From: a candidate division WOR-3 bacterium
GTDB lineage: Bacteria > Hydrothermota > UBA3072 > B12-G15
Direction: 5' to 3'
NCBI GenBank assembly: GCA_965649055.1
Contig: CBFGJG010000004.1
Span: 1-64,000 of the forward strand
Length of the DNA stretch: 64,000 bases
Shown: positions 1 to 64,000 of the stretch, one piece after another
Position numbering within the stretch: position 1 is the first letter of the stretch
Layout of the letters: every line of letters begins with the position of its first letter
The notes under the pieces: model-generated
Told to the model about the DNA's origin: nothing
Seen by the model: the letters and a program-made list of their open reading frames with translations, nothing else
Database searches by the model: none
Translations under genes and position numbers: made by a program

Positions 1-795
1 TCTGTAAAGAATATGATGAATAAGATAAAATCATTAAAACCAGATGCAATGCTTTATCTTCCACAGGATGCTGATTCATTGTTGAAACATTTGAAGGTTT
101 TCATATGGGGAAAGATGATAGGAATAAAAAATATCTATGGTGGTATGATAAATTTCCTGCCATTATTTAAACATAAACAGAATGAGACATTATCATTTAT
201 GAATGAGGCAGAAAGGATGATGTTATTTTTAGATGAAAAGATTAACTATTCGGAGAAATTCTATAAAATTCCTGATGAAGTAATAGAAAAAGTTAAAAGA
301 ATAATGAAAACATATAAATTAAAGAAAAAAGGGTTCATAACCATTCATCCCGGTGCTAAAAGAAAGGCTAATAGATGGAACGAAGAGAATTTCATAGAAC
401 TTATAAATTATTTAAAGAAAAGATACAAGATAGTTTTAACAGGTTCAATGGATGAAAAAGAGATATGCGAAAGGATAAGTAAAAAGACAGGTTGTATTGA
501 TTTTTCAGGAAAGATAGATATAAAAGAACTTATTTCATTATTGAGTTTTTCAAAATTACTTATATCAAATGATACAGGACCTGTTCATCTTGCACCATTG
601 GCTGATATACCTTTAATAATGATTCAATCAGCAAGGGATTTTGAGAACAAATGGAAACCTTATGGTGAAAAGGCGATTGTTTTAAGAAAGAATACTGATT
701 GTTCACCCTGCTTAAAGGAAGAATGTGATGATTTAATTTGTCTTGATGAGATAACAAAAGATGAGGTAATAGAAGTTATTAATAAAATGGTATGA
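1..795 (+). CDS. Glycosyltransferase family 9 (heptosyltransferase-like), probably 5'-truncated by the window edge
   Basis: Motifs IHPGA-x4-RW, LISNDTGPVHLA and C-terminal CSPC-x3-C-x4-C; the frame is open from base 1. Confidence 0.85.
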   Translation, partial: SVKNMMNKIKSLKPDAMLYLPQDADSLLKHLKVFIWGKMIGIKNIYGGMINFLPLFKHKQNETLSFMNEAERMMLFLDEKINYSEKFYKIPDEVIEKVKRIMKTYKLKKKGFITIHPGAKRKANRWNEENFIELINYLKKRYKIVLTGSMDEKEICERISKKTGCIDFSGKIDIKELISLLSFSKLLISNDTGPVHLAPLADIPLIMIQSARDFENKWKPYGEKAIVLRKNTDCSPCLKEECDDLICLDEITKDEVIEVINKMV

Positions 796-2168
796 GAAAG
801 AAAATATTGATTCTATTATTATTTATAATTGTTCTAAATCTTAATAAATGGCATAATAATTTGATTTATGAAAGATTACTTGCATCTTTTCTTCTTTTTC
901 TTGGAGTCTTACCCTTTTTATATCAAACTGAAAAGAAAGAAATGATAATTCCATTTTTTGAATTTGTAAGTCTGTTCTATGTGTTATTCTTTTCATTCCC
1001 GATGTATTTTATAGATTTGAATGAAGAATATATATTAGGATTACTTTCGCAACGTTCAATAATAAGGGCATTGCTTTATGCTAATATAGGATATATATTT
1101 TTACTTTCAGGGTTTACTATTACAAAAAATATACAATTTTTAAAATTAATTCCAAAAGTAAAAATAAACATTAAAAGAGAAAAAAATATTACATTATTTT
1201 TAATTGTAATTTTTATTTTAGGAATATTAGCGGACATTTATTTTGGAAGAGCCCCTTTTATTTTTAAAGCAGTTCTTTATTTCTTCAAATTTTTTCCGAG
1301 AATTAGTATGTGCATTCTCTTTATGTATTTTCTTCAAAAAAAACTTAACATATTTTATATTTTGATATTATTTGTAATTATTGTTCCATATATATTTATA
1401 AAAGATTTTGAATCAGGGCTTCTTGGTGGTGTTATATTTGACCTGACTTCATTACTATATATCTATTGGTATGTAAACAAAAAACTTCCATATATTGCAA
1501 TCATTTTATTTGTCATTCTTTTTTTACCATTTAATTATACAAAATCAGAATATAGATTATATGCATGGTATGGACCTTACGCAAAGGCAAACACATTTGA
1601 AAGGGTAGGGATTCATTTTAATTTACTTAATGAAAAATTCAAAAATGAGAAAATATTGCTATTTTACAATGGATGGGAAAGTCTTATTAAAAGATTGGAC
1701 CTTATAAGTCAGTTTTCTAAATGTATTGATTTAACACCTGAAGTTATTCCTTACTGGAAAGGATATTCATTAAGACCATTGTTAACTGCACCTATACCAA
1801 GATTTATAATGCCTTGGAAACTTACAGAAAATATGGGTCAGGAATTTGGACATAGATATGGATTACTTGACCCTACTGATTTTGGAACATCAATAAACTT
1901 ACCAATTCTTGATGAATTATATATAAATTGGGGATTGTTTGGAATTATAATAGGAATGTTTATAATAGGATTTTCATATAGAATTTTATATAGAATAATA
2001 AATTATGAAAATCTAAATGCATTTATTGCGGCAATCGGGATTATAATATTTTGGGTTATTCAGAATGTTTCATCAAACATTTCTCTATTGTTTGGTAACC
2101 TTACTGAATATATCATTATTCTATATCTTATCTTCTTAATATTACAATGGATTGAAAAGATAACTTAA
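792..2168 (+). CDS. Polytopic membrane protein, O-antigen/polysaccharide polymerase (Wzy)-like
   Basis: About 10 hydrophobic segments, a large loop, then ELYINWGLFGIIIGMF; overlaps the GT9 gene. Confidence 0.55.
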   Translation: MRKKILILLLFIIVLNLNKWHNNLIYERLLASFLLFLGVLPFLYQTEKKEMIIPFFEFVSLFYVLFFSFPMYFIDLNEEYILGLLSQRSIIRALLYANIGYIFLLSGFTITKNIQFLKLIPKVKINIKREKNITLFLIVIFILGILADIYFGRAPFIFKAVLYFFKFFPRISMCILFMYFLQKKLNIFYILILFVIIVPYIFIKDFESGLLGGVIFDLTSLLYIYWYVNKKLPYIAIILFVILFLPFNYTKSEYRLYAWYGPYAKANTFERVGIHFNLLNEKFKNEKILLFYNGWESLIKRLDLISQFSKCIDLTPEVIPYWKGYSLRPLLTAPIPRFIMPWKLTENMGQEFGHRYGLLDPTDFGTSINLPILDELYINWGLFGIIIGMFIIGFSYRILYRIINYENLNAFIAAIGIIIFWVIQNVSSNISLLFGNLTEYIIILYLIFLILQWIEKIT

Positions 2169-2177
2169 GATTGGAAG

Positions 2178-2488
2178 CAGTCATAAACTTTCAACTTTTC
2201 TGATACAAAGAGTCATTACGAGCATTGAGATTTCTTACATAATTTCAAAACTCAATGCGTGGTAATCTCAGGGGTTAAAAGGTAAGAAAACAAGGGATTC
2301 CCACGCCTTCGAAGGAAGGCTCGGAATGACAAATAGAGGAAAATCGAAGGGCTCGCAATGACATAAAAGGAAGAAAAGGATGGGATTGCCACGCATTCCT
2401 TCGGAATGCTCGCAATGACATCTTACGATGTCAGATTACCATTAGTTAGATTAGAGAAGCAAAGAAGCCAACTAAACTTTGGTATGAC
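2178..2488 (+). repeat. REP-like hairpin repeat array A
   Basis: Units GRGATT(G/C)CCAC-hairpin-CTCG(C/G)AATGAC at 2294-2330 and 2382-2419, an inverted unit at 2212-2269, plus half and degenerate units. Confidence 0.9.
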
Positions 2489-2599
2489 AAAAAACATAAT
2501 GTAAGTATTCTGAAAATCTATCATATAGGAGAAAAGAACTAATAAATTTTAAACCATACAAATCGTTGTTCCCTATCAAACAAAAAATATATATAAATA

Positions 2600-3730
2600 T
2601 TAACGAATTTTTAAAAAAATGTATTTTTTGAAAAATTGATAAAATATATAAAAAATCAGCAATTGTGATAAAAAATTTACAATTAATGGAATATTTGGAA
2701 CAAATTTATCCATTATAAAAATTAGTTTTTCTATAATTAAAAAAATTATAAAAATAAGAAATATAATATATTCGCTTTTAAAAACATTTTCATTCAAAGT
2801 AAATAATGGAAGCAATAGAAGAAAAATATCCATTTTGTGATGATAAAACAAAATAAAGCTGAAACATATTACAGAAAACATCCAATAATAATCAGGAATT
2901 ATATATTTACGAAAAAATTTATAATAAAATACAATAAGAATCATAAAAAAATTAAATATAACAAGAATACTACTTATAGAAAATAAAATTGAAGAAAAAT
3001 TTATCGCAAAAGCCGATAAAGTTGTCTTTGCTAATGGTAAATGCATTTTTGCTATTGTTAAATAATTATTAAGAAATAATGTTATGGTGGATCTTGAATG
3101 TATAGTAAATATGTATATAACAATAACTTGGAAGCACAGAGCTAAAGAATATATCTTAATAGTTCGTTTATTAAATGGATAATATAAAGGTATCCATATT
3201 GCGAGGTTCGGCTTAGAAAAAAGAATCATTAGAAGAAATGGATTCGCAAAATAATTAAAAAAAGGTGTATTTTTGTTTTTCATAAGATGATCAAAAAGAA
3301 TAAACATAGGAAAATAAAAAAACAATGATTGTCCCAGACCAATATTGTTTCTATAAGGAAGGGTCAATAGTAGTAAAAAATATAAATTTTCGAAATCCTT
3401 GTTATTTTTTTTTAAAAATTTACAAAAATATAATCCAATAACTCCTATAATACCATACAATAGATATCCACAAAAATTATTAAGCAATGCAAATGGAAGA
3501 AGGATGTATAAACCTTGGGGTAAAATTGTGGGCGGGGGAATAGTTTTTGAAATATCGCGATTCTCAAGGTATTCAAAATAAGGCGATTGTCTATATAATA
3601 AAAGTTTGGCTCCTTTTATATGGCAATCACCCCCAAATTTTATTAAATTTTTAATCCCTGCAATTGCACTAATTAAAGCAAAAAGTATTAAAAAAAATTT
3701 AAATAAATTTTTAATTTTCAAAATCTGCAT
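2600..3730 (-). CDS. Integral membrane protein, possibly a GT-C (GT87-like) glycosyltransferase
   Basis: Very hydrophobic; N-terminal D..G..LL..SPY, then LGQ, SKPN and HH.MD motifs reminiscent of GT87. Confidence 0.5.
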   Translation of the reverse strand: MQILKIKNLFKFFLILFALISAIAGIKNLIKFGGDCHIKGAKLLLYRQSPYFEYLENRDISKTIPPPTILPQGLYILLPFALLNNFCGYLLYGIIGVIGLYFCKFLKKNNKDFENLYFLLLLTLPYRNNIGLGQSLFFYFPMFILFDHLMKNKNTPFFNYFANPFLLMILFSKPNLAIWIPLYYPFNKRTIKIYSLALCFQVIVIYIFTIHSRSTITLFLNNYLTIAKMHLPLAKTTLSAFAINFSSILFSISSILVIFNFFMILIVFYYKFFRKYIIPDYYWMFSVICFSFILFYHHKMDIFLLLLPLFTLNENVFKSEYIIFLIFIIFLIIEKLIFIMDKFVPNIPLIVNFLSQLLIFYIFYQFFKKYIFLKIR

Positions 3731-3738
3731 TTAAATAA

Positions 3739-3766
3739 ATTTTAATCAGATTATTAATGATGTCAA
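3739..3766 (-). promoter_or_regulatory. Sigma70-type promoter, probably leaderless
   Basis: TTGACA-N16-TAAAAT ending 8 nt before the ATG at 3730; no SD. Confidence 0.6.
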
Positions 3767-3817
3767 TTAATTTTTGGTGTCTAGTCTTCGCTTTTGACAA
3801 AGAAGTTGGTGAAAATT

Positions 3818-4412
3818 GGGGTCAGTCGTAAAGTTTCAACTTTGAATTTGAAAAACTGGGATTGCCACGGGCTTTTGATGGATATGCAAGGAAGCATAAC
3901 AGCCCTCGCAATGACAAATAAAAGAAAAAAGAAGAGATTCCCACGGCTTTCTTCGAGAGCCTCGGAATAACACATTATAGGAGTCATTACGAGCATTGAG
4001 ATTGCTTACATATTTGCTATACTCAATGCGTGGTAATCTCAGGGGTTAAAAGGTAGAAAACATGGGATTCCCACGCCTTCCGAAGGAAGGCTCGGAATGA
4101 CAGAAAAAAGGGAATCGAAAGGCTCGCAATGACATTAAAGGAGAAAGAATGAGATTCCCACGGCTTTCTTCGAAAGCCTTCGGAATGACAAAAAAGAAAA
4201 AAGAACGAGATTGCCACGTCGCTATGCGACTCGGAATGACAACAAAAAAGATGGGATTGCCACGGCTTCCGAAGGAAGGCTCGGAATGACAAATAAAAAA
4301 ATCAGAAGGCTTGGAATGACAGAAAAGGAGAATCAAATGCTTGGAATGATAAGAAATGAAAGGCTGACAATGATAGAAAACAAAAGTTACGCAGGCTGAA
4401 GCCTGCGGCTAC
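3818..4412 (+). repeat. REP-like hairpin repeat array B
   Basis: GGGGTCAGTC cap, six full units (3858, 3934, 4064, 4151, 4207, 4253), an inverted unit at 3983-4040, decaying half-units, and a terminal palindrome at 4390-4412. Confidence 0.92.
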
Positions 4413-4557
4413 CATAAAAGAGAAATAAAATGATTAAACAAAATTAATGGGGGCAGGCGTCTACTTTTGAATACTTTTGAATTTGAAAAATAATACTTGA
4501 CAAAGATTTTGTAATGGTCAATTATCTATTTAACAATAAACCTTAAAGGAGGTTTTT

Positions 4558-7044
4558 ATGCAAAAGTTTCTTTCCATCATTATTCTGGTGTTTGTTTTTA
4601 TCTCTGTCGTGGGGTCTAATCAACCAAACATTCAAATTGATAGAGATAAAAATGAACAGAAGATTCCAGATAGTTCATTCGGTAACTTCAAGGGAATCAA
4701 CAGGTCAACCATAGAACCAATTGAGAGAACAAATAATTTAGAAAAAGAAAAGACATTTGAATTTTACAAATCAGATGAAATAAATAATCCCTTTTTATCA
4801 GGAGGTTATTTAGAAGGGAAATCTTCATTTTCAGGCGCAAAGAGTATAAGCGATGTTGTTGATAGTTTTTTGTTACCAAATTATTATAATAATGGGAGTG
4901 AATGGGACGGTAGATACATCTATATTGTTCAATCAACAGGTTCAGGTTCTGCTGGAAATGTTCATGTATTTGACCCTGAAATAGGTCTGGTAATAGACAA
5001 TTGGACTCTTCCATTTACGGGTAATGTTTTTGGTGTTGCATTTGTTAATGGTTATATGTATGTAAGTGATTGGACGAATGGAATGATAAGAAAGGTTGAT
5101 CTGATATCAAAAACACTTGTCTATTCTTTCCCAGCCCCAGGAGACATATTTATCAGGGGTATTACTTCAGATGGTCAAAATATATATGCGGCGGTAGCAG
5201 GATTCATTGATACAGTCTATCTTATAGATACACTTGGAAGCATATTAAATTCTTGGTATACAGGTTCATTCTGTGATTGGGTTATGGATATTGCCTATTC
5301 TAAAAGAGATAGCACTATCTGGATGGGTAATGATGTTACTGCTCAGATAATGAAAGTTGATTTGAAGACTTCCAATGCTCAATTGCTCTATGCATTTACA
5401 CCACCCGAAGTATGGAATATTATTGAAGGGATAGCATTTGATGGAAGCGACCTTTGGTTTAACACATATTACGGTTCCCAAATTTATAGAATAGATGCAG
5501 GATATTCTCGTTCAAGGTTTGCTTTGTTCCAGGATTATGAACCATGGGGTTTGAGAAGTATTAAAGATATATTGTATGCGAATGGAATTCCTTTCAAAGT
5601 TTTTTCTACATACGATATGGGAAATGTAGACCTTTCTAAATACACAAAGGCAATAATAGTGAATCAACAGAGCAGGGAGATGGGTGATTCATTGGCTTCA
5701 CATAAAGACTGGTGGGAAAACTGGATAAACAATGGTGGTGTATTAGAAATACATGGAGCAACATATATAGACGATAGTTGGGAAGGGCTTGTTCTTCCGG
5801 GAAATATTTCAGTCGTTTGTAATGCTGTCGTTTTAAGAAACATCTTGAATATTTCATCAGGATGGCATCCAATCATAAATTATCCATATTATATTACGGA
5901 TGAATCTATAGATAATTGGAATTCTTCAAGCCATGGATATCTTATAAATTTAGGTGAACATTACACAATTATCAATGATGAAGAATCCTATCCAGTTCTT
6001 GCTATAAAAAGATTAGGAAAAGGTGGAATAATAGCAACAATGATGACACTTGAATGGGGTTGGGCTGGGGGATATTCACAAATACTTGAAAATGTCTTAA
6101 AATACTGGCAATATGGTGTTTCGAATAATGTTTTATTCGCAATTGCTGAATTTGACCAGCTTTGGATGAGAAATGCCCTTATGGAAAGAAATCCGGAAAT
6201 AAAAAACGTTGATTATATGAATGCAATATCTACAATTCCCAAATTGAATGATTTTAAGATGTATGATGTTGTTTTTACATTACCAAATTTCCAATATGCT
6301 GATAAGATTGCTATGGGAGATACACTTGCTGCTTATGTTGATATTGGAGGGAAAGTAATTTGCGGAACATTTTGTTGGTATTCATATGGTAACAATCTTG
6401 GTGGAGAAATAATGACAGCGGATTACAATCCATTCTATAATCCGACTGGCTGGAATCATTTTAGTTTCGCAAATCTTGGCTGGTATGATGTCACACATCC
6501 AATGATGAATGGAATTAATACATTCGGTGAAATCTACAGGGATTATCTTGCATTAAATCCGGGTGCTGACACTGTTGCAAAATATGATGATGGAGAATAT
6601 CTTATAGGGATAAAAACACAGGAGACAAAAGGAAATAATGGGGTTGTTGTAGGGTTTAATGCATTACCATTGGATTCAACATCTTATTATAATTGGAGTG
6701 GACAGATGGTATCCTTGCTTGGAAATGTTATAAACTGGAGCGCTTCATATACGGGTATTGATGATAATATTATTAGTGGAAAAGGTTTTAAAATAATAAA
6801 AATAAGCAATCCGGTGTTAAAAGATAATGAATGGATTGAACTGATAATCACTTCACCTTCGAAGATTAATTTCAAGATAATAGATATTACAGGTAGAGAG
6901 GTATTCGTAAGGAATTATGATTTTAAGACGCAAGGGATAAAGAGGATTGAATTTAATGTTTCTAATTTACCATCAGGTGCATATTTTATCTCAGTTAGTA
7001 GTGATAAAGAGAAAGAAATAAGAAAAGGAATAATTATAAGATAG
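4558..7044 (+). CDS. Secreted multidomain protein: beta-propeller, alpha/beta domains and a T9SS-type C-terminal sorting-like domain
   Basis: AAGGAGG RBS, signal peptide, repeated blades (GVAFVNG, GITSDG, GIAFDG), C-terminal IIDITGREV...NLPSGAYFISV. Confidence 0.7.
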   Translation: MQKFLSIIILVFVFISVVGSNQPNIQIDRDKNEQKIPDSSFGNFKGINRSTIEPIERTNNLEKEKTFEFYKSDEINNPFLSGGYLEGKSSFSGAKSISDVVDSFLLPNYYNNGSEWDGRYIYIVQSTGSGSAGNVHVFDPEIGLVIDNWTLPFTGNVFGVAFVNGYMYVSDWTNGMIRKVDLISKTLVYSFPAPGDIFIRGITSDGQNIYAAVAGFIDTVYLIDTLGSILNSWYTGSFCDWVMDIAYSKRDSTIWMGNDVTAQIMKVDLKTSNAQLLYAFTPPEVWNIIEGIAFDGSDLWFNTYYGSQIYRIDAGYSRSRFALFQDYEPWGLRSIKDILYANGIPFKVFSTYDMGNVDLSKYTKAIIVNQQSREMGDSLASHKDWWENWINNGGVLEIHGATYIDDSWEGLVLPGNISVVCNAVVLRNILNISSGWHPIINYPYYITDESIDNWNSSSHGYLINLGEHYTIINDEESYPVLAIKRLGKGGIIATMMTLEWGWAGGYSQILENVLKYWQYGVSNNVLFAIAEFDQLWMRNALMERNPEIKNVDYMNAISTIPKLNDFKMYDVVFTLPNFQYADKIAMGDTLAAYVDIGGKVICGTFCWYSYGNNLGGEIMTADYNPFYNPTGWNHFSFANLGWYDVTHPMMNGINTFGEIYRDYLALNPGADTVAKYDDGEYLIGIKTQETKGNNGVVVGFNALPLDSTSYYNWSGQMVSLLGNVINWSASYTGIDDNIISGKGFKIIKISNPVLKDNEWIELIITSPSKINFKIIDITGREVFVRNYDFKTQGIKRIEFNVSNLPSGAYFISVSSDKEKEIRKGIIIR

Positions 7045-7057
7045 AAAAAAAATAATT

Positions 7058-7548
7058 GGGGTCAGTCATAAACCTTCAACTTTTCTTGTAGAAAGGATGG
7101 GATTGCCACGCATTCCTGCGGAATGCTCGCAATGACGACAGGGAAGAAGAAAGGATTAGATTCCCACGGGCTTTGGTAGTTATGCAAAGTAGTCTGCAAG
7201 CCCTCGGAATGACAACAAAAAAAAGATGGGATTGCCACGCATTCCTGCGGAATGCTCGCAATGACAGAAAAAAAGGAATCGTAATGCTCGCAATGACACA
7301 TAAAGGAAGAAAAGATGGGATTGCCACGTCGCTATGCGACTCGGAATGACAAATAAAAAAATCAGAAGGCTTGGAATGACAGAAAAGGAGAATCAAATGC
7401 TTGGAATGATAAGAAATGAAAGGCGGACAATGATAAAAAACAAAAGTTACGCAGGCTGAAGCCTGCGGCTACCATAAAAGAAAGAAAGCAAAAACTTTTG
7501 AATTTGAAAAATCGGAGATTTCTACGATTCTACGCATCTCAGAATGAC
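7058..7548 (+). repeat. REP-like hairpin repeat array C
   Basis: Same cap, four full units (7099, 7158, 7228, 7317); tail 7340-7481 is nearly identical to 4280-4421. Confidence 0.92.
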
Positions 7549-7667
7549 AGAAGTGTAAAAGGTCCTGCAAAGACAGGTAAAGGGAATTGTTTAAATATGT
7601 TAACTATCAAAACTTAACCATATACAAATTAACTTTTATACAAAATATCATAACTTTATAAATATTA

Positions 7668-7695
7668 TTGACTTATTAAAATTATGTATTATAAT
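7668..7695 (+). promoter_or_regulatory. Sigma70-type promoter
   Basis: TTGACT-N16-TATAAT; it overlaps the ORF-finder ATG at 7684, so the true start is probably 7708 or later. Confidence 0.6.
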
Positions 7696-7707
7696 TTTAT
7701 TGCATTT

Positions 7708-9669
7708 ATGGAAAAGAAAAAGTTTATTTCTATAATGCTAAACAAAGAATTTTTCTTTGTGATTATTCTTTTAATAATTTTTTCAACAATGAGACTCATA
7801 TTTCTAAGGGCTGACCCACCTGCCAAACACTTTATGTGCTATGGTGTATATTTGACAGATGAGGGATACAGGGTAACATCTGCAAGGGATAGGGCGCTTT
7901 TTGACCTTAAATATGAAACTATATATAAATTCAATAAAACTGTTGCAACATCAATAGTTATACATTTTATTTATTATGTTATTTTTAAGATATTTGGTGT
8001 TGGTTATCTTCAGATAAGAATTGTTCCTGCAATATTAAGTATATTCAGTCTTATAATATTTTATCTGATTGTGAGAAAATATTTTACATTATATCAATCT
8101 TTAATTATATTTTTTCTATTTGGTATAAATCATATATTTCTTTTCTATAACAGACTTGGATTAATGGAAACTTTCCTTGTCTTCTTTGTTTTGATTCCTA
8201 TTTTTATTCTTTTTTATTCTGAAAACTGGAAACCATTTTTTCATATTTTCCCGGGAATTTCTTTTGCACTTGCATTGTTTGTTAAACCACATGCGATTCC
8301 TTTCATAATTGTTTATTTGCTAATCCTGTTTATTTTTAATAAAAATAACCTTAAAATATTCCTTATAAAATCCGCATACTTTCTATCAGGTCTTTTTATT
8401 ATTGTTTTAATTTTTGTTTCTTATATTTATATTACAAAATCACAATTTCTTTTTATTGAAAGCCTTAGCAGGGAAGTGGAAGCAAGAATTTTTTCGGGAT
8501 TTAAAAATCTGTTCAATAATTTTGCTTTCTTCCCACCTTTGTATTATGTGAGACTTTCACCTTTATCGTTTTATCTTTGCATATTGTTATATTTTACATT
8601 GATATTGAAGTTAATTCAGGACTACAGGAATATTAATATTTTTGAGTATTTAATTATATTTCTTTTACCTTTACAGGTTTTCTCTATTGCATTTGTTAAA
8701 TACCAGCCAATCAGATATTTTATATCAATGATTATTCCTGTAAGTATTGGTTTAGGTATTCTTTCTTTACAGAAGTATGAATTTTTATCAGGTAAAAAAG
8801 AACTTTTATTAAAATCAATTCTCATATTTTTTATAACATTATTTACTTCTATTGGAGCAATGTTTATCTTTTTCCCTAAAACAGATAAAATATTTAAAGT
8901 TGTCCGTGATATTTATATCTCTTTAGATTATTACATAATAGCAGCATGTATTTCTTTTATATTCTCGATTGTAAATTTTTTGATAAATTATAAAATCTGG
9001 ATTAAATATAAAAAGTTAAAAACCCTTGTAATCGTTTCTACTTTTTTTATTAGTTTTTTTATCTGTTTTGTAATACTAAAGGATATTCCTTTAATTTTAA
9101 AAGGTGTTTTAAAAATTTTACCTATATGGTATTTTTTTAATTATAATTTGATTATCTCCGGAATTATCTCGATATTGTTAATTCCACTGTTTTTTATTCT
9201 TAATTCAAATTTACCGGCAGTAGAATTGAAAACTAATTTAAGGTTTAACAGATTATTTCTTGTGCTTGTTTTGGTTACAACTTTATGGGATATTTATCCT
9301 TATTACAGGTGGATAAGAAATATAGATTATTCTGTTTATAACGCTTCAAAAGAGATTGGGAATCTAACACAGAATAAAGGTGTTATTTTTAGCAGGGCTG
9401 CAACGTCACTTGCAATTGAGAATAATTTAATGGCTGTAAATAATCTGAACTTTTTGTTAGACCTTGTGCCATATTTTAAAATAAGAAAAATACCAATATA
9501 TATCTTATTTACAAGAATACAAGAATTTGAAGATTTTTACAAAAAGAATGAATATTTTTTAGTATCAATGGGTATTAAACAAATAGTTATGATAAAGGAT
9601 TTTTTATTACTGCAAAATTATGACAGAGAATCTGACTGCTGTTTGTATTATTTAGAATTTGTATATTAA
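7708..9669 (+). CDS. GT-C family (ArnT/GT39-like) membrane glycosyltransferase
   Basis: LTDEG motif after TM1, YNRLGLMET, FVKP, and many TM segments. Confidence 0.7.
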   Translation: MEKKKFISIMLNKEFFFVIILLIIFSTMRLIFLRADPPAKHFMCYGVYLTDEGYRVTSARDRALFDLKYETIYKFNKTVATSIVIHFIYYVIFKIFGVGYLQIRIVPAILSIFSLIIFYLIVRKYFTLYQSLIIFFLFGINHIFLFYNRLGLMETFLVFFVLIPIFILFYSENWKPFFHIFPGISFALALFVKPHAIPFIIVYLLILFIFNKNNLKIFLIKSAYFLSGLFIIVLIFVSYIYITKSQFLFIESLSREVEARIFSGFKNLFNNFAFFPPLYYVRLSPLSFYLCILLYFTLILKLIQDYRNINIFEYLIIFLLPLQVFSIAFVKYQPIRYFISMIIPVSIGLGILSLQKYEFLSGKKELLLKSILIFFITLFTSIGAMFIFFPKTDKIFKVVRDIYISLDYYIIAACISFIFSIVNFLINYKIWIKYKKLKTLVIVSTFFISFFICFVILKDIPLILKGVLKILPIWYFFNYNLIISGIISILLIPLFFILNSNLPAVELKTNLRFNRLFLVLVLVTTLWDIYPYYRWIRNIDYSVYNASKEIGNLTQNKGVIFSRAATSLAIENNLMAVNNLNFLLDLVPYFKIRKIPIYILFTRIQEFEDFYKKNEYFLVSMGIKQIVMIKDFLLLQNYDRESDCCLYYLEFVY

Positions 9670-9670
9670 T

Positions 9671-9789
9671 GGGGTCAGTCATAAACCTTCAACTTTTCTT
9701 GTAGAAAATTGAAAAAGATGAGATTCCCACGGCTTTCTTCGAAAGCCTCGGAATGACAAATAGAGGAAAATCGAAAGGCTCGGAATGAC
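9671..9789 (+). repeat. REP-like hairpin repeat array D
   Basis: 37-bp cap identical to 7058-7094, one full unit at 9720-9757 and one half unit. Confidence 0.9.
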
Positions 9790-9808
9790 AGAAATATTTT
9801 ATATACAA

Positions 9809-11362
9809 TTAAATAATCTCGATGTCTAATATTCTATCAAGTTTGAAGTTTCTTACTTCTTTTGACTTACTATCAAGACCTGAAACACCTAAAAATTTAT
9901 GACCATCATATTCAAGTTCACCTACTTCGTAAGGCTCTAAAATTCTCTTTGATTTCTCATCTGTTTTTTTTAAGTATGTTATCTCTATTTTTTTCTTGTT
10001 TTTAATTGCATTTTTAATTAATTCCATTTTTTCATCAGTTCCCATCTTCTTATCTGCTAATTTATATTGATATCCGGTTATAAATTTGACTATTTTCTTG
10101 TCGTTAAATATGTGTCCCTTCGATACTTTTGTTTTTAATATTACACCATCTATAGAGGTGCATCTACTTATTGCAACATAAAACTGGCCCGGTGCAAATA
10201 TGCCGCTCCCAATATCTATTATTATCTTTTCGAATGTCTTTCCCTGACTTTTATGAATGGTTATTGCCCATGCAAGGATAATAGGATACTGAATATATGT
10301 CCCTATAGTTTCTGTATCTATTTTTTTCTCTTTCTCATTGTAGTAATATCTGAATAATTCCCATTTTACCCGATTTACTTCAACAATATTTTTATTTGTA
10401 AGTTCAACAATTATTATATCATTATCATCGTCTTCTTCAACATTTACTACTTTACCGACACTGCCATTTATCCATCTTCCTTTGGAGTCATTGTTAACAA
10501 GCATAACCTGTGCACCTTTTTTTAAAACAATTTCTTCCGGACAGGGAAGATTTTCTTTCTTTTCCTGTATATTTTTAAATTCACCTTCTATAATACCCAA
10601 ATATTTATATTCCCTTCCTTTTAATTCATTTAATCTTTTATTATTTATTTCTTCAGCCTTTTTGTTTGTAGTAACAAGATATATGTATGAATCATTTTTT
10701 GAAGGTTCAAAATCTGGTTTAAATCTTTTATTCAAATATTTAATATCTTTATCTTCAACAGTATTATTTCTTATTCTGTTCAACACTTCAATAAATTCTT
10801 GGTCTTCCTGTCTATAAATCTTCTCAAGTTCTACAAATTGCATATTTAATTCATCAAAGATTTTAGATGAGAAAAAATATGGACTATTGTATTCCTTTTC
10901 AAAAATCTCGCTCTCTTCTTTCTTAACAACTGGTTGTAGTTGATATAAATCACCAAAACAGACTAACTGAACACCACCAAAGGGTTTATTTTTTTTTCTT
11001 CCAAATTTTTTCATAAACTCGTGCATACAGTCAAATAGATCAGCACGAACCATTGATATTTCATCAATAATTAATATATCAATGTTTTTATATAGTTCTG
11101 TATTTTTTATCTTTAATTTTCTTACTTTCTCAATAGTTATATCTGGTTTAAACCTGAAAAAAGAATGTATAGTTTGACCATTTACATTCAAGGCAGCAAC
11201 ACCTGTTGGTGCAAGAACAACTACGTTCTTATCAGTTTTTTCCCTGAAATATTTTAAAAGTGAAGATTTTCCTGTTCCAGCCCTTCCTGTAATAAATACA
11301 TTTTTGCCTTCTTCAATCAATTTTAATGCTTCTTCTATCTTTTCATTTATCTCAAAAATCAT
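9809..11362 (-). CDS. PIF1-family SF1B helicase with C-terminal WYL domain
   Basis: GRAGTGKS, APTGVAA, DEISM, GDLYQLQPV, AITIHKSQGKT, YVAISR; C-terminal IEITY...R.LEPY...RNFKLDRI. Confidence 0.88.
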   Translation of the reverse strand: MIFEINEKIEEALKLIEEGKNVFITGRAGTGKSSLLKYFREKTDKNVVVLAPTGVAALNVNGQTIHSFFRFKPDITIEKVRKLKIKNTELYKNIDILIIDEISMVRADLFDCMHEFMKKFGRKKNKPFGGVQLVCFGDLYQLQPVVKKEESEIFEKEYNSPYFFSSKIFDELNMQFVELEKIYRQEDQEFIEVLNRIRNNTVEDKDIKYLNKRFKPDFEPSKNDSYIYLVTTNKKAEEINNKRLNELKGREYKYLGIIEGEFKNIQEKKENLPCPEEIVLKKGAQVMLVNNDSKGRWINGSVGKVVNVEEDDDNDIIIVELTNKNIVEVNRVKWELFRYYYNEKEKKIDTETIGTYIQYPIILAWAITIHKSQGKTFEKIIIDIGSGIFAPGQFYVAISRCTSIDGVILKTKVSKGHIFNDKKIVKFITGYQYKLADKKMGTDEKMELIKNAIKNKKKIEITYLKKTDEKSKRILEPYEVGELEYDGHKFLGVSGLDSKSKEVRNFKLDRILDIEII

Positions 11363-12709
11363 CTAATCAATTGAGTGCAGAGGTAAACCAATAGATTTTA
11401 AGAGAACTTCCTTTATACCTTCTGAATAAGTGGGATGCGGAAATATCAATTCAAGGGATTCTTCAGGCTTAATCTTTTTAGAAATGAATGTGGAAAATAT
11501 TGTGATGAGTTCTGAAGCGGTTTCTCCAACTATTACAGAACCGAGAATATATCCTTCTTCGCTTAAAAGTATCTTTACACCACCCTGGGTTTTGTCTTCT
11601 GCAACTGCCCTTCCATTCCCGCTGAACTTGAATATTTCTTTTCTGTATTTTATCCCTTTTGAATTTAAAGACTCTTCGGTTTCACCACAAGCTGCATATT
11701 CAGGTTTTGTATACACAACCCTTGGAACAACACTTTCATTGAATTTTTTGCCTTCTCCAAGGATATTATCAACTGCAATCTCTGCTTCATAATAAGCAGT
11801 ATGTGCAAGCATATTTCCACCAATACAATCACCTGCTGCATAAATATTTTTTATGTCTGTCATTAAATAATCGTCAACCTTGATAAATCCTTTATGAACA
11901 CTTATTGAATCAGGAATACCTTCTTTAGAAAGTTCTCTTCCTACAGAAACCATTATTTTATCAAAAGATAAACTTTTTTCATTTCCTTCTTCAAAGATAA
12001 TTTCCTTTTTACCATTATTTGATTTTATTTCCAGAACCTTTGTTTTCAAATGAAATCTTACTCCTATTTTTTCCATTTCTTTTCTTAAAATTGAAGAAAA
12101 TTCACGGTCTTCATTAGGTAAAACTTCTTCCATTATTTCAAAGACTTCAACAGGGACACCAAGGCATCTATAAATATAAGCAAACTCAAGGCCTATAACA
12201 CCACCGCCAATAATACCTATTGATTCTGGCAATTCTTGAGAGAATAAAGCATCTGAACTTGTCCAGTAATCGTCTGCTTTAAAAGGTGGTTTTTTAGTAA
12301 TCGAACCTGTTGCAATCATTATTTTATCAAATTTATATTCTTTATTATCAGAAACAATTGTATCTTCGGAAACCAATTCTGCCTTACTATTTATTATATT
12401 CACATTTCTTTTCTTTAAAAGTAAATTGATACCACCCTGAAGCCTTTTAGTTGAAATTTGAGGTGTCCTTGAAATTTCCTTCCAATCAAATTTGACACCA
12501 TCAAATGATATACCCTTATTTTTCAGTTTATTTATATTATCAATATTTGATACAAGTTTTATAAGTGATTTTACGGGAATACAACCTTCATTAACACATA
12601 CTCCACCTATTTTATCCTTTTCAAATAAAGTAACATCTAAACCCAATAAAGATGCCTTCAATGCACCAAGATAACCTGCTGGTCCACCACCAATTATTCC
12701 AAGCTTCAT
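11363..12709 (-). CDS. lpdA: Dihydrolipoamide dehydrogenase
   Basis: GGGPAG, GGVCVNEGCIP, GGGVIG, MLAH, HPTYSE. Confidence 0.9.
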   Translation of the reverse strand: MKLGIIGGGPAGYLGALKASLLGLDVTLFEKDKIGGVCVNEGCIPVKSLIKLVSNIDNINKLKNKGISFDGVKFDWKEISRTPQISTKRLQGGINLLLKKRNVNIINSKAELVSEDTIVSDNKEYKFDKIMIATGSITKKPPFKADDYWTSSDALFSQELPESIGIIGGGVIGLEFAYIYRCLGVPVEVFEIMEEVLPNEDREFSSILRKEMEKIGVRFHLKTKVLEIKSNNGKKEIIFEEGNEKSLSFDKIMVSVGRELSKEGIPDSISVHKGFIKVDDYLMTDIKNIYAAGDCIGGNMLAHTAYYEAEIAVDNILGEGKKFNESVVPRVVYTKPEYAACGETEESLNSKGIKYRKEIFKFSGNGRAVAEDKTQGGVKILLSEEGYILGSVIVGETASELITIFSTFISKKIKPEESLELIFPHPTYSEGIKEVLLKSIGLPLHSID

Positions 12710-13644
12710 ATTCTCTCCCTTAGGACTGATTTTAATTCTTTTATAAATTCAAATATGTTTCTATTTTTTATTGTAAATCCTGCTGCATTTCTGTGGCCAC
12801 CACCATTGTAAATTCCTGCTATTGCGTCTACATCAACATCATTTTTTGAGCGAAGGGAGATTTTTAATTCATCATCCCTTTCCTTTACTATTGCAGCGGC
12901 CTTTACTCCATCTATCATAAGCCCGTACTGGACAACTTCTTCTGTGTCTTCTTCTTCTGTGTCAAATTTAGCCATCATTTCCTTTGTTACATACATAATG
13001 CTGAAACCGTCTTCAACATCAAGGGTTTCAAGGATAGCACCAAGAAGTCTGATTTTTCCAAGGGTCTCTCTATACCAGATTCTTTCAGAAACAAGACTCG
13101 CATCAACACCATAACTTAAAAGTTCTGATGCTGTGCTCAAAGATTCAGCTGTTGTATTTGAATACCTGAAAGAACCAGTATCAGTAACAAGACCAAGATA
13201 TAAATATGTTGCTATCTCTTTGTCAATTTCGCAGAAATTTTTCAATATCTCGTAGGCAATTTCACAGGTTGAAGAAACCTGTGAGCGAATAATATTTATT
13301 GTTCCAAAGAATTCATTACTTATATGATGGTCTATATTTAGAACTGGTTTGGTGAAATCAATTTTGTTTCTAATCTTACCAATCCTATCGGGGCTTGCCG
13401 AATCAAGTATTATTACTGCATCATAATCAGAATCAGGTGGTTCTGTCTTTATAATTTCAATCTTTTCAAAATGCCTGAATCTTTTTGGAACAGGGTCGAT
13501 ATTGTATATATATGCATTTTTGCCTTTTTTCTTTAATGCAAGTGCAAATGCTATCTGGGAACCGACTGCATCACCATCAGGGTTTTTGTGAGACGATATA
13601 AGGAAATCATCATATTTCGAAAGGAATTCTAATACTTCATCCAA
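12706..13644 (-). CDS. nrnA: DHH/DHHA1 oligoribonuclease / pAp phosphatase
   Basis: HKNPDGDA, IDHH, TDTGSF, GGGHRNAAG; follows rbfA. Confidence 0.9.
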   Translation of the reverse strand: MDEVLEFLSKYDDFLISSHKNPDGDAVGSQIAFALALKKKGKNAYIYNIDPVPKRFRHFEKIEIIKTEPPDSDYDAVIILDSASPDRIGKIRNKIDFTKPVLNIDHHISNEFFGTINIIRSQVSSTCEIAYEILKNFCEIDKEIATYLYLGLVTDTGSFRYSNTTAESLSTASELLSYGVDASLVSERIWYRETLGKIRLLGAILETLDVEDGFSIMYVTKEMMAKFDTEEEDTEEVVQYGLMIDGVKAAAIVKERDDELKISLRSKNDVDVDAIAGIYNGGGHRNAAGFTIKNRNIFEFIKELKSVLRERI

Positions 13645-13951
13645 TAATTTCTTCTCCTATTGTATTTTCAGTATCGTCATAGTGAAATGAAAGTCTTGGT
13701 GTGTATTTAAGTCTCATCTTTTCACCAAGCCTGTGGCTTATAAATCCGCTTGCCTTATTTAATATTTCTTCCATTCTGTATTTGTTCTCATCCTGTGATT
13801 TAAAATAGACCTTTGCATTTTTTAAATCACTCGAACAATCAACATCTGTTATTGAAATAAAATTTATTCTTGGGTCATTAATATCCTTTGCAATGATAAG
13901 AGAAATCTCTTTTCTCAATGTTACATTTATTCTATCTAATCTGTTTTTCAT
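13637..13951 (-). CDS. rbfA: Ribosome-binding factor A
   Basis: DPRI..ISITDV..S.DL..AKVY and LKYTPRLSFHYD; infB operon context. Confidence 0.92.
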   Translation of the reverse strand: MKNRLDRINVTLRKEISLIIAKDINDPRINFISITDVDCSSDLKNAKVYFKSQDENKYRMEEILNKASGFISHRLGEKMRLKYTPRLSFHYDDTENTIGEEIIG

Positions 13952-14232
13952 TTTTTTATCTCCGTTTTATAGTTTATTATCTGAACATTGAAATCTCTTT
14001 CTATCTCTTTAATGGCTTCGGAAAGAACAGAATTTACTATGCTTGCTTCATTCCCGACGGTTGTGATTGCTATCAGCGACCTTTGCCAGGTATCATTATA
14101 ACCAACTTCACTTATAGAAACATTAAACTTATTCCTTATTCTTGACTTTAATGGGTTTAAAATTCTCCTTTTTTCCTTTAATGAAGAAGACAAAGGTATG
14201 TGAATATCTATTGTTGTTAAACCGACTATCAT
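13948..14232 (-). CDS. DUF503 (YlxP-like) protein
   Basis: SSSLKEKR...FNVSISEV...D.WQR; located between infB and rbfA. Confidence 0.88.
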   Translation of the reverse strand: MIVGLTTIDIHIPLSSSLKEKRRILNPLKSRIRNKFNVSISEVGYNDTWQRSLIAITTVGNEASIVNSVLSEAIKEIERDFNVQIINYKTEIKK

Positions 14233-16406
14233 AGTTCTCTTGCTTTTTCTGTTACTTCGATTATTTCAATTATATCATCTTCTTTAAAATCTTCAAAATT
14301 CTCAACACCTATTCCGCATTCAAAGCCTTCCTGAACTTCTTTCACATCGTCTTTAAATCTTTTTAAGGACGATACTTTTGATTCACAAACAACTTCGCCA
14401 TTCCTTATAACCCTGCATTTGTATCCCCTTACTACTTTACCAGATGTAACATAAGAACCTGCAATAATACCAATCTTTGGTATCTTGAATGTTGCTTTCA
14501 CCTTAACTTTTCCGATAGTTTTTTCAATCTGTTCAGGCTCAAGCATTCCAGACAATGCCTTTCGGACATCTTCAATTGCATCGTAGATTATATCATAAGT
14601 TCTTATTTCTACTCCTTCTGCCTTTGCTATTTCTTTTGTTTTAGCATTTGGTTTTACCCTGTAACCAATTATTATGGAATCAGAAGCAGATGCAAGAAGA
14701 ACATCATTTTCATTTATTTCGCCAACAGCTTTATGAACTATGTTTACTTTTATTTCATCTGTTCCAAGTTCAATAAAACTATCTGAGATTGCATCAACTG
14801 CACCCATATCTCCACCTTTAACAATAACATTGAGTTCTTTTAATTGACCAGACATTAAATCACTCTGTATTTTTTCAAGTGAAATCTTTTTCTTTCTTAC
14901 AAGTGATTCCATTCTCTGTATCTGTGCCCTTTTCTCTGCAATCTCTCTTGCTTTCTTCTCATCTTTTATAACCTGAATAAGTTCCCCTGCGTGTGGTAAT
15001 TCTTCAAAACTGCATATTTTTAAGGCAAGACCAGGGGTTGCTTCATTATAAAATCTATTTCTTTCATCGACAATTCTTTTTATCTTTCCATAAGATATTC
15101 CTGCTACTACTGAATCACCAATCCTGAATCTTCCTTTTTTTACAACAGCAGTGCAGATATTACCAAATCCCTGTTCTTTCTTTGCTTCAATAACATAACC
15201 TTCACCGGGACCTTCAAAAGGTGCTTTTAGATTTTGATGCTCTGCAACAAGTAAGATTGATTCAAGAAGTTCATCTATACCTTCACCGGTTTTTGCAGAT
15301 ATGTCGACAGCAATCACATCTCCGCCATATTCCTGAACAAGCAATTTCTGGTCCGCAAGTTGTTGACGAACCATAAGTGGATTTGCGGTCGGAAGGTCTA
15401 TTTTATTTATAGCAACAATTATAGGAACTCCAGCTGATTTTGCGTGATTTATAGCTTCAATGGTCTGTTCCTTAACGCCTTCAGTTGCGGACACAACAAG
15501 AATAACAATATCGGCAACTTTAGCTCCCCTTGCTCTCATCTGTGTAAATGCCTTATGACCGGGAAGGTCAATAAAGGTGATTATTTTACCGTTATATTCA
15601 ACATGATAAGCACCTATCTTCTGTGTAATCTTTCCTTTCTCAAGTGCTGTGAGATTTATGTTTTGGATATATTCAAGGAGGGTAGTCTTCCCGTGGTCTA
15701 CATGACCCATAACTGTTATTACAGGTGGTTTTTCCCTGTAATCGCTGTATTCTTCTTCGGATATTTCTTTTTCAAATTCTTCATGAAGTTCAACTTTGAG
15801 GCCATAATCTTCTGCAAGAAGTGTTATTGTTTCAAAATCAAGTCTTTGATTAATAGTAACAGGTAGACCAAGCTCAAGACATTTTAATATTATCGTGTTT
15901 GGTTCAACTTCAAGAACTTCTGCAAGTTCACTTACTGTTAGTGAAGAAGGTATTTTTAATTTTTCTTCGTCTATCTCTATATTTTCAGCTATTTTCTTCT
16001 TTTTATATTTTTTCTTTCTCCCTTCTATCTTTGCCTTTGTCTCTTTTATTCTTTTTTCAATCTCTTTTTCATCTATCTTCTTTTTCTCTTTTCTCTTTTT
16101 CTTTTTTACAATTCCTTCCTGAGGTGCGACATATATCTCAAGTATTTCTTCTTCGGGAGGTTCTTCTGTTGTGATTACTTCTTCAATTTCTTTTGCAGGT
16201 TCTTCTTTCTTTATTTCCTTTTCTTCTTTTATTTCTTCCTTTATTTCTTTCTTCTTTTTTAGAGAATCTATTATTTTTTTCTCATCTTCTTCAGTTAGAC
16301 TTCCAAGATATCCTTTAACAGAAAGACCAAGTTCGTTTATTATCTCAAGTATCTTTTCTTTTGTCAGGTTTAACTCTTTTGCAAGTATGTAGACTCTTTT
16401 TTTCAT
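14229..16406 (-). CDS. infB: Translation initiation factor IF-2
   Basis: RVYILAKEL N-terminus, MGHVDHGKTTLL, NKID, SSLKRFKDDVKEV. Confidence 0.96.
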   Translation of the reverse strand: MKKRVYILAKELNLTKEKILEIINELGLSVKGYLGSLTEEDEKKIIDSLKKKKEIKEEIKEEKEIKKEEPAKEIEEVITTEEPPEEEILEIYVAPQEGIVKKKKRKEKKKIDEKEIEKRIKETKAKIEGRKKKYKKKKIAENIEIDEEKLKIPSSLTVSELAEVLEVEPNTIILKCLELGLPVTINQRLDFETITLLAEDYGLKVELHEEFEKEISEEEYSDYREKPPVITVMGHVDHGKTTLLEYIQNINLTALEKGKITQKIGAYHVEYNGKIITFIDLPGHKAFTQMRARGAKVADIVILVVSATEGVKEQTIEAINHAKSAGVPIIVAINKIDLPTANPLMVRQQLADQKLLVQEYGGDVIAVDISAKTGEGIDELLESILLVAEHQNLKAPFEGPGEGYVIEAKKEQGFGNICTAVVKKGRFRIGDSVVAGISYGKIKRIVDERNRFYNEATPGLALKICSFEELPHAGELIQVIKDEKKAREIAEKRAQIQRMESLVRKKKISLEKIQSDLMSGQLKELNVIVKGGDMGAVDAISDSFIELGTDEIKVNIVHKAVGEINENDVLLASASDSIIIGYRVKPNAKTKEIAKAEGVEIRTYDIIYDAIEDVRKALSGMLEPEQIEKTIGKVKVKATFKIPKIGIIAGSYVTSGKVVRGYKCRVIRNGEVVCESKVSSLKRFKDDVKEVQEGFECGIGVENFEDFKEDDIIEIIEVTEKAREL

Positions 16407-17692
16407 TATTCACCTAAATTCAAAGCCTTATGTATCTCCATAAATATCTTATCAACTGTTTTTTTACCAAGTCCCGGTAATTTTATGAGTTCTTCTTCAC
16501 TTGAAGACATAATGTCTTTTGCTGTTTTAAATCCATGTTTCTTTAAAATCTCAACAACCTTCTCGTTTAAACCAAGTTCTTCAATCTTCAATTTTTTTCT
16601 CTTAGCTTCTTCTACTTCCTTGTGATGTTCAGACTGTGAAACAATCTGGATATTATATCCTGTTATTTCATTCGCAAGTTTAATATTTGATTCATCTTTT
16701 CCTATTGCAGTTGAAACCTGATCATCCGGGACAACACATATTGCTTTATTACCTGGCTTTTTTATCATGACTTTTAAAACCTTTGCAAGTGAAAGAGATC
16801 TTCCTATGAACACTACCGGGTCAGCACTCCATGGAATAATATCTATTTTTTCACCACTTAATTCCTTTGATATTCCCTGAATCCTTGTTCCCCTTGGTCC
16901 AACACATGCACCGAGCGGGTCAATCTTTTCATTCTTTGAGTAAACTGCAATTTTGCATCTAACGCCCGGGATCCTTACAATTTTCTTTATCTCAACTTCG
17001 TTTTTAAGTATCTCGGGAATTTCAAACTCAAGGAGTTTTGCTACAAATTGCTTGCTTGTCCTTGTAAGATATACAACAGGTCCTTTTATCTTTACCTTTT
17101 CCCTGTCAGAAGGTCTTTCTTCTACCATCTTTACAATTGCTTTTATAGTCTTACCTTTCTTAACAATCTCATTTGGAATCATATCTTCTTTATCAATGAA
17201 GGCTTCTATGTCTACAAGTTTCACATAACATCCGGCAGCATAATGATTGGTAATTGTTCCTGTTACAAGTTCCCCGATTTTATTCTGATATTTCTTAAGC
17301 ATAATTTCTCTTTCAGATTCCTTAAATTTCTGTATGAGATTATTTTTAACCTGATTTATTGTGTATCTGCTGAATAGTTCCGAGACAGGGTAAGGATAAT
17401 ATATTTTATCACCAACCTTTGCGTCAGGATTTATATTCAATGCATCTTCAAGTGAAATTTCTTCAATCTCGTTTTTTACATCTGTTTTGTTTCTCACCAC
17501 CTTCTTTTCGAGATAAAGCTTCACTTCACCTGTTGATTCGGAAATTTCACATATAAAACCTTCTTTTTTGTTAAATTTAAGTTCTGCAGCTTTAAGGATT
17601 GAATCCTTTAAAGCCGAGACAACAAATTGTTTATCAAATCCCTTTTCCCTTGCAAGTTCTGTTAACATCTCTACAACTTCTCTATTTATCAT
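16406..17692 (-). CDS. nusA: Transcription factor NusA
   Basis: [35 protein letters not shown]-terminal HhH motif (LPGLGKKT). Confidence 0.95.
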
Positions 17693-17963
17693 AGTGCCTC
17701 CTATTTATCCCAGGTGAAGATACTTCAAGTGTGTATCTTGTTTTTATTAAGTCTTCAACATCAAGCCTTGTGGATAGTTCCTTTGATATCTTTACACAAT
17801 CATCAAGGGTAATTCCACCCGGCTTATCAACAAAAACCCTTAAAATTTTTACTGGATATTTCATCTCAATTTCTATAAGTTCATATTTTTCATCTTCAAA
17901 AATGCTCAATGTTTCAAGCACAATTTTCTTTATTTTTTCTTTTAATTCTTCAATTCCTTCCAT
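17682..17963 (-). CDS. rimP: Ribosome maturation factor RimP (N-terminal domain only)
   Basis: [16 protein letters not shown]...YTLEVSSPG; directly upstream of nusA. Confidence 0.88.
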
Positions 17964-19642
17964 ATTTTTTCAACACTTTCCTTTACTTTTTCTGGTTCTG
18001 TTTTTATTATTTCCCTGTTATCCCTTCTCGAGATTTCAACCTTTCCTTCTTTCATAACTTTTGGACCAATCGTAATCCTGATTGGAATTCCAATCAAATC
18101 TGCATCTTTAAATTTAGCACCAGGCCCAATGTCTCTGTCGTCTAAGAGTATTTCGTATTTCTCTCCTAATATTTTATAAAGATTTTCGGAAATTTCAAGT
18201 GATTTATTATCTTTTATATCAACAAGGGTTATTATTGCATCAAAAGGGGATATGGAAACAGGCCATATTATTCCATCTTTGTCGTTGTAAATTTCAATTG
18301 CAGTAGCCATAATTCTTTCAACACCTATACCATAACTTCCCATCACTATTGGTTTTTGTCTTCCATCTTTATCTGTGAAATTTGCACCTATTGCTTCGGA
18401 ATACTTTCTTCCGAGTTTAAAAATATGTCCAAGCTCGATTGTGTTTTTTAATATTATTTTTGAAGAACATTTCTTACATATATCACCTTCTTTTACATTT
18501 CTTATATCAACAAATTTTAATGGCTTAAAATCTCTTCCAATCTCAATTCCCTGAAGGTGATAATCATCTTTATTTGCGCCGCTCACAAGGTTTCTTCCAT
18601 CTCTTAAACTTATATCAACATACGAAGGGATATTTAATCCGACAGGACTTATATAACCTTTAGTGGCACCTGTAAATTTTTTAATCTCATCATCACTTGC
18701 CGGTCTTGAATTCTTAAATAATTGCAAGAATTTGTTTTCATTTACTTCGTAATCACCCCTTATAAGGACAAAGAAAGGATTCCCGTTTTCATCAATATAT
18801 AATAAACTTTTCATAAGCATATATTCAGGGACTGAAAGAAACTGAGATACTTCTTTTACAGAACCTGTGATGGGTGTATGAATTAATTTAAGGGAAGAAC
18901 TTTCACCAAAATCCACAGGCAAAGGCTCTGTTTCAGCAACATCAATATTTGAAGAATATCCACATTTTTCACAAAAGACAATGCTGTCTTCGCCTGCTTT
19001 TGACGGAACCATAAATTCGTGAGATTGTGAACCACCCATAATTCCGCTTGATGCTGAAACAACTATAGTATTTAATTTAACCCGACTGAAAATTTTTTCA
19101 TAGGCTTCATAATGAAGTTTATAACTTTTGTCAAGACCTTCTTCATTAATATCAAAAGAATAGGAATCCATCATTATAAATGTTCTTGCCCTTAAAACTC
19201 CACCCCTTGGCCTTAACTCGTCCCTGTATTTTATCTGGATTTGATACCACATTTGCGGAAGGTCATTATAGGATTTGATATCAATCCTTGCAAGCTCGGT
19301 CATTATTTCTTCGTGTGTTGGAGCAAGTGCATAATCCCTTTGTTTTCTGTCTTTTAAACGAAACATCTCGTCTCCGTATTCTTCCCATCTCCCTGTTTTT
19401 TCCCAGAGTTCTTTCGGGGTTAATGCAGGAAGCAATAGTTCCTGTGCCCCAATTCTATCCATTTCTTCCCTTATTATATTTATGATTTTCTTAAGAACCT
19501 TCCATCCTAAAGGAAGATAAACATATACACCACTTGATAATAATTTTATAAAACCACCCCTTAAAAGTAAAATATGGCTTATATTTGTTGCTTCTTTCGG
19601 TGTTTCTTTAAGGGTTGGTATGTAGCTTTCAGTCCATTTCAT
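17942..19642 (-). CDS. proS: Proline--tRNA ligase (bacterial type with INS editing domain)
   Basis: [32 protein letters not shown]. Confidence 0.96.
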
Positions 19643-19648
19643 AAATAT

Positions 19649-19676
19649 AAAATAACAAAATGTTATAATATGTCAA
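19649..19676 (-). promoter_or_regulatory. Probable leaderless promoter of the proS operon
   Basis: TTGACA-N16-TATTTT-N6-ATG; no SD. Confidence 0.5.
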
Positions 19677-19702
19677 TAAAAATTTAAACTTAAAAAAAAT
19701 CC

Positions 19703-19731
19703 TTGACAAAATTTTAAAAATCATTTATAAT
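19703..19731 (+). promoter_or_regulatory. Consensus sigma70 promoter pointing into the CRISPR leader
   Basis: TTGACA-N17-TATAAT with an A-rich upstream tract. Confidence 0.8.
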
Positions 19732-19757
19732 AAAAATACAAAATAAAAATTAAATTC

Positions 19758-19768
19758 GCTCTTTGAAA
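19758..19768 (+). promoter_or_regulatory. boxA-like Nus antitermination signal
   Basis: GCTCTTTGAAA about 20 nt after the predicted TSS; matches the GYTCTTT(A/G)AMA consensus. Confidence 0.65.
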
Positions 19769-19853
19769 TTAGAATAGTTTTTTATACCGGATTAAGGGAT
19801 AATTTATTACAAATTACTAACTTTGTAATAATTTTCCTGAACGACGCCTGAAG

Positions 19854-19994
19854 TTTTCCACATTTTTTCCACAACGAGATAACAAGTTATTGATAATAAT
19901 TGAGTTATAGCGAAAATTAAAAAAAATTTCAAACTCATCGTCGTTGTGGTTCAAAATGAATGAGTTATGAAAAATGTGGATAAAATGTGGATAA
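19854..19994. promoter_or_regulatory. Two oppositely oriented pairs of DnaA-box-like 9-mers around an IHF-like site
   Basis: TTTTCCACA at 19854 and 19865; TGTGGATAA at 19975 and 19986; WATCAANNNNTTR on minus at 19883-19895. Confidence 0.5.
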
Positions 19995-20059
19995 TTTTTA
20001 GGTCTGTGTCGGAAATGCCCTTATAAGTTATTGGTGTTAAATAACTTTCAAGGGGTGCT

Positions 20060-20172
20060 GTAGCAATCGAACTCCCGTAAGATCGGGATTGCAACCGCAT
20101 CGATGAAATCGCTCAACTTCATAGCGTTCCTCCTTTGTAGCAATCGAACTCCCGTAAGATCGGGCTCGAAAT
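20060..20172 (+). CRISPR. Orphan mini CRISPR array: 2 repeats (36 nt) and 1 spacer (41 nt)
   Basis: GTAGCAATCGAACTCCCGTAAGATCGGGATTGCAAC at 20060-20095; second copy at 20137-20172 with a degenerate 3' end; TCCCG/CGGGA hairpin; ATTGCAAC end; AT-rich leader upstream. Confidence 0.8.
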
Positions 20173-20175
20173 AAT

Positions 20176-20320
20176 GGGGACTAGGGATTAGGCATTAGGG
20201 ACTGGTATATAATAAGTTTATATTTCGATAAAGAATAGATGTGAGAATATAAATAAAATGCTTACAAGACTTTATAAGTCTATTAAATAACTAATCCCCA
20301 GTCACGAGTCCCCAGTCCCT
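20176..20320. repeat. Inverted tracts of tandem heptamers (RGGGAYT-like)
   Basis: GGGGACT-AGGGATT-AGGCATT-AGGGACT at 20176-20203 and AATCCCC-AGTCACG-AGTCCCC-AGTCCCT at 20293-20320. Confidence 0.8.
20216..20290 (+). pseudogene. C-terminal remnant of a four-helix-bundle (23S rRNA IVP-like) gene
   Basis: Translates to VYISIKNRCENINKMLTRLYKSIK*, resembling the family's final helix (E.I.KML..L.KSL). Confidence 0.5.
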
Positions 20321-20383
20321 AAAACACTCCCGTAATATCGGGCTCGAAATAATGGGGATTAGAGACTTGTGGAATATGGAATA

Positions 20384-20551
20384 ATGTTAGTAGATGATTT
20401 GGATGTTTTTAAATTATCACATGGAATTTTATTAAAGGTTTATGAGCTAACGAGAGAATTTCAAAAAGATAAGATATTTAATTTAACAATGCAATTAAGA
20501 CGGATATAAAGTTCTATATCTATAAATTAAATTGAGGGTGGGCAAAAAAAG
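20384..20551 (+). pseudogene. N-terminal remnant of a four-helix-bundle (23S rRNA IVP / TIGR02436-like) gene
   Basis: MLVDDLDVFKLSHGILLKVYELTREFQKDKIFNLTMQLRRI*SSISIN*IEG; in-frame stops at 20507 and 20528. Confidence 0.75.
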
Positions 20552-20858
20552 ATTGAAAGACAATTGTTAATAATTTTTTTGATAATTTGAATCCTTATAT
20601 AAACATTTTATAAATTTCAATCAGGTATTATTAATAGTCTGGTTAAACTATTTTCCTTAGAGTGTTTTACAATTTATAAACTCATCTGGAATTTCATTAT
20701 TCAAAATATCAAATAAGCCATTTATTAGAAGATTCACATTAGCAATATTAATTTGGTTTCTTTCTTATATACAGATTAACAAAAAGGTGAATGGGCAGAT
20801 TTTTAATGGTTAAGATAGCAATATATTTTGGGAAAATTAAAAAATAACAAAGATTTAT

Positions 20859-20886
20859 TTGACAAAAATTTTTTTAACTTTACAAT
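20859..20886 (+). promoter_or_regulatory. Sigma70-type promoter for the C25 peptidase gene pair
   Basis: TTGACA-N16-TACAAT followed by AGGAGG and the ATG at 20909. Confidence 0.7.
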
Positions 20887-20908
20887 AATAAATAAACAGG
20901 AGGTATTT

Positions 20909-21496
20909 ATGATTCTCTTATTCGTTTTAATAAATACAGATTTCACCTATATTTTAAAGTGTTCAGAACCTGAAATTATCTCTGAAAATGGATATGTGAA
21001 ACTATCTTTGACTGATTATAATTATTTAAGAATTCCTGGTAAACCTGAAATGCCGTTTAAACCAATTGTATTTCTTCTGCCACCTGATGCAATCTTTAAA
21101 ACAATTTCTTTTGAATTACTTGATTCGACAATAATAGACCTTCATAACCTTATATTTCCTGCTCAAAGATATATACCATTTTTTAAAGATAGTAAGGTAG
21201 AAAGGGTTGAACCTGATAAAAATGTATACAGTTCGAATGAACCTTATCCCGGGATATTAATAAAGAGTTTCGGAGAAAGCAGGAAAGGCGTCTTCAGACT
21301 TTTGACAATTAATATCTATCCAATCCAGTATATACCAGCGCTTAACAGGTTAATTATATACGATATCAAGTTAAGAATTGAATATGAAAACTCTGACAAA
21401 TTCGTGAAGATAAACAGAAATCAATTTGAATTCCATAAGAAGGGTGTTGAGAAGTTAGTAATAAATCCAGAAATGATTGATTATTACAGGAGGTAA
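20909..21496 (+). CDS. Stand-alone gingipain (peptidase C25) propeptide-domain protein
   Basis: PGKPEMP, IFPAQ, VYSSNEPYP, INIYPIQYIP and LVINPE motifs; the RBS favours start 20909 over 20828. Confidence 0.8.
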   Translation: MILLFVLINTDFTYILKCSEPEIISENGYVKLSLTDYNYLRIPGKPEMPFKPIVFLLPPDAIFKTISFELLDSTIIDLHNLIFPAQRYIPFFKDSKVERVEPDKNVYSSNEPYPGILIKSFGESRKGVFRLLTINIYPIQYIPALNRLIIYDIKLRIEYENSDKFVKINRNQFEFHKKGVEKLVINPEMIDYYRR

Positions 21497-21498
21497 GG

Positions 21499-24372
21499 AT
21501 GAAAAGATTATTTCCGATATTTTTTATAAGCCTTTTCATATATCCACAAAGTTTAAAGATACTATATGAACCATTAGAGGGTGTTCCACTTTACCCGGCA
21601 AAAACCACACCTTTAATGAAAGAGATTAATGTCTTAGAAACAAGGCAAAGCCCTGTTAATTTTTATAGAACATCTTCTCATCATCCTGATAAAATTGGAC
21701 ATACAGATTTTAAAGAAATATACGGAAGACCTGTTGTAAATTACCCATTAGAGTTTTTAGATTCAAAGGTATCATACGATACACTCTCATACTGGAATAC
21801 TGCTTCAACAAATTTCTTTTACTGGAATCAGCCGGATAACTATGGTGATATAAATTATTCTGTCCGCTTCACACCCATTAACAATGGAACATTGAAAAGT
21901 GCGATATTCTGGTTCTATAATCTTGTAGGTTCTGGTAATATAAGGATTCATGTATGGAATGATAATTGGGGTTATCCTGGAACAGAACTCGGGTATGTTG
22001 ATTTTCCAACATCAGGTATAGCCGGCTGGCCTTATGGAACTATAATAGATCTTTCATCTTTAGGGATAAATGTTACAGCAGGGAACGATTTTTATGTTGG
22101 ATATTCTTTATTATCAGGTGTCAGCACCTTAGGACTCGTTTATGATACATTTGGTCTTGCACCTGAAAGATGCTATGATTATTGGCCTACCTTTAGTATG
22201 TGGGAAACATCCGACTGGATTCATGATAATATTACATGGCTTATTGAGGCAGTTGTTGAGGTTGGTGCTGGTGGACAACCTAATCTCACATATTACACAC
22301 CAACGGGATGGGATGGACCGATAGTTCCATCATCTGTATCAGGGACACACACAACAGGTCCAAATCTTCAGGGCGGTGCTACGACATATATAGACTGGGC
22401 TATTATAAATAATGGAAGTGATACTGCACTGGCAACATTCTATATTTATCTTTATTCAGATGGAATACCAATAGGAGGATGGTATACTGATTCACTTCCA
22501 CCTAACTATTATACTTATGTTGAAGATTGGACATATACATTCTCATCAGGGAATCATACACTTGGAATATTTGCAGATTCAACAAATACGATTTCTGAAA
22601 GCAATGAGACAGACAATAAATATTCGCAGGTCTTCTCATGGGGTGGAGGTGGTGGAGGAGGAATTTCAGGTGTGAAATATATTATTATCACAAGTCCGAG
22701 TTTTGTTTCATACTTTGAACCACTTGCATGGTGGAAGACCAAAAAAGGTGTCCCTGCAAAGATTGTAACTACTGATTACATATATGCAAATTATTCGGGA
22801 ACTGATAACCAACAGAAGATAAGAAATTATATATCTGCACAGGCTGATTCAGGTGTATTGTATATACTCCTTGGTGGTCAGATGGACTGGGAACATGGTG
22901 AAGGTATAGTTCCAAGAAGGGATGTTTGGTGCATGCAAAGTGGAGGTGGAGGATATCCAGATGAAGATACTATCCCAACAGATATGTATTATTCAAATCT
23001 TGATGGGAACTGGAATGGTGACGGGGATAATGTTTATGGTGAGATGGGTGATAATGTAGACCTTTATTCAGATATTGCAATAGGAAGGGCACCTGTAAAA
23101 AATACATCACAGGTTACAAATTTTGTGAATAAGGTCTTAACTTATGAAAAGAATCCACCAACAAGTTATATTAAGAAAATACTTCTTCCATCTGTGAAGC
23201 TTTTTGATTATTATTATCATGGAGTAAATTATTACGGATATGTTGTGAATAATGCAATCTCAAATATAACACCAGCAGGCTGGCAGGATTCAAAACTTGA
23301 AGATAACAATAATTCGCAGTCATGGAATTTAAGACAGGCTATAAAAGATTCACTTAATAATGGTTTCCATTTCTGCCATTTTGCAGCACACGGTGATGAA
23401 TACGGACATTACTATCTCTTAGGAAACACTGTATACAATTATTCAGATGCACAAACAATGAACAATGGAACAAAATATTCAATCATAAATGCAATTTCCT
23501 GTTTTACAGGTGCTGTTGATGAGGCAGGTTCATCTGCAAGTTATGATTGTATCGCAGAACACTATGTGAACAGGGTTTCAAATGGGGCTGTTGCAACTAT
23601 TATGAATACAAGATATGGACTTGCTTATCCACCGAGTATGGGACCATCAGAGGTTCTTGATACAACATTCTATCGCTTGATATTTCTTGAAGGGTTTTAT
23701 CACCTTGGTGAAGCACATATGGAGGCAAGGGATAGATGGGCAAGCTCTGCACAATCAGATCAGGGATTCAGATGGTGTGTTTATGAGTTAACACTTTTTG
23801 GTGACCCTGAAATGCCTATATGGACAGATACACCACAGAATATGAATGTATCTATAAATCTTGATTCACTCATTGTTGGACAGAACAATAATCTTATAGT
23901 AACAGTCCAGACTGCGAAGGCACCTGTGCAGAATGCCCTTGTCTGTCTTGCAACAAAAAACTATGATGTATATGATACATTATTAACAAATTCAAGTGGC
24001 CAGGCAAATTTCACTGTGAATCCTTCAGCTGAAGAGACAATATTTATAACTGTAACAAAACATAATTACATACCTTATGAGACATACAGACTTTCAAAAA
24101 TCTCCACAGGTATCTCTGATGATACGGGAAAACTAAACTTCTATCTTTCTTTAAATTCCGGAAAAGGAATAAATGTGAATTATGATATTCCAGAAAAAGG
24201 CGAAGTGAAAATATCTGTTTTAGATATTGTTGGAAGGAAGAAAGAGATTTACAGAAATATTGTAGAAAAAGGAAAACATAATATTGTATATAAACCAGAA
24301 AAATTCGGTGTTTATTTCATTATGCTTGAATATAAGGAAAAATCTATTCTTAAGAAGATTGTTTATTTTTAA
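21499..24372 (+). CDS. C25-family (gingipain-like) cysteine peptidase with N-terminal beta-sandwich and CARDB domains and a T9SS-like CTD
   Basis: Signal peptide; CARDB (ISESNETDNK); YIIIT, TDMYYSNLDG, IGRAPV, catalytic HG and SC, LFGDPEM; C-terminal LDIVGR...GVYFI. Confidence 0.88.
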   Translation: MKRLFPIFFISLFIYPQSLKILYEPLEGVPLYPAKTTPLMKEINVLETRQSPVNFYRTSSHHPDKIGHTDFKEIYGRPVVNYPLEFLDSKVSYDTLSYWNTASTNFFYWNQPDNYGDINYSVRFTPINNGTLKSAIFWFYNLVGSGNIRIHVWNDNWGYPGTELGYVDFPTSGIAGWPYGTIIDLSSLGINVTAGNDFYVGYSLLSGVSTLGLVYDTFGLAPERCYDYWPTFSMWETSDWIHDNITWLIEAVVEVGAGGQPNLTYYTPTGWDGPIVPSSVSGTHTTGPNLQGGATTYIDWAIINNGSDTALATFYIYLYSDGIPIGGWYTDSLPPNYYTYVEDWTYTFSSGNHTLGIFADSTNTISESNETDNKYSQVFSWGGGGGGGISGVKYIIITSPSFVSYFEPLAWWKTKKGVPAKIVTTDYIYANYSGTDNQQKIRNYISAQADSGVLYILLGGQMDWEHGEGIVPRRDVWCMQSGGGGYPDEDTIPTDMYYSNLDGNWNGDGDNVYGEMGDNVDLYSDIAIGRAPVKNTSQVTNFVNKVLTYEKNPPTSYIKKILLPSVKLFDYYYHGVNYYGYVVNNAISNITPAGWQDSKLEDNNNSQSWNLRQAIKDSLNNGFHFCHFAAHGDEYGHYYLLGNTVYNYSDAQTMNNGTKYSIINAISCFTGAVDEAGSSASYDCIAEHYVNRVSNGAVATIMNTRYGLAYPPSMGPSEVLDTTFYRLIFLEGFYHLGEAHMEARDRWASSAQSDQGFRWCVYELTLFGDPEMPIWTDTPQNMNVSINLDSLIVGQNNNLIVTVQTAKAPVQNALVCLATKNYDVYDTLLTNSSGQANFTVNPSAEETIFITVTKHNYIPYETYRLSKISTGISDDTGKLNFYLSLNSGKGINVNYDIPEKGEVKISVLDIVGRKKEIYRNIVEKGKHNIVYKPEKFGVYFIMLEYKEKSILKKIVYF

Positions 24373-24450
24373 TGGTATTTTTTAAGTTTAAAAAGTAAAA
24401 TTTTTAAAATGCTCAAAACATAGAATTTTACAGAATTTTAAAAAAAATAC

Positions 24451-24479
24451 TTGACAAAATGCAAGATTTTATATATATT
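24451..24479 (+). promoter_or_regulatory. Sigma70-type promoter of the HU gene
   Basis: TTGACA-N17-TATATT, then AAGGAGGTGA. Confidence 0.65.
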
Positions 24480-24504
24480 TCAATCAACCAAAAGGAGGTG
24501 ATTG

Positions 24505-24780
24505 GTGAACAAAAAACAGATAATTGAACAAGTTGCAAAAGATGCAGGTATTTCCAAAAAACAGGCACAGAAGTCGCTTGACTCTGTTCTTGCAAACATT
24601 CAGAAGGCACTGAAGAAAGGTGACAAGGTTACATTTGTTGGATTTGGAACATTTATGGTTAGGAAGAGGAAAGCAAGGATTGCAAGAAATCCAAGGAATC
24701 CAAACCAGACTATTAAAGTTCCTGCAAAGAAAGTTCCTGTTTTTAAAGCTGGTAACCTGCTTAAAAAATCAGTATCTTAA
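24505..24780 (+). CDS. hup: DNA-binding protein HU
   Basis: GDKVTFVGFGTF, ARNP, VPVFKAG; GTG start at 24505 or TTG at 24502. Confidence 0.93.
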   Translation: MNKKQIIEQVAKDAGISKKQAQKSLDSVLANIQKALKKGDKVTFVGFGTFMVRKRKARIARNPRNPNQTIKVPAKKVPVFKAGNLLKKSVS

Positions 24781-24784
24781 TGAT

Positions 24785-24810
24785 AGGGGGCTTTAAGCCC
24801 CCTTTTTTTT
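24785..24810 (+). terminator. Intrinsic terminator
   Basis: AGGGGGCTT-T-AAGCCCCCT hairpin followed by a T run. Confidence 0.85.
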
Positions 24811-25140
24811 ATGCAAAAAATTTTTTTAATATTCGCATTATCACTTGTTATTGAAAGGGCACTTGAACAGATAAGTGAATTTATCCCAAGAAAGAGAAGA
24901 AAAAAAGTTATGTGGTTACTTTCAATGGTATTATCACTTATAATTACTTTCATATGTAAGATAGGTGTGTTAAGAGAACTTGGGATAATTCAAGGTAATG
25001 GAATTGTCTATTTTCTTGATTATTTTCTTACAGGTTTGATAATTAGCAGTGGTTCCGAACCTGTTCATTCACTTATAATCGCACTTGAAAGCAAAAAAGA
25101 GGAATTGAAACAAAAAGTAAAAAAAATTGAGAAGAACTGA
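24811..25140 (+). CDS. Small membrane protein, unknown function
   Basis: Three hydrophobic segments, LTGLIISSGSEPVH and a charged tail; overlaps thiL. Confidence 0.65.
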   Translation: MQKIFLIFALSLVIERALEQISEFIPRKRRKKVMWLLSMVLSLIITFICKIGVLRELGIIQGNGIVYFLDYFLTGLIISSGSEPVHSLIIALESKKEELKQKVKKIEKN

Positions 25141-26014
25141 AGAAGCAATCATAGATTTCATATATAAAAAATTCAAAAATTTTAGAAAGATTAAAAAAGG
25201 TATTGGAGATGATTGTGCAATTTTAGATGATTATGCAATAACAAAAGATATATATATTGAAGGAACTCATTTTACAAAATTATTGGAACCAAAGGCTATA
25301 GGATGGAGGACATTTGCAGGTGCTTTGAGTGATATTGCAGCAGTAGGTGGGGAACCTTTTTATTTTTTATTCGGAATTGGACTACCACAGGATTACGATG
25401 AGAAATTTTTTAGAGCATTAATACAGGGGATTAAAGAATTGTCAGATATGTTTAAGGTTCAGGTAATAGGTGGGGATACTGTAAAAAGCGAAAAGATAGT
25501 TCTTTCTTATACTGTTATTGGAAGAATTAAAAAACCAATATACAGGATTGGTGCAAAAGAAAACGATAATATATACATTACAGGAAATATTGGTGGATCA
25601 AGGCTTGGATATGAATTTAATCTGAAGAATGAAAAGTTTTTATTCCCGATTCCAAGGATAAAAGAGATAAAAAATATTTTGAAAAAATATAAAATAAATT
25701 CAATGATAGATATATCAGATGGACTTGTACTAGATTCCATAAGGGTTTCAAATGAGAGTAATGTCAGATTCAATCTGTTTTCCAATTTGATTCCTTTGAA
25801 TAAAGAAGCTATAGATTATTGTAAAAAAAATAATCTGAATCCAGTGGAGTTTTGTATAAACAGTGGTGAAGAGTATGAAATACTTTTTACTTCACCTGAA
25901 AAAATAAATATGGAAGGTATTAGAATGATAGGATTTGTTTCAAAAGGAAAAGGTGTTTACCTTGATAACAGGAAAATAAAACATAGAGGTTTCAAGCATT
26001 TCGATGAAGATTAA
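25127..26014 (+). CDS. thiL: Thiamine-monophosphate kinase
   Basis: GIGDDCA, LSDIAAVGG, IGGDT, IDISDGL, GEEYEILFT. Confidence 0.92.
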   Translation: MRRTEEAIIDFIYKKFKNFRKIKKGIGDDCAILDDYAITKDIYIEGTHFTKLLEPKAIGWRTFAGALSDIAAVGGEPFYFLFGIGLPQDYDEKFFRALIQGIKELSDMFKVQVIGGDTVKSEKIVLSYTVIGRIKKPIYRIGAKENDNIYITGNIGGSRLGYEFNLKNEKFLFPIPRIKEIKNILKKYKINSMIDISDGLVLDSIRVSNESNVRFNLFSNLIPLNKEAIDYCKKNNLNPVEFCINSGEEYEILFTSPEKINMEGIRMIGFVSKGKGVYLDNRKIKHRGFKHFDED

Positions 26015-26852
26015 AAATATCTGTATTCCCTGTGCATTGGATTTTGCATACAGAACCCTTAAATTTACAGGATTTGAAGATAATGAGAAAATTATGAAGG
26101 AAATTCTAAGGGAGGTTGCTTCAATTGATTATTCTTTAACACCTGCACACCTTGGAACTATTATATCAAGAAGGATAAAAAAACTAACAGGGATAGAAGA
26201 CCCATATAAAGAAGAAAAGAAGAAACAGAATGAAATTGGGAAAAAGATATATAAGATTTTAAAAGAGATAATTTCAGGTTCAAAAAATTCAGTAGTTGAT
26301 GCAATTAAAATATCATGTGTTGGAAATTCAATAGACCTTGGCGCAACTGGAATTATAAATATAGATTTTGATAAAATAAAAAAAGAATTAAATTTTGAGC
26401 TTGAAGAGAAAAAACTAAAAGATTTTATAGAGAAACTGAAAAAAGCAAAGAGTGTATTTTTTATAAGCGATAATGCTGGTGAGATTATGTTTGATAAAGT
26501 ATTCCTTGAAGAGATAAAAGATAAAAAACTATATGTGAGTGTAAAAACCAAACCAATAATCAATGATATTACGATAGAAGAAATAGATGATACGGGAATA
26601 AAAGATTTTGCCGAGATTATAGAAACAGGAACTGATTCGATAGGTATAATGATGGATGAAGTAACTGATGAGTTTAAAAAAATATTTTTCACAGCTGATA
26701 TGGTTATTGCAAAAGGACATGGAAATTTTGAGACACTTGTTGATAGTAAAAGAGAAGTTTTTTTCATGCTTAAGGCGAAATGTGATTATGTTGCTCAAAC
26801 ACTCAAAATTTCTAAGTATTCATATTTTACAGGTAATAATTCTATTGATTAA
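26004..26852 (+). CDS. DUF89/ARMT1-like damage-control phosphatase
   Basis: CIPC, DPYKEEK, GNSID, DNAGE, IINDIT, KGHGNFETL. Confidence 0.88.
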   Translation: MKIKNICIPCALDFAYRTLKFTGFEDNEKIMKEILREVASIDYSLTPAHLGTIISRRIKKLTGIEDPYKEEKKKQNEIGKKIYKILKEIISGSKNSVVDAIKISCVGNSIDLGATGIINIDFDKIKKELNFELEEKKLKDFIEKLKKAKSVFFISDNAGEIMFDKVFLEEIKDKKLYVSVKTKPIINDITIEEIDDTGIKDFAEIIETGTDSIGIMMDEVTDEFKKIFFTADMVIAKGHGNFETLVDSKREVFFMLKAKCDYVAQTLKISKYSYFTGNNSID

Positions 26853-26867
26853 TTTTTTAAAAAGATT

Positions 26868-28664
26868 TTATATAATATCCTGTTTGAAGAGTTCTTTATA
26901 AAGTTTACATTTTTTTATTAATTCTTTATGCCTTCCATCACAGACAATTTTCCCATCATTCATAACAATAACCCTTTCAGTAATGAGGATTGTCGAAGGT
27001 CTATGTGCTATAAGTATGAGCGTTTTTCCTTTAAAAAATTCCTTCAATATTTTAGTAAATTTTTTTTCCGATACGGAATCCATACTCGATGTTGGTTCAT
27101 CCATAATTATTATATCAGGTTCTTTTAGCATTGTTCTTACTATTGATATCATTTGTTTTTCACCACCTGATAACATAGAACCTTTTTCACCAGTTTTTGA
27201 GTAAACATTCTCTCTGAGTTTTGATATTATTCTATTAAATTCAAACTTTTTGAGTGCTTCTTTCAATTCTGTTTCATTCATTTCGTCAATACCATATATT
27301 AAATTATTAAATAGTGTATCGTTAAAAAGAAAACTTTCCTGAGGTATTATCCCAATCTTTTTTCTATAACTTTCTGTCTCTATATTTCTTAAAGATATTC
27401 CATCAATTAAAATTTCTCCTTTATCAGGAATATAAAATTTAGAAAGTATATCAACAAGTGTTGATTTTCCCGAACCTGATGGTCCTACGAGTGCTATCCA
27501 TTCTCCTTTTTTTATCTCTAAGTTTATTCCTTTTAAAGCTTGATTCTCTTTATAAGAAAAATGAACATTTTTAAATTCAATCTTATCGTTGAATCCTTTG
27601 AATTTTATTTTGCCATAATATTCTTTGTTCAGGTCAGATGAAAATAATTCGAGCATCCTTGTGGACGCTGTAATTGCCTGCTGGATATATGAATTTGCCC
27701 AGAAGATTCTTTTTAAAGGTCCCATAATTGAAGCTATTGAAGCTATAAAAACAAGAAACTGGTCAGCTGAAAGTGATTTTTCAATAAAAATAAGTCTTCC
27801 TCCGATTAAAAGGAATATAACACCAATAGCAGCTGTCAAGATCTCAACCGATGGGGATGATAAACCGCTTACAAAAATATATCTTATAGTTGAATAAAAA
27901 TATGTTTTAACATTTTCCTTGAATTTCTCAGTCTCTTTATCTTCTTTTGAAAATGCCTTCATAATCTTTATACCTGAGATTGCTTCTGAAAGATTTTGAG
28001 TAATAATTCCAAAGTTATCCTGGAGTTTTTTGGACCTTTTCCTTATCTTTTTGTTTATAAAATAAAAAAATATTGTTAAAACCGGAAAAAACAATAAAGC
28101 TAATATTGTTAGTTTCCATGAGATTATAATGGAGAGAAAAAGGTAAACGAATAAAAGAAAGATTTCCCTTGTGAATACTGCAATTCCATTCACATAACCT
28201 TCTCTCAGATAATTCGCATCATTAACAAATTTTGCAATTATATCACCTGAACCTTTTTCCTTAAAGAAGCTTAAAGGCTTTCTGAGTAGATTCTGGAAAA
28301 GTTCTATCCTTATATCTTTCAATATTGATTCACCAAAATAGAAATTCATTATATTGTCAATATACATTATTAAAAATCTAAAAAGATAAATTATAACAAC
28401 TATTATTGATATTTTCTTTAAGGCTTCAAAATTGGAATAAGAAAAAACAAATCTTTGGAGGAAATTCGCAATTGGATTTAAAAAGCCGTATCTTGAAAGA
28501 AAATCTGGAACGCCACCTATTCCAAATAAAACCCTGAGTAACGGTGATAAAGTTCCAAGTGTTAATCCTTCAGAAAGAGACCTTATGAAAAGGATTAAAA
28601 TTAAAATAAGGAATTTATATTTTTCCCTAAATAAAAATCTTAGAATAAATTTTCTTTCTTCCAT
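26868..28664 (-). CDS. ABC exporter, fused TMD-NBD (MsbA-like)
   Basis: TM domain, GPSGSGKST, LSGGEKQ, DEPTS. Confidence 0.88.
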   Translation of the reverse strand: MEERKFILRFLFREKYKFLILILILFIRSLSEGLTLGTLSPLLRVLFGIGGVPDFLSRYGFLNPIANFLQRFVFSYSNFEALKKISIIVVIIYLFRFLIMYIDNIMNFYFGESILKDIRIELFQNLLRKPLSFFKEKGSGDIIAKFVNDANYLREGYVNGIAVFTREIFLLFVYLFLSIIISWKLTILALLFFPVLTIFFYFINKKIRKRSKKLQDNFGIITQNLSEAISGIKIMKAFSKEDKETEKFKENVKTYFYSTIRYIFVSGLSSPSVEILTAAIGVIFLLIGGRLIFIEKSLSADQFLVFIASIASIMGPLKRIFWANSYIQQAITASTRMLELFSSDLNKEYYGKIKFKGFNDKIEFKNVHFSYKENQALKGINLEIKKGEWIALVGPSGSGKSTLVDILSKFYIPDKGEILIDGISLRNIETESYRKKIGIIPQESFLFNDTLFNNLIYGIDEMNETELKEALKKFEFNRIISKLRENVYSKTGEKGSMLSGGEKQMISIVRTMLKEPDIIIMDEPTSSMDSVSEKKFTKILKEFFKGKTLILIAHRPSTILITERVIVMNDGKIVCDGRHKELIKKCKLYKELFKQDII

Positions 28665-29905
28665 TTCTCTATTTCAAGAATCTTACCAACAAGATAAAGA
28701 GAACCTGTTATAAGGTAAGGTGGTTTTAGTTTTTTTAAAAATTTATAAGCATCTCCAACATCTTCAAAGTATGAAAATTTTTTCCTGTTTTTTTTTATTT
28801 CCAAGATTAAATCTTCTTCATTTATCGCCCTTTCACCACCAATTTTTGCGAGTATAAAGTTTTCTGTTAATTCAGAGAGTATTTTAATCATTTCTTTATA
28901 AGGTTTTCTTTTAAGACAGTAAAAAAGAACAACGGGTTTTTCTTTTATAACATTTTTATAAGTCTTTGTTAAAATCTCTATAGACCTTTTGTTATGCGCT
29001 CCGTCGAGGATTGTAAGTGGATTTTTCTTTAAAATCTGGAATCTTCCCGGGAATATTACTTCCTTCAATGCATCTTTTGTTTTCAGATAATCAAATTTAA
29101 AAGGTGATTGATTAACCGCTTCTATTGCAGTTGCTGCATTCCTTGCCTGATGTTCACCTGTCATTTTTATGAAATATTCATTTCCATTGTATGAAAATAG
29201 GGTTCCATCAAGCGAGATATTTTTTATTTTAACAGGTGTATCAATACCTACAAATGTTACTTTTGATTTTGCTAATCCGCTGATATAATCCCTGACTATC
29301 TTTTTCTGTGGTGATGAAACAATCGGAACATATTCCCTTGTAATTCCCATCTTTTCTTTTGTTATATTTTTCAATGTTCTACCAAGTATATGTGTATGGT
29401 CATAGGATATTTCTGTTATAACTGAAACAACAGGCTCAACAACGTTTGTTGCATCAAGTCTTCCACCAAGCCCCACTTCAAATACCGCAACATCTACTTT
29501 TTTTTCTTTAAAATATAAAAATGACATAAGGGTCAAAGTTTCAAAAACGCTTCTGTAACTTCCATTCCTTACCTTTTCCTTTATATAAGATATTAAATCA
29601 GCAAATTCCTGTTTCCCAATTAACTTTCCATCAATGCTTATCCTTTCCCTTATATCAACAAGATGAGGGGATAGAAAAAGGCCTGTTTTATAACCATTAG
29701 AATTCAAGATTTTTGCAATGAATAACGAAGTGCTTCCTTTTCCTTTTGTTCCTGCAACAATAAAAGAAGGAAAATATTTATGGGGATTACCAAAATCATT
29801 AAGTGTTTTCTTGAAATCATCAAGTGATTCAGGGTATTTTACCTTCGCTGATTTTTCTCTGTCTATCAGGGAATTTAGAAATCTATTTGCTTCTTCGAAA
29901 TTCAT
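28640..29905 (-). CDS. folC: Folylpolyglutamate/dihydrofolate synthase
   Basis: AGTKGKGS, SPHL, EVGLGGRLDATN, LDGAHN, GSLYLVG. Confidence 0.93.
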   Translation of the reverse strand: MNFEEANRFLNSLIDREKSAKVKYPESLDDFKKTLNDFGNPHKYFPSFIVAGTKGKGSTSLFIAKILNSNGYKTGLFLSPHLVDIRERISIDGKLIGKQEFADLISYIKEKVRNGSYRSVFETLTLMSFLYFKEKKVDVAVFEVGLGGRLDATNVVEPVVSVITEISYDHTHILGRTLKNITKEKMGITREYVPIVSSPQKKIVRDYISGLAKSKVTFVGIDTPVKIKNISLDGTLFSYNGNEYFIKMTGEHQARNAATAIEAVNQSPFKFDYLKTKDALKEVIFPGRFQILKKNPLTILDGAHNKRSIEILTKTYKNVIKEKPVVLFYCLKRKPYKEMIKILSELTENFILAKIGGERAINEEDLILEIKKNRKKFSYFEDVGDAYKFLKKLKPPYLITGSLYLVGKILEIEKWKKENLF

Positions 29906-30632
29906 CTAAATTTTTCCATCCAAGAAAGATATCTCCAAGATGTTTTTTTATAACATTGATAAGTTTATCTTTAAATTCGCTGGCTTCTTTTATATCAAAT
30001 CTTGGTGCTCCTTCGTTTTTCTTATAAATAATAATAGAACCAGGTATTGGGACAGCATAAATGCCATCATTATAAAGATAAATATCTTCTTTTTTATAAA
30101 GATTCTTATCTACAAGTTCAGGGAAAATTGAATATATCATAGCGTTTTCATCAACACCTGCATGTGAACCTGATTCACCAAAATATTCTTTTGTTAGTTC
30201 AGAACAAAGAATCCACCAGTGTATAGCTGCACAATAGACATTTCTTTCCCTGTATATTTTGTACACTATTTCTTTTAACACATTATTGTTCCCACCATGA
30301 CCATTAAAGATTATTATTTTCCTGAAACCTATCGATGATAATCCTTTTAGAACTTCTAAAACATATTCTTCAAAAACCCTGTCATCAATTGTAATTGAAC
30401 CGGGATATGGAAGAAGTGAATGTGTTATCCCGTAACTTATAGTTGGGCTTACAATTGCATTGAATTCTTCGGCAAGGTTATTGGCAAGAAATTCGGGTAT
30501 AATATTATCAGTCCCGAGTGGACCACACCCGTGTGCTTCGATTGTTCCTACAGGAAGAAAACAGGTATCAATTTTTTCTGGAACTAACCTGCTTAATTCC
30601 TTCCAGTTAATCCTTTCTAATCTTCTTTCCAT
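29883..30632 (-). CDS. Creatininase-family amidohydrolase
   Basis: PVGTIEAHG..PLGTD, NGHGGN, HAG..E. Confidence 0.9.
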   Translation of the reverse strand: MERRLERINWKELSRLVPEKIDTCFLPVGTIEAHGCGPLGTDNIIPEFLANNLAEEFNAIVSPTISYGITHSLLPYPGSITIDDRVFEEYVLEVLKGLSSIGFRKIIIFNGHGGNNNVLKEIVYKIYRERNVYCAAIHWWILCSELTKEYFGESGSHAGVDENAMIYSIFPELVDKNLYKKEDIYLYNDGIYAVPIPGSIIIYKKNEGAPRFDIKEASEFKDKLINVIKKHLGDIFLGWKNLDEFRRSK

Positions 30633-31339
30633 CTTCTGTAATACTCTATTTTTTCCTTCATCTCTCGAACTGCGTTCCCTAAACCTGTAATAACAGACCT
30701 TGCTACGATTGAATGCCCAATATTAAGTTCTATAATCTCCTGTATCTTTGCAATTTCCCCAACATTCTGTAGGTTCAAACCATGACCTGCGTGGACTTCA
30801 AGACCCAAGGATAATGCTTTTCTTGCTGTTGATTCTATATCTTTTAATGTTTTTTTATCAAGTGTTTCTGCATACTTTCCTGTATTAATCTCTATAGCAT
30901 TTGCTCCAATATCCTTTGAAATAATAGCAGCTTCTATATCCGGCTCAACGAATAAAGTAACTTTTATGTTATTCTGTTTTAATCTTTCTATAACTTTTTC
31001 AACCGCTTTACTCATTTTTTTTAGGTCTAACCCACCTTCTGTTGTTATCTCTTCCATTCTTTCAGGAACAATACACACCCAGTGTGGTTTTACCTCGTTT
31101 ATAAAATCCTGAATATTTTTATCGATAGAACATTCAACATTAAGATGGGTTTTTACAACCTGCTTCAACAATCTTATATCCCTTTCTTTTATATGCCTTC
31201 TGTCTATCCTTAAATGAACTGTTATACCATCTGCTCCATTTGACTCTGCTATGATTGCGGCTTCAACAGGTTCAGGATAATTTACACCCCTTAATTCCCT
31301 TATTGTTGCTATATGGTCAATATTAACACCAAGCCTCAT
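30617..31339 (-). CDS. pdxJ: Pyridoxine 5'-phosphate synthase
   Basis: LGVNIDHIAT.R, ITVHLR.DRRHI, TTEGGL, HAGHGL, ELNIGH. Confidence 0.95.
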   Translation of the reverse strand: MRLGVNIDHIATIRELRGVNYPEPVEAAIIAESNGADGITVHLRIDRRHIKERDIRLLKQVVKTHLNVECSIDKNIQDFINEVKPHWVCIVPERMEEITTEGGLDLKKMSKAVEKVIERLKQNNIKVTLFVEPDIEAAIISKDIGANAIEINTGKYAETLDKKTLKDIESTARKALSLGLEVHAGHGLNLQNVGEIAKIQEIIELNIGHSIVARSVITGLGNAVREMKEKIEYYRRWKED

Positions 31340-31671
31340 TGCTGTGAGATTCTCCTGTCTGTCTCCCTTAATCTCTTAACAAGTGTGAGAATAAGTGCAC
31401 CTATAAGGGGTTCTTCTTCCATTTTTTTTCTTAATGTTTCTGCATCAAGGACCTGAACAATTGTTTCTTCAATTGCTTCTGCAGTTGCAGAACGTGGTCT
31501 TCTGTCAAGAACTCCCATTTCACCAACAAAATCTCCACTCCTTAATTCTGCGAGGACAACATTGTTTTTTATTATCTTGACCCTGCCGCGCAGAATGAGA
31601 TACATCTCATAAGATGGGTCACCTTCCTTAAAAATAATTTCTCCTTTTTTAAAGGATTTTTCCTTTGTCAT
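31336..31671 (-). CDS. Stand-alone cyclic-nucleotide-binding domain protein
   Basis: IFKEGD, GDFVGEM, PRSATAEA; ATGA overlap with secDF supports start 31671. Confidence 0.88.
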   Translation of the reverse strand: MTKEKSFKKGEIIFKEGDPSYEMYLILRGRVKIIKNNVVLAELRSGDFVGEMGVLDRRPRSATAEAIEETIVQVLDAETLRKKMEEEPLIGALILTLVKRLRETDRRISQQ

Positions 31672-34085
31672 TTTAATCTCCTTGATGGGAATTTTCTTTC
31701 CCAATCAGAGACTAAAGTTGCAACAACGAATATACTTGAGTAAGTTCCTGATATAATTCCAACAAGAAGTGTAAAAGCAAAATCATGGATAACCCTACCA
31801 CCAAAGAAGAAAAGTACAACAACTACAAACAAAGTGGTTAGAGCGGTTATAATTGTCCTTCCAAGGGTTTCATTTAGGCTTCTATTGATAATTGTATCGT
31901 AGTTATCTTTCCTTAAGAGTTTTACATTTTCCCTTATTCTATCCGAAACGATGATTGAATCATTTATTGAATAACCAAGTATTGTTAATATAGCAGCAAT
32001 AACTGATATTGTTATTTCTTTGTTCGTTATTGATAAAAATCCAAGGGTTATAATGAGGTCGTGAATGAGCGCAAGAACAGATGCGGTCCCTATTCTAAAA
32101 GTGAATCTTATAGAGACATATAATAGAATTCCAACCATACTTAAGATAACAACCCAAAGAGTTCTTAATCTCAAACCTGCACTTGTGGAAGGTCCAACAA
32201 GTTCTTCCCTTGGATATTCAATCTTGTTATCTTTAAAACTTTCGCTTATCACCTTTTTTATGTTTTCCATTACCTTTGGGTCTGTTTCTTTAGTCCTTAC
32301 AAGGAAGATATTTGTCCCGGAATACTTCTGGATATTACTTTCTCCAAGTCCAAGTTTACCCAGTGTTGCTCTTAATTCACCTATACTTACCGGTTTTTCA
32401 AATGAAACTTCAAATATGTATCCACCTGTGAAATCAACACCATATCTAAAACCTTTATGTGCGATAACAGAGCCTATTGAAATTAAAATCAGTGCTAATG
32501 AAAGATAGTAGGCTATTTTTCTTATCTTAATAAAATTTATATTTGGGTTTCTGAAAACAATGAGCATTTTTATTGATTTTATTCTTCCAAGAGAGACAGT
32601 ATCAAGGATCATTCTGGATACGAATAATGCAGTGAAGAAAGATGCTACAAGACCTAAAGAGAGTGTTATAGCGAAACCCCTGATAGGTCCTGTACCAAAC
32701 CAGTAAAGTATAAGTGCGGTGAATATAGTTGTAACATTTGCATCAAATATCGTTATAAATACCCTTGAATATGCAGCTGCAATAGAAGTCCTTAGAGTCT
32801 TCCCAGCAGAAAGTTCTTCCCTTAATCTCTCATAGATTAAAACATTTGCATCAACAGCCATACCAATTGTTAAAACAATACCTGCAATACCCGGTAGTGT
32901 TAATGTTGCCCTGAAAGCAGATAACATAGCAAGGAGGAATAAAACATTCAATATGAGCCCAAAATCTGCTATAATACCAGGTATAAAATAGTAAATTATC
33001 ATAAATATGAAAACAATTAGTGCTGCAATAATGAATGAAAAGCTTCCCTGTCTTATTGAGTCTATACCGAGTGAAGGACCAACAACCCTTTCTTCGACTA
33101 TATTAAGAGGAGCAGGTAATGCACCTGCTTTTAATATGATTGCGAGTGTTTTTGCATCTTCAAGTGTAGAACCACCCATTTCAATAAGTGATTGCCCTGA
33201 TGGGATTCTTTCTTTTACAACAGGTGCAGACTGAACAACACCATCAAGGACAATAGCGATTCTTTTTCCAATATTTGCACCTGTTATCATTGCCCATTTT
33301 CCTCTTGCTTCCCTTGTCATGGTGAGTTCAACCCTTGGTGCATAAGGATTTCCTGGTGTTCCGAGACCCGGAATAGCATCAAGTATCGCATCACCGGTAA
33401 GAAGAGGTTCTGCCTTAACAAGGTATAAAGGGTAAAGGGAATATCCCTGCATCAAAATTTTTTCACCCCAGAGGAATTCATATCCATATGGTATAAGTTC
33501 TTTCACTTTTTGATCATTGAGTAATCTTTCAACATTAGTCCTATAGTTTTCTTCTATACCCTGCATTTCTGATACAAAATATCCTGAAAGTGTCATTGTA
33601 TCACCGTATGTTTTCTTTAAATATTCATCTATTACACTTAAAGTATTTTTTAAGATTTCGGGATCTGCAACAAGTTTGAATTCAAGGAGTGCTGTTTTCC
33701 CTATAATCTCTTCAGCCCTTTCCTTGTTTATCACACCGGGAAGTTGTATAAGTATTTTATCCGTTCCCTGTTTCTGTATAATAGGTTCTGATACGCCAAA
33801 TTTGTCAATTCTGTTTCTAATAATCTCAAGTGCCCTATCAATAGCACCTGTCTGTTCTTCGGGTTTCAACTTCGATTTGTCTATCTCAAGAACGATATGC
33901 ATACCACCCCTTAAGTCAAGACCAAGATGTAGCGCCCTTGAGGATAACTTTTTTAGCTGTAAAGGATCAAAATAACTTTTGTCTTCTTCAGTGAGTCTAA
34001 AATACCTATAAGAATAAGACAATTGCCAAATAGAAAGACCTATAAGGATTACTACTAAAAGATATTTCCATTGTAGATTTCGCAT
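31668..34085 (-). CDS. secDF: Fused protein translocase subunit SecDF
   Basis: LGLDLRGG, GMAVDANV, GVDFTGG, GYSINDSI, GTYSSIF. Confidence 0.95.
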   Translation of the reverse strand: MRNLQWKYLLVVILIGLSIWQLSYSYRYFRLTEEDKSYFDPLQLKKLSSRALHLGLDLRGGMHIVLEIDKSKLKPEEQTGAIDRALEIIRNRIDKFGVSEPIIQKQGTDKILIQLPGVINKERAEEIIGKTALLEFKLVADPEILKNTLSVIDEYLKKTYGDTMTLSGYFVSEMQGIEENYRTNVERLLNDQKVKELIPYGYEFLWGEKILMQGYSLYPLYLVKAEPLLTGDAILDAIPGLGTPGNPYAPRVELTMTREARGKWAMITGANIGKRIAIVLDGVVQSAPVVKERIPSGQSLIEMGGSTLEDAKTLAIILKAGALPAPLNIVEERVVGPSLGIDSIRQGSFSFIIAALIVFIFMIIYYFIPGIIADFGLILNVLFLLAMLSAFRATLTLPGIAGIVLTIGMAVDANVLIYERLREELSAGKTLRTSIAAAYSRVFITIFDANVTTIFTALILYWFGTGPIRGFAITLSLGLVASFFTALFVSRMILDTVSLGRIKSIKMLIVFRNPNINFIKIRKIAYYLSLALILISIGSVIAHKGFRYGVDFTGGYIFEVSFEKPVSIGELRATLGKLGLGESNIQKYSGTNIFLVRTKETDPKVMENIKKVISESFKDNKIEYPREELVGPSTSAGLRLRTLWVVILSMVGILLYVSIRFTFRIGTASVLALIHDLIITLGFLSITNKEITISVIAAILTILGYSINDSIIVSDRIRENVKLLRKDNYDTIINRSLNETLGRTIITALTTLFVVVVLFFFGGRVIHDFAFTLLVGIISGTYSSIFVVATLVSDWERKFPSRRLK

Positions 34086-34093
34086 TTAACCTC

Positions 34094-34717
34094 CTAAATG
34101 AATATTTTTTTGCCTTTACCAATTATTTCGTTTAATGCGTCTTTGAAATAGTTTGTTGTTTTTAGAACTTCAGGGTCAACTGATTCAGAATAAAACTTGT
34201 AAGATGTTTTTATCTCTTCGCCAAGAAGTTCTTTTAAGTTCCCTTCTGCAAGACCCCTATCTATCTTTTCCTTATGATATAGAAGTAGGTCCCTTGCAAG
34301 TGAACGTGCAAGCCTTTTTGCATGTCTGTGTTTGTTTTTTTTCTCTTCAGGCCAGTCAGGTGGAAATTCTGCAGTATCTCCACCTATACCTAAAGAAGCC
34401 TTTAACCTTTCTGCTGCTGCGGCGAATTGTGAAGGTGTAGGTTGTGGCTTGGGAGGTGGTGTTGGTGTAGGTTTTGGTGTGGGTGTCGGAGTAGGAGTAG
34501 GTGTTGGTTGTGGTTTAACAAATGGAGGTGTTGGGGTAGGTTTTGGTGTCTCTATAGTAGGTGTTTCAACTATAGGTTCAAGATGGATATTTAAAGGTTC
34601 TCTATATATTGTAAAAACATTTCCACATTTTGGGCATTTTACAGGTGCACCACCAACAGGAACATCTGAATCATTTACCCTGTATTTTGTCTTACATTTA
34701 GGGCATTCAGTAAACAT
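34094..34717 (-). CDS. Zinc-ribbon (MJ0042-type) protein with Pro/Thr linker and helical C-terminal domain
   Basis: CPKC-x19-CPKC, PTPTPTP tract, AKRLARSLARDLLLYH. Confidence 0.75.
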   Translation of the reverse strand: MFTECPKCKTKYRVNDSDVPVGGAPVKCPKCGNVFTIYREPLNIHLEPIVETPTIETPKPTPTPPFVKPQPTPTPTPTPTPKPTPTPPPKPQPTPSQFAAAAERLKASLGIGGDTAEFPPDWPEEKKNKHRHAKRLARSLARDLLLYHKEKIDRGLAEGNLKELLGEEIKTSYKFYSESVDPEVLKTTNYFKDALNEIIGKGKKIFI

Positions 34718-34766
34718 ATTTTTCCTCCAAGTTTATAATATAAAAATAAAAGAATTTGTAATTGTG

Positions 34767-35348
34767 TCAATAAAATTTTAAAAATAATTCCATTATAATA
34801 GCACCGCATATTCCTGTTGTGAAATTATCGTCTATTTTGTTTGGAAGCATCTCTATTATGCTTGAGGTTAATGCTCCTATAAAGATAACAATTAGAGGAA
34901 GATGAAAATAAAGATTAAGAATTAATCCAATAATAATGGATGAAGTGAAAAAGGCGAGACTACCTTCGATACTTTTACCCCATTTAAACCTGTGTTTACC
35001 ATAAGGAATTCCTATGAGATTTGAAAATGTATCACCTATAATAAGATATGATATTGATAATATTGCCACAGGTTTTGAAAAAATTCCAATGATAATCGAA
35101 AGGGCTATTAGGAAGAAAGTATCTCCAAGGAGGATACCGGGTTCTTTTTTTAAGACACCTTTTGAATGTTCATGCAGGACATTGTAAAAATTAGGTGTTA
35201 TCTTCCGTATAACTTCTATTGGTGTAAGAATACCAAGAAGATAAAAGATTAGCATCTGAACAGGTATCTTTGAGGGTGTAAAAAAATAAAGAACCGGGAA
35301 AACGCTTCCGGCAAGGATTCTATAAAGTTTTCTTGCTTTTATCTTCAT
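34767..35348 (-). CDS. Dolichol/phytol kinase-like membrane protein
   Basis: GDTFS..IG..YG, KSIEGS, DDNF. Confidence 0.8.
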   Translation of the reverse strand: MKIKARKLYRILAGSVFPVLYFFTPSKIPVQMLIFYLLGILTPIEVIRKITPNFYNVLHEHSKGVLKKEPGILLGDTFFLIALSIIIGIFSKPVAILSISYLIIGDTFSNLIGIPYGKHRFKWGKSIEGSLAFFTSSIIIGLILNLYFHLPLIVIFIGALTSSIIEMLPNKIDDNFTTGICGAIIMELFLKFY

Positions 35349-35919
35349 GTTTTTTCCTTATATTCATTTCTTTAATTGTATCTATATTTGCGATTGTTCC
35401 TAAGGATAAAAAGATAATAAAGAATGGAAGAACCCATTTTATATGTGACCAGTAGATAAGAAAAACTATAGAAAGACCAATACCAAAAATTGAGACTATA
35501 AGGAAGGGATTTCTTGGTGATTTTCTTGTTATGTAATAAAGAAGAAGTGCAATGGGGAAGAATTTGGGAAATAGAAAAAGGAGTATACCACCTGATGTTG
35601 ATGCACCTTTTCCACCTTTAAATCTTAAAAAAATAGACCAGCAATGTCCGGAAAGTGCTGCAATACCTGATAGCCCTGTATAGAATGGATGAATTTTAAA
35701 AATATATTTTGAAATGAGCATAGGTATAACACCTTTTATTGTATCAAGTATCCATACTATTATTCCATAAATCTTACCAACTTCCCTTGAGACATTTGCT
35801 GCACCCGGATTTTTAGTTCCAACCTGAAGGATATTTACCCCTTTCAAACGTGAGATAATAATTGCAAAAGGTATTGAACCAAAAATATATCCAATTAGAA
35901 GGGATAAAACTATCTTCAT
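35320..35919 (-). CDS. plsY: Glycerol-3-phosphate acyltransferase
   Basis: GYIFGSIP, GTKNPGAANV.R, D..KG, GHCWSIF..FKGGKG. Confidence 0.92.
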   Translation of the reverse strand: MKIVLSLLIGYIFGSIPFAIIISRLKGVNILQVGTKNPGAANVSREVGKIYGIIVWILDTIKGVIPMLISKYIFKIHPFYTGLSGIAALSGHCWSIFLRFKGGKGASTSGGILLFLFPKFFPIALLLYYITRKSPRNPFLIVSIFGIGLSIVFLIYWSHIKWVLPFFIIFLSLGTIANIDTIKEMNIRKKHEDKSKKTL

Positions 35920-35925
35920 AATATA

Positions 35926-35996
35926 AAAATAAAAAATATTTATGTTTAGTCAAGTTTAAAGGTTTTTATTGACATTTTTTATTCGTTTTATATATA
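35926..35996. promoter_or_regulatory. Back-to-back probable leaderless promoters (plsY and O-antigen ligase)
   Basis: Minus TTGACT at 35953 and plus TTGACA at 35969, each beginning 34 nt before its ATG; no SD. Confidence 0.5.
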
Positions 35997-36002
35997 TAAT
36001 TT

Positions 36003-37169
36003 ATGAAATCAAACCTTGAGAAAATAGGAGTTATATTCATAGGTCTTTCAGGTCTTTTTTCAATTCATTCTGTGACAATTATGTCATTTTTTTTGATACT
36101 TACATTGATTATTCTCTTTATTACTATTGATAAGCAAAAGTTAAAAAAGATTAAAAATAACAGATTCTTTATACCATTTTTATTACTTTTCATTTATCTT
36201 TTAATCCAGATTTTTTTATCAAAGAACAAGATGGTAGCAGTTAATTATACAAAAGGGTGGTGGACAATAATCTATCTTTTTATAATACCATTATTTGTTA
36301 ATGATAGAAAAAAAAGAAATCTAATTTTATTTTTTTATATAATAGGTGCAATACTTGGAATAGTCTGGGGATTTTACAAATATTTTACTTACTACATAAA
36401 TTCAATATATAGATTAAGAGGATTTGGCGTTGGTATTCTACCATTCGCATTATTTATGGGATTTGGGCTCCTGTGTTTTGTTTATTTTTTTATAAAGAAG
36501 AAAAAATATCTTTTTTTAATACCTATAACACTTTCATCCCTTGTAATTAATTTCTCAAGGTCCATAGGTCCATTTCTTTCACTATTCCCAGCTATTAGCG
36601 TTTTTATATTAGGAAAAGATAAGAAAGAAAGATTTTTTCAGATTTTTTTATGCTTTATCATACTTATCCTGAGTTTCTTTTCTGTTGAAAAAACAATTGT
36701 TAAAGGTGTATCATATACAGAACCTGAAAAAATAACAAATGCAACTGCAAGAAAATTATACTGGAGATATTCATTGTATTGCTTTAAAAAATCACCAATT
36801 TTAGGTGTAAAAACAGGGGATTTCTGGACATATACTGATGATTTTATTTCAAATAATATACTTACTGAATGGGAAATTAAACATATACAAAGAGCATTAA
36901 ATACAAAGTTTCATGCTCATAATTTTTATATTGATACACTGGGTAGAACGGGTATAATAGGTTTTACATTGATATTAATTTTTATAGTTACATTTTTTTA
37001 CGAAATTCTAAGGTATTATAAAAAAGATAATGAAAGGTCCATTCTACTTTTATCTTCTTTAGTTTATATTTTATTTTATTCATTTACAGAAGACCCGTTT
37101 TTTAAATCTGATATGGCTTTTCCGCTATATTACATTTTTTGTTCAAACACAGGATATGATAATAATTAA
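36003..37169 (+). CDS. O-antigen ligase-family membrane protein
   Basis: Many TM segments, SR motif, PILGV, HAHNFY...GIIG. Confidence 0.8.
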   Translation: MKSNLEKIGVIFIGLSGLFSIHSVTIMSFFLILTLIILFITIDKQKLKKIKNNRFFIPFLLLFIYLLIQIFLSKNKMVAVNYTKGWWTIIYLFIIPLFVNDRKKRNLILFFYIIGAILGIVWGFYKYFTYYINSIYRLRGFGVGILPFALFMGFGLLCFVYFFIKKKKYLFLIPITLSSLVINFSRSIGPFLSLFPAISVFILGKDKKERFFQIFLCFIILILSFFSVEKTIVKGVSYTEPEKITNATARKLYWRYSLYCFKKSPILGVKTGDFWTYTDDFISNNILTEWEIKHIQRALNTKFHAHNFYIDTLGRTGIIGFTLILIFIVTFFYEILRYYKKDNERSILLLSSLVYILFYSFTEDPFFKSDMAFPLYYIFCSNTGYDNN

Positions 37170-37902
37170 AACTGATGAAGAGATTAAAATAATAAGAAAG
37201 GCTTCAAGGATAACAGCAGAAACACTTGATTATTTAAAAGGATTTTTAAAGGAAGGGATAACAACAAAAGAATTGGATAGAATAGCAGAAGATTTCATTC
37301 TGTCAAAAGGTGCAAAGCCTGCATTCAAAGGATACAGAGGTTATCCTGCATCAATATGTGCATCGGTGAACAATGTTGTGATACACGGAATTCCAAATAA
37401 TTATAGACTAAAAGATGGGGATATAATATCAATCGATATAGGTGTAAATTACAAAGGTTATTTTGGTGATGCTGCAAAGACGTTTCCCATCGGTAGGATT
37501 TCTGAGAATGCAAAGAAACTTTTAGATGTTACTGAAAATGCACTTCTCATAGGAATAAAAAATGCATTACCAGGGAAAAGAACAGGGGATGTTGGAAGTG
37601 CGATTGAAGAATATGTGGAAAGTTTTGGTTTCAATGTTGTTAAGGATTTTTGCGGTCATGGGGTTGGAAAGATGTTACATGAAGAACCTGCAATACCGAA
37701 TTTTGGGAAAAAAGGATTTGGTGTTGAGTTTCAGAAAAATATGACTGTAGCAATAGAACCAATGGTTAATGAAGGTGTTTCTAATGTTATAATTTCTGAA
37801 GATGGTTGGACAGTCAGAACAATGGATGGACTTCTTTCAGCACATTTTGAACATACGATATTGATAACTGAAGATGGTAATGAGATTCTAACAATTTTAT
37901 AA
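37156..37902 (+). CDS. map: Methionine aminopeptidase type I
   Basis: HGIP, SIDIG, GDAA, GHGVG, HEEP, AIEPM, AHFEHT. Confidence 0.96.
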   Translation: MIIIKTDEEIKIIRKASRITAETLDYLKGFLKEGITTKELDRIAEDFILSKGAKPAFKGYRGYPASICASVNNVVIHGIPNNYRLKDGDIISIDIGVNYKGYFGDAAKTFPIGRISENAKKLLDVTENALLIGIKNALPGKRTGDVGSAIEEYVESFGFNVVKDFCGHGVGKMLHEEPAIPNFGKKGFGVEFQKNMTVAIEPMVNEGVSNVIISEDGWTVRTMDGLLSAHFEHTILITEDGNEILTIL

Positions 37903-37910
37903 GAATTGTT

Positions 37911-38702
37911 CTAACATTCAGTCCAAAGTTTTTTCCTAAATCCTTCAAGAGGTTCTTCTGGAAGTTTTTTGAAGGTTGCGAATGTATTAAATTTTATCTC
38001 ATCTAATGTATTTCTGAAATTTTCTTCCCTTGCTATATGATGGTCAATTATTATATTTGGACAATCTTCCAATATCTTAAAAATATTATCTAAAAAGGGT
38101 CTTTTTAATCTCCTATCAATATATAATGGAGGTCCGTCAAGTATTAAAATATCAGGTTTTTTTGATATTATAAAGTCTGTCTGATTTTTGAATATTGGCC
38201 CGGATATATCCGATGAATAAAGCATCTTAAAACCATTCTCTTCTATTACCGTTGATATTACTGTTGCAGGTGTATTGCCGTGTGGCAATGGTTTTGAGAA
38301 TGTAATTTTTGTATTCTTTATTTTGAAATCCTTACCATCACCTATTTCATATTCGTTTATAATGTTTGTTATTTCTTTTGAACGTTCTTTTTGCATATAA
38401 TTTACATTTCTATAGTCCTTTAAAATCAACATCTTTCCCTTGAAAAGTGGTATAAAATCTTTTGTGAAATGGTCATGGTGAAAATGTGTTATAATTACAA
38501 TATCAGAAATTTTCAAATAATTTTTTATATTTTCTTTAAGTTCAAAGAATCTGTCTATTTCCATTTTATGTGGTGGGAGGGAAAATCTGTCAGGTGAAAG
38601 GTCAATACCGGGGTCAATAATTATTTTCAGGTCTTCTGTCTTTATGAATACACAGAAACTTCTTACACCCATACTGTCTGATGCAAGAGGAACTATCTCC
38701 AT
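37911..38702 (-). CDS. Metallo-beta-lactamase-fold hydrolase (UPF0282-like)
   Basis: PLASDSMGVRS, IDPG, THFHHDH, LDGPP, DHH..R; likely start at ATG 38702. Confidence 0.8.
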   Translation of the reverse strand: MEIVPLASDSMGVRSFCVFIKTEDLKIIIDPGIDLSPDRFSLPPHKMEIDRFFELKENIKNYLKISDIVIITHFHHDHFTKDFIPLFKGKMLILKDYRNVNYMQKERSKEITNIINEYEIGDGKDFKIKNTKITFSKPLPHGNTPATVISTVIEENGFKMLYSSDISGPIFKNQTDFIISKKPDILILDGPPLYIDRRLKRPFLDNIFKILEDCPNIIIDHHIAREENFRNTLDEIKFNTFATFKKLPEEPLEGFRKKLWTEC

Positions 38703-38829
38703 ATTAGTATAATAACAAGGAATTTTGATTTTCAAAGAATTTTATATTTAATTGTATAAAATATTTTAAGCTAAATTTTACATAGAATTTGTAAAATTTG
38801 TGTTAAATAATCTGGGAAAAATTTACATA

Positions 38830-38857
38830 TTGAAAATTTAGATTTTTTATTTATAAT
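38830..38857 (+). promoter_or_regulatory. Probable leaderless promoter
   Basis: TTGAAA-N16-TATAAT-N7-ATG. Confidence 0.6.
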
Positions 38858-38864
38858 TAGTAAT

Positions 38865-39725
38865 ATGAAAAAAGCTTCGGTTGTTATACCAGTTTACAAT
38901 TCTGAAAAATTTATTTATCATACATTATCTTCTGCACTATCACAGAGTTATAAGAACCTTGAAATAGTTATAGTGGATGATACATCAAAAGATAATACCG
39001 AAAAAATTATAAAGGAAAATTTTAGTAATGAGTTAAATTCAAAAAAAATTATTTATATAAAAAATAAAGAAAACCTTGAAAGATGCGAAAGCAGAAATAT
39101 AGGAGTAAAATATTCAGGTGGGGATTATATATTTTTTCTTGACCACGATGATATGTATAAGGAAGATTATATTAAATCTGTTATACCATATTTCAATGAA
39201 TATGATTTGATTTATTCAATCCCGAGAAGTTTCATAGATGAAGACAATAAGATAATAAGGGTCTCTAAAATGAAGTATAAGGAAATTGGTGAAGAAATAT
39301 TCTCCGGGAATATAGGCTACTCAATTGGAATAGCAATCAGGAAAGAGTGTTTTACAGGATTCAATAAGGATTTTTTATACAGGGAAGACTGGGAGTTCAT
39401 TATCAGAAATTATATGGAGGGGAAGAAGATAAAAATTCTTGATAATGATAAAATCTTTATTAGAGAACATAATAAAAGGACTGGGAATGATTTTAGATAT
39501 TGTGTTGCAACATTGAATATTCTGGAATCTTATTTTGAGAAAATAGAGAATAAATACAGACCTTTTATGCTTTTCCATGCAGGAGAAACATGTTTAAGAT
39601 TTGGTAGATTTCTTGAAGGTTGGAAGATGGTTATTTTGGCATCAATGATTAACAGCGAAACATTGCTCAAAAAAAGACAATTAGGGAATTTGTTAAAATG
39701 GGGGTTGAGATTAAAGAGAATATAA
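38865..39725 (+). CDS. Glycosyltransferase family 2
   Basis: SVVIPVYN, VDDTSKD, FLDHDD, EDW. Confidence 0.9.
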   Translation: MKKASVVIPVYNSEKFIYHTLSSALSQSYKNLEIVIVDDTSKDNTEKIIKENFSNELNSKKIIYIKNKENLERCESRNIGVKYSGGDYIFFLDHDDMYKEDYIKSVIPYFNEYDLIYSIPRSFIDEDNKIIRVSKMKYKEIGEEIFSGNIGYSIGIAIRKECFTGFNKDFLYREDWEFIIRNYMEGKKIKILDNDKIFIREHNKRTGNDFRYCVATLNILESYFEKIENKYRPFMLFHAGETCLRFGRFLEGWKMVILASMINSETLLKKRQLGNLLKWGLRLKRI

Positions 39726-42484
39726 AGAAAGTCCTTGCTTCTGCAGGTGGAGGAAAGACAACAAGATTATCTACAGAATTTATTTCGATTTTGAAAAACA
39801 ATCCTTATAGTTTAAGAAATATCCTTGCAATCACATTTACAAATAAAGCAGCAAATGAGATGAAGAAAAGGATATTGGAAAATTTGAAAGAAGAAGCGAT
39901 TCAAAAAAAAGATAAATTAGCAGAAATCCTTGTGGATAATATAATTAATAATTTCAGTGATTTCTCAATTAAGACAATAGATAGTTTTATACATTCAATG
40001 ATAAGAGCGTTTCAGTATGAACTGGGACTTAATCTCGAAACAGAGGTTAAACTTGATGTAGAGAGGTATTATGAAATTGCGTTTGAGAGGTTGATGGAAC
40101 TTTCATTAGAAGACGAAAAAATAAAAGAGATATTTATCAAATATGCAGATTATTATTTTGAAGACGCAAAAGGATTGCGTTTCTGGGAAAATATGTATGA
40201 AAAACTGAAAAAAATGTTAAAGGATATTTTTGATAAGGAAATTAAACTAAGAGGATTTGATAGAGCAGATGATTTAACATCTGTATCCAATTTTACATAT
40301 TGTCTTCATAACCTGATAAATAAATACATTGGTTGCATAAATGAAATAGAGAAAGAAGAAAACATAATACTTATCGAAAGATTCGGGGACTATATAAGAA
40401 GGTTATTCGATATTTATCAAGATATACCATTTATATATTACAAGATAGGAAGTAGATTCAGACATATTCTTATAGATGAATTTCAGGATACAAGCATAGT
40501 TCAATGGAATAATATTGAACCTATAGTCCATAATATTATTTCTGAAGGCGGGACATTTTTCTATGTCGGTGACCCAAAACAATCAATATACCAGTGGCGC
40601 GGAGGAACCCCTGCCCTTTTTGAAGAGGTGAAAGAGAAATTTAAAAATTACGGTGTTAAAGAAGAAAATCTTGATATAAACTATAGGTCAAGGGAAATTA
40701 TAGTTAAATTCGTAATGGATATTTTTAATATTGAGAACATTAAAGATATAAAAAATAATATTAAAGATAAGGATATTTCTGAGAGTATTTTTGAAGAGTT
40801 TGAATTACATATACAACATTTCGAGAATGTTGAACAGAAAATTAGAGATGATAAAAAAGATAGTGGATATGTTGTTATTAAGAAAAAAAATGAATCAGAG
40901 ATAGAAAATTCGATTGTTGAAGAATTGAAAGAGATAAATAAGAGAAGGAATTATTCAGATATAGCAATACTGGTTCGAACAAATAAACAGGTAAGTGATA
41001 TTGTAAAGATTCTGAGTATGAATGGAATACCATATTATACAAGGGAAAATCTTGATGTTTTTGAAAATGAAATTGTAAGGGAAATAATATCATTTTTGAA
41101 ATTTATAAATACACCTAACGATAATCTCTCATTCTTTAATTTTATAACAGGGAAATGTTTTCTTAAGGTATCTGGTATTGAAAAGGATTTTATCATCGAA
41201 AAGTTTCTCGATTGTAAAGATAAATATTTCTATTCATACTTTCAGAAGATTTTTGAAAAAGAGTGGGAAAAATTTATAAAGCCATATTTTAATAGATTTG
41301 GATATATTCCTTTATATGAACTTATAATTGAATTTATTCGAGATTACAAAATATATGAAAATTTTAAAAACGAGATAGGGTTTGTAGAGGCATTCCTTGA
41401 ATATATTTATAAAATAAAAGATTATGGGAATGATATTTCTACTATTATAGAAAAAATAAATGAAGAAAAGGTTAAGATTAATCAGGGAATATATGAAAAT
41501 GCAGTTACTGTATCAACCGTTCATTCTGTAAAAGGTCTTGAATTCCCTGTTGTTTTTTTACCTTATCTTGAATACACTTTGGATCAGAAGTATATTCCTA
41601 AAGAATTTTTTATTGGTGAAAATGATAAGATATTTGTAAGGTTTAAAGATGAAAATGAAAAAAACAAAGAAGAAACAGAATGTTTAAAAACTGAAGAAAA
41701 CATTTATAAAGAAACCATAAAAAATGAATATTATAAAAATGCTGTCCGTATACTTTCAGAAGAAATTAATTTGCTTTATGTCGCATTAACAAGGGCAAAG
41801 GATGAATTATATATTTATTATACAACCGCAGAAAAAAATGAAATAAAATTAACTTATAAAGGTCTCGGGAAGTTATGGAACTTAATTATTAATAAGTATA
41901 TGTCTGAAAAAGGCGAAGAATTAAAAATTGGAGACCCAATAACCAAGAAAAGTGAGGAAAAAGGAGTTGAATATTTTTACCCTGAAAGAAAATCAGGTTA
42001 TGATGATATGATTAAGTCGATTGTAATAAAAAAGAAAGAAACTTTTATTGAAGAAGAAAAAATTGGAGAGGCATTCCACAAGGTCTTGGGAAATGTTTAC
42101 AATATAAACGAGGAAGATATATTTAACGAACTTGAATACGTTGTTAATTGTATGTTCCCAAAAAATAAAAGAGAATACTATAAAGAAAAAATAAAAGCGT
42201 TATTAAAAAGTTTAATTGAATGGCAAGAAATTAAAGAAATTTTAATGGGTGATGAGATTCTTTTAGAGAAATGGGGTTGCGACGAAGATGGTATGTTAAG
42301 GATTGACAGAATTATATTTGATGGTGATAATATAAGGATTATAGATTTTAAGACAGGAAAGGAAAATACAGAAGATAAAAAGCAGATTGAAAGATACAAA
42401 AGATTCATAAAAAGTGTTCACAAAGATAAAAAGATAAAAGGTTTCTTGATTTATGTGTTAGATAGAAAAATCGAGGAGGTGTAA
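39698..42484 (+). CDS. addA: AddA-like UvrD helicase with C-terminal RecB-type nuclease
   Basis: ASAGGGKT, TFTNKAA.EM, DEFQDTS, VGDPKQSIY, LYVALTRAK, RIDRI..IIDFKTG. Confidence 0.85.
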   Translation: MGVEIKENIKKVLASAGGGKTTRLSTEFISILKNNPYSLRNILAITFTNKAANEMKKRILENLKEEAIQKKDKLAEILVDNIINNFSDFSIKTIDSFIHSMIRAFQYELGLNLETEVKLDVERYYEIAFERLMELSLEDEKIKEIFIKYADYYFEDAKGLRFWENMYEKLKKMLKDIFDKEIKLRGFDRADDLTSVSNFTYCLHNLINKYIGCINEIEKEENIILIERFGDYIRRLFDIYQDIPFIYYKIGSRFRHILIDEFQDTSIVQWNNIEPIVHNIISEGGTFFYVGDPKQSIYQWRGGTPALFEEVKEKFKNYGVKEENLDINYRSREIIVKFVMDIFNIENIKDIKNNIKDKDISESIFEEFELHIQHFENVEQKIRDDKKDSGYVVIKKKNESEIENSIVEELKEINKRRNYSDIAILVRTNKQVSDIVKILSMNGIPYYTRENLDVFENEIVREIISFLKFINTPNDNLSFFNFITGKCFLKVSGIEKDFIIEKFLDCKDKYFYSYFQKIFEKEWEKFIKPYFNRFGYIPLYELIIEFIRDYKIYENFKNEIGFVEAFLEYIYKIKDYGNDISTIIEKINEEKVKINQGIYENAVTVSTVHSVKGLEFPVVFLPYLEYTLDQKYIPKEFFIGENDKIFVRFKDENEKNKEETECLKTEENIYKETIKNEYYKNAVRILSEEINLLYVALTRAKDELYIYYTTAEKNEIKLTYKGLGKLWNLIINKYMSEKGEELKIGDPITKKSEEKGVEYFYPERKSGYDDMIKSIVIKKKETFIEEEKIGEAFHKVLGNVYNINEEDIFNELEYVVNCMFPKNKREYYKEKIKALLKSLIEWQEIKEILMGDEILLEKWGCDEDGMLRIDRIIFDGDNIRIIDFKTGKENTEDKKQIERYKRFIKSVHKDKKIKGFLIYVLDRKIEEV

Positions 42485-42485
42485 T

Positions 42486-45332
42486 ATAGAAGTATTTGTT
42501 ATTCCTTTTAAATCAAATTTTTTAAAAAACACTGCTAAATTTTTAATAGAGAGATACGGAGATAAAATTTCAGATATAAAAATAATATTCCCCAATAAAA
42601 GACCAGGAATCTATATTCTTGAAGAAATAAAAAAAATATTAAAAAAGCCATTTTTTCCACCAGATGTATTATCAATAAATGAGTTTGTATTTAATCTTTA
42701 TACCATAGATTTCAAGGATAAAAGACTTTGTGATAATGAAGAAGAACTGGTCTATCTTATTTATAAATCAGCAAAAGAAATAGATGATGAGAAATTTTTT
42801 AATAAAGAGATACTTGAATCTTTTGATGATTTCTACCTTTTTGGGAAAGCACTTCTTGGTGTAATAAACGATATGGAAATATTTCATGTTGACTATAATA
42901 AGATTGAAGAATATACAAAGTATGAGGATGATAACATTAATAAATACACAATTAAACTTTTAAATAATATTTCAAAGATTATGAATAATTTCTATGATTA
43001 TCTTGATAAGGAAAAAATTTTCTTCAGAGGCCAGGCATATAAGTATGTATCAAAAAATTTAAAAAATCAAAACTATAGAATAGCATTCTGTGGATTCAAT
43101 GCTCTGAATAAATCCGAAGAGATAATAATGAAACATTTTCTTGAACAGGATTCAATAATGATTCTACAGAGCAATGTAGATGAATGGGAAAAAGATGTTA
43201 ACTCTCCATTCTATTTCCATAACCTTCTTAAAGAAAAATGGGGATTTAATCCAGAGATTATTTGTGAGGAAGAGATAAAAGAAACAGAAATAAATATTTT
43301 TGAAGCACCTTATATTCACTCAGAGGTTCTCGCATTAAAAGATATTAATAAAGAAAACACTGCTATAGTTCTTCCTGATAATAATACATTATTACCTGTT
43401 ATATATAGGGTAAAAGATTTATCAATAGATAAATTTAATGTATCAATGGGATTTCCCTTTGCAATGACTCCTGTCTATTCTCTTTTTAAGGTATTTATAA
43501 AGATTTTCTTAAATATGGATGATCGCAAGATATATATAAGAGATTATATTGATTTTATCAGGAATCCCTATATTAAAAGATTAAAAATAAAAAATATTGA
43601 AATATCAGAAATTATTTACATTGTAGAAAGAAAACTGATGGATAACCATAAAAATTTTGGATTGTCCTTTGCAAGCATTGAGGATATTGAAGATATCGTG
43701 CGTAATAATTTAGAAGAAAATAAAAGATTTGAATATTTTAAAGAATTTAATAGTAAATTCATAAAAATCTTCAAAAATGTTAAAAGCGTAAGAGAAATTA
43801 CCGAGAATTTACTAAATGTTTTTAAATTCATTTTTGATAATCAAGATTACAAAGATAATATTTTTTTAAATCAATTTCTTTCTGTATTTTTTGATAAACT
43901 TGAAAATATTTCGAATTCTTTGATAGGGGAATATGTTTCCACGGATAAGAAGGGAATGTGGAATCTAATAGATATGATTGTAAAAGATATTACTATACCA
44001 TTTTCAGGAGAACCACTTGTAGGGCTACAGATTCTTGGATTTCTTGAAACAAGGTGCCTTAACTTTGATAATGTTTATATGCTTGATGTTAATGAGGGTA
44101 TAATACCTAAAAATAAAAAAATAGATCCTATTTTACCATTTGAATTAAGATGTGCTATTGGTCTTCCGGATTATAAACAGGATGAATCAATGTTTGCTTA
44201 TAATTTTTACAGACTTATATACGGTGCAAAAAATGTCTGTCTTATTTATACAAATGCAGAAACAGGTGAAACGGATAATTACAGGAGCAGATTTATTGAG
44301 AAGATTATATGGGAAAATGAAAAAATGAATAAAAAAATTGAAGTAAGTAATATTGTATTACCAGCAAATTATATAAAGAAGGAAAAATATGAATATAAGA
44401 AAAACGAAAAATTGATGGAGATTCTTAAAAATGAAGTTTATTCAGGGACAAAACTTGATACTTATCTTAGATGCCCAATGAAATTCTTGTTGAGATATGT
44501 TTTGAAAATAGAATCTCCGGTAGAGATAGAAGATGATATTAAAGGAGATAAGATAGGTATTTTTGTTCATAAATTGTTTAAAGTTTATTTCGAGCCTTTC
44601 ATCGGTAAGAAGGCAAATGAAAAAGATAAAAATGGATTCTTTTTAATTTTTGACAATGAATTTGATGAATTTTTCAAAGAATACGATAAAACAAAAAAGA
44701 TATTTCTTAAAGAAGCACTCAAACGGAGATTAGAAAAAATGTATCAGACTATTGATAATATTAATAGTGAAAAAATCTGTTATCTTGAGAAAGAAATAGA
44801 AAGCACAATTACCTTAAATGGTAAGGAAATAAAATTAAAAGGCATAATGGACAGAATAGATATGTCGGTTGATAATTGTTACATAATAATAGATTATAAG
44901 ACAGGCTCTAATGTTGAAACGCCTAAAAAATTAGACAACATAAAAAAGGAAATCGAAAAAGCAAATAAGTTTTTATCGAGAGAGGAAGTTGAAAAAAATA
45001 TTAAAACATTACAACCTTCATGTTACATATATCTTTTTTCAAGATATAAAAATATCAGTCCTGAAAAAATAAAATTTTATTTTGTAAGATTCAATGAAAT
45101 AAAAAAAGTAAGTCCTTGTAATAGCAATAAAGGTGAAAACAAAAAAGACGAAAATGAATTTAAAGAATATTTAAATTATCCAGAATACCTTGGATATCTT
45201 GAAAATGGATTAAAATTTGTCCTTTCGGAAATATTAGACCCTGAAATACCATTTTATATGACGGATAATGAAAAAACCTGTTTAAATTGTGATTATGTGT
45301 ATTTTTGCGGAAAGAAGAAAAAGGATTATTAG
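42486..45332 (+). CDS. addB: AddB-like PD-(D/E)XK nuclease subunit with probable Fe-S cysteines
   Basis: Frame open from ATA 42486 after GAGGAGG and includes IFPNKRPG; LQILGFLETR, CP.KF, G.MDRID, IIDYKTG, C..C.....C. Confidence 0.8.
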   Translation: MEVFVIPFKSNFLKNTAKFLIERYGDKISDIKIIFPNKRPGIYILEEIKKILKKPFFPPDVLSINEFVFNLYTIDFKDKRLCDNEEELVYLIYKSAKEIDDEKFFNKEILESFDDFYLFGKALLGVINDMEIFHVDYNKIEEYTKYEDDNINKYTIKLLNNISKIMNNFYDYLDKEKIFFRGQAYKYVSKNLKNQNYRIAFCGFNALNKSEEIIMKHFLEQDSIMILQSNVDEWEKDVNSPFYFHNLLKEKWGFNPEIICEEEIKETEINIFEAPYIHSEVLALKDINKENTAIVLPDNNTLLPVIYRVKDLSIDKFNVSMGFPFAMTPVYSLFKVFIKIFLNMDDRKIYIRDYIDFIRNPYIKRLKIKNIEISEIIYIVERKLMDNHKNFGLSFASIEDIEDIVRNNLEENKRFEYFKEFNSKFIKIFKNVKSVREITENLLNVFKFIFDNQDYKDNIFLNQFLSVFFDKLENISNSLIGEYVSTDKKGMWNLIDMIVKDITIPFSGEPLVGLQILGFLETRCLNFDNVYMLDVNEGIIPKNKKIDPILPFELRCAIGLPDYKQDESMFAYNFYRLIYGAKNVCLIYTNAETGETDNYRSRFIEKIIWENEKMNKKIEVSNIVLPANYIKKEKYEYKKNEKLMEILKNEVYSGTKLDTYLRCPMKFLLRYVLKIESPVEIEDDIKGDKIGIFVHKLFKVYFEPFIGKKANEKDKNGFFLIFDNEFDEFFKEYDKTKKIFLKEALKRRLEKMYQTIDNINSEKICYLEKEIESTITLNGKEIKLKGIMDRIDMSVDNCYIIIDYKTGSNVETPKKLDNIKKEIEKANKFLSREEVEKNIKTLQPSCYIYLFSRYKNISPEKIKFYFVRFNEIKKVSPCNSNKGENKKDENEFKEYLNYPEYLGYLENGLKFVLSEILDPEIPFYMTDNEKTCLNCDYVYFCGKKKKDY

Positions 45333-46606
45333 ATTTCTACAGGCATACCAAGTAGATATCCTTGACCATAAAGAATCCCGTGTTCCTTCAAAAATTCAAG
45401 GTCTCTTTCATTTTCTATTCCTTCTGCAATCATTATTGAACCAATTTTATTGGAGAACTCAAGCATTGATTTCAAAAGTTCCTGTCTAATAAGGTCTTCT
45501 GATATATTTTTTATGAGTGTTTTATCATATTTTAAATATTTAGGTTTTATCTCTGCTATCCTTTCAAGTGTTGAATAACCTGTTCCTACATCATCAAGTG
45601 CTATCTCAAAATTGAGATTCTTTAACTTGTCTATGAATTCACCATAAATATTTTTTTCATATATCACAAATTTCTCAGTTATTTCAAATACAATCTTTTT
45701 ATCATTGGTAATTTCTTTAGAGAAATTTCTTAAAAAGTCCCCCTTGAACATATTAGGTATAAAATTAGGTGTAACATTAAGAAATAATCTTTTATCTTTT
45801 TTTATGTTTTCCGTTTTCATTAAAGCCTTTGAAAGGCAGATTTTCTCAAGTTCGTTTATCAGCGTGGATTTTGCCGCAAGGCTGAATATAATATCAGGTT
45901 CAAAGAAATAAGAATTTTTAGGACCCCTTGATAGTGCTTCAAAGCCAAATATTTCATTATTAGAAAGTTCATAAATTGGCTGGAAGTAAGTAAAAATATT
46001 CTGTTTTTTAATAATATTTTTCAATTCGTTTAAAAGTTCTTCTTCACTTCTTTTTTCTTTAAAATATGCTGAGAATCTTGCATTTTCAGTTGCCTGATAT
46101 ATTATTCTCTCTATTCTCATCATAGGTTCAAAAGTAAATATCTTATAACCGAAATAGAAAACTATTTTACTCCAAAGGTTTGAAATTTCTTGATTCACCT
46201 TTATATTCAAAAGACATTTCTGTATTTCAGAAATTGTTTTTTCCGCGAATTCTGAACTGATTTCTTCATTTGTATTTTCTTCCGAGAAGAAGATAAATAA
46301 CCCGTCACTTTTTATTGATGATATTGCAATTATCGGCGGAACCTTAAATGATTTGGATAAGCATTCTTTTACATTTCTCGCAAATAACTTGATTGCATTG
46401 TCATAAGCTTCCCATCCATATATCTGCTCAAGCATATTCTCTCTTCCAATTGTCATATATATACAGCATATACTTCTATTTTTCGTAATCATTCTTCTCA
46501 GGTTTTCAAATTCTATGTTCAATGTTGGAAGAGATGTGTTTTCATCATAGAGGGCACTTTTAAATCGCAGAATATCCGCTTTTAATTTTAAAATTTCCTT
46601 ATCCAT
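45329..46606 (-). CDS. EAL c-di-GMP phosphodiesterase with degenerate GGDEF-like N-terminal domain
   Basis: FQPI, EALSR, EITE, DDVGTGYS, AEGIE, QGY; N-terminal TSLP...YGW...SDGLF. Confidence 0.88.
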   Translation of the reverse strand: MDKEILKLKADILRFKSALYDENTSLPTLNIEFENLRRMITKNRSICCIYMTIGRENMLEQIYGWEAYDNAIKLFARNVKECLSKSFKVPPIIAISSIKSDGLFIFFSEENTNEEISSEFAEKTISEIQKCLLNIKVNQEISNLWSKIVFYFGYKIFTFEPMMRIERIIYQATENARFSAYFKEKRSEEELLNELKNIIKKQNIFTYFQPIYELSNNEIFGFEALSRGPKNSYFFEPDIIFSLAAKSTLINELEKICLSKALMKTENIKKDKRLFLNVTPNFIPNMFKGDFLRNFSKEITNDKKIVFEITEKFVIYEKNIYGEFIDKLKNLNFEIALDDVGTGYSTLERIAEIKPKYLKYDKTLIKNISEDLIRQELLKSMLEFSNKIGSIMIAEGIENERDLEFLKEHGILYGQGYLLGMPVEI

Positions 46607-46982
46607 TTTCTATCTTCCTGAAAATCTGTTCAATTCTTTTTATCAATTCATCAGAGGTAAAAGGTTTACAGATATAATCAATTGCACCTTCCTTAAGACC
46701 AATTATCTTATCATGTGCGTCAAGCCTTGCAGTGATAAAAGCAACAGGTATATCTCTGAAATTTTCATCTGATTTTAACATATTTTTAAAACTGAAACCA
46801 TCTATTTCAGGCAACATAATATCAAGTAATATCAAATCAACCCTGTTCTTTTGCAGTATCATCAAAGCATCATTCACATTTGTTGATGTGAATGTGGCAT
46901 AATTTGCATCATTCAACACCATAGAAACAAAGTTTAAAATATCTTCTTCATCATCAATTATTAGTATTTTTTTTCTTTTCAT
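46599..46982 (-). CDS. Single-domain response regulator
   Basis: IIDDE, LLDIMLP.IDG, ITA, KPF. Confidence 0.93.
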   Translation of the reverse strand: MKRKKILIIDDEEDILNFVSMVLNDANYATFTSTNVNDALMILQKNRVDLILLDIMLPEIDGFSFKNMLKSDENFRDIPVAFITARLDAHDKIIGLKEGAIDYICKPFTSDELIKRIEQIFRKIENG

Positions 46983-48450
46983 AAATTTCTCCCGGTATCT
47001 TAAAAATAATATGGAATCCTATTTTATCATTTTTAGCCCAGATTTTACCATTATGTGCTTCTATAATACTCTTACATATTGAAAGTCCGAGACCCATTCC
47101 ACCATATTTTCTGCTTGAATCAACATCAATCTGGTAAAATGGTTCAAATATCATACTGAGTTTTTTTTCTGGTATTTTTTCGCTATTGTTGTAAAAATCA
47201 AATAAAACAAATTCTCTGCCATTCTCATTCAATAATGAGTTATTAATCTTAATAAACCCATTTTCAGGTGTGAATTTTGAAGCGTTAAGGAGTATATTTT
47301 CGAAGACATTCTTTATTTTTTCTTTATCAACTATACAATCTTTTACTTCAAGATTAATCTCTGTTTTTATATTTTTATTTTCAAGATATGGTGAAAAATC
47401 CTGCAATGTATCTTTAATTATCTTTTCAATATTTGTTTTTTCAGGTTCTATTTTTACACCTTCAAGAAGGTATTGGGAGATTTGTAATAAGGAATGTATG
47501 TCTTTATTCAGTCTTTCAAGGTTTCTTTTTATAATCTCAAGACTTTTCCTCTGCTTTTCATTGGGTTCTCCAAGTTTACCCTTCAAAAGGTAATCAACAT
47601 AACCTAAGGATGCAGTTAAAGGCGTTCTCAATTCGTGGGAAATATTCGCAATCATCTGTGTCTTTTGCTTATCCCTTTCTTTCAGCTCGTTTACTAAGTT
47701 TTTTAAATCCATAATATTTATTCTTATCCTTTCAGACATAAAATTAAAAGTATCGGCTAATTCCTGGAATTCATCATTTGTCTTTATCTTTATAACCCTG
47801 GAAAAATCACCTTTTGCTATTTCTTTAGCAGCGTTTTCAAGAATTGAAATATTAGAGGTTATAAGACCTGAGAGGAATATAGAGATTATTGCGCTTAGTA
47901 TTAATATAATGAATAGGATTGTGGAAGAAATTTTTATAATGTTACTGATTTCTTTCTTTAACCTGTCATATGAGAAATAATAAACAATAGAAAATCTATG
48001 AACACCAAATCCATCAATATAAGGGTATATTATTCTAATATCTGAACTTTTTAATGTTTTAGGTTCAAGCGATTTTAAGTTGTCTAAAACAAACTTATCG
48101 TCAGTATATCTTATTTTCTGGTTTGTTGGCATGCTTGACTCGGTAAAATCAGAATCAAAGAGTATTTCACCATATAAATCAATAATCTGCAATTTTTTTA
48201 AGTCATTTGAAAGGGTAATATGTGTTATTATGAATTCTCTGAATTTGAAATATAAACTATGGTAATATCTGATATACATATCGGCAAATTTATCATAAGT
48301 TATCCTTGAGAAAGTCTCAGCATTTTTATAAAATTCTTCCTTTAATTGTCTATATGATGAAAGTAAAAAAGATATATAAAGTATAACATATATAATTATC
48401 ACTCCCAGAGTTATTATTATACTCACTTTGTATCTAAAAGGTATCTTCAT
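46954..48450 (-). CDS. Membrane sensor histidine kinase (HAMP-HisKA-HATPase)
   Basis: Two TM segments, DEF..LA..FN.M, SHELRTPL, NASKFT, GGMGLGLSI. Confidence 0.93.
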   Translation of the reverse strand: MKIPFRYKVSIIITLGVIIIYVILYISFLLSSYRQLKEEFYKNAETFSRITYDKFADMYIRYYHSLYFKFREFIITHITLSNDLKKLQIIDLYGEILFDSDFTESSMPTNQKIRYTDDKFVLDNLKSLEPKTLKSSDIRIIYPYIDGFGVHRFSIVYYFSYDRLKKEISNIIKISSTILFIILILSAIISIFLSGLITSNISILENAAKEIAKGDFSRVIKIKTNDEFQELADTFNFMSERIRINIMDLKNLVNELKERDKQKTQMIANISHELRTPLTASLGYVDYLLKGKLGEPNEKQRKSLEIIKRNLERLNKDIHSLLQISQYLLEGVKIEPEKTNIEKIIKDTLQDFSPYLENKNIKTEINLEVKDCIVDKEKIKNVFENILLNASKFTPENGFIKINNSLLNENGREFVLFDFYNNSEKIPEKKLSMIFEPFYQIDVDSSRKYGGMGLGLSICKSIIEAHNGKIWAKNDKIGFHIIFKIPGEIYEKKKNTNN

Positions 48451-49907
48451 TTTATAACCTTTATTTCCTTTAACATTAATGTTTTATCCAGCCTTGGAGT
48501 CCATTTTATTCTTTTTGAAAGAACAAAAACATCCTTTTCCCAAACTATTGGTATCTTTGGTATATCTTCAAGTATTAATCTCTGAACATATTGTAATCGT
48601 TCCAGAATGAGGTTTTCATCTGTTGTTCTTGAAAGTTCTTCCATAATACTATCAGCATATTTATTCGAATAACCAATATTATTCTGTGTCCCATATCCTT
48701 TTTCAGGTTCGTATGTGTGGAAAGAATTTGAAATAATGCTAATACCATCATATGAAGTGGGAATCCTTGCAATAATATATAAATATGATTCTCTTTTTTC
48801 GACTTTTTCCCAGTACTTATCAGATGGGAGGGGATTCTTTTTTATTTTTAAACCTATATTTTCAAGGTCTTCTATTATACCTTCTGCTATTGGTGCCCTT
48901 GCATACGAATAGTCAAATGTAAGTTCAGGAATATTGTTAATCTTAGATATAATTTTTTTTGCTTCTTCAGGGTCGAATTTAATAGGTTCAATTGAAAAAT
49001 CAAATCCGAAAACACCAGGAGTGAAAAATTGATTAGCAGGAGTTGCAAAACCATTATATACAGTGCTGCATAATCTTTCCCTGTTTATACCTATATTTAA
49101 TGCGTATCTAAAATCTTTCTTACTGAAAGGGTATTTTTTAAGGTTAAATTCAAGGAATCTTATTCCTATTCCCGGGGTTGTAACAACCTTTCCGTATTTT
49201 GAAAACTCATCAACCTGAGAAAGTGGAACATAAGATACAATATCAGCAATACCTTCTTTTAATAATCTTAACTTTTCATTGGAATCACGTATATAAAGAT
49301 ATTTTGCCCTTGAAACATCCGGTCTTTTATTCCAGTATTTATTATTCCTTATAAGTATGAGTTCTTTATCATCCATTTTTTCAAATCTGTAAGGGCCTGT
49401 TCCACAAGGGGTATTTTCCATTGGGTCATATCCTTCTGGAATTATAAATACGATGGAAATATCAAATAAAAGCGTTGAGTATGGATATTTCGTCTTTATA
49501 ACAATCTTATTTTCATTTATTTTATAAATTGTATCAACCCTATCTTTGTAAATATTAATCTCCGAGTTTGGAATTTTAAGAGGTCTTTTTAAAGAATAAA
49601 TTACATCTTCAGGTTTCAATAATTTTCCATTATGAAAATATACGTTTTTTCTCAATGTGAATACCCAGGTCAAACTATCTTTCTTCTCCCAGTATTCTGC
49701 AAGGACACCTGTTATTTTCATATTTGCGTCAAATCCAACAATTGGTTCGTATATATTCGAAAGAATTGAAATAACAGGTAGTTCACGGACTGCATGCGGT
49801 TCAAGGGTTGATGGCGGTGAATCTATAATGATAGTAATTTCATTTTTTTTATTGTTACATCCTGAAAAAATAAATATTATTAAAAGGATAAATAGATAAT
49901 ATCTCAC
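48447..49907 (-). CDS. Family 5 (peptide/nickel) solute-binding lipoprotein
   Basis: Probable GTG start at 49907 after GGAGG, lipobox FSGC, IYEP, FTLRKNVYFHNG, GTGPY. Confidence 0.88.
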   Translation of the reverse strand: MRYYLFILLIIFIFSGCNNKKNEITIIIDSPPSTLEPHAVRELPVISILSNIYEPIVGFDANMKITGVLAEYWEKKDSLTWVFTLRKNVYFHNGKLLKPEDVIYSLKRPLKIPNSEINIYKDRVDTIYKINENKIVIKTKYPYSTLLFDISIVFIIPEGYDPMENTPCGTGPYRFEKMDDKELILIRNNKYWNKRPDVSRAKYLYIRDSNEKLRLLKEGIADIVSYVPLSQVDEFSKYGKVVTTPGIGIRFLEFNLKKYPFSKKDFRYALNIGINRERLCSTVYNGFATPANQFFTPGVFGFDFSIEPIKFDPEEAKKIISKINNIPELTFDYSYARAPIAEGIIEDLENIGLKIKKNPLPSDKYWEKVEKRESYLYIIARIPTSYDGISIISNSFHTYEPEKGYGTQNNIGYSNKYADSIMEELSRTTDENLILERLQYVQRLILEDIPKIPIVWEKDVFVLSKRIKWTPRLDKTLMLKEIKVIK

Positions 49908-50007
49908 AAATTCCTCCATTAATATTTTAATAATATTTTTTCTTATGTCAATAATTTCCTTGAAAAATAAAAAATTTATCATATTATTTATAAAAAACGG
50001 AGGTTTT

Positions 50008-50235
50008 ATGAAAATTGCAATAGAGGATATTATAAAAAGAATAAACAGTAAATACAAGGCAACGGTTATTATAGCACTTGATGCAGAAAGATTGAACAAA
50101 ATCAGGAAAGAAACAAATTTTATGAGCGAGGTTGAAACACCGGAAGAGAAAACGATAATTCAGGCTATGAGAAGATTCATAGAAGGTAAGATACAATACA
50201 AATTTATTGAAGATGAACAGGATACTAAAAAATAA
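50008..50235 (+). CDS. rpoZ: RNA polymerase omega subunit
   Basis: SKY....IA..A..L and K....AM....GKI; precedes coaBC; GGAGG before ATG 50008. Confidence 0.75.
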   Translation: MKIAIEDIIKRINSKYKATVIIALDAERLNKIRKETNFMSEVETPEEKTIIQAMRRFIEGKIQYKFIEDEQDTKK

Positions 50236-51379
50236 AAAAATACTGATAGGAATTTCAGGCGGAATAGCTGCGTATAAAGTGCCTGAACTTGTAAGGAATC
50301 TTTTGTTAAACGGTGCAGAAGTAAAAGTAGTTCTTACTGAGAATGGTGCAAGGTTTGTTTCAAAATACACACTTGAAATACTTACCGGTGGAAATGTGTA
50401 CACTGATATGTTCTCCGGAGGGATTCCACACATCAAATTTGCAGAAGAATCGGACCTGATTGCGGTAATTCCAGCAACATACAATATAATAGGGAAAATA
50501 GCAGGTGGTATCGCTGACGACCTTCTTACAACGGTTATCTCAGCATCTAAAAAAAGTAAGATTTTATTCCCTTCAATGAATACAGCAATGCTTGAAAATC
50601 CAATATTTATAAAAAATATTGAATACCTTAAATCTCTGGGATACGAAATAGTCGAACCATCCGAAGGAATTCTTGCCTGTGGAGCTTCCGGGAAGGGCAG
50701 GTTACCGGATATGGAAATCATACTATTCCATATTTGCAGGGCACTTTCAGATAACAGTTTTAAAGGTAAAAGGATAATGATAACAGCAGGGGCTACTTGT
50801 GAGAAGATAGACCCTGTAAGGATAATTACAAATTCATCATCCGGGAAAATGGGACTGGAGATTGCAAAGACATTCACACTCCTTGGTGGAGATGTCCTGC
50901 TTATTATGGGAGGTCATTCTGTTCATATCCCCCCTTATATAAATGTCAAAAAATACGAAAATTCAGATGAATTATACTCACTGGTGATGAATAATATAGG
51001 AAATACGGATATACTTATAATGGCTGCAGCTGTATCTGATTTCAAACCGGAATTTCATCCACACAAGATAAAAAGGGATAAAGAGCTCATACTTAAACTT
51101 ATACCAACCGTTGATATACTTAAGGAAGTTGCAAAAATAAGGGAGAAACAGATTATAGTCGGATTCTGTTTAGAGGAAGAGGCAAATGTGGTAGAGGAAG
51201 GTTTAAGGAAGATGAAAGAAAAAAATTGTGATATAATGATAGCGAATACTACAAGTTCAATAGGAAGTGATATTGCGAAGGGGTATATTCTTTACAATAA
51301 AAATGAAGAATACTTTGAAATGACCAAGGAGGAATTGTCTTGGCACCTGACAAATATAATCAGGCAATTTTATATTTGA
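50213..51379 (+). CDS. coaBC: Bifunctional PPC decarboxylase/synthetase
   Basis: GGIAAYK, PSMN..M, LACG..G.GR, TAGAT.E.IDPVR, AAVSDF. Confidence 0.95.
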   Translation: MNRILKNKKILIGISGGIAAYKVPELVRNLLLNGAEVKVVLTENGARFVSKYTLEILTGGNVYTDMFSGGIPHIKFAEESDLIAVIPATYNIIGKIAGGIADDLLTTVISASKKSKILFPSMNTAMLENPIFIKNIEYLKSLGYEIVEPSEGILACGASGKGRLPDMEIILFHICRALSDNSFKGKRIMITAGATCEKIDPVRIITNSSSGKMGLEIAKTFTLLGGDVLLIMGGHSVHIPPYINVKKYENSDELYSLVMNNIGNTDILIMAAAVSDFKPEFHPHKIKRDKELILKLIPTVDILKEVAKIREKQIIVGFCLEEEANVVEEGLRKMKEKNCDIMIANTTSSIGSDIAKGYILYNKNEEYFEMTKEELSWHLTNIIRQFYI

Positions 51380-51981
51380 ACTATTTAAAGACAATTGGAA
51401 TGGAAGAAATTATTTTGAGAACAGATAAGATATCATTATACAAGGATTTAATTAGAAAGATAAACGAATGCAAAGATTGCGAACTTTATAAAGGAAGACT
51501 TAACGCAGTCCCCGGTTCAGGTTCAATTTTTTCAAAACTTATGGTAATTGGTGAGGCCCCAGGTGAAAAAGAAGATAATGTTGGTCTACCTTTTGTTGGT
51601 CCATCAGGACAGAAACTTACTTTATGGCTTAAAGAAATCGGGATACAAAGAGAAGATATATATATTACAAATGTTGTTAAATGCAGACCACCGCATAACA
51701 GGGAACCAACAATAGAAGAAGTTTCTAAATGTAGAAAATTCCTTGATTTTCAGGTTGAATTTATAAAACCAACTATTATTTTATTACTCGGGAATATTGC
51801 TCTTGAATATTTTACCGGTGAAAGAAAAGGAATTATGAAAAGAAGAGGAATTGTTTTTAGTTATAAAAATATTTTAGTTCTTCCCACATATCATCCTTCC
51901 TTTATACTTTCAAATCCAGATAGAGAAGAAGAAGTTAAAACAGATTTTAAAAAATTAAAGGAATTATACTATGAACATTAA
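51340..51981 (+). CDS. Uracil-DNA glycosylase family 4
   Basis: C..C.L, GEAPG, FVG.SG, NVVKCRPP.NR.P, YHPS. Confidence 0.92.
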   Translation: MAPDKYNQAILYLNYLKTIGMEEIILRTDKISLYKDLIRKINECKDCELYKGRLNAVPGSGSIFSKLMVIGEAPGEKEDNVGLPFVGPSGQKLTLWLKEIGIQREDIYITNVVKCRPPHNREPTIEEVSKCRKFLDFQVEFIKPTIILLLGNIALEYFTGERKGIMKRRGIVFSYKNILVLPTYHPSFILSNPDREEEVKTDFKKLKELYYEH

Positions 51982-53323
51982 ATCATTACCAAATGCTGTT
52001 GATATTGAAAAAATAGTTCTTGCATCTATGTTTATGGACATAGATGCAATTGGTAAAGTTGTTGAAATATTGCAACCCGAAGATTTTTATTCTGAACAGC
52101 ATAAAAAGATTTGCAAAGCAATTTATAATCTTTACGAGAGGGGAAGACCTATAGATATGGTTCTTGTTATCGAAGAATTAAAAAGTGAGGGACAGTTTGA
52201 AGCAGCAGGCGGAAGCGCCTACTTTGCTGAAATTTCAGAGGCAGCAGTTTCAAGTGCAAATATTGAATCTTATGCTGAAATTATAAGGGAAAAGGCTATA
52301 CTCAGAGAGATTATAAAATCAGGGAATCTGATGATAGAGGATGCATACAAAGAAAATTACGAGATAGAAGAACTCCTTGATAAAGCGGAATCAAGAATAT
52401 TTAACATAAGAACAAAAAGGAAAAGAGGCGAAATAAAGAAAGTGAATGAATCACTCAGTGAAATATTTAAAATAATTGAAAAAAGGAATAAGGAAAAATC
52501 TCATATAACAGGCATACCAACCGGATTTTCAAGACTTGACAACTGCACATCTGGTTTACAGAACGGTGAAATGATTATTATAGCAGGTAGACCTTCAACA
52601 GGTAAAACTGCTATTGCTTTGAATATGGCTTCAAGAATGGCCCTTGAGTCCCGTATACCTGTCCTTTTTTTCTCACTTGAAATGCACTATGAACAGCTTT
52701 TGTATAGGCTCATATCTTCTGAATCAGGTGTTCCCAGCTTAAATATAAGGACAGGATATTTTACAGAACAACAATTCAAAGATATATCTTTTGCTATTGC
52801 TAAACTAAATAAAGCACCAATATGGATTGATTCAACACCCGGGATTAATATTTTTGAGTTCAGGGCAAAGGCAAGAAGAATGAAAAAAAACGAGAATATA
52901 GGAATTATTTTTGTTGACTATCTACAATTAATATCAGGACCTAAGGCTGAAAATAGAACCCAGGAGGTTTCTGCGATATCAAGGGCTCTAAAAGGTATTG
53001 CAATGGAGCTTAATATTCCTGTTGTAGCAATATCACAACTTTCAAGAGCACCAAAGGAAAAAATTTCACGAAAAGGTGAAGAACCACCACCTGTTCTTTC
53101 AGACCTGAGAGAATCCGGTCAGATAGAACAGGACGCAGATGTTGTTGTTTTACTACACAGGGAAAGAATTGAAGGTGAAAATGTTGATCAAATTCCCGAG
53201 ATGATCAAGATAAAAGTTAATATTGCAAAGAATAGAAATGGCCCTATTGATATGTTTGAACTTGGATTTATAAAGAATATAGTTCAATTTAGAGAAATTG
53301 CAGAATTAGCAGGAGAAGAATAG
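51971..53323 (+). CDS. dnaB: Replicative DNA helicase
   Basis: AGRPSTGKT, FSLEM, VDYLQLI, SQLSR, SDLRESG.IEQDAD, KNRNGP; no intein. Confidence 0.96.
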   Translation: MNIKSLPNAVDIEKIVLASMFMDIDAIGKVVEILQPEDFYSEQHKKICKAIYNLYERGRPIDMVLVIEELKSEGQFEAAGGSAYFAEISEAAVSSANIESYAEIIREKAILREIIKSGNLMIEDAYKENYEIEELLDKAESRIFNIRTKRKRGEIKKVNESLSEIFKIIEKRNKEKSHITGIPTGFSRLDNCTSGLQNGEMIIIAGRPSTGKTAIALNMASRMALESRIPVLFFSLEMHYEQLLYRLISSESGVPSLNIRTGYFTEQQFKDISFAIAKLNKAPIWIDSTPGINIFEFRAKARRMKKNENIGIIFVDYLQLISGPKAENRTQEVSAISRALKGIAMELNIPVVAISQLSRAPKEKISRKGEEPPPVLSDLRESGQIEQDADVVVLLHRERIEGENVDQIPEMIKIKVNIAKNRNGPIDMFELGFIKNIVQFREIAELAGEE

Positions 53324-54052
53324 GTGATAAAGATAGAAAATGTTCATAAATCATTTAATGATAATTATGTTTTAAAAGGGGTAAACCTTGAGATAAAAAA
53401 CGGCGAGACTATTGTTATTATTGGTAAAAGTGGATGCGGAAAGAGTGTTCTCTTAAAACATATCATGGGTCTTATAAAACCTGACAGGGGTAAAATTATT
53501 GTCGATGATATAGATATCACATCTGGCAAGAATAACCTTTTTGAGATTAGAAAAAAGTTTGGGCTTGTTTTTCAGAGTGCTGCATTGTTTGATTCATTGA
53601 CAGTGGCAGAGAATGTTATTATAGGCCTTATTGAACAGAGAAAACTGAAAATGGAAGAAATGATGAAGATAGCAAGCGAAAAGTTAAGACTCGTTGGTTT
53701 AAATAATATTGAGTCTTTAAAGCCGGCTGAGCTATCTGGTGGTATGAAAAAAAGGGTAGGTATTGCAAGGGCACTTGCACTTGACCCTGAATATATTCTT
53801 TATGATGAACCGACAACAGGGCTTGATCCAATTATGGCTGATAAGATAAATATGCTTATAATAGATTTGAAGAAAAGACTCAATAAAACAACCATTGTGG
53901 TTACACATGATATGCATAGCGCATTTAAAATCGGTGATAGAATTGCAATGCTTAACGATGGAAAGATAATATTTGAGGGAAAACCGGAAGAACTTCTAAA
54001 GTCAAAGATTGAAGAAGTAAGAGAGTTTATACAGAGTTCATCAGTCGGTTAA
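53324..54052 (+). CDS. ABC ATP-binding protein, MlaF/Mkl-like
   Basis: GKSGCGKS, FQSAALFDSLTV, LSGGMKKRV, YDEPTTGLDP. Confidence 0.88.
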   Translation: MIKIENVHKSFNDNYVLKGVNLEIKNGETIVIIGKSGCGKSVLLKHIMGLIKPDRGKIIVDDIDITSGKNNLFEIRKKFGLVFQSAALFDSLTVAENVIIGLIEQRKLKMEEMMKIASEKLRLVGLNNIESLKPAELSGGMKKRVGIARALALDPEYILYDEPTTGLDPIMADKINMLIIDLKKRLNKTTIVVTHDMHSAFKIGDRIAMLNDGKIIFEGKPEELLKSKIEEVREFIQSSSVG

Positions 54053-55389
54053 TGAAAGAAAAAAAGACATTCATCTGTCAGAACTGTGGATATGAAAGCC
54101 CTAAATGGCTTGGAAGATGTCCTAATTGTAATGAGTGGAATACATTTGTTGAGGAAATCCAAAGAAGGAAAGAAGTAAAAAATGTTAGAAATGTTTTTCC
54201 TTTAAATTTTAAAGAAGTAGAAAGTGTATCTGTAGAAAGGATAAAAACAGGTATTGGGGAGTTCGACAGGGTTCTCGGCGGTGGAATAGTTAAAGGTTCC
54301 CTTGTTCTTATAGGTGGTGATCCTGGAATAGGAAAATCTACACTTCTTACGAGTATCAGTGGTTCGTATTCTTCTATGAATAGAAAGGTTCTTTATGTAT
54401 CAGGTGAAGAATCTATATATCAGGTTAAAATGAGGATAGAGAGGTTAAAAATTCATAATGAAAATGTTTTTTTCCTTTCGGAAACAGAGATTAACAGTAT
54501 AATAGAAGCAGTGAATAGATTTGGCCCTGAACTTTTAATAATAGATTCAATACAAACTATGTATTCGGAAGAGATTGACCTGCCGGCCGGAAGTGTTTCA
54601 CAGGTCAGGGATGTGACTTTTAAATTGATGAATCTTTCAAAGAGTTCCGGAATAACAACAATGATAATTGGTCATATAACAAAAACAGGTGTTATTGCTG
54701 GACCGAAAACACTTGAACATATGGTTGATACTGTTTTATACCTTGAGGGTGATACAAACTATTTATTCAGAATATTAAGGACCGTGAAGAATAGATTTGG
54801 TTCTACAAACGAGATAGGTGTTTTTGAACTAACAGAAGAAGGTTTAAAAGAGGTTACAAATCCATCTTCTTATCTAATTGAAAATAGAGTGAAAGATGAA
54901 CCGGGAAATACTATTGTTCCAACAGTTCAAGGGACAAGACCAATATTGATAGAGATACAATCACTTGTGATACCGGCAAGATACGGAGTTCCAATGAGGG
55001 TAGCGACTGGGATTGATTACAAAAGATTGAATATGCTTATCGCAATAATTGAAAAAAGACTTGGTTATAATATAGGCACCAACGATATATTCTGTAATAT
55101 TACCGGTGGTTTAAAGATTCTTGAACCTGCAATTGATACCGGGCTTATATTCTCTATTGTCTCAAGCTATCTTGGGAAAAAAATAGATGAAAATATATCA
55201 ATGATAGGAGAAGTTGGTCTTTCAGGAGAAGTAAGGGCTGTTCCTTTTATTGAAAAAAGAATACAGGAATGTGAAAGAATGGGTGTTAAAAATTTTATTA
55301 TGCCAAACCAGAATGTAAAGATAAGAGATGGAATAAATTTGATAAAGGTAAAGAATATAAAAGAAATTAAGGAGGAACTTAAACTTTGA
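54052..55389 (+). CDS. radA: DNA repair protein RadA/Sms
   Basis: C4 zinc finger, GDPGIGKST, KNRFG, Lon-like C-terminus. Confidence 0.96.
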   Translation: MKEKKTFICQNCGYESPKWLGRCPNCNEWNTFVEEIQRRKEVKNVRNVFPLNFKEVESVSVERIKTGIGEFDRVLGGGIVKGSLVLIGGDPGIGKSTLLTSISGSYSSMNRKVLYVSGEESIYQVKMRIERLKIHNENVFFLSETEINSIIEAVNRFGPELLIIDSIQTMYSEEIDLPAGSVSQVRDVTFKLMNLSKSSGITTMIIGHITKTGVIAGPKTLEHMVDTVLYLEGDTNYLFRILRTVKNRFGSTNEIGVFELTEEGLKEVTNPSSYLIENRVKDEPGNTIVPTVQGTRPILIEIQSLVIPARYGVPMRVATGIDYKRLNMLIAIIEKRLGYNIGTNDIFCNITGGLKILEPAIDTGLIFSIVSSYLGKKIDENISMIGEVGLSGEVRAVPFIEKRIQECERMGVKNFIMPNQNVKIRDGINLIKVKNIKEIKEELKL

Positions 55390-55871
55390 GGAAAAAATAT
55401 TACTTAATACATTTATCTGCAATTCTCGATGGAAGGATATTTATACTTATAAAAAATGGAATAATAGATGGGATTCCTTTAATTTCAGAAGAAGATGCTA
55501 AAAATCTTCCTGATGATATGAAGAAAAAAATAGAGAAAATAAAGATAATAAAAGGTAATATATTTAATGTCTCAAGAAAAATAAAATGTAAGGTTTTTAT
55601 ATGCAATGACAAAGAAACAGAATTAAAATTGAAATCAATAAGGGTTGATGTTGTAGACCTGTCAATTTTATCTGTTCTTTGCAGAAAGCCTTTAAAGTTA
55701 GGTGATGTTATAGATGTTCAAATATATAATAATAAAAATAGAATTTTTCTCGATGACGGCACAGAGGTCTTTATTGAAGAGGTTTTACCTGAAGGTAGAT
55801 TTAAATGCAGGATAACAGGGATTCTTGAGACAAATGATTCAAGAAAGATTAATTGCGAGGTAATTAGATGA
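55386..55871 (+). CDS. Degenerate PIN/TRAM (YacL-like) protein
   Basis: SAILDGRI and FLDDGTEVFIE; radA-ispF synteny. Confidence 0.6.
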   Translation: MRKKYYLIHLSAILDGRIFILIKNGIIDGIPLISEEDAKNLPDDMKKKIEKIKIIKGNIFNVSRKIKCKVFICNDKETELKLKSIRVDVVDLSILSVLCRKPLKLGDVIDVQIYNNKNRIFLDDGTEVFIEEVLPEGRFKCRITGILETNDSRKINCEVIR

Positions 55872-56338
55872 GGATAGGAATAGGATACGATATTCACAGA
55901 CTTGTCGAAGGAAGAGAATTTGTTCTTGGTGGAATTATTATACCTTCAAGAAAAGGTATGCTTGGTCATTCTGATGGTGACCCGTTAATACATTCAATCA
56001 TTGATGCAATACTTGGTGCAACTTCACTCGGTAATATTGGGATTTATTTCCCTGATACTGACCCTAAATATAAGAATATTAAAAGCACGGAGTTACTAAA
56101 AGAAACTATGAAAATTATAAAAGGATATAAAATTATAAATATTGATTCGGTTGTGATATGTGAAGAACCCAAACTAACAGATTTTGTGGAGAGGATGAAA
56201 GAGAATCTCGGAAAGATAATGGGTATTTCTAAAAATTTAATTTCTGTTAAACCTAAAAGAAAAGAAGGTCTTGATTCAACCGGAAGGAATGAATCAGTTG
56301 AAGTTATTTCTGTATGTCTTTTGGAGGAGGAAAAATGA
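55868..56338 (+). CDS. ispF: 2-C-methyl-D-erythritol 2,4-cyclodiphosphate synthase
   Basis: RIGIGYDIH, GHSDGD, IG..FPDTD. Confidence 0.94.
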   Translation: MRIGIGYDIHRLVEGREFVLGGIIIPSRKGMLGHSDGDPLIHSIIDAILGATSLGNIGIYFPDTDPKYKNIKSTELLKETMKIIKGYKIINIDSVVICEEPKLTDFVERMKENLGKIMGISKNLISVKPKRKEGLDSTGRNESVEVISVCLLEEEK

Positions 56339-59037
56339 TACTGTTATTTCTTTTGATGAATCCTTTACAGGATTTTAAAGTTGCTAAGGGATTGTTCGAT
56401 GATGGGATGTATGAACTTGCAGAAAAGGAATTAAAAAATTTTATCGTTAACTATAAAGATAGCGAATATGCAAAAGAAGCAGCATTGCTTTACTTGAAAG
56501 CACTTTACGCCCAGGAAAAGTATGAAACTATAATAGGTGAGAGTAAAAAACTAATACTTGATTATCCGGAAAATAGGGAAGAAATCCTTATAATAAAGGG
56601 AAAAAGTGAGATTAAAATCAATAGATTTAGTGATGCAGAAAGGACATTCAACCAGTTACAGGACAGAAAGAAAAAATATTCAATGATCGGTGATATGTAT
56701 TATGGAAAGGGTGATTATAAAAATGCAATCATATATTATCAGAAACTAAATGATGATTATGGTAATTTTTCTATCGGGTGGTGCTACTATAAATTAAAAA
56801 GATGGGATGATGCAATGAGATATTTCAAAATGGTGAAAGAAAAAAAATATATTGAAGAGTCCGAATATATGATTTCCAAGATTAATATTATTAAAACAGG
56901 AAAGACTGATGAGTTAATAAAATTTTTAAAGAACTATCCAAAAAGTAAATTCAGAGCTAACGCACTTCTAACACTCGGAGAATATTACGAAGATAAGAAC
57001 ATACAGGAATCACAAAACTATTATATCAAAGTTGTTAATGAAAAACTTGAATACTCAGATTATGCACTTTATAGAATAGCACTAAACTATTTTAAGAGTG
57101 AAAAATATGACTCTTCACTTTATTATTTTAATCTTGTAGAACCAACATCAAAGTATTTTGGAGATTGCCTGTATTATATTGCAAGAATAAATTCTTTAAA
57201 AGGTGAATATGATATTGCAATAAATTTATTCAAGCAGGTGGCTAATGATTATAAGGAATTAAGGGAACAGAGTATATTCAGGATTGCTGAAATATATAAA
57301 AAGAAAGGAGAAATAGATAAAGCTGTTGAAAATTTCAAGATTGTAACAGGTGAATTAAAAACAGGTGCTAATATAGAAATAGGAAACATATTCCTGTCAA
57401 AAGGCCAGTTCGACAGTGCTTTATACTATTTTTCGTTAAGTGATGATGATAAGATGGTTTTTTTAAAGAGTATAACATATTTTAAAATGGGAAATTACGA
57501 TGAGGCTATTTCAAACTGCCAAAAAATAATAAAGAGATCAAAAGACACAGAATTAGTTTTAAAGTCAAAACTCCTTCTTGGAGATACCTATCTTGAAAAG
57601 AAAAGTTATGATGAGGCAATCAATTTTTATACAGAGGTTTTAAATAATAATATGAGAATCCTTTATCCTTCAGCACTTGAAGGATTGGGATGGGCTTATT
57701 ACGGGAAGAAAGATTACAATGCTGCATTCAATTACCTTGACAGGTTATCAAAAGAATTCCCGGATTATCAGGGAAAAGGTAAAATATTTCTCACTATGGG
57801 CGATATTGCGTATTCAATGAAAGATTATGAAAGGGCTATTGAATATTACAGCAAAGTTAAAGGAGAGGAAGAACCTGAATCTTTTTATAAAAAAGGGCTT
57901 GTTCTCTTTGATAAAGGTGATTACACAGGTTCAATAAAAATATTGAATGAACTTAGGAAGAAGTTCCCATTATATGAAAAATCAGATGATGCATTATATC
58001 TTATTGCACTTGCTTCAAGGAAGGCAAACGATATTTACGCATCTATAAACAATATACGTGAATTATTAAAGATGTCTGTATCTAAAGAATTAAAGGCTAA
58101 AGCAACCCTACTTCTGGCAGACAACTTTTTTGACCAGGGAAGATTTGATTCTTCTCTATACTATTATGAAAGATATACTTATATTTTCACACAACCACAA
58201 AAAGAGATGGTTCCCGGAATAAGAGGTATAGTTTATTCTGTTTATAAATTGAGGGGAGAGAAAGAGTTTGAAAATATAATTAATGATTACATGAGAAGAT
58301 ATAAGGAAACAATAATATATCAGGATATCGCAGTTATGTTTGCAAGGCTCTATCAAAATATTGGTAATTCAAAGAAGGCAATTGAGTTACTTGAAGGCAT
58401 AAATACAATAGATTCGAAAATAGCACTTTTAGATGTATACAAGAAAACAGGAAATCAAGAGAACCTGATAAAATTATTGAATGAACTTTTGACAGATGAA
58501 AGGACTAAGGAAAAGGCATCTTTTGAACTGGCAAGTTATTATTTTAAAAGAAAAGAATTTTCAAAAGCAATTGAATATTCAAAAAATATAAATAAACCTG
58601 ATATTAACTATATCTATATTATGTCACTTATTGAGAATAAAAAGATAGAAGAAGCACTTGATGAACTTGAAAAAAGAAATACAGAGGATTATAAAGAACT
58701 CCTGAAAGGTATTATATTAATCAGAAAGGGGGACGAAACCGGTGTTCAATACCTTGATAATGCTATGAAGAATGAAAATACAGCACCAATTTCCATTTAT
58801 GAAAAAGCAGTATATCTTATTGGTAAAAATAAAGACAACGATGCAAAAGAGATACTTTTGAAAATGAGATATCTATATCCTGAAAGTGAGTATTATTCAC
58901 CATCTATGATTATACTGTCAAAGATATTGATAAAGGAAGGAAAAAAATCAGAAGCAAGGAAAATTCTTGAAGAAATTATAGCAAGAAAGGATGGATATGA
59001 AAAAGATGCAAAAGCTATTCTTGATAGTATTCGTTAG
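56335..59037 (+). CDS. Large tetratricopeptide-repeat protein, probably exported
   Basis: Tandem TPR motifs throughout; GGAGGAGG before ATG 56335; hydrophobic N-terminus. Confidence 0.85.
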   Translation: MILLFLLMNPLQDFKVAKGLFDDGMYELAEKELKNFIVNYKDSEYAKEAALLYLKALYAQEKYETIIGESKKLILDYPENREEILIIKGKSEIKINRFSDAERTFNQLQDRKKKYSMIGDMYYGKGDYKNAIIYYQKLNDDYGNFSIGWCYYKLKRWDDAMRYFKMVKEKKYIEESEYMISKINIIKTGKTDELIKFLKNYPKSKFRANALLTLGEYYEDKNIQESQNYYIKVVNEKLEYSDYALYRIALNYFKSEKYDSSLYYFNLVEPTSKYFGDCLYYIARINSLKGEYDIAINLFKQVANDYKELREQSIFRIAEIYKKKGEIDKAVENFKIVTGELKTGANIEIGNIFLSKGQFDSALYYFSLSDDDKMVFLKSITYFKMGNYDEAISNCQKIIKRSKDTELVLKSKLLLGDTYLEKKSYDEAINFYTEVLNNNMRILYPSALEGLGWAYYGKKDYNAAFNYLDRLSKEFPDYQGKGKIFLTMGDIAYSMKDYERAIEYYSKVKGEEEPESFYKKGLVLFDKGDYTGSIKILNELRKKFPLYEKSDDALYLIALASRKANDIYASINNIRELLKMSVSKELKAKATLLLADNFFDQGRFDSSLYYYERYTYIFTQPQKEMVPGIRGIVYSVYKLRGEKEFENIINDYMRRYKETIIYQDIAVMFARLYQNIGNSKKAIELLEGINTIDSKIALLDVYKKTGNQENLIKLLNELLTDERTKEKASFELASYYFKRKEFSKAIEYSKNINKPDINYIYIMSLIENKKIEEALDELEKRNTEDYKELLKGIILIRKGDETGVQYLDNAMKNENTAPISIYEKAVYLIGKNKDNDAKEILLKMRYLYPESEYYSPSMIILSKILIKEGKKSEARKILEEIIARKDGYEKDAKAILDSIR

Positions 59038-60169
59038 CATTGTTGTCTTTGGCCAGTATCTTGATATACCTGATGTTACTGTTTATGGTGAAAAAGAGAT
59101 AAACATTATTCCACCAAAGAAAAGCACACTTTTTTTTGTTGTAAAACCAGATTCTTTCGTCCTGAAAGATAAAGAAATAGAAATATCGGAAGGAAAGGAT
59201 ATAGAAAAATACGAGATGAAAAATTTTGGTTTTTACACAAAATTTTCCATTGGTTCTTTCTTTGATACTTCCCTTGTTTCTTTTGATGAAAGATTCAGTT
59301 TCTTTGCTCAAAAAGAGTATCTGCCTATACTTTTTGATGCCTTCATAAGAAGGGATTTTAAGTTTTATGATTATGATGTTTCAGGTAATCTTTCTTTCCA
59401 TCCATACGATGGACATTCTTTTTTCGCGGAATACTCTAAGTTAAAATCAGATTCTATAGAAGAAATATTTGGTTTGAACTATCTTTTTTCAAATAGATTT
59501 GGAGATTTCAAGATAGGATTATTTACAGGAAATAGTGATATATACATTCTCTCTAACCTTAATTTTAGATTTAGAAATTATAACATTTCATTCAATATTT
59601 TCGACCTTTTCTTTCCTGATTCAAATTTTTTTCTTTCATTATCATACGATTTAAATGAATTTTCAAGAATAGGATTTTGTTTTAAAAAATATCCGTTACC
59701 GGTCTTTACATACATTATACCTGTAAATGATTTTTACCTAAAAGGAGAGTTTTCAAGTAGCAGGTATCCGTTTCTTCAAAATATTATTATATCGTATTTT
59801 GAACAATTTTTCATATGCGATAAATACAGAATTTCATTGGGGTATAAATTATTAAAATCTGGATATGCAGCCATTTTTATGAATGATAGTGTATTCCATG
59901 GATTTTCATTCTCAATATATAAGCCTTTTAACTTTAATATATATTATATATTTGATAATAAAATCTTCATAAATTCCGATATGGAATTAAATCTGATGGA
60001 CAGATTCATTTTTACACTCCTTTTTTCATATCGAAATGGTGTAAATGTAAAGGCAGAGGCTGAATTCATTATAAATGAAATGCTCTCTCTTTTTATTGAA
60101 TCCATATCATCATATGAAATTGACTCTTATAATATTAGAACAGGATTAAAAATAAGGAAGGTTTTCTAA
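58997..60169 (+). CDS. Hypothetical exported, possibly outer-membrane beta-rich protein
   Basis: Signal-like N-terminus, PDVTVYGE, aromatic beta-strand pattern, C-terminal Phe. Confidence 0.5.
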   Translation: MKKMQKLFLIVFVSIVVFGQYLDIPDVTVYGEKEINIIPPKKSTLFFVVKPDSFVLKDKEIEISEGKDIEKYEMKNFGFYTKFSIGSFFDTSLVSFDERFSFFAQKEYLPILFDAFIRRDFKFYDYDVSGNLSFHPYDGHSFFAEYSKLKSDSIEEIFGLNYLFSNRFGDFKIGLFTGNSDIYILSNLNFRFRNYNISFNIFDLFFPDSNFFLSLSYDLNEFSRIGFCFKKYPLPVFTYIIPVNDFYLKGEFSSSRYPFLQNIIISYFEQFFICDKYRISLGYKLLKSGYAAIFMNDSVFHGFSFSIYKPFNFNIYYIFDNKIFINSDMELNLMDRFIFTLLFSYRNGVNVKAEAEFIINEMLSLFIESISSYEIDSYNIRTGLKIRKVF

Positions 60170-60170
60170 T

Positions 60171-60896
60171 ATGGAAAGAAGGATACTTTTATCAATTGCT
60201 GGTTTTGACCCGACAGGGCTTGCAGGTATATTAAGGGATATTCAGGTTTTTAATTCTCTTGGTTTTCATGGTTGCGGTATGGTAACATCTTTAACCATTC
60301 AAAGTTCAAAAAAAGTATTCAAAAAAAAGGATATTCCACAAAAATATATATTTGAATCACTTTCAAAAATAAACCTTGATATATCCGGGATAAAAATAGG
60401 TATGTTAAATAATGAGAAGAGTGCTATGGAGGTCTTAAAATACATTGAACATTCAAGGATTAAAAATATAGTATTAGACCCTGTCCTTTTTTCAACTTCA
60501 GGTTACAGGCTGATAAACGAAAAGGGTATTAAATTTATGAAAGAAAGAATTTTTCCTTTTGTTTTATCTATTACCCCCAACCTTTTTGAGGCAAAAGCCC
60601 TTACCGGTGAGAAAAAAATAGAGAAGATTTTAGAAAAACTTAAAAGATTAATCAGTGGTTTTGTGATACTTAAAAATATCGATGGGGTCGATATATTTTT
60701 TGATGGTTCAAATCTTGTAGAGATAGAACCCTATCATAGGTTGAAAGATGCAAAGATGCATGGTTCTGGATGTGTTTTTTCTTCTGCATTGCTATCGTAT
60801 CTTTCAAAAAATATGAATCATTTACAGGCTGCAAAAATGGCAAAGAAATATACTGAAGAAGAAATAATTAGTTTTTTAAAGAAACCTGTTGACTAA
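60171..60896 (+). CDS. thiD: Hydroxymethylpyrimidine/phosphomethylpyrimidine kinase
   Basis: SIAGFDPTGLAGI..D, KIGML, LDPV, TPNL.EA, HGSGC. Confidence 0.88.
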   Translation: MERRILLSIAGFDPTGLAGILRDIQVFNSLGFHGCGMVTSLTIQSSKKVFKKKDIPQKYIFESLSKINLDISGIKIGMLNNEKSAMEVLKYIEHSRIKNIVLDPVLFSTSGYRLINEKGIKFMKERIFPFVLSITPNLFEAKALTGEKKIEKILEKLKRLISGFVILKNIDGVDIFFDGSNLVEIEPYHRLKDAKMHGSGCVFSSALLSYLSKNMNHLQAAKMAKKYTEEEIISFLKKPVD

Positions 60897-60916
60897 AATT
60901 TATGTTGTTTTAATAT
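60889..60916 (+). promoter_or_regulatory. Probable promoter for accB-pilT-accC-mglA
   Basis: TTGACT-N16-TAATAT upstream of a GAGG RBS. Confidence 0.5.
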
Positions 60917-60935
60917 ATAAAAAAGAGAGGTAAAT

Positions 60936-61406
60936 ATGAAAATAGAGTTTATAAAAAAGCTTATTGAATTACTTGAAAATAGTAATATTAATGAGATAGA
61001 GATAAAGAGGTTCGGGACATCTCTAAGAATAGTAAAATTAAAAAATCAGATTATCACAAATTTTCAGGAAACACCAAATCCGGTGAAGGTTCAGACACAT
61101 CAGGTGAAAGAAAAGGAAGAAAAGGTAGAAACGAAGAAAGAAGAAGTAAAAGAGAAGAAAGATTATCTTATGATTAAATCTCCGATGGTTGGAACATTTT
61201 ACAGGGCACCGGCACCAGATGCCCCACCTTTTGTTGAACTCGGTGATATTGTAAAACCAGGCCAGACTGTTTGTATTATTGAAGCTATGAAGATAATGAA
61301 TGAGATAAAATCAGAATTTAGCGGTAAAATTGTTGAAATACCTGTTAAAAATGAACAACCGGTTGAATTTGGGCAGGTTTTATTCCTTCTTGAACCATTA
61401 AAATAG
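60936..61406 (+). CDS. accB: Biotin carboxyl carrier protein
   Basis: [23 protein letters not shown]. Confidence 0.95.
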
Positions 61407-61414
61407 GAGGGAAA

Positions 61415-62509
61415 TTGGAGCTTAGACCCATTCTTGAAAAGATGGTAAAGATGGATGCTTCAGACCTGCATTTAAAAGTAGGTCTTCCACCTATTTTAAG
61501 GGTGCATGGAAGACTTACCCCTTTAAATATGCAGCCGCTTACCAATGATGACCTGAAGGAAGCTGCTGCTTCACTTATGACAAAACAACAACAGGAAGAA
61601 TTTGTAAAGAGGAAGGAAGCTGATTTTGCTGTAGGATTGAAAGGTCTTGCAAGATTCCGTGTGAACTGTTATGTCCAGAGGGGAAGTATTGCAATCGCGA
61701 TGAGGACAATACCACACGTGATAAGGTCAATTGATGAGTTAAACCTTCCTCAAATCCTGAAAGATATTTCCCTTTATCCAAGAGGGCTTATACTCGCAAC
61801 GGGAACAACCGGTTCAGGTAAGTCAACAACACTTGCTGCAATGATTGAATACATAAATCAGAATGTCTCGAAACATATCATAACAGTTGAGGACCCTATA
61901 GAGTATCTTTTCAGGGATAAAAAATCAGTGATTTCTCAAAGAGAGGTAGGAACAGATACATATTCTTTTGCAGATTCACTGAGGTATATTTTAAGGCAGG
62001 ACCCTGATGTTATAATGATAGGTGAGATAAGGGACGTTGATACAATGGATACTGCTCTAAAAGCAGCTGATACAGGCCATCTTGTTCTTTCAACATTACA
62101 CACCTTAAATGCTGCTGAAACAATAAACAGGATTATAAGTTTTTATCCACCACACCAGCAACAACACATAAGGGTTTTACTTTCTGCAACACTTGTAGCT
62201 GTTGTATCATTGAGACTGCTCCCGCTTAAAGATAAAACTGGAATGATACCTGCAACAGAGATTCTTATCTCAACACCTACAATAAGGGAATATCTACTTG
62301 ACCCTGTTAAAACATTGAAGATTCCACAGGCAATTACGGAAGGCAGTCAGTATGGAATGCATTCATTTGACCAGTGTATAATGGATTATTATAAAAGGGA
62401 TTTGATTGATTATGAAACAGCTATAAACAATTCGACTAATCCTGATGAATTCAAGATGAAGTTGAAAGGAATAGAAACATCCACTGAAGCAGGTTGGGGC
62501 GGGGCTTGA
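61415..62509 (+). CDS. pilT: Type IV pilus retraction ATPase, PilT/PilU family
   Basis: [52 protein letters not shown]. Confidence 0.92.
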
Positions 62510-63849
62510 GTATAAAAAAATTACTTGTTGCAAACAGAGGTGAAATAGCGGTAAGAATTATAAGGGCTGCAAAAGAACTCGGAATAAAGACTGTTGCAGT
62601 ATTTTCTGAAGGTGATGAGAATTCCCTCCATATATTCCTTGCAGATGAGTCCGTAAGAATAGGTCCAGCAAACCCAAAGAAAAGCTATCTTAATATACCA
62701 ATGATAATAAGTGCAGCTGAGGTTTCAGGAGCTGATGCAATCCACCCGGGATATGGTTTTCTTGCTGAAAATCCCGTTTTTGCAGATACATGCATTGATA
62801 GTGGTTTTATATTCGTTGGTCCTTCCCCTGATGCAATAAGAAAAATGGGTGATAAATCAGAGGCAAAGAAGACAATGAAGCAAGCTGGTGTTCCTGTTGT
62901 CCCGGGGAGTGAAGAACCTTTAAAAAATGTTGAGGAGGCAATAGAGATTTCAAAAGAGATTGGTTTCCCTGTAATTCTAAAGGCAGTGAGCGGTGGTGGC
63001 GGAAAGGGTATGAGGGTTGCTTACAATGAAAAAGAACTTTATGCTAATTTTAGAATGGCTTCTTCAGAGGCAGAAGCAGCATTCGGTGACGGAAGAATAT
63101 ATATAGAGAAGTATATTGAGAACCCAAGACATATTGAGATTCAGGTCATGGGTGATATGATGGGTAATGTTGTTCATCTTGGAGAAAGAGAATGTTCAAT
63201 CCAGAGAAAGCATCAAAAATTACTCGAAGAGGCACCTTCCACCATTGTGGATGAGAAAATGAGGGAAGAAATGGGAAGGATAGCTGTGAAAGGTGCAAAG
63301 AAAATAGGATATTATTCAGCAGGAACAATGGAATTTATTGTGGATAAGAATAAAAATTTCTATTTTATGGAAATGAACACAAGAATACAGGTTGAACATC
63401 CTGTTACTGAAATGGTGACAGGTTTTGATCTTGTAAAAGAGCAGATACTGGTTGCAATGGGAGAGAAACTGAGTTTTACTCAGAAGGATATAAGATTTAA
63501 AGGACATGCTATTGAGGCAAGGATAAATTCTGAAAGTCCCGAGAATGGTTTCATACCCAGTGTCGGAAAGATAAATTCAATTCATATACCGGGTGGTAAT
63601 GGTGTAAGGATTGACACACATCTTTATCATGGATACAATATTCCACCATATTACGATTCCCTTATAATGAAGATAATTACACACGGAAGGGATAGGAATG
63701 AGGCGATTCTGAGGATGAAAAGGGTTCTTGATGAAATAATTATAGATGGTGTCCAGACAACGATAGGACTTCATAAAAAAATTCTTGAAAACGAAAACTT
63801 TCTAAAAGGTGAAATAAATACAAATTTTCTACAAACTATGGGTATATAA
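62506..63849 (+). CDS. accC: Biotin carboxylase
   Basis: [38 protein letters not shown]; likely TTG start at 62506. Confidence 0.96.
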
Positions 63850-64000
63850 TGTCTATAATAAGATTTGGTTCAAGGGAAATAACCTGTAAGATAGTTTACT
63901 ATGGACCCGGAAGGGCAGGAAAGACCACCAATCTCCAGTATCTTTATTCGAGGATTCCAGCAACAAGAAGGAGCGAACTTGTATCCCTTGCAACGGAAAC
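63849..64000 (+). CDS. mglA: MglA-family small GTPase (partial, runs off the window; absent from the ORF track)
   Basis: Manual translation [33 protein letters not shown]...LVSLATE. Confidence 0.88.

What the first reader, a model, noticed from the sequence alone, without database searches (positions are those of the whole stretch)
20060..20172. Orphan single-spacer CRISPR whose guide is antisense to a ribosome-binding site and start codon
Seen: the reverse complement of the 41-nt spacer (20096-20136) is AAAGGAGG-AACGCT-ATG AAG TTG AGC GAT TTC ATC GAT GCG, a textbook SD, 6-nt spacing and MKLSDFIDA. The leader and the degenerate last repeat fix transcription on plus, so the crRNA would pair with the translation-initiation region of an mRNA. 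Established: a 36-nt hairpin repeat ending ATTG(A/C)AAC with a long spacer fits class 1 systems, including RNA-targeting type III, and solitary mini-arrays can be regulatory or anti-CRISPR RNAs. The spacer is 46% GC with GC-ending codons unlike this host, which favours a foreign target, and I saw no match in the window. Inference: either a remnant anti-phage guide or a CRISPR-derived translational silencer acting in trans.
Basis: partly seen in the sequence, partly recalled or inferred. Interest (0 to 1): 0.75.

Follow-up and report, generated by a model that had tools for sequence, protein, structure and literature searches.

The report
Ordinary type III anti-virus guide
This one-guide CRISPR array is most likely an outlying copy of the cell's RNA-targeting (type III) immune memory, and its guide covers a gene start because type III systems preferentially capture the beginnings of a virus's early genes; three other guides in the same genome hit similar gene starts.

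Summary
The sequence is as described, but it is not an orphan and a silencer is unlikely. The same 36-nt repeat and a 300-nt leader (88-97% identical) occur at the end of a complete type III-B (cmr) operon and of a cas1-cas2 locus elsewhere in the genome. No host target: best genome match equals shuffled spacers. The decisive clue: 3 of the other 21 type III spacers, in a different repeat family (type III-A), are also antisense to gene starts reading MK[LI]S[DE]F[IL] (chance about 1e-9 against host DNA), with codons varying at silent positions. This is a recurrent target in a variable foreign element, matching the published type III habit of taking spacers from the start of the first early phage gene and of having one-spacer arrays (PMC13575424). 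The anti-Shine-Dalgarno part lies at the 3' end that Cmr guides usually lose. No protospacer was found, so the virus is inferred. Earlier notes covered this leader and promoter; a word search found no note of the hotspot.

The parts
19703..19731 (+). Consensus sigma-70 promoter (-35/17/-10, 12 of 12) upstream of the leader; likely drives the array transcript (inferred)
   Evidence: same -35/-10 in the C25 copy
19757..20059 (+). CRISPR leader, shared with the arrays behind the cmr operon (C68, 88% over 305 nt) and behind cas1-cas2 (C25, 97% over the proximal 155 nt)
20060..20095 (+). Repeat 1, 36 nt, hairpin, identical to the repeats on C25 and C78; its last 8 nt would form the crRNA 5' handle (inferred from known Cas6 processing)
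20096..20136 (+). Spacer, 41 nt, antisense to SD + ATG + MKLSDFIDA; anti-start codon at 20120-20122, anti-SD at 20129-20136 (guide nt 34-41)
20137..20172 (+). Degenerate terminal repeat (28 nt identical, then diverged); the C78 array ends with the same kind of degenerate repeat
20175..20314 (.). Heptamer-repeat inverted arms (20175-20198 / 20291-20314) inside a 33-nt duplication (20148-20180 / 20326-20358) that includes the end of the terminal repeat
20384..20550 (+). Broken gene resembling 23S rRNA intervening-sequence (four-helix-bundle) proteins; in-frame stops; end approximate
   Evidence: PF05635 E 3.3e-6, below the family cut-off

Best explanation
An isolated (satellite) CRISPR array of the genome's type III-B system, holding one ordinary anti-virus spacer. 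Steps: (1) transcription from the promoter through the leader [inferred; motif shown]; (2) Cas6 made elsewhere cuts the repeat, leaving the 8-nt handle [inferred from known biology; which of the genome's two detected Cas6 does it is unknown]; (3) the guide is trimmed at its 3' end and loaded in trans into Cmr (perhaps also Csm, as the two handles differ at few positions) [inferred]; (4) it pairs with the 5' end of a foreign mRNA whose product starts MK[LI]S[DE]F, triggering RNA cleavage and Cas10 signalling [inferred; Cas10 GGDD motif is visible]. The guide covers an RBS and start codon because type III systems take spacers preferentially just downstream of strong early phage promoters and at ORF starts, and this particular start is a recurrent target: 4 of 22 type III spacers in the genome hit it in diverged variants [shown]. 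The array is short either because spacers were lost by repeat-to-repeat deletion or because it rarely expands.
For: Identical repeat and leader directly behind cmr1-cas10-cmr3-cmr4-cmr5-cmr6 and behind cas1-cas2-ring-nuclease-like gene. Three spacers (1st, 2nd, 9th) of the 37-nt-repeat array on C37 read MKISEFISDARERK, SD-MKISEFLDHG and MKLSEFISDASRK on the antisense strand; BLOSUM scores 28-32 against the finding's peptide, next best 18; 4 in 40,000 host windows reach 28, P(3 or more of 21) about 1e-9. The motif occurs in the genome only in these four spacers and the SD-led pattern in 1 of 272 phylum genomes, both times as a spacer here. A second shared target: last C78 spacer and 10th C37 spacer match at 32/35 nt, so both repeat families saw the same invader family. 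19 of 22 spacers are purine-rich on the antisense strand, as expected for mRNA-targeting guides. No self target. PMC13575424: many natural type III-A arrays have one spacer; hotspot about 10-50 bp into the first early ORF; 25 of 125 early-gene spacers hit one gene.
Against: No protospacer found: 0 hits in viral contigs for spacer-derived exact or tight patterns; the 23 and 17 loci from loose patterns match at most 26/41; phage and plasmid records give only chance-level pieces. So 'virus' and 'early gene' are inferred. At DNA level the finding's spacer and its closest sister match only 18/28, within the shuffled range; the kinship is at peptide level. One C78 spacer carries an SD+ATG in the sense orientation, so strand bias is not absolute. 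The published hotspot is for type III-A of S. thermophilus and starts inside the ORF, whereas this spacer also covers the RBS. Expression is untested.
Confidence: 0.85

Rival explanations
1. CRISPR-derived regulatory RNA (crlRNA-like) that silences translation of a host or cas mRNA in trans by covering its RBS.
For: Architecture of one intact plus one degraded repeat resembles regulatory mini-arrays (bioRxiv 10.1101/2023.03.03.530964, section read). The assembly is 93.8% complete, so a target could be missing. Short partial matches cannot be fully excluded.
Against: Best host match 26/41 (31/41 with G:U) versus 25-26 (29-31) for 12 shuffles; best of 3,690 candidate host starts 25/41 with 5/12 in the guide's 5' end. 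Longest match to five cas regions 8-10 nt, shuffled mean 9-10; 5' seed 4-6 nt. Full leader present, whereas regulatory mini-arrays tend to lack it; that paper judged type III mini-arrays degraded repeats with no targets. Anti-SD mostly outside mature Cmr guide lengths. Sister spacers sit in a normal long array.
Confidence: 0.04
2. The one-spacer form is a decayed remnant or an assembly collapse of a longer or strain-variable array; the guide may not be made at all.
For: The other three copies of this repeat all lie at contig ends, so these arrays break the assembly. Directly downstream are a duplication and a broken gene. In one laid run a contig carries leader, repeat and a different spacer (weak: see report).
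Against: The array lies inside an 82-kb contig with unique flanks; promoter, leader and first repeat are intact. This rival concerns array length and activity, not the origin of the spacer, so it is compatible with the best explanation.
Confidence: 0.2
3. A mobile-element-borne decoy or counter-defence RNA (Racr or viral mini-array) left in the chromosome.
For: A mobile-looking heptamer-hairpin/IVP relic lies just downstream.
Against: Flanks are housekeeping-type genes, not a prophage; the repeat was not found in viral contigs; it carries the host's full leader; Racrs are solitary repeats without a full spacer (recalled).
Confidence: 0.02

Closest known systems
Short type III-A arrays of Streptococcus thermophilus and the early-promoter/ORF-start acquisition hotspot (PMC13575424; abstract, sections 17, 21, 22, first part of 23 and passages read)
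   Same: One-spacer arrays are common; spacers are antisense to mRNA; a single gene start takes about a fifth of spacers (here 4 of 22).
   Different: Here the repeat is tied to type III-B, the hotspot is shared by two repeat families, two of the four guides include the RBS, and the target element is unidentified.
Isolated CRISPR arrays acting in trans with cas genes elsewhere (general concept recalled; the Shmakov 2020 paper was not held; PMC13142298 seen as search listing only)
   Same: Array far from cas genes with a repeat identical to a cas-linked array.
   Different: Nothing essential; activity in trans not tested here.
Regulatory mini-arrays / crlRNAs (CreA, scaRNA, cas8-promoter guides; bioRxiv 10.1101/2023.03.03.530964, passages and section 22 read)
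   Same: Intact repeat, spacer-like stretch, degraded second repeat.
   Different: Those lie in cas loci, usually lack the acquisition leader, and partly match a host promoter; this one has the full leader, is far from cas genes and has no host match.

Membership tests
Type III-B-associated CRISPR array | Repeat identical to that of an array adjoining a cmr operon | tested here: met
   Leader and first 8 nt of the repeat follow cmr6 at the end of C68; full repeat after the same leader on C25 and in the C78 array. The C68 repeat is cut by the contig end.
Type III-B-associated CRISPR array | Leader upstream and degenerate repeat at the trailer end | tested here: met
Type III-B-associated CRISPR array | Complete effector and adaptation genes in the genome | tested here: met
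   Cmr1-6 over NCBIfam cut-offs, Cas1, Cas2; two Cas6 elsewhere, none seen in the cmr contig, which is cut just upstream of cmr1
Type III-B-associated CRISPR array | Spacer matches a foreign transcript | tested here: inconclusive
   No protospacer in the collections searched; indirect support from recurrent variant spacers
Type III-B-associated CRISPR array | crRNA expressed, processed and loaded | not testable with these tools
   No RNA run holding the stretch was listed
Regulatory mini-array (crlRNA) | Intact plus degraded repeat around one spacer | tested here: met
Regulatory mini-array (crlRNA) | Seed match of 10 nt or more to a host or cas promoter / 5' region | tested here: not met
   5' seed exact match 4-6 nt in five cas regions; genome-wide best equals shuffles; assembly 93.8% complete
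Regulatory mini-array (crlRNA) | Located within or beside a cas locus and lacking the acquisition leader | tested here: not met
   No cas hit on this contig; full leader
Regulatory mini-array (crlRNA) | Position and spacer conserved in relatives | tested here: inconclusive
   No repeat or proximal-leader match in 40 relatives and no array upstream of the neighbouring gene in 3 of 3 relatives retrieved, but none is of the same genus

The most novel reading that the evidence does not exclude
The four guides do not hit one gene in virus variants but a shared N-terminal tag (capsid-targeting-like) at the start of several different genes of one large phage, so that a single mismatch-tolerant type III guide recognises several transcripts and is hard to escape; two type III systems would have converged on it. 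A T4-like viral contig with five genes starting MKLS[DE]xL-like exists, though it is not the target. A guide that also reaches the RBS could additionally block translation of an early anti-defence gene.
Probability: 0.1. Interest if true: 0.55.

Novelty: new member of a known kind. Interest (0 to 1): 0.24.

Why it matters
As a silencer candidate it falls away. What remains is a neat natural example, in an uncultured lineage, of the recently shown type III bias for the start of an early viral gene, seen across two systems (III-B- and III-A-type repeats) and over several acquisition events. It predicts that a co-occurring virus has a strongly and early expressed gene starting MK[LI]S[DE]F, a good candidate for a regulator or anti-defence gene, and gives four probes to find that virus.

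Tried and rejected
Rfam: only a sub-threshold CRISPR-DR36 hit (14.5 bits vs 38), not used. Self-targeting: none. Viral contigs, 8 scans: 0 hits for three spacer-derived patterns, the repeat, and two sister-spacer patterns; loose patterns gave 23 and 17 loci, none a protospacer. The single metagenome hit of a 20-mer lies inside a thioredoxin-like ORF (family judged by eye) and is chance. Repeat not found in genome contigs (the own genome may be left out). Phage and plasmid BLAST: best E 0.6 and 0.1, none covering 80%. Protein search with the 14-residue peptide was not possible (below the minimum length), so the target protein family stays open. Viral record G272 carries the N-terminal motif several times but matches no spacer beyond short AT-rich words. 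No RNA holder listed. In the 4 of 6 listed runs that were laid, no listed contig covers this spacer, including the closest run; holes in Logan contigs prove nothing. GC content as proof of foreign origin: rejected. DnaA-box-like words in the leader suggested an origin at first; the same words are in all three leader copies, so they are a leader feature.

Full report
Observation. The repeat folds into a hairpin (z -2.56). The spacer's reverse complement reads SD, 6 nt, ATG, MKLSDFIDA. Such a strict SD+ATG occurs in 0.23% of random 41-nt host windows on one strand, a loose one in 2.8%; by arithmetic 2.5-4% of windows in a gene-dense genome would cover a real start. So it is almost surely a copy of a real gene start. 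A 12/12 sigma-70 motif at 19703-19731 on plus, the leader and the degenerate end fix the direction.

Not an orphan. The window is the start of contig C4 of a 2.08-Mb, 85-contig assembly (93.8% complete). The identical repeat occurs on C25 (two copies at the contig end) and C78 (four full copies plus a degenerate last one like ours). The leader recurs on C68 (88% over 305 nt) and C25 (97% over 155 nt). On C68 it follows cmr1, cas10/cmr2, cmr3, cmr4, cmr5, cmr6, all over their NCBIfam cut-offs; on C25 it follows cas1, cas2 and a Cas_APE2256 (ring-nuclease-like) gene. The genome also has a type III-A operon (csm1-5, cas6, CARF-HEPN, cas1, cas2) on C63 with a second, 37-nt repeat (arrays on C63, C37, C5) and a third, 30-nt repeat on C23. 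No cas1, RAMP or cas6 hit is on C4. The array is therefore isolated but cognate to type III-B.

No host target. With spacers masked, the best ungapped match is 26/41 (31/41 counting G:U); 12 shuffles give 25-26 (29-31). For the first 31 nt: 22 versus 20-22. Registered on ATG, the best of 3,690 candidate host starts is 25/41 with only 5/12 at the guide's 5' end. In five cas regions the longest exact match is 8-10 nt (shuffled mean 9-10) and the 5' seed 4-6 nt. A missing 6% of the genome and very short regulatory matches cannot be excluded.

The spacer belongs to a hotspot. I extracted 22 spacers of the two type III repeat families (6 and 16, two of them bounded by repeats cut at contig ends). 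Three on C37 (1st, 2nd, 9th from the leader) are antisense to MKISEFISDARERK, SD-MKISEFLDHG and MKLSEFISDASRK, and align with ours on the ATG. Scored against the finding's peptide they give 32, 30 and 28; the other 18 give 18 or less; 4 of 40,000 random host windows reach 28, giving about 1e-9 for three of 21. Caveats: I saw the likeness before testing, the null is host rather than viral DNA, and spacers from one invader are not independent (which is the point). At DNA level our spacer and its closest sister share 18/28, inside the shuffled range: the differences are largely at silent positions, as expected for separate captures from diverged coding sequences rather than copies of one spacer. 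The motif occurs in the genome's six frames only in these four spacers, in 1 of 26 class genomes, and with an SD in 1 of 272 phylum genomes, always here. A second site is shared across the two repeat families (C78 last and C37 10th spacer, 32/35 nt). 19 of 22 spacers are purine-rich on the antisense strand, a weak sign of mRNA-directed orientation; one C78 spacer has an SD+ATG in sense, against a strict rule. The two spacers read from the 30-nt-repeat array lack the motif.

Why a gene start. PMC13575424 (abstract, sections 17, 21, 22, first part of 23 and passages; supplements not read) reports for S. thermophilus type III-A that arrays average four spacers and many have one, that spacers are antisense to early phage genes, that the hotspot starts about 10-50 bp into the first ORF behind the early promoter with some spacers in the promoter region, and that 25 of 125 early-gene spacers hit that one gene. 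Our 4 of 22 fits. Extending this to type III-B and to this host is inference. The anti-SD is guide nt 34-41; mature P. furiosus Cmr crRNAs are mainly 39 and 45 nt with an 8-nt handle (PMC5965381, passages), i.e. 31 and 37 guide nt, which would keep none or half of it. Guide lengths in this host are unknown.

Target search. No protospacer: viral contigs gave 0 hits for tight patterns; loose patterns gave 23 and 17 loci with at most 26/41 to our spacer and 27/40 to a sister, in unrelated proteins, which also shows that MK[LI]S[DE]F is a fairly common phage N-terminus. One record (L061/L080, 15% complete, with a head-tail adaptor gene) has five genes with this kind of start, recalling T4 capsid-targeting sequences (PMC9026906 and PMC5694885, passages); it matches no spacer convincingly. 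It is the only locus of those fetched with more than one such start, so the 'shared tag' reading is a minority one. Searches for type III spacers with capsid targeting sequence gave 0 papers, and with RBS/translation initiation 2 listings not evidently on this point (listings only).

Strains. Six runs were listed, as hot-spring metagenomes; four were laid. One 234-nt contig runs from the leader through repeat 1 into a different spacer and the next repeat (gaps all within 20102-20132). It has only 28 nt beyond the spacer, under the tool's 31-nt rule, and may come from any of the three leader copies, so it is a weak hint of turnover. Another run shows about twelvefold depth on the repeat relative to the flank, consistent with longer arrays. 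No homologous repeat was seen in 40 relatives (matches only to the AT-rich promoter end), and no array lies upstream of the neighbouring tRNA-synthetase-like gene (named by eye) in the 3 of 5 relatives where it was retrieved; none shares the genus.

Comparison with regulatory mini-arrays. This array shares only the outline.

Verdict. A new member of a known kind: an isolated type III-B array with an immunity spacer from a gene-start hotspot (0.85). Silencer 0.04. Whether the one-spacer length is real and expressed is open (0.2 for remnant or collapse, compatible with the main reading). Interest 0.24.

Noticed in passing
G000 C37 20331-20448 and 20947-20986 (L038): Three spacers of the type III-A-type array hit the same MK[LI]S[DE]F gene start as the finding's spacer, at the newest (1st, 2nd) and an older (9th) position, suggesting repeated capture against changing variants.
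   Followed up: yes
G000 C78 309-349 and C37 21024-21060: Spacers in two different repeat families match one site at 32/35 nt (antisense GYSxxGEWTRG); no viral hit found.
   Followed up: partly
G000 C78 80-118: A spacer with a strong SD + ATG (MKFRN) in the sense orientation, opposite to the usual type III strand; the next spacer also has an SD-like run near its end.
   Followed up: no
window 20148-20550: 33-nt duplication of the terminal repeat's end around heptamer-repeat inverted arms, followed by a broken 23S-IVP-like four-helix-bundle gene; a shorter homologous tail follows the C78 array.
   Followed up: partly
window 19851-19997: Inverted pairs of DnaA-box-like words in the leader, conserved in all three leader copies.
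   Followed up: partly
G000 C23 about 22070-22310: The 30-nt-repeat (type I-like) array is interrupted by two copies of a palindromic REP-like element that overwrite repeat ends.
   Followed up: no
L061 7021-13813 (viral record G272): AT-rich T4-like phage fragment with a cluster of unrelated-looking genes sharing an MKLS[DE]xL...E N-terminus, like capsid-targeting propeptides; most have no PHROG family.
   Followed up: partly
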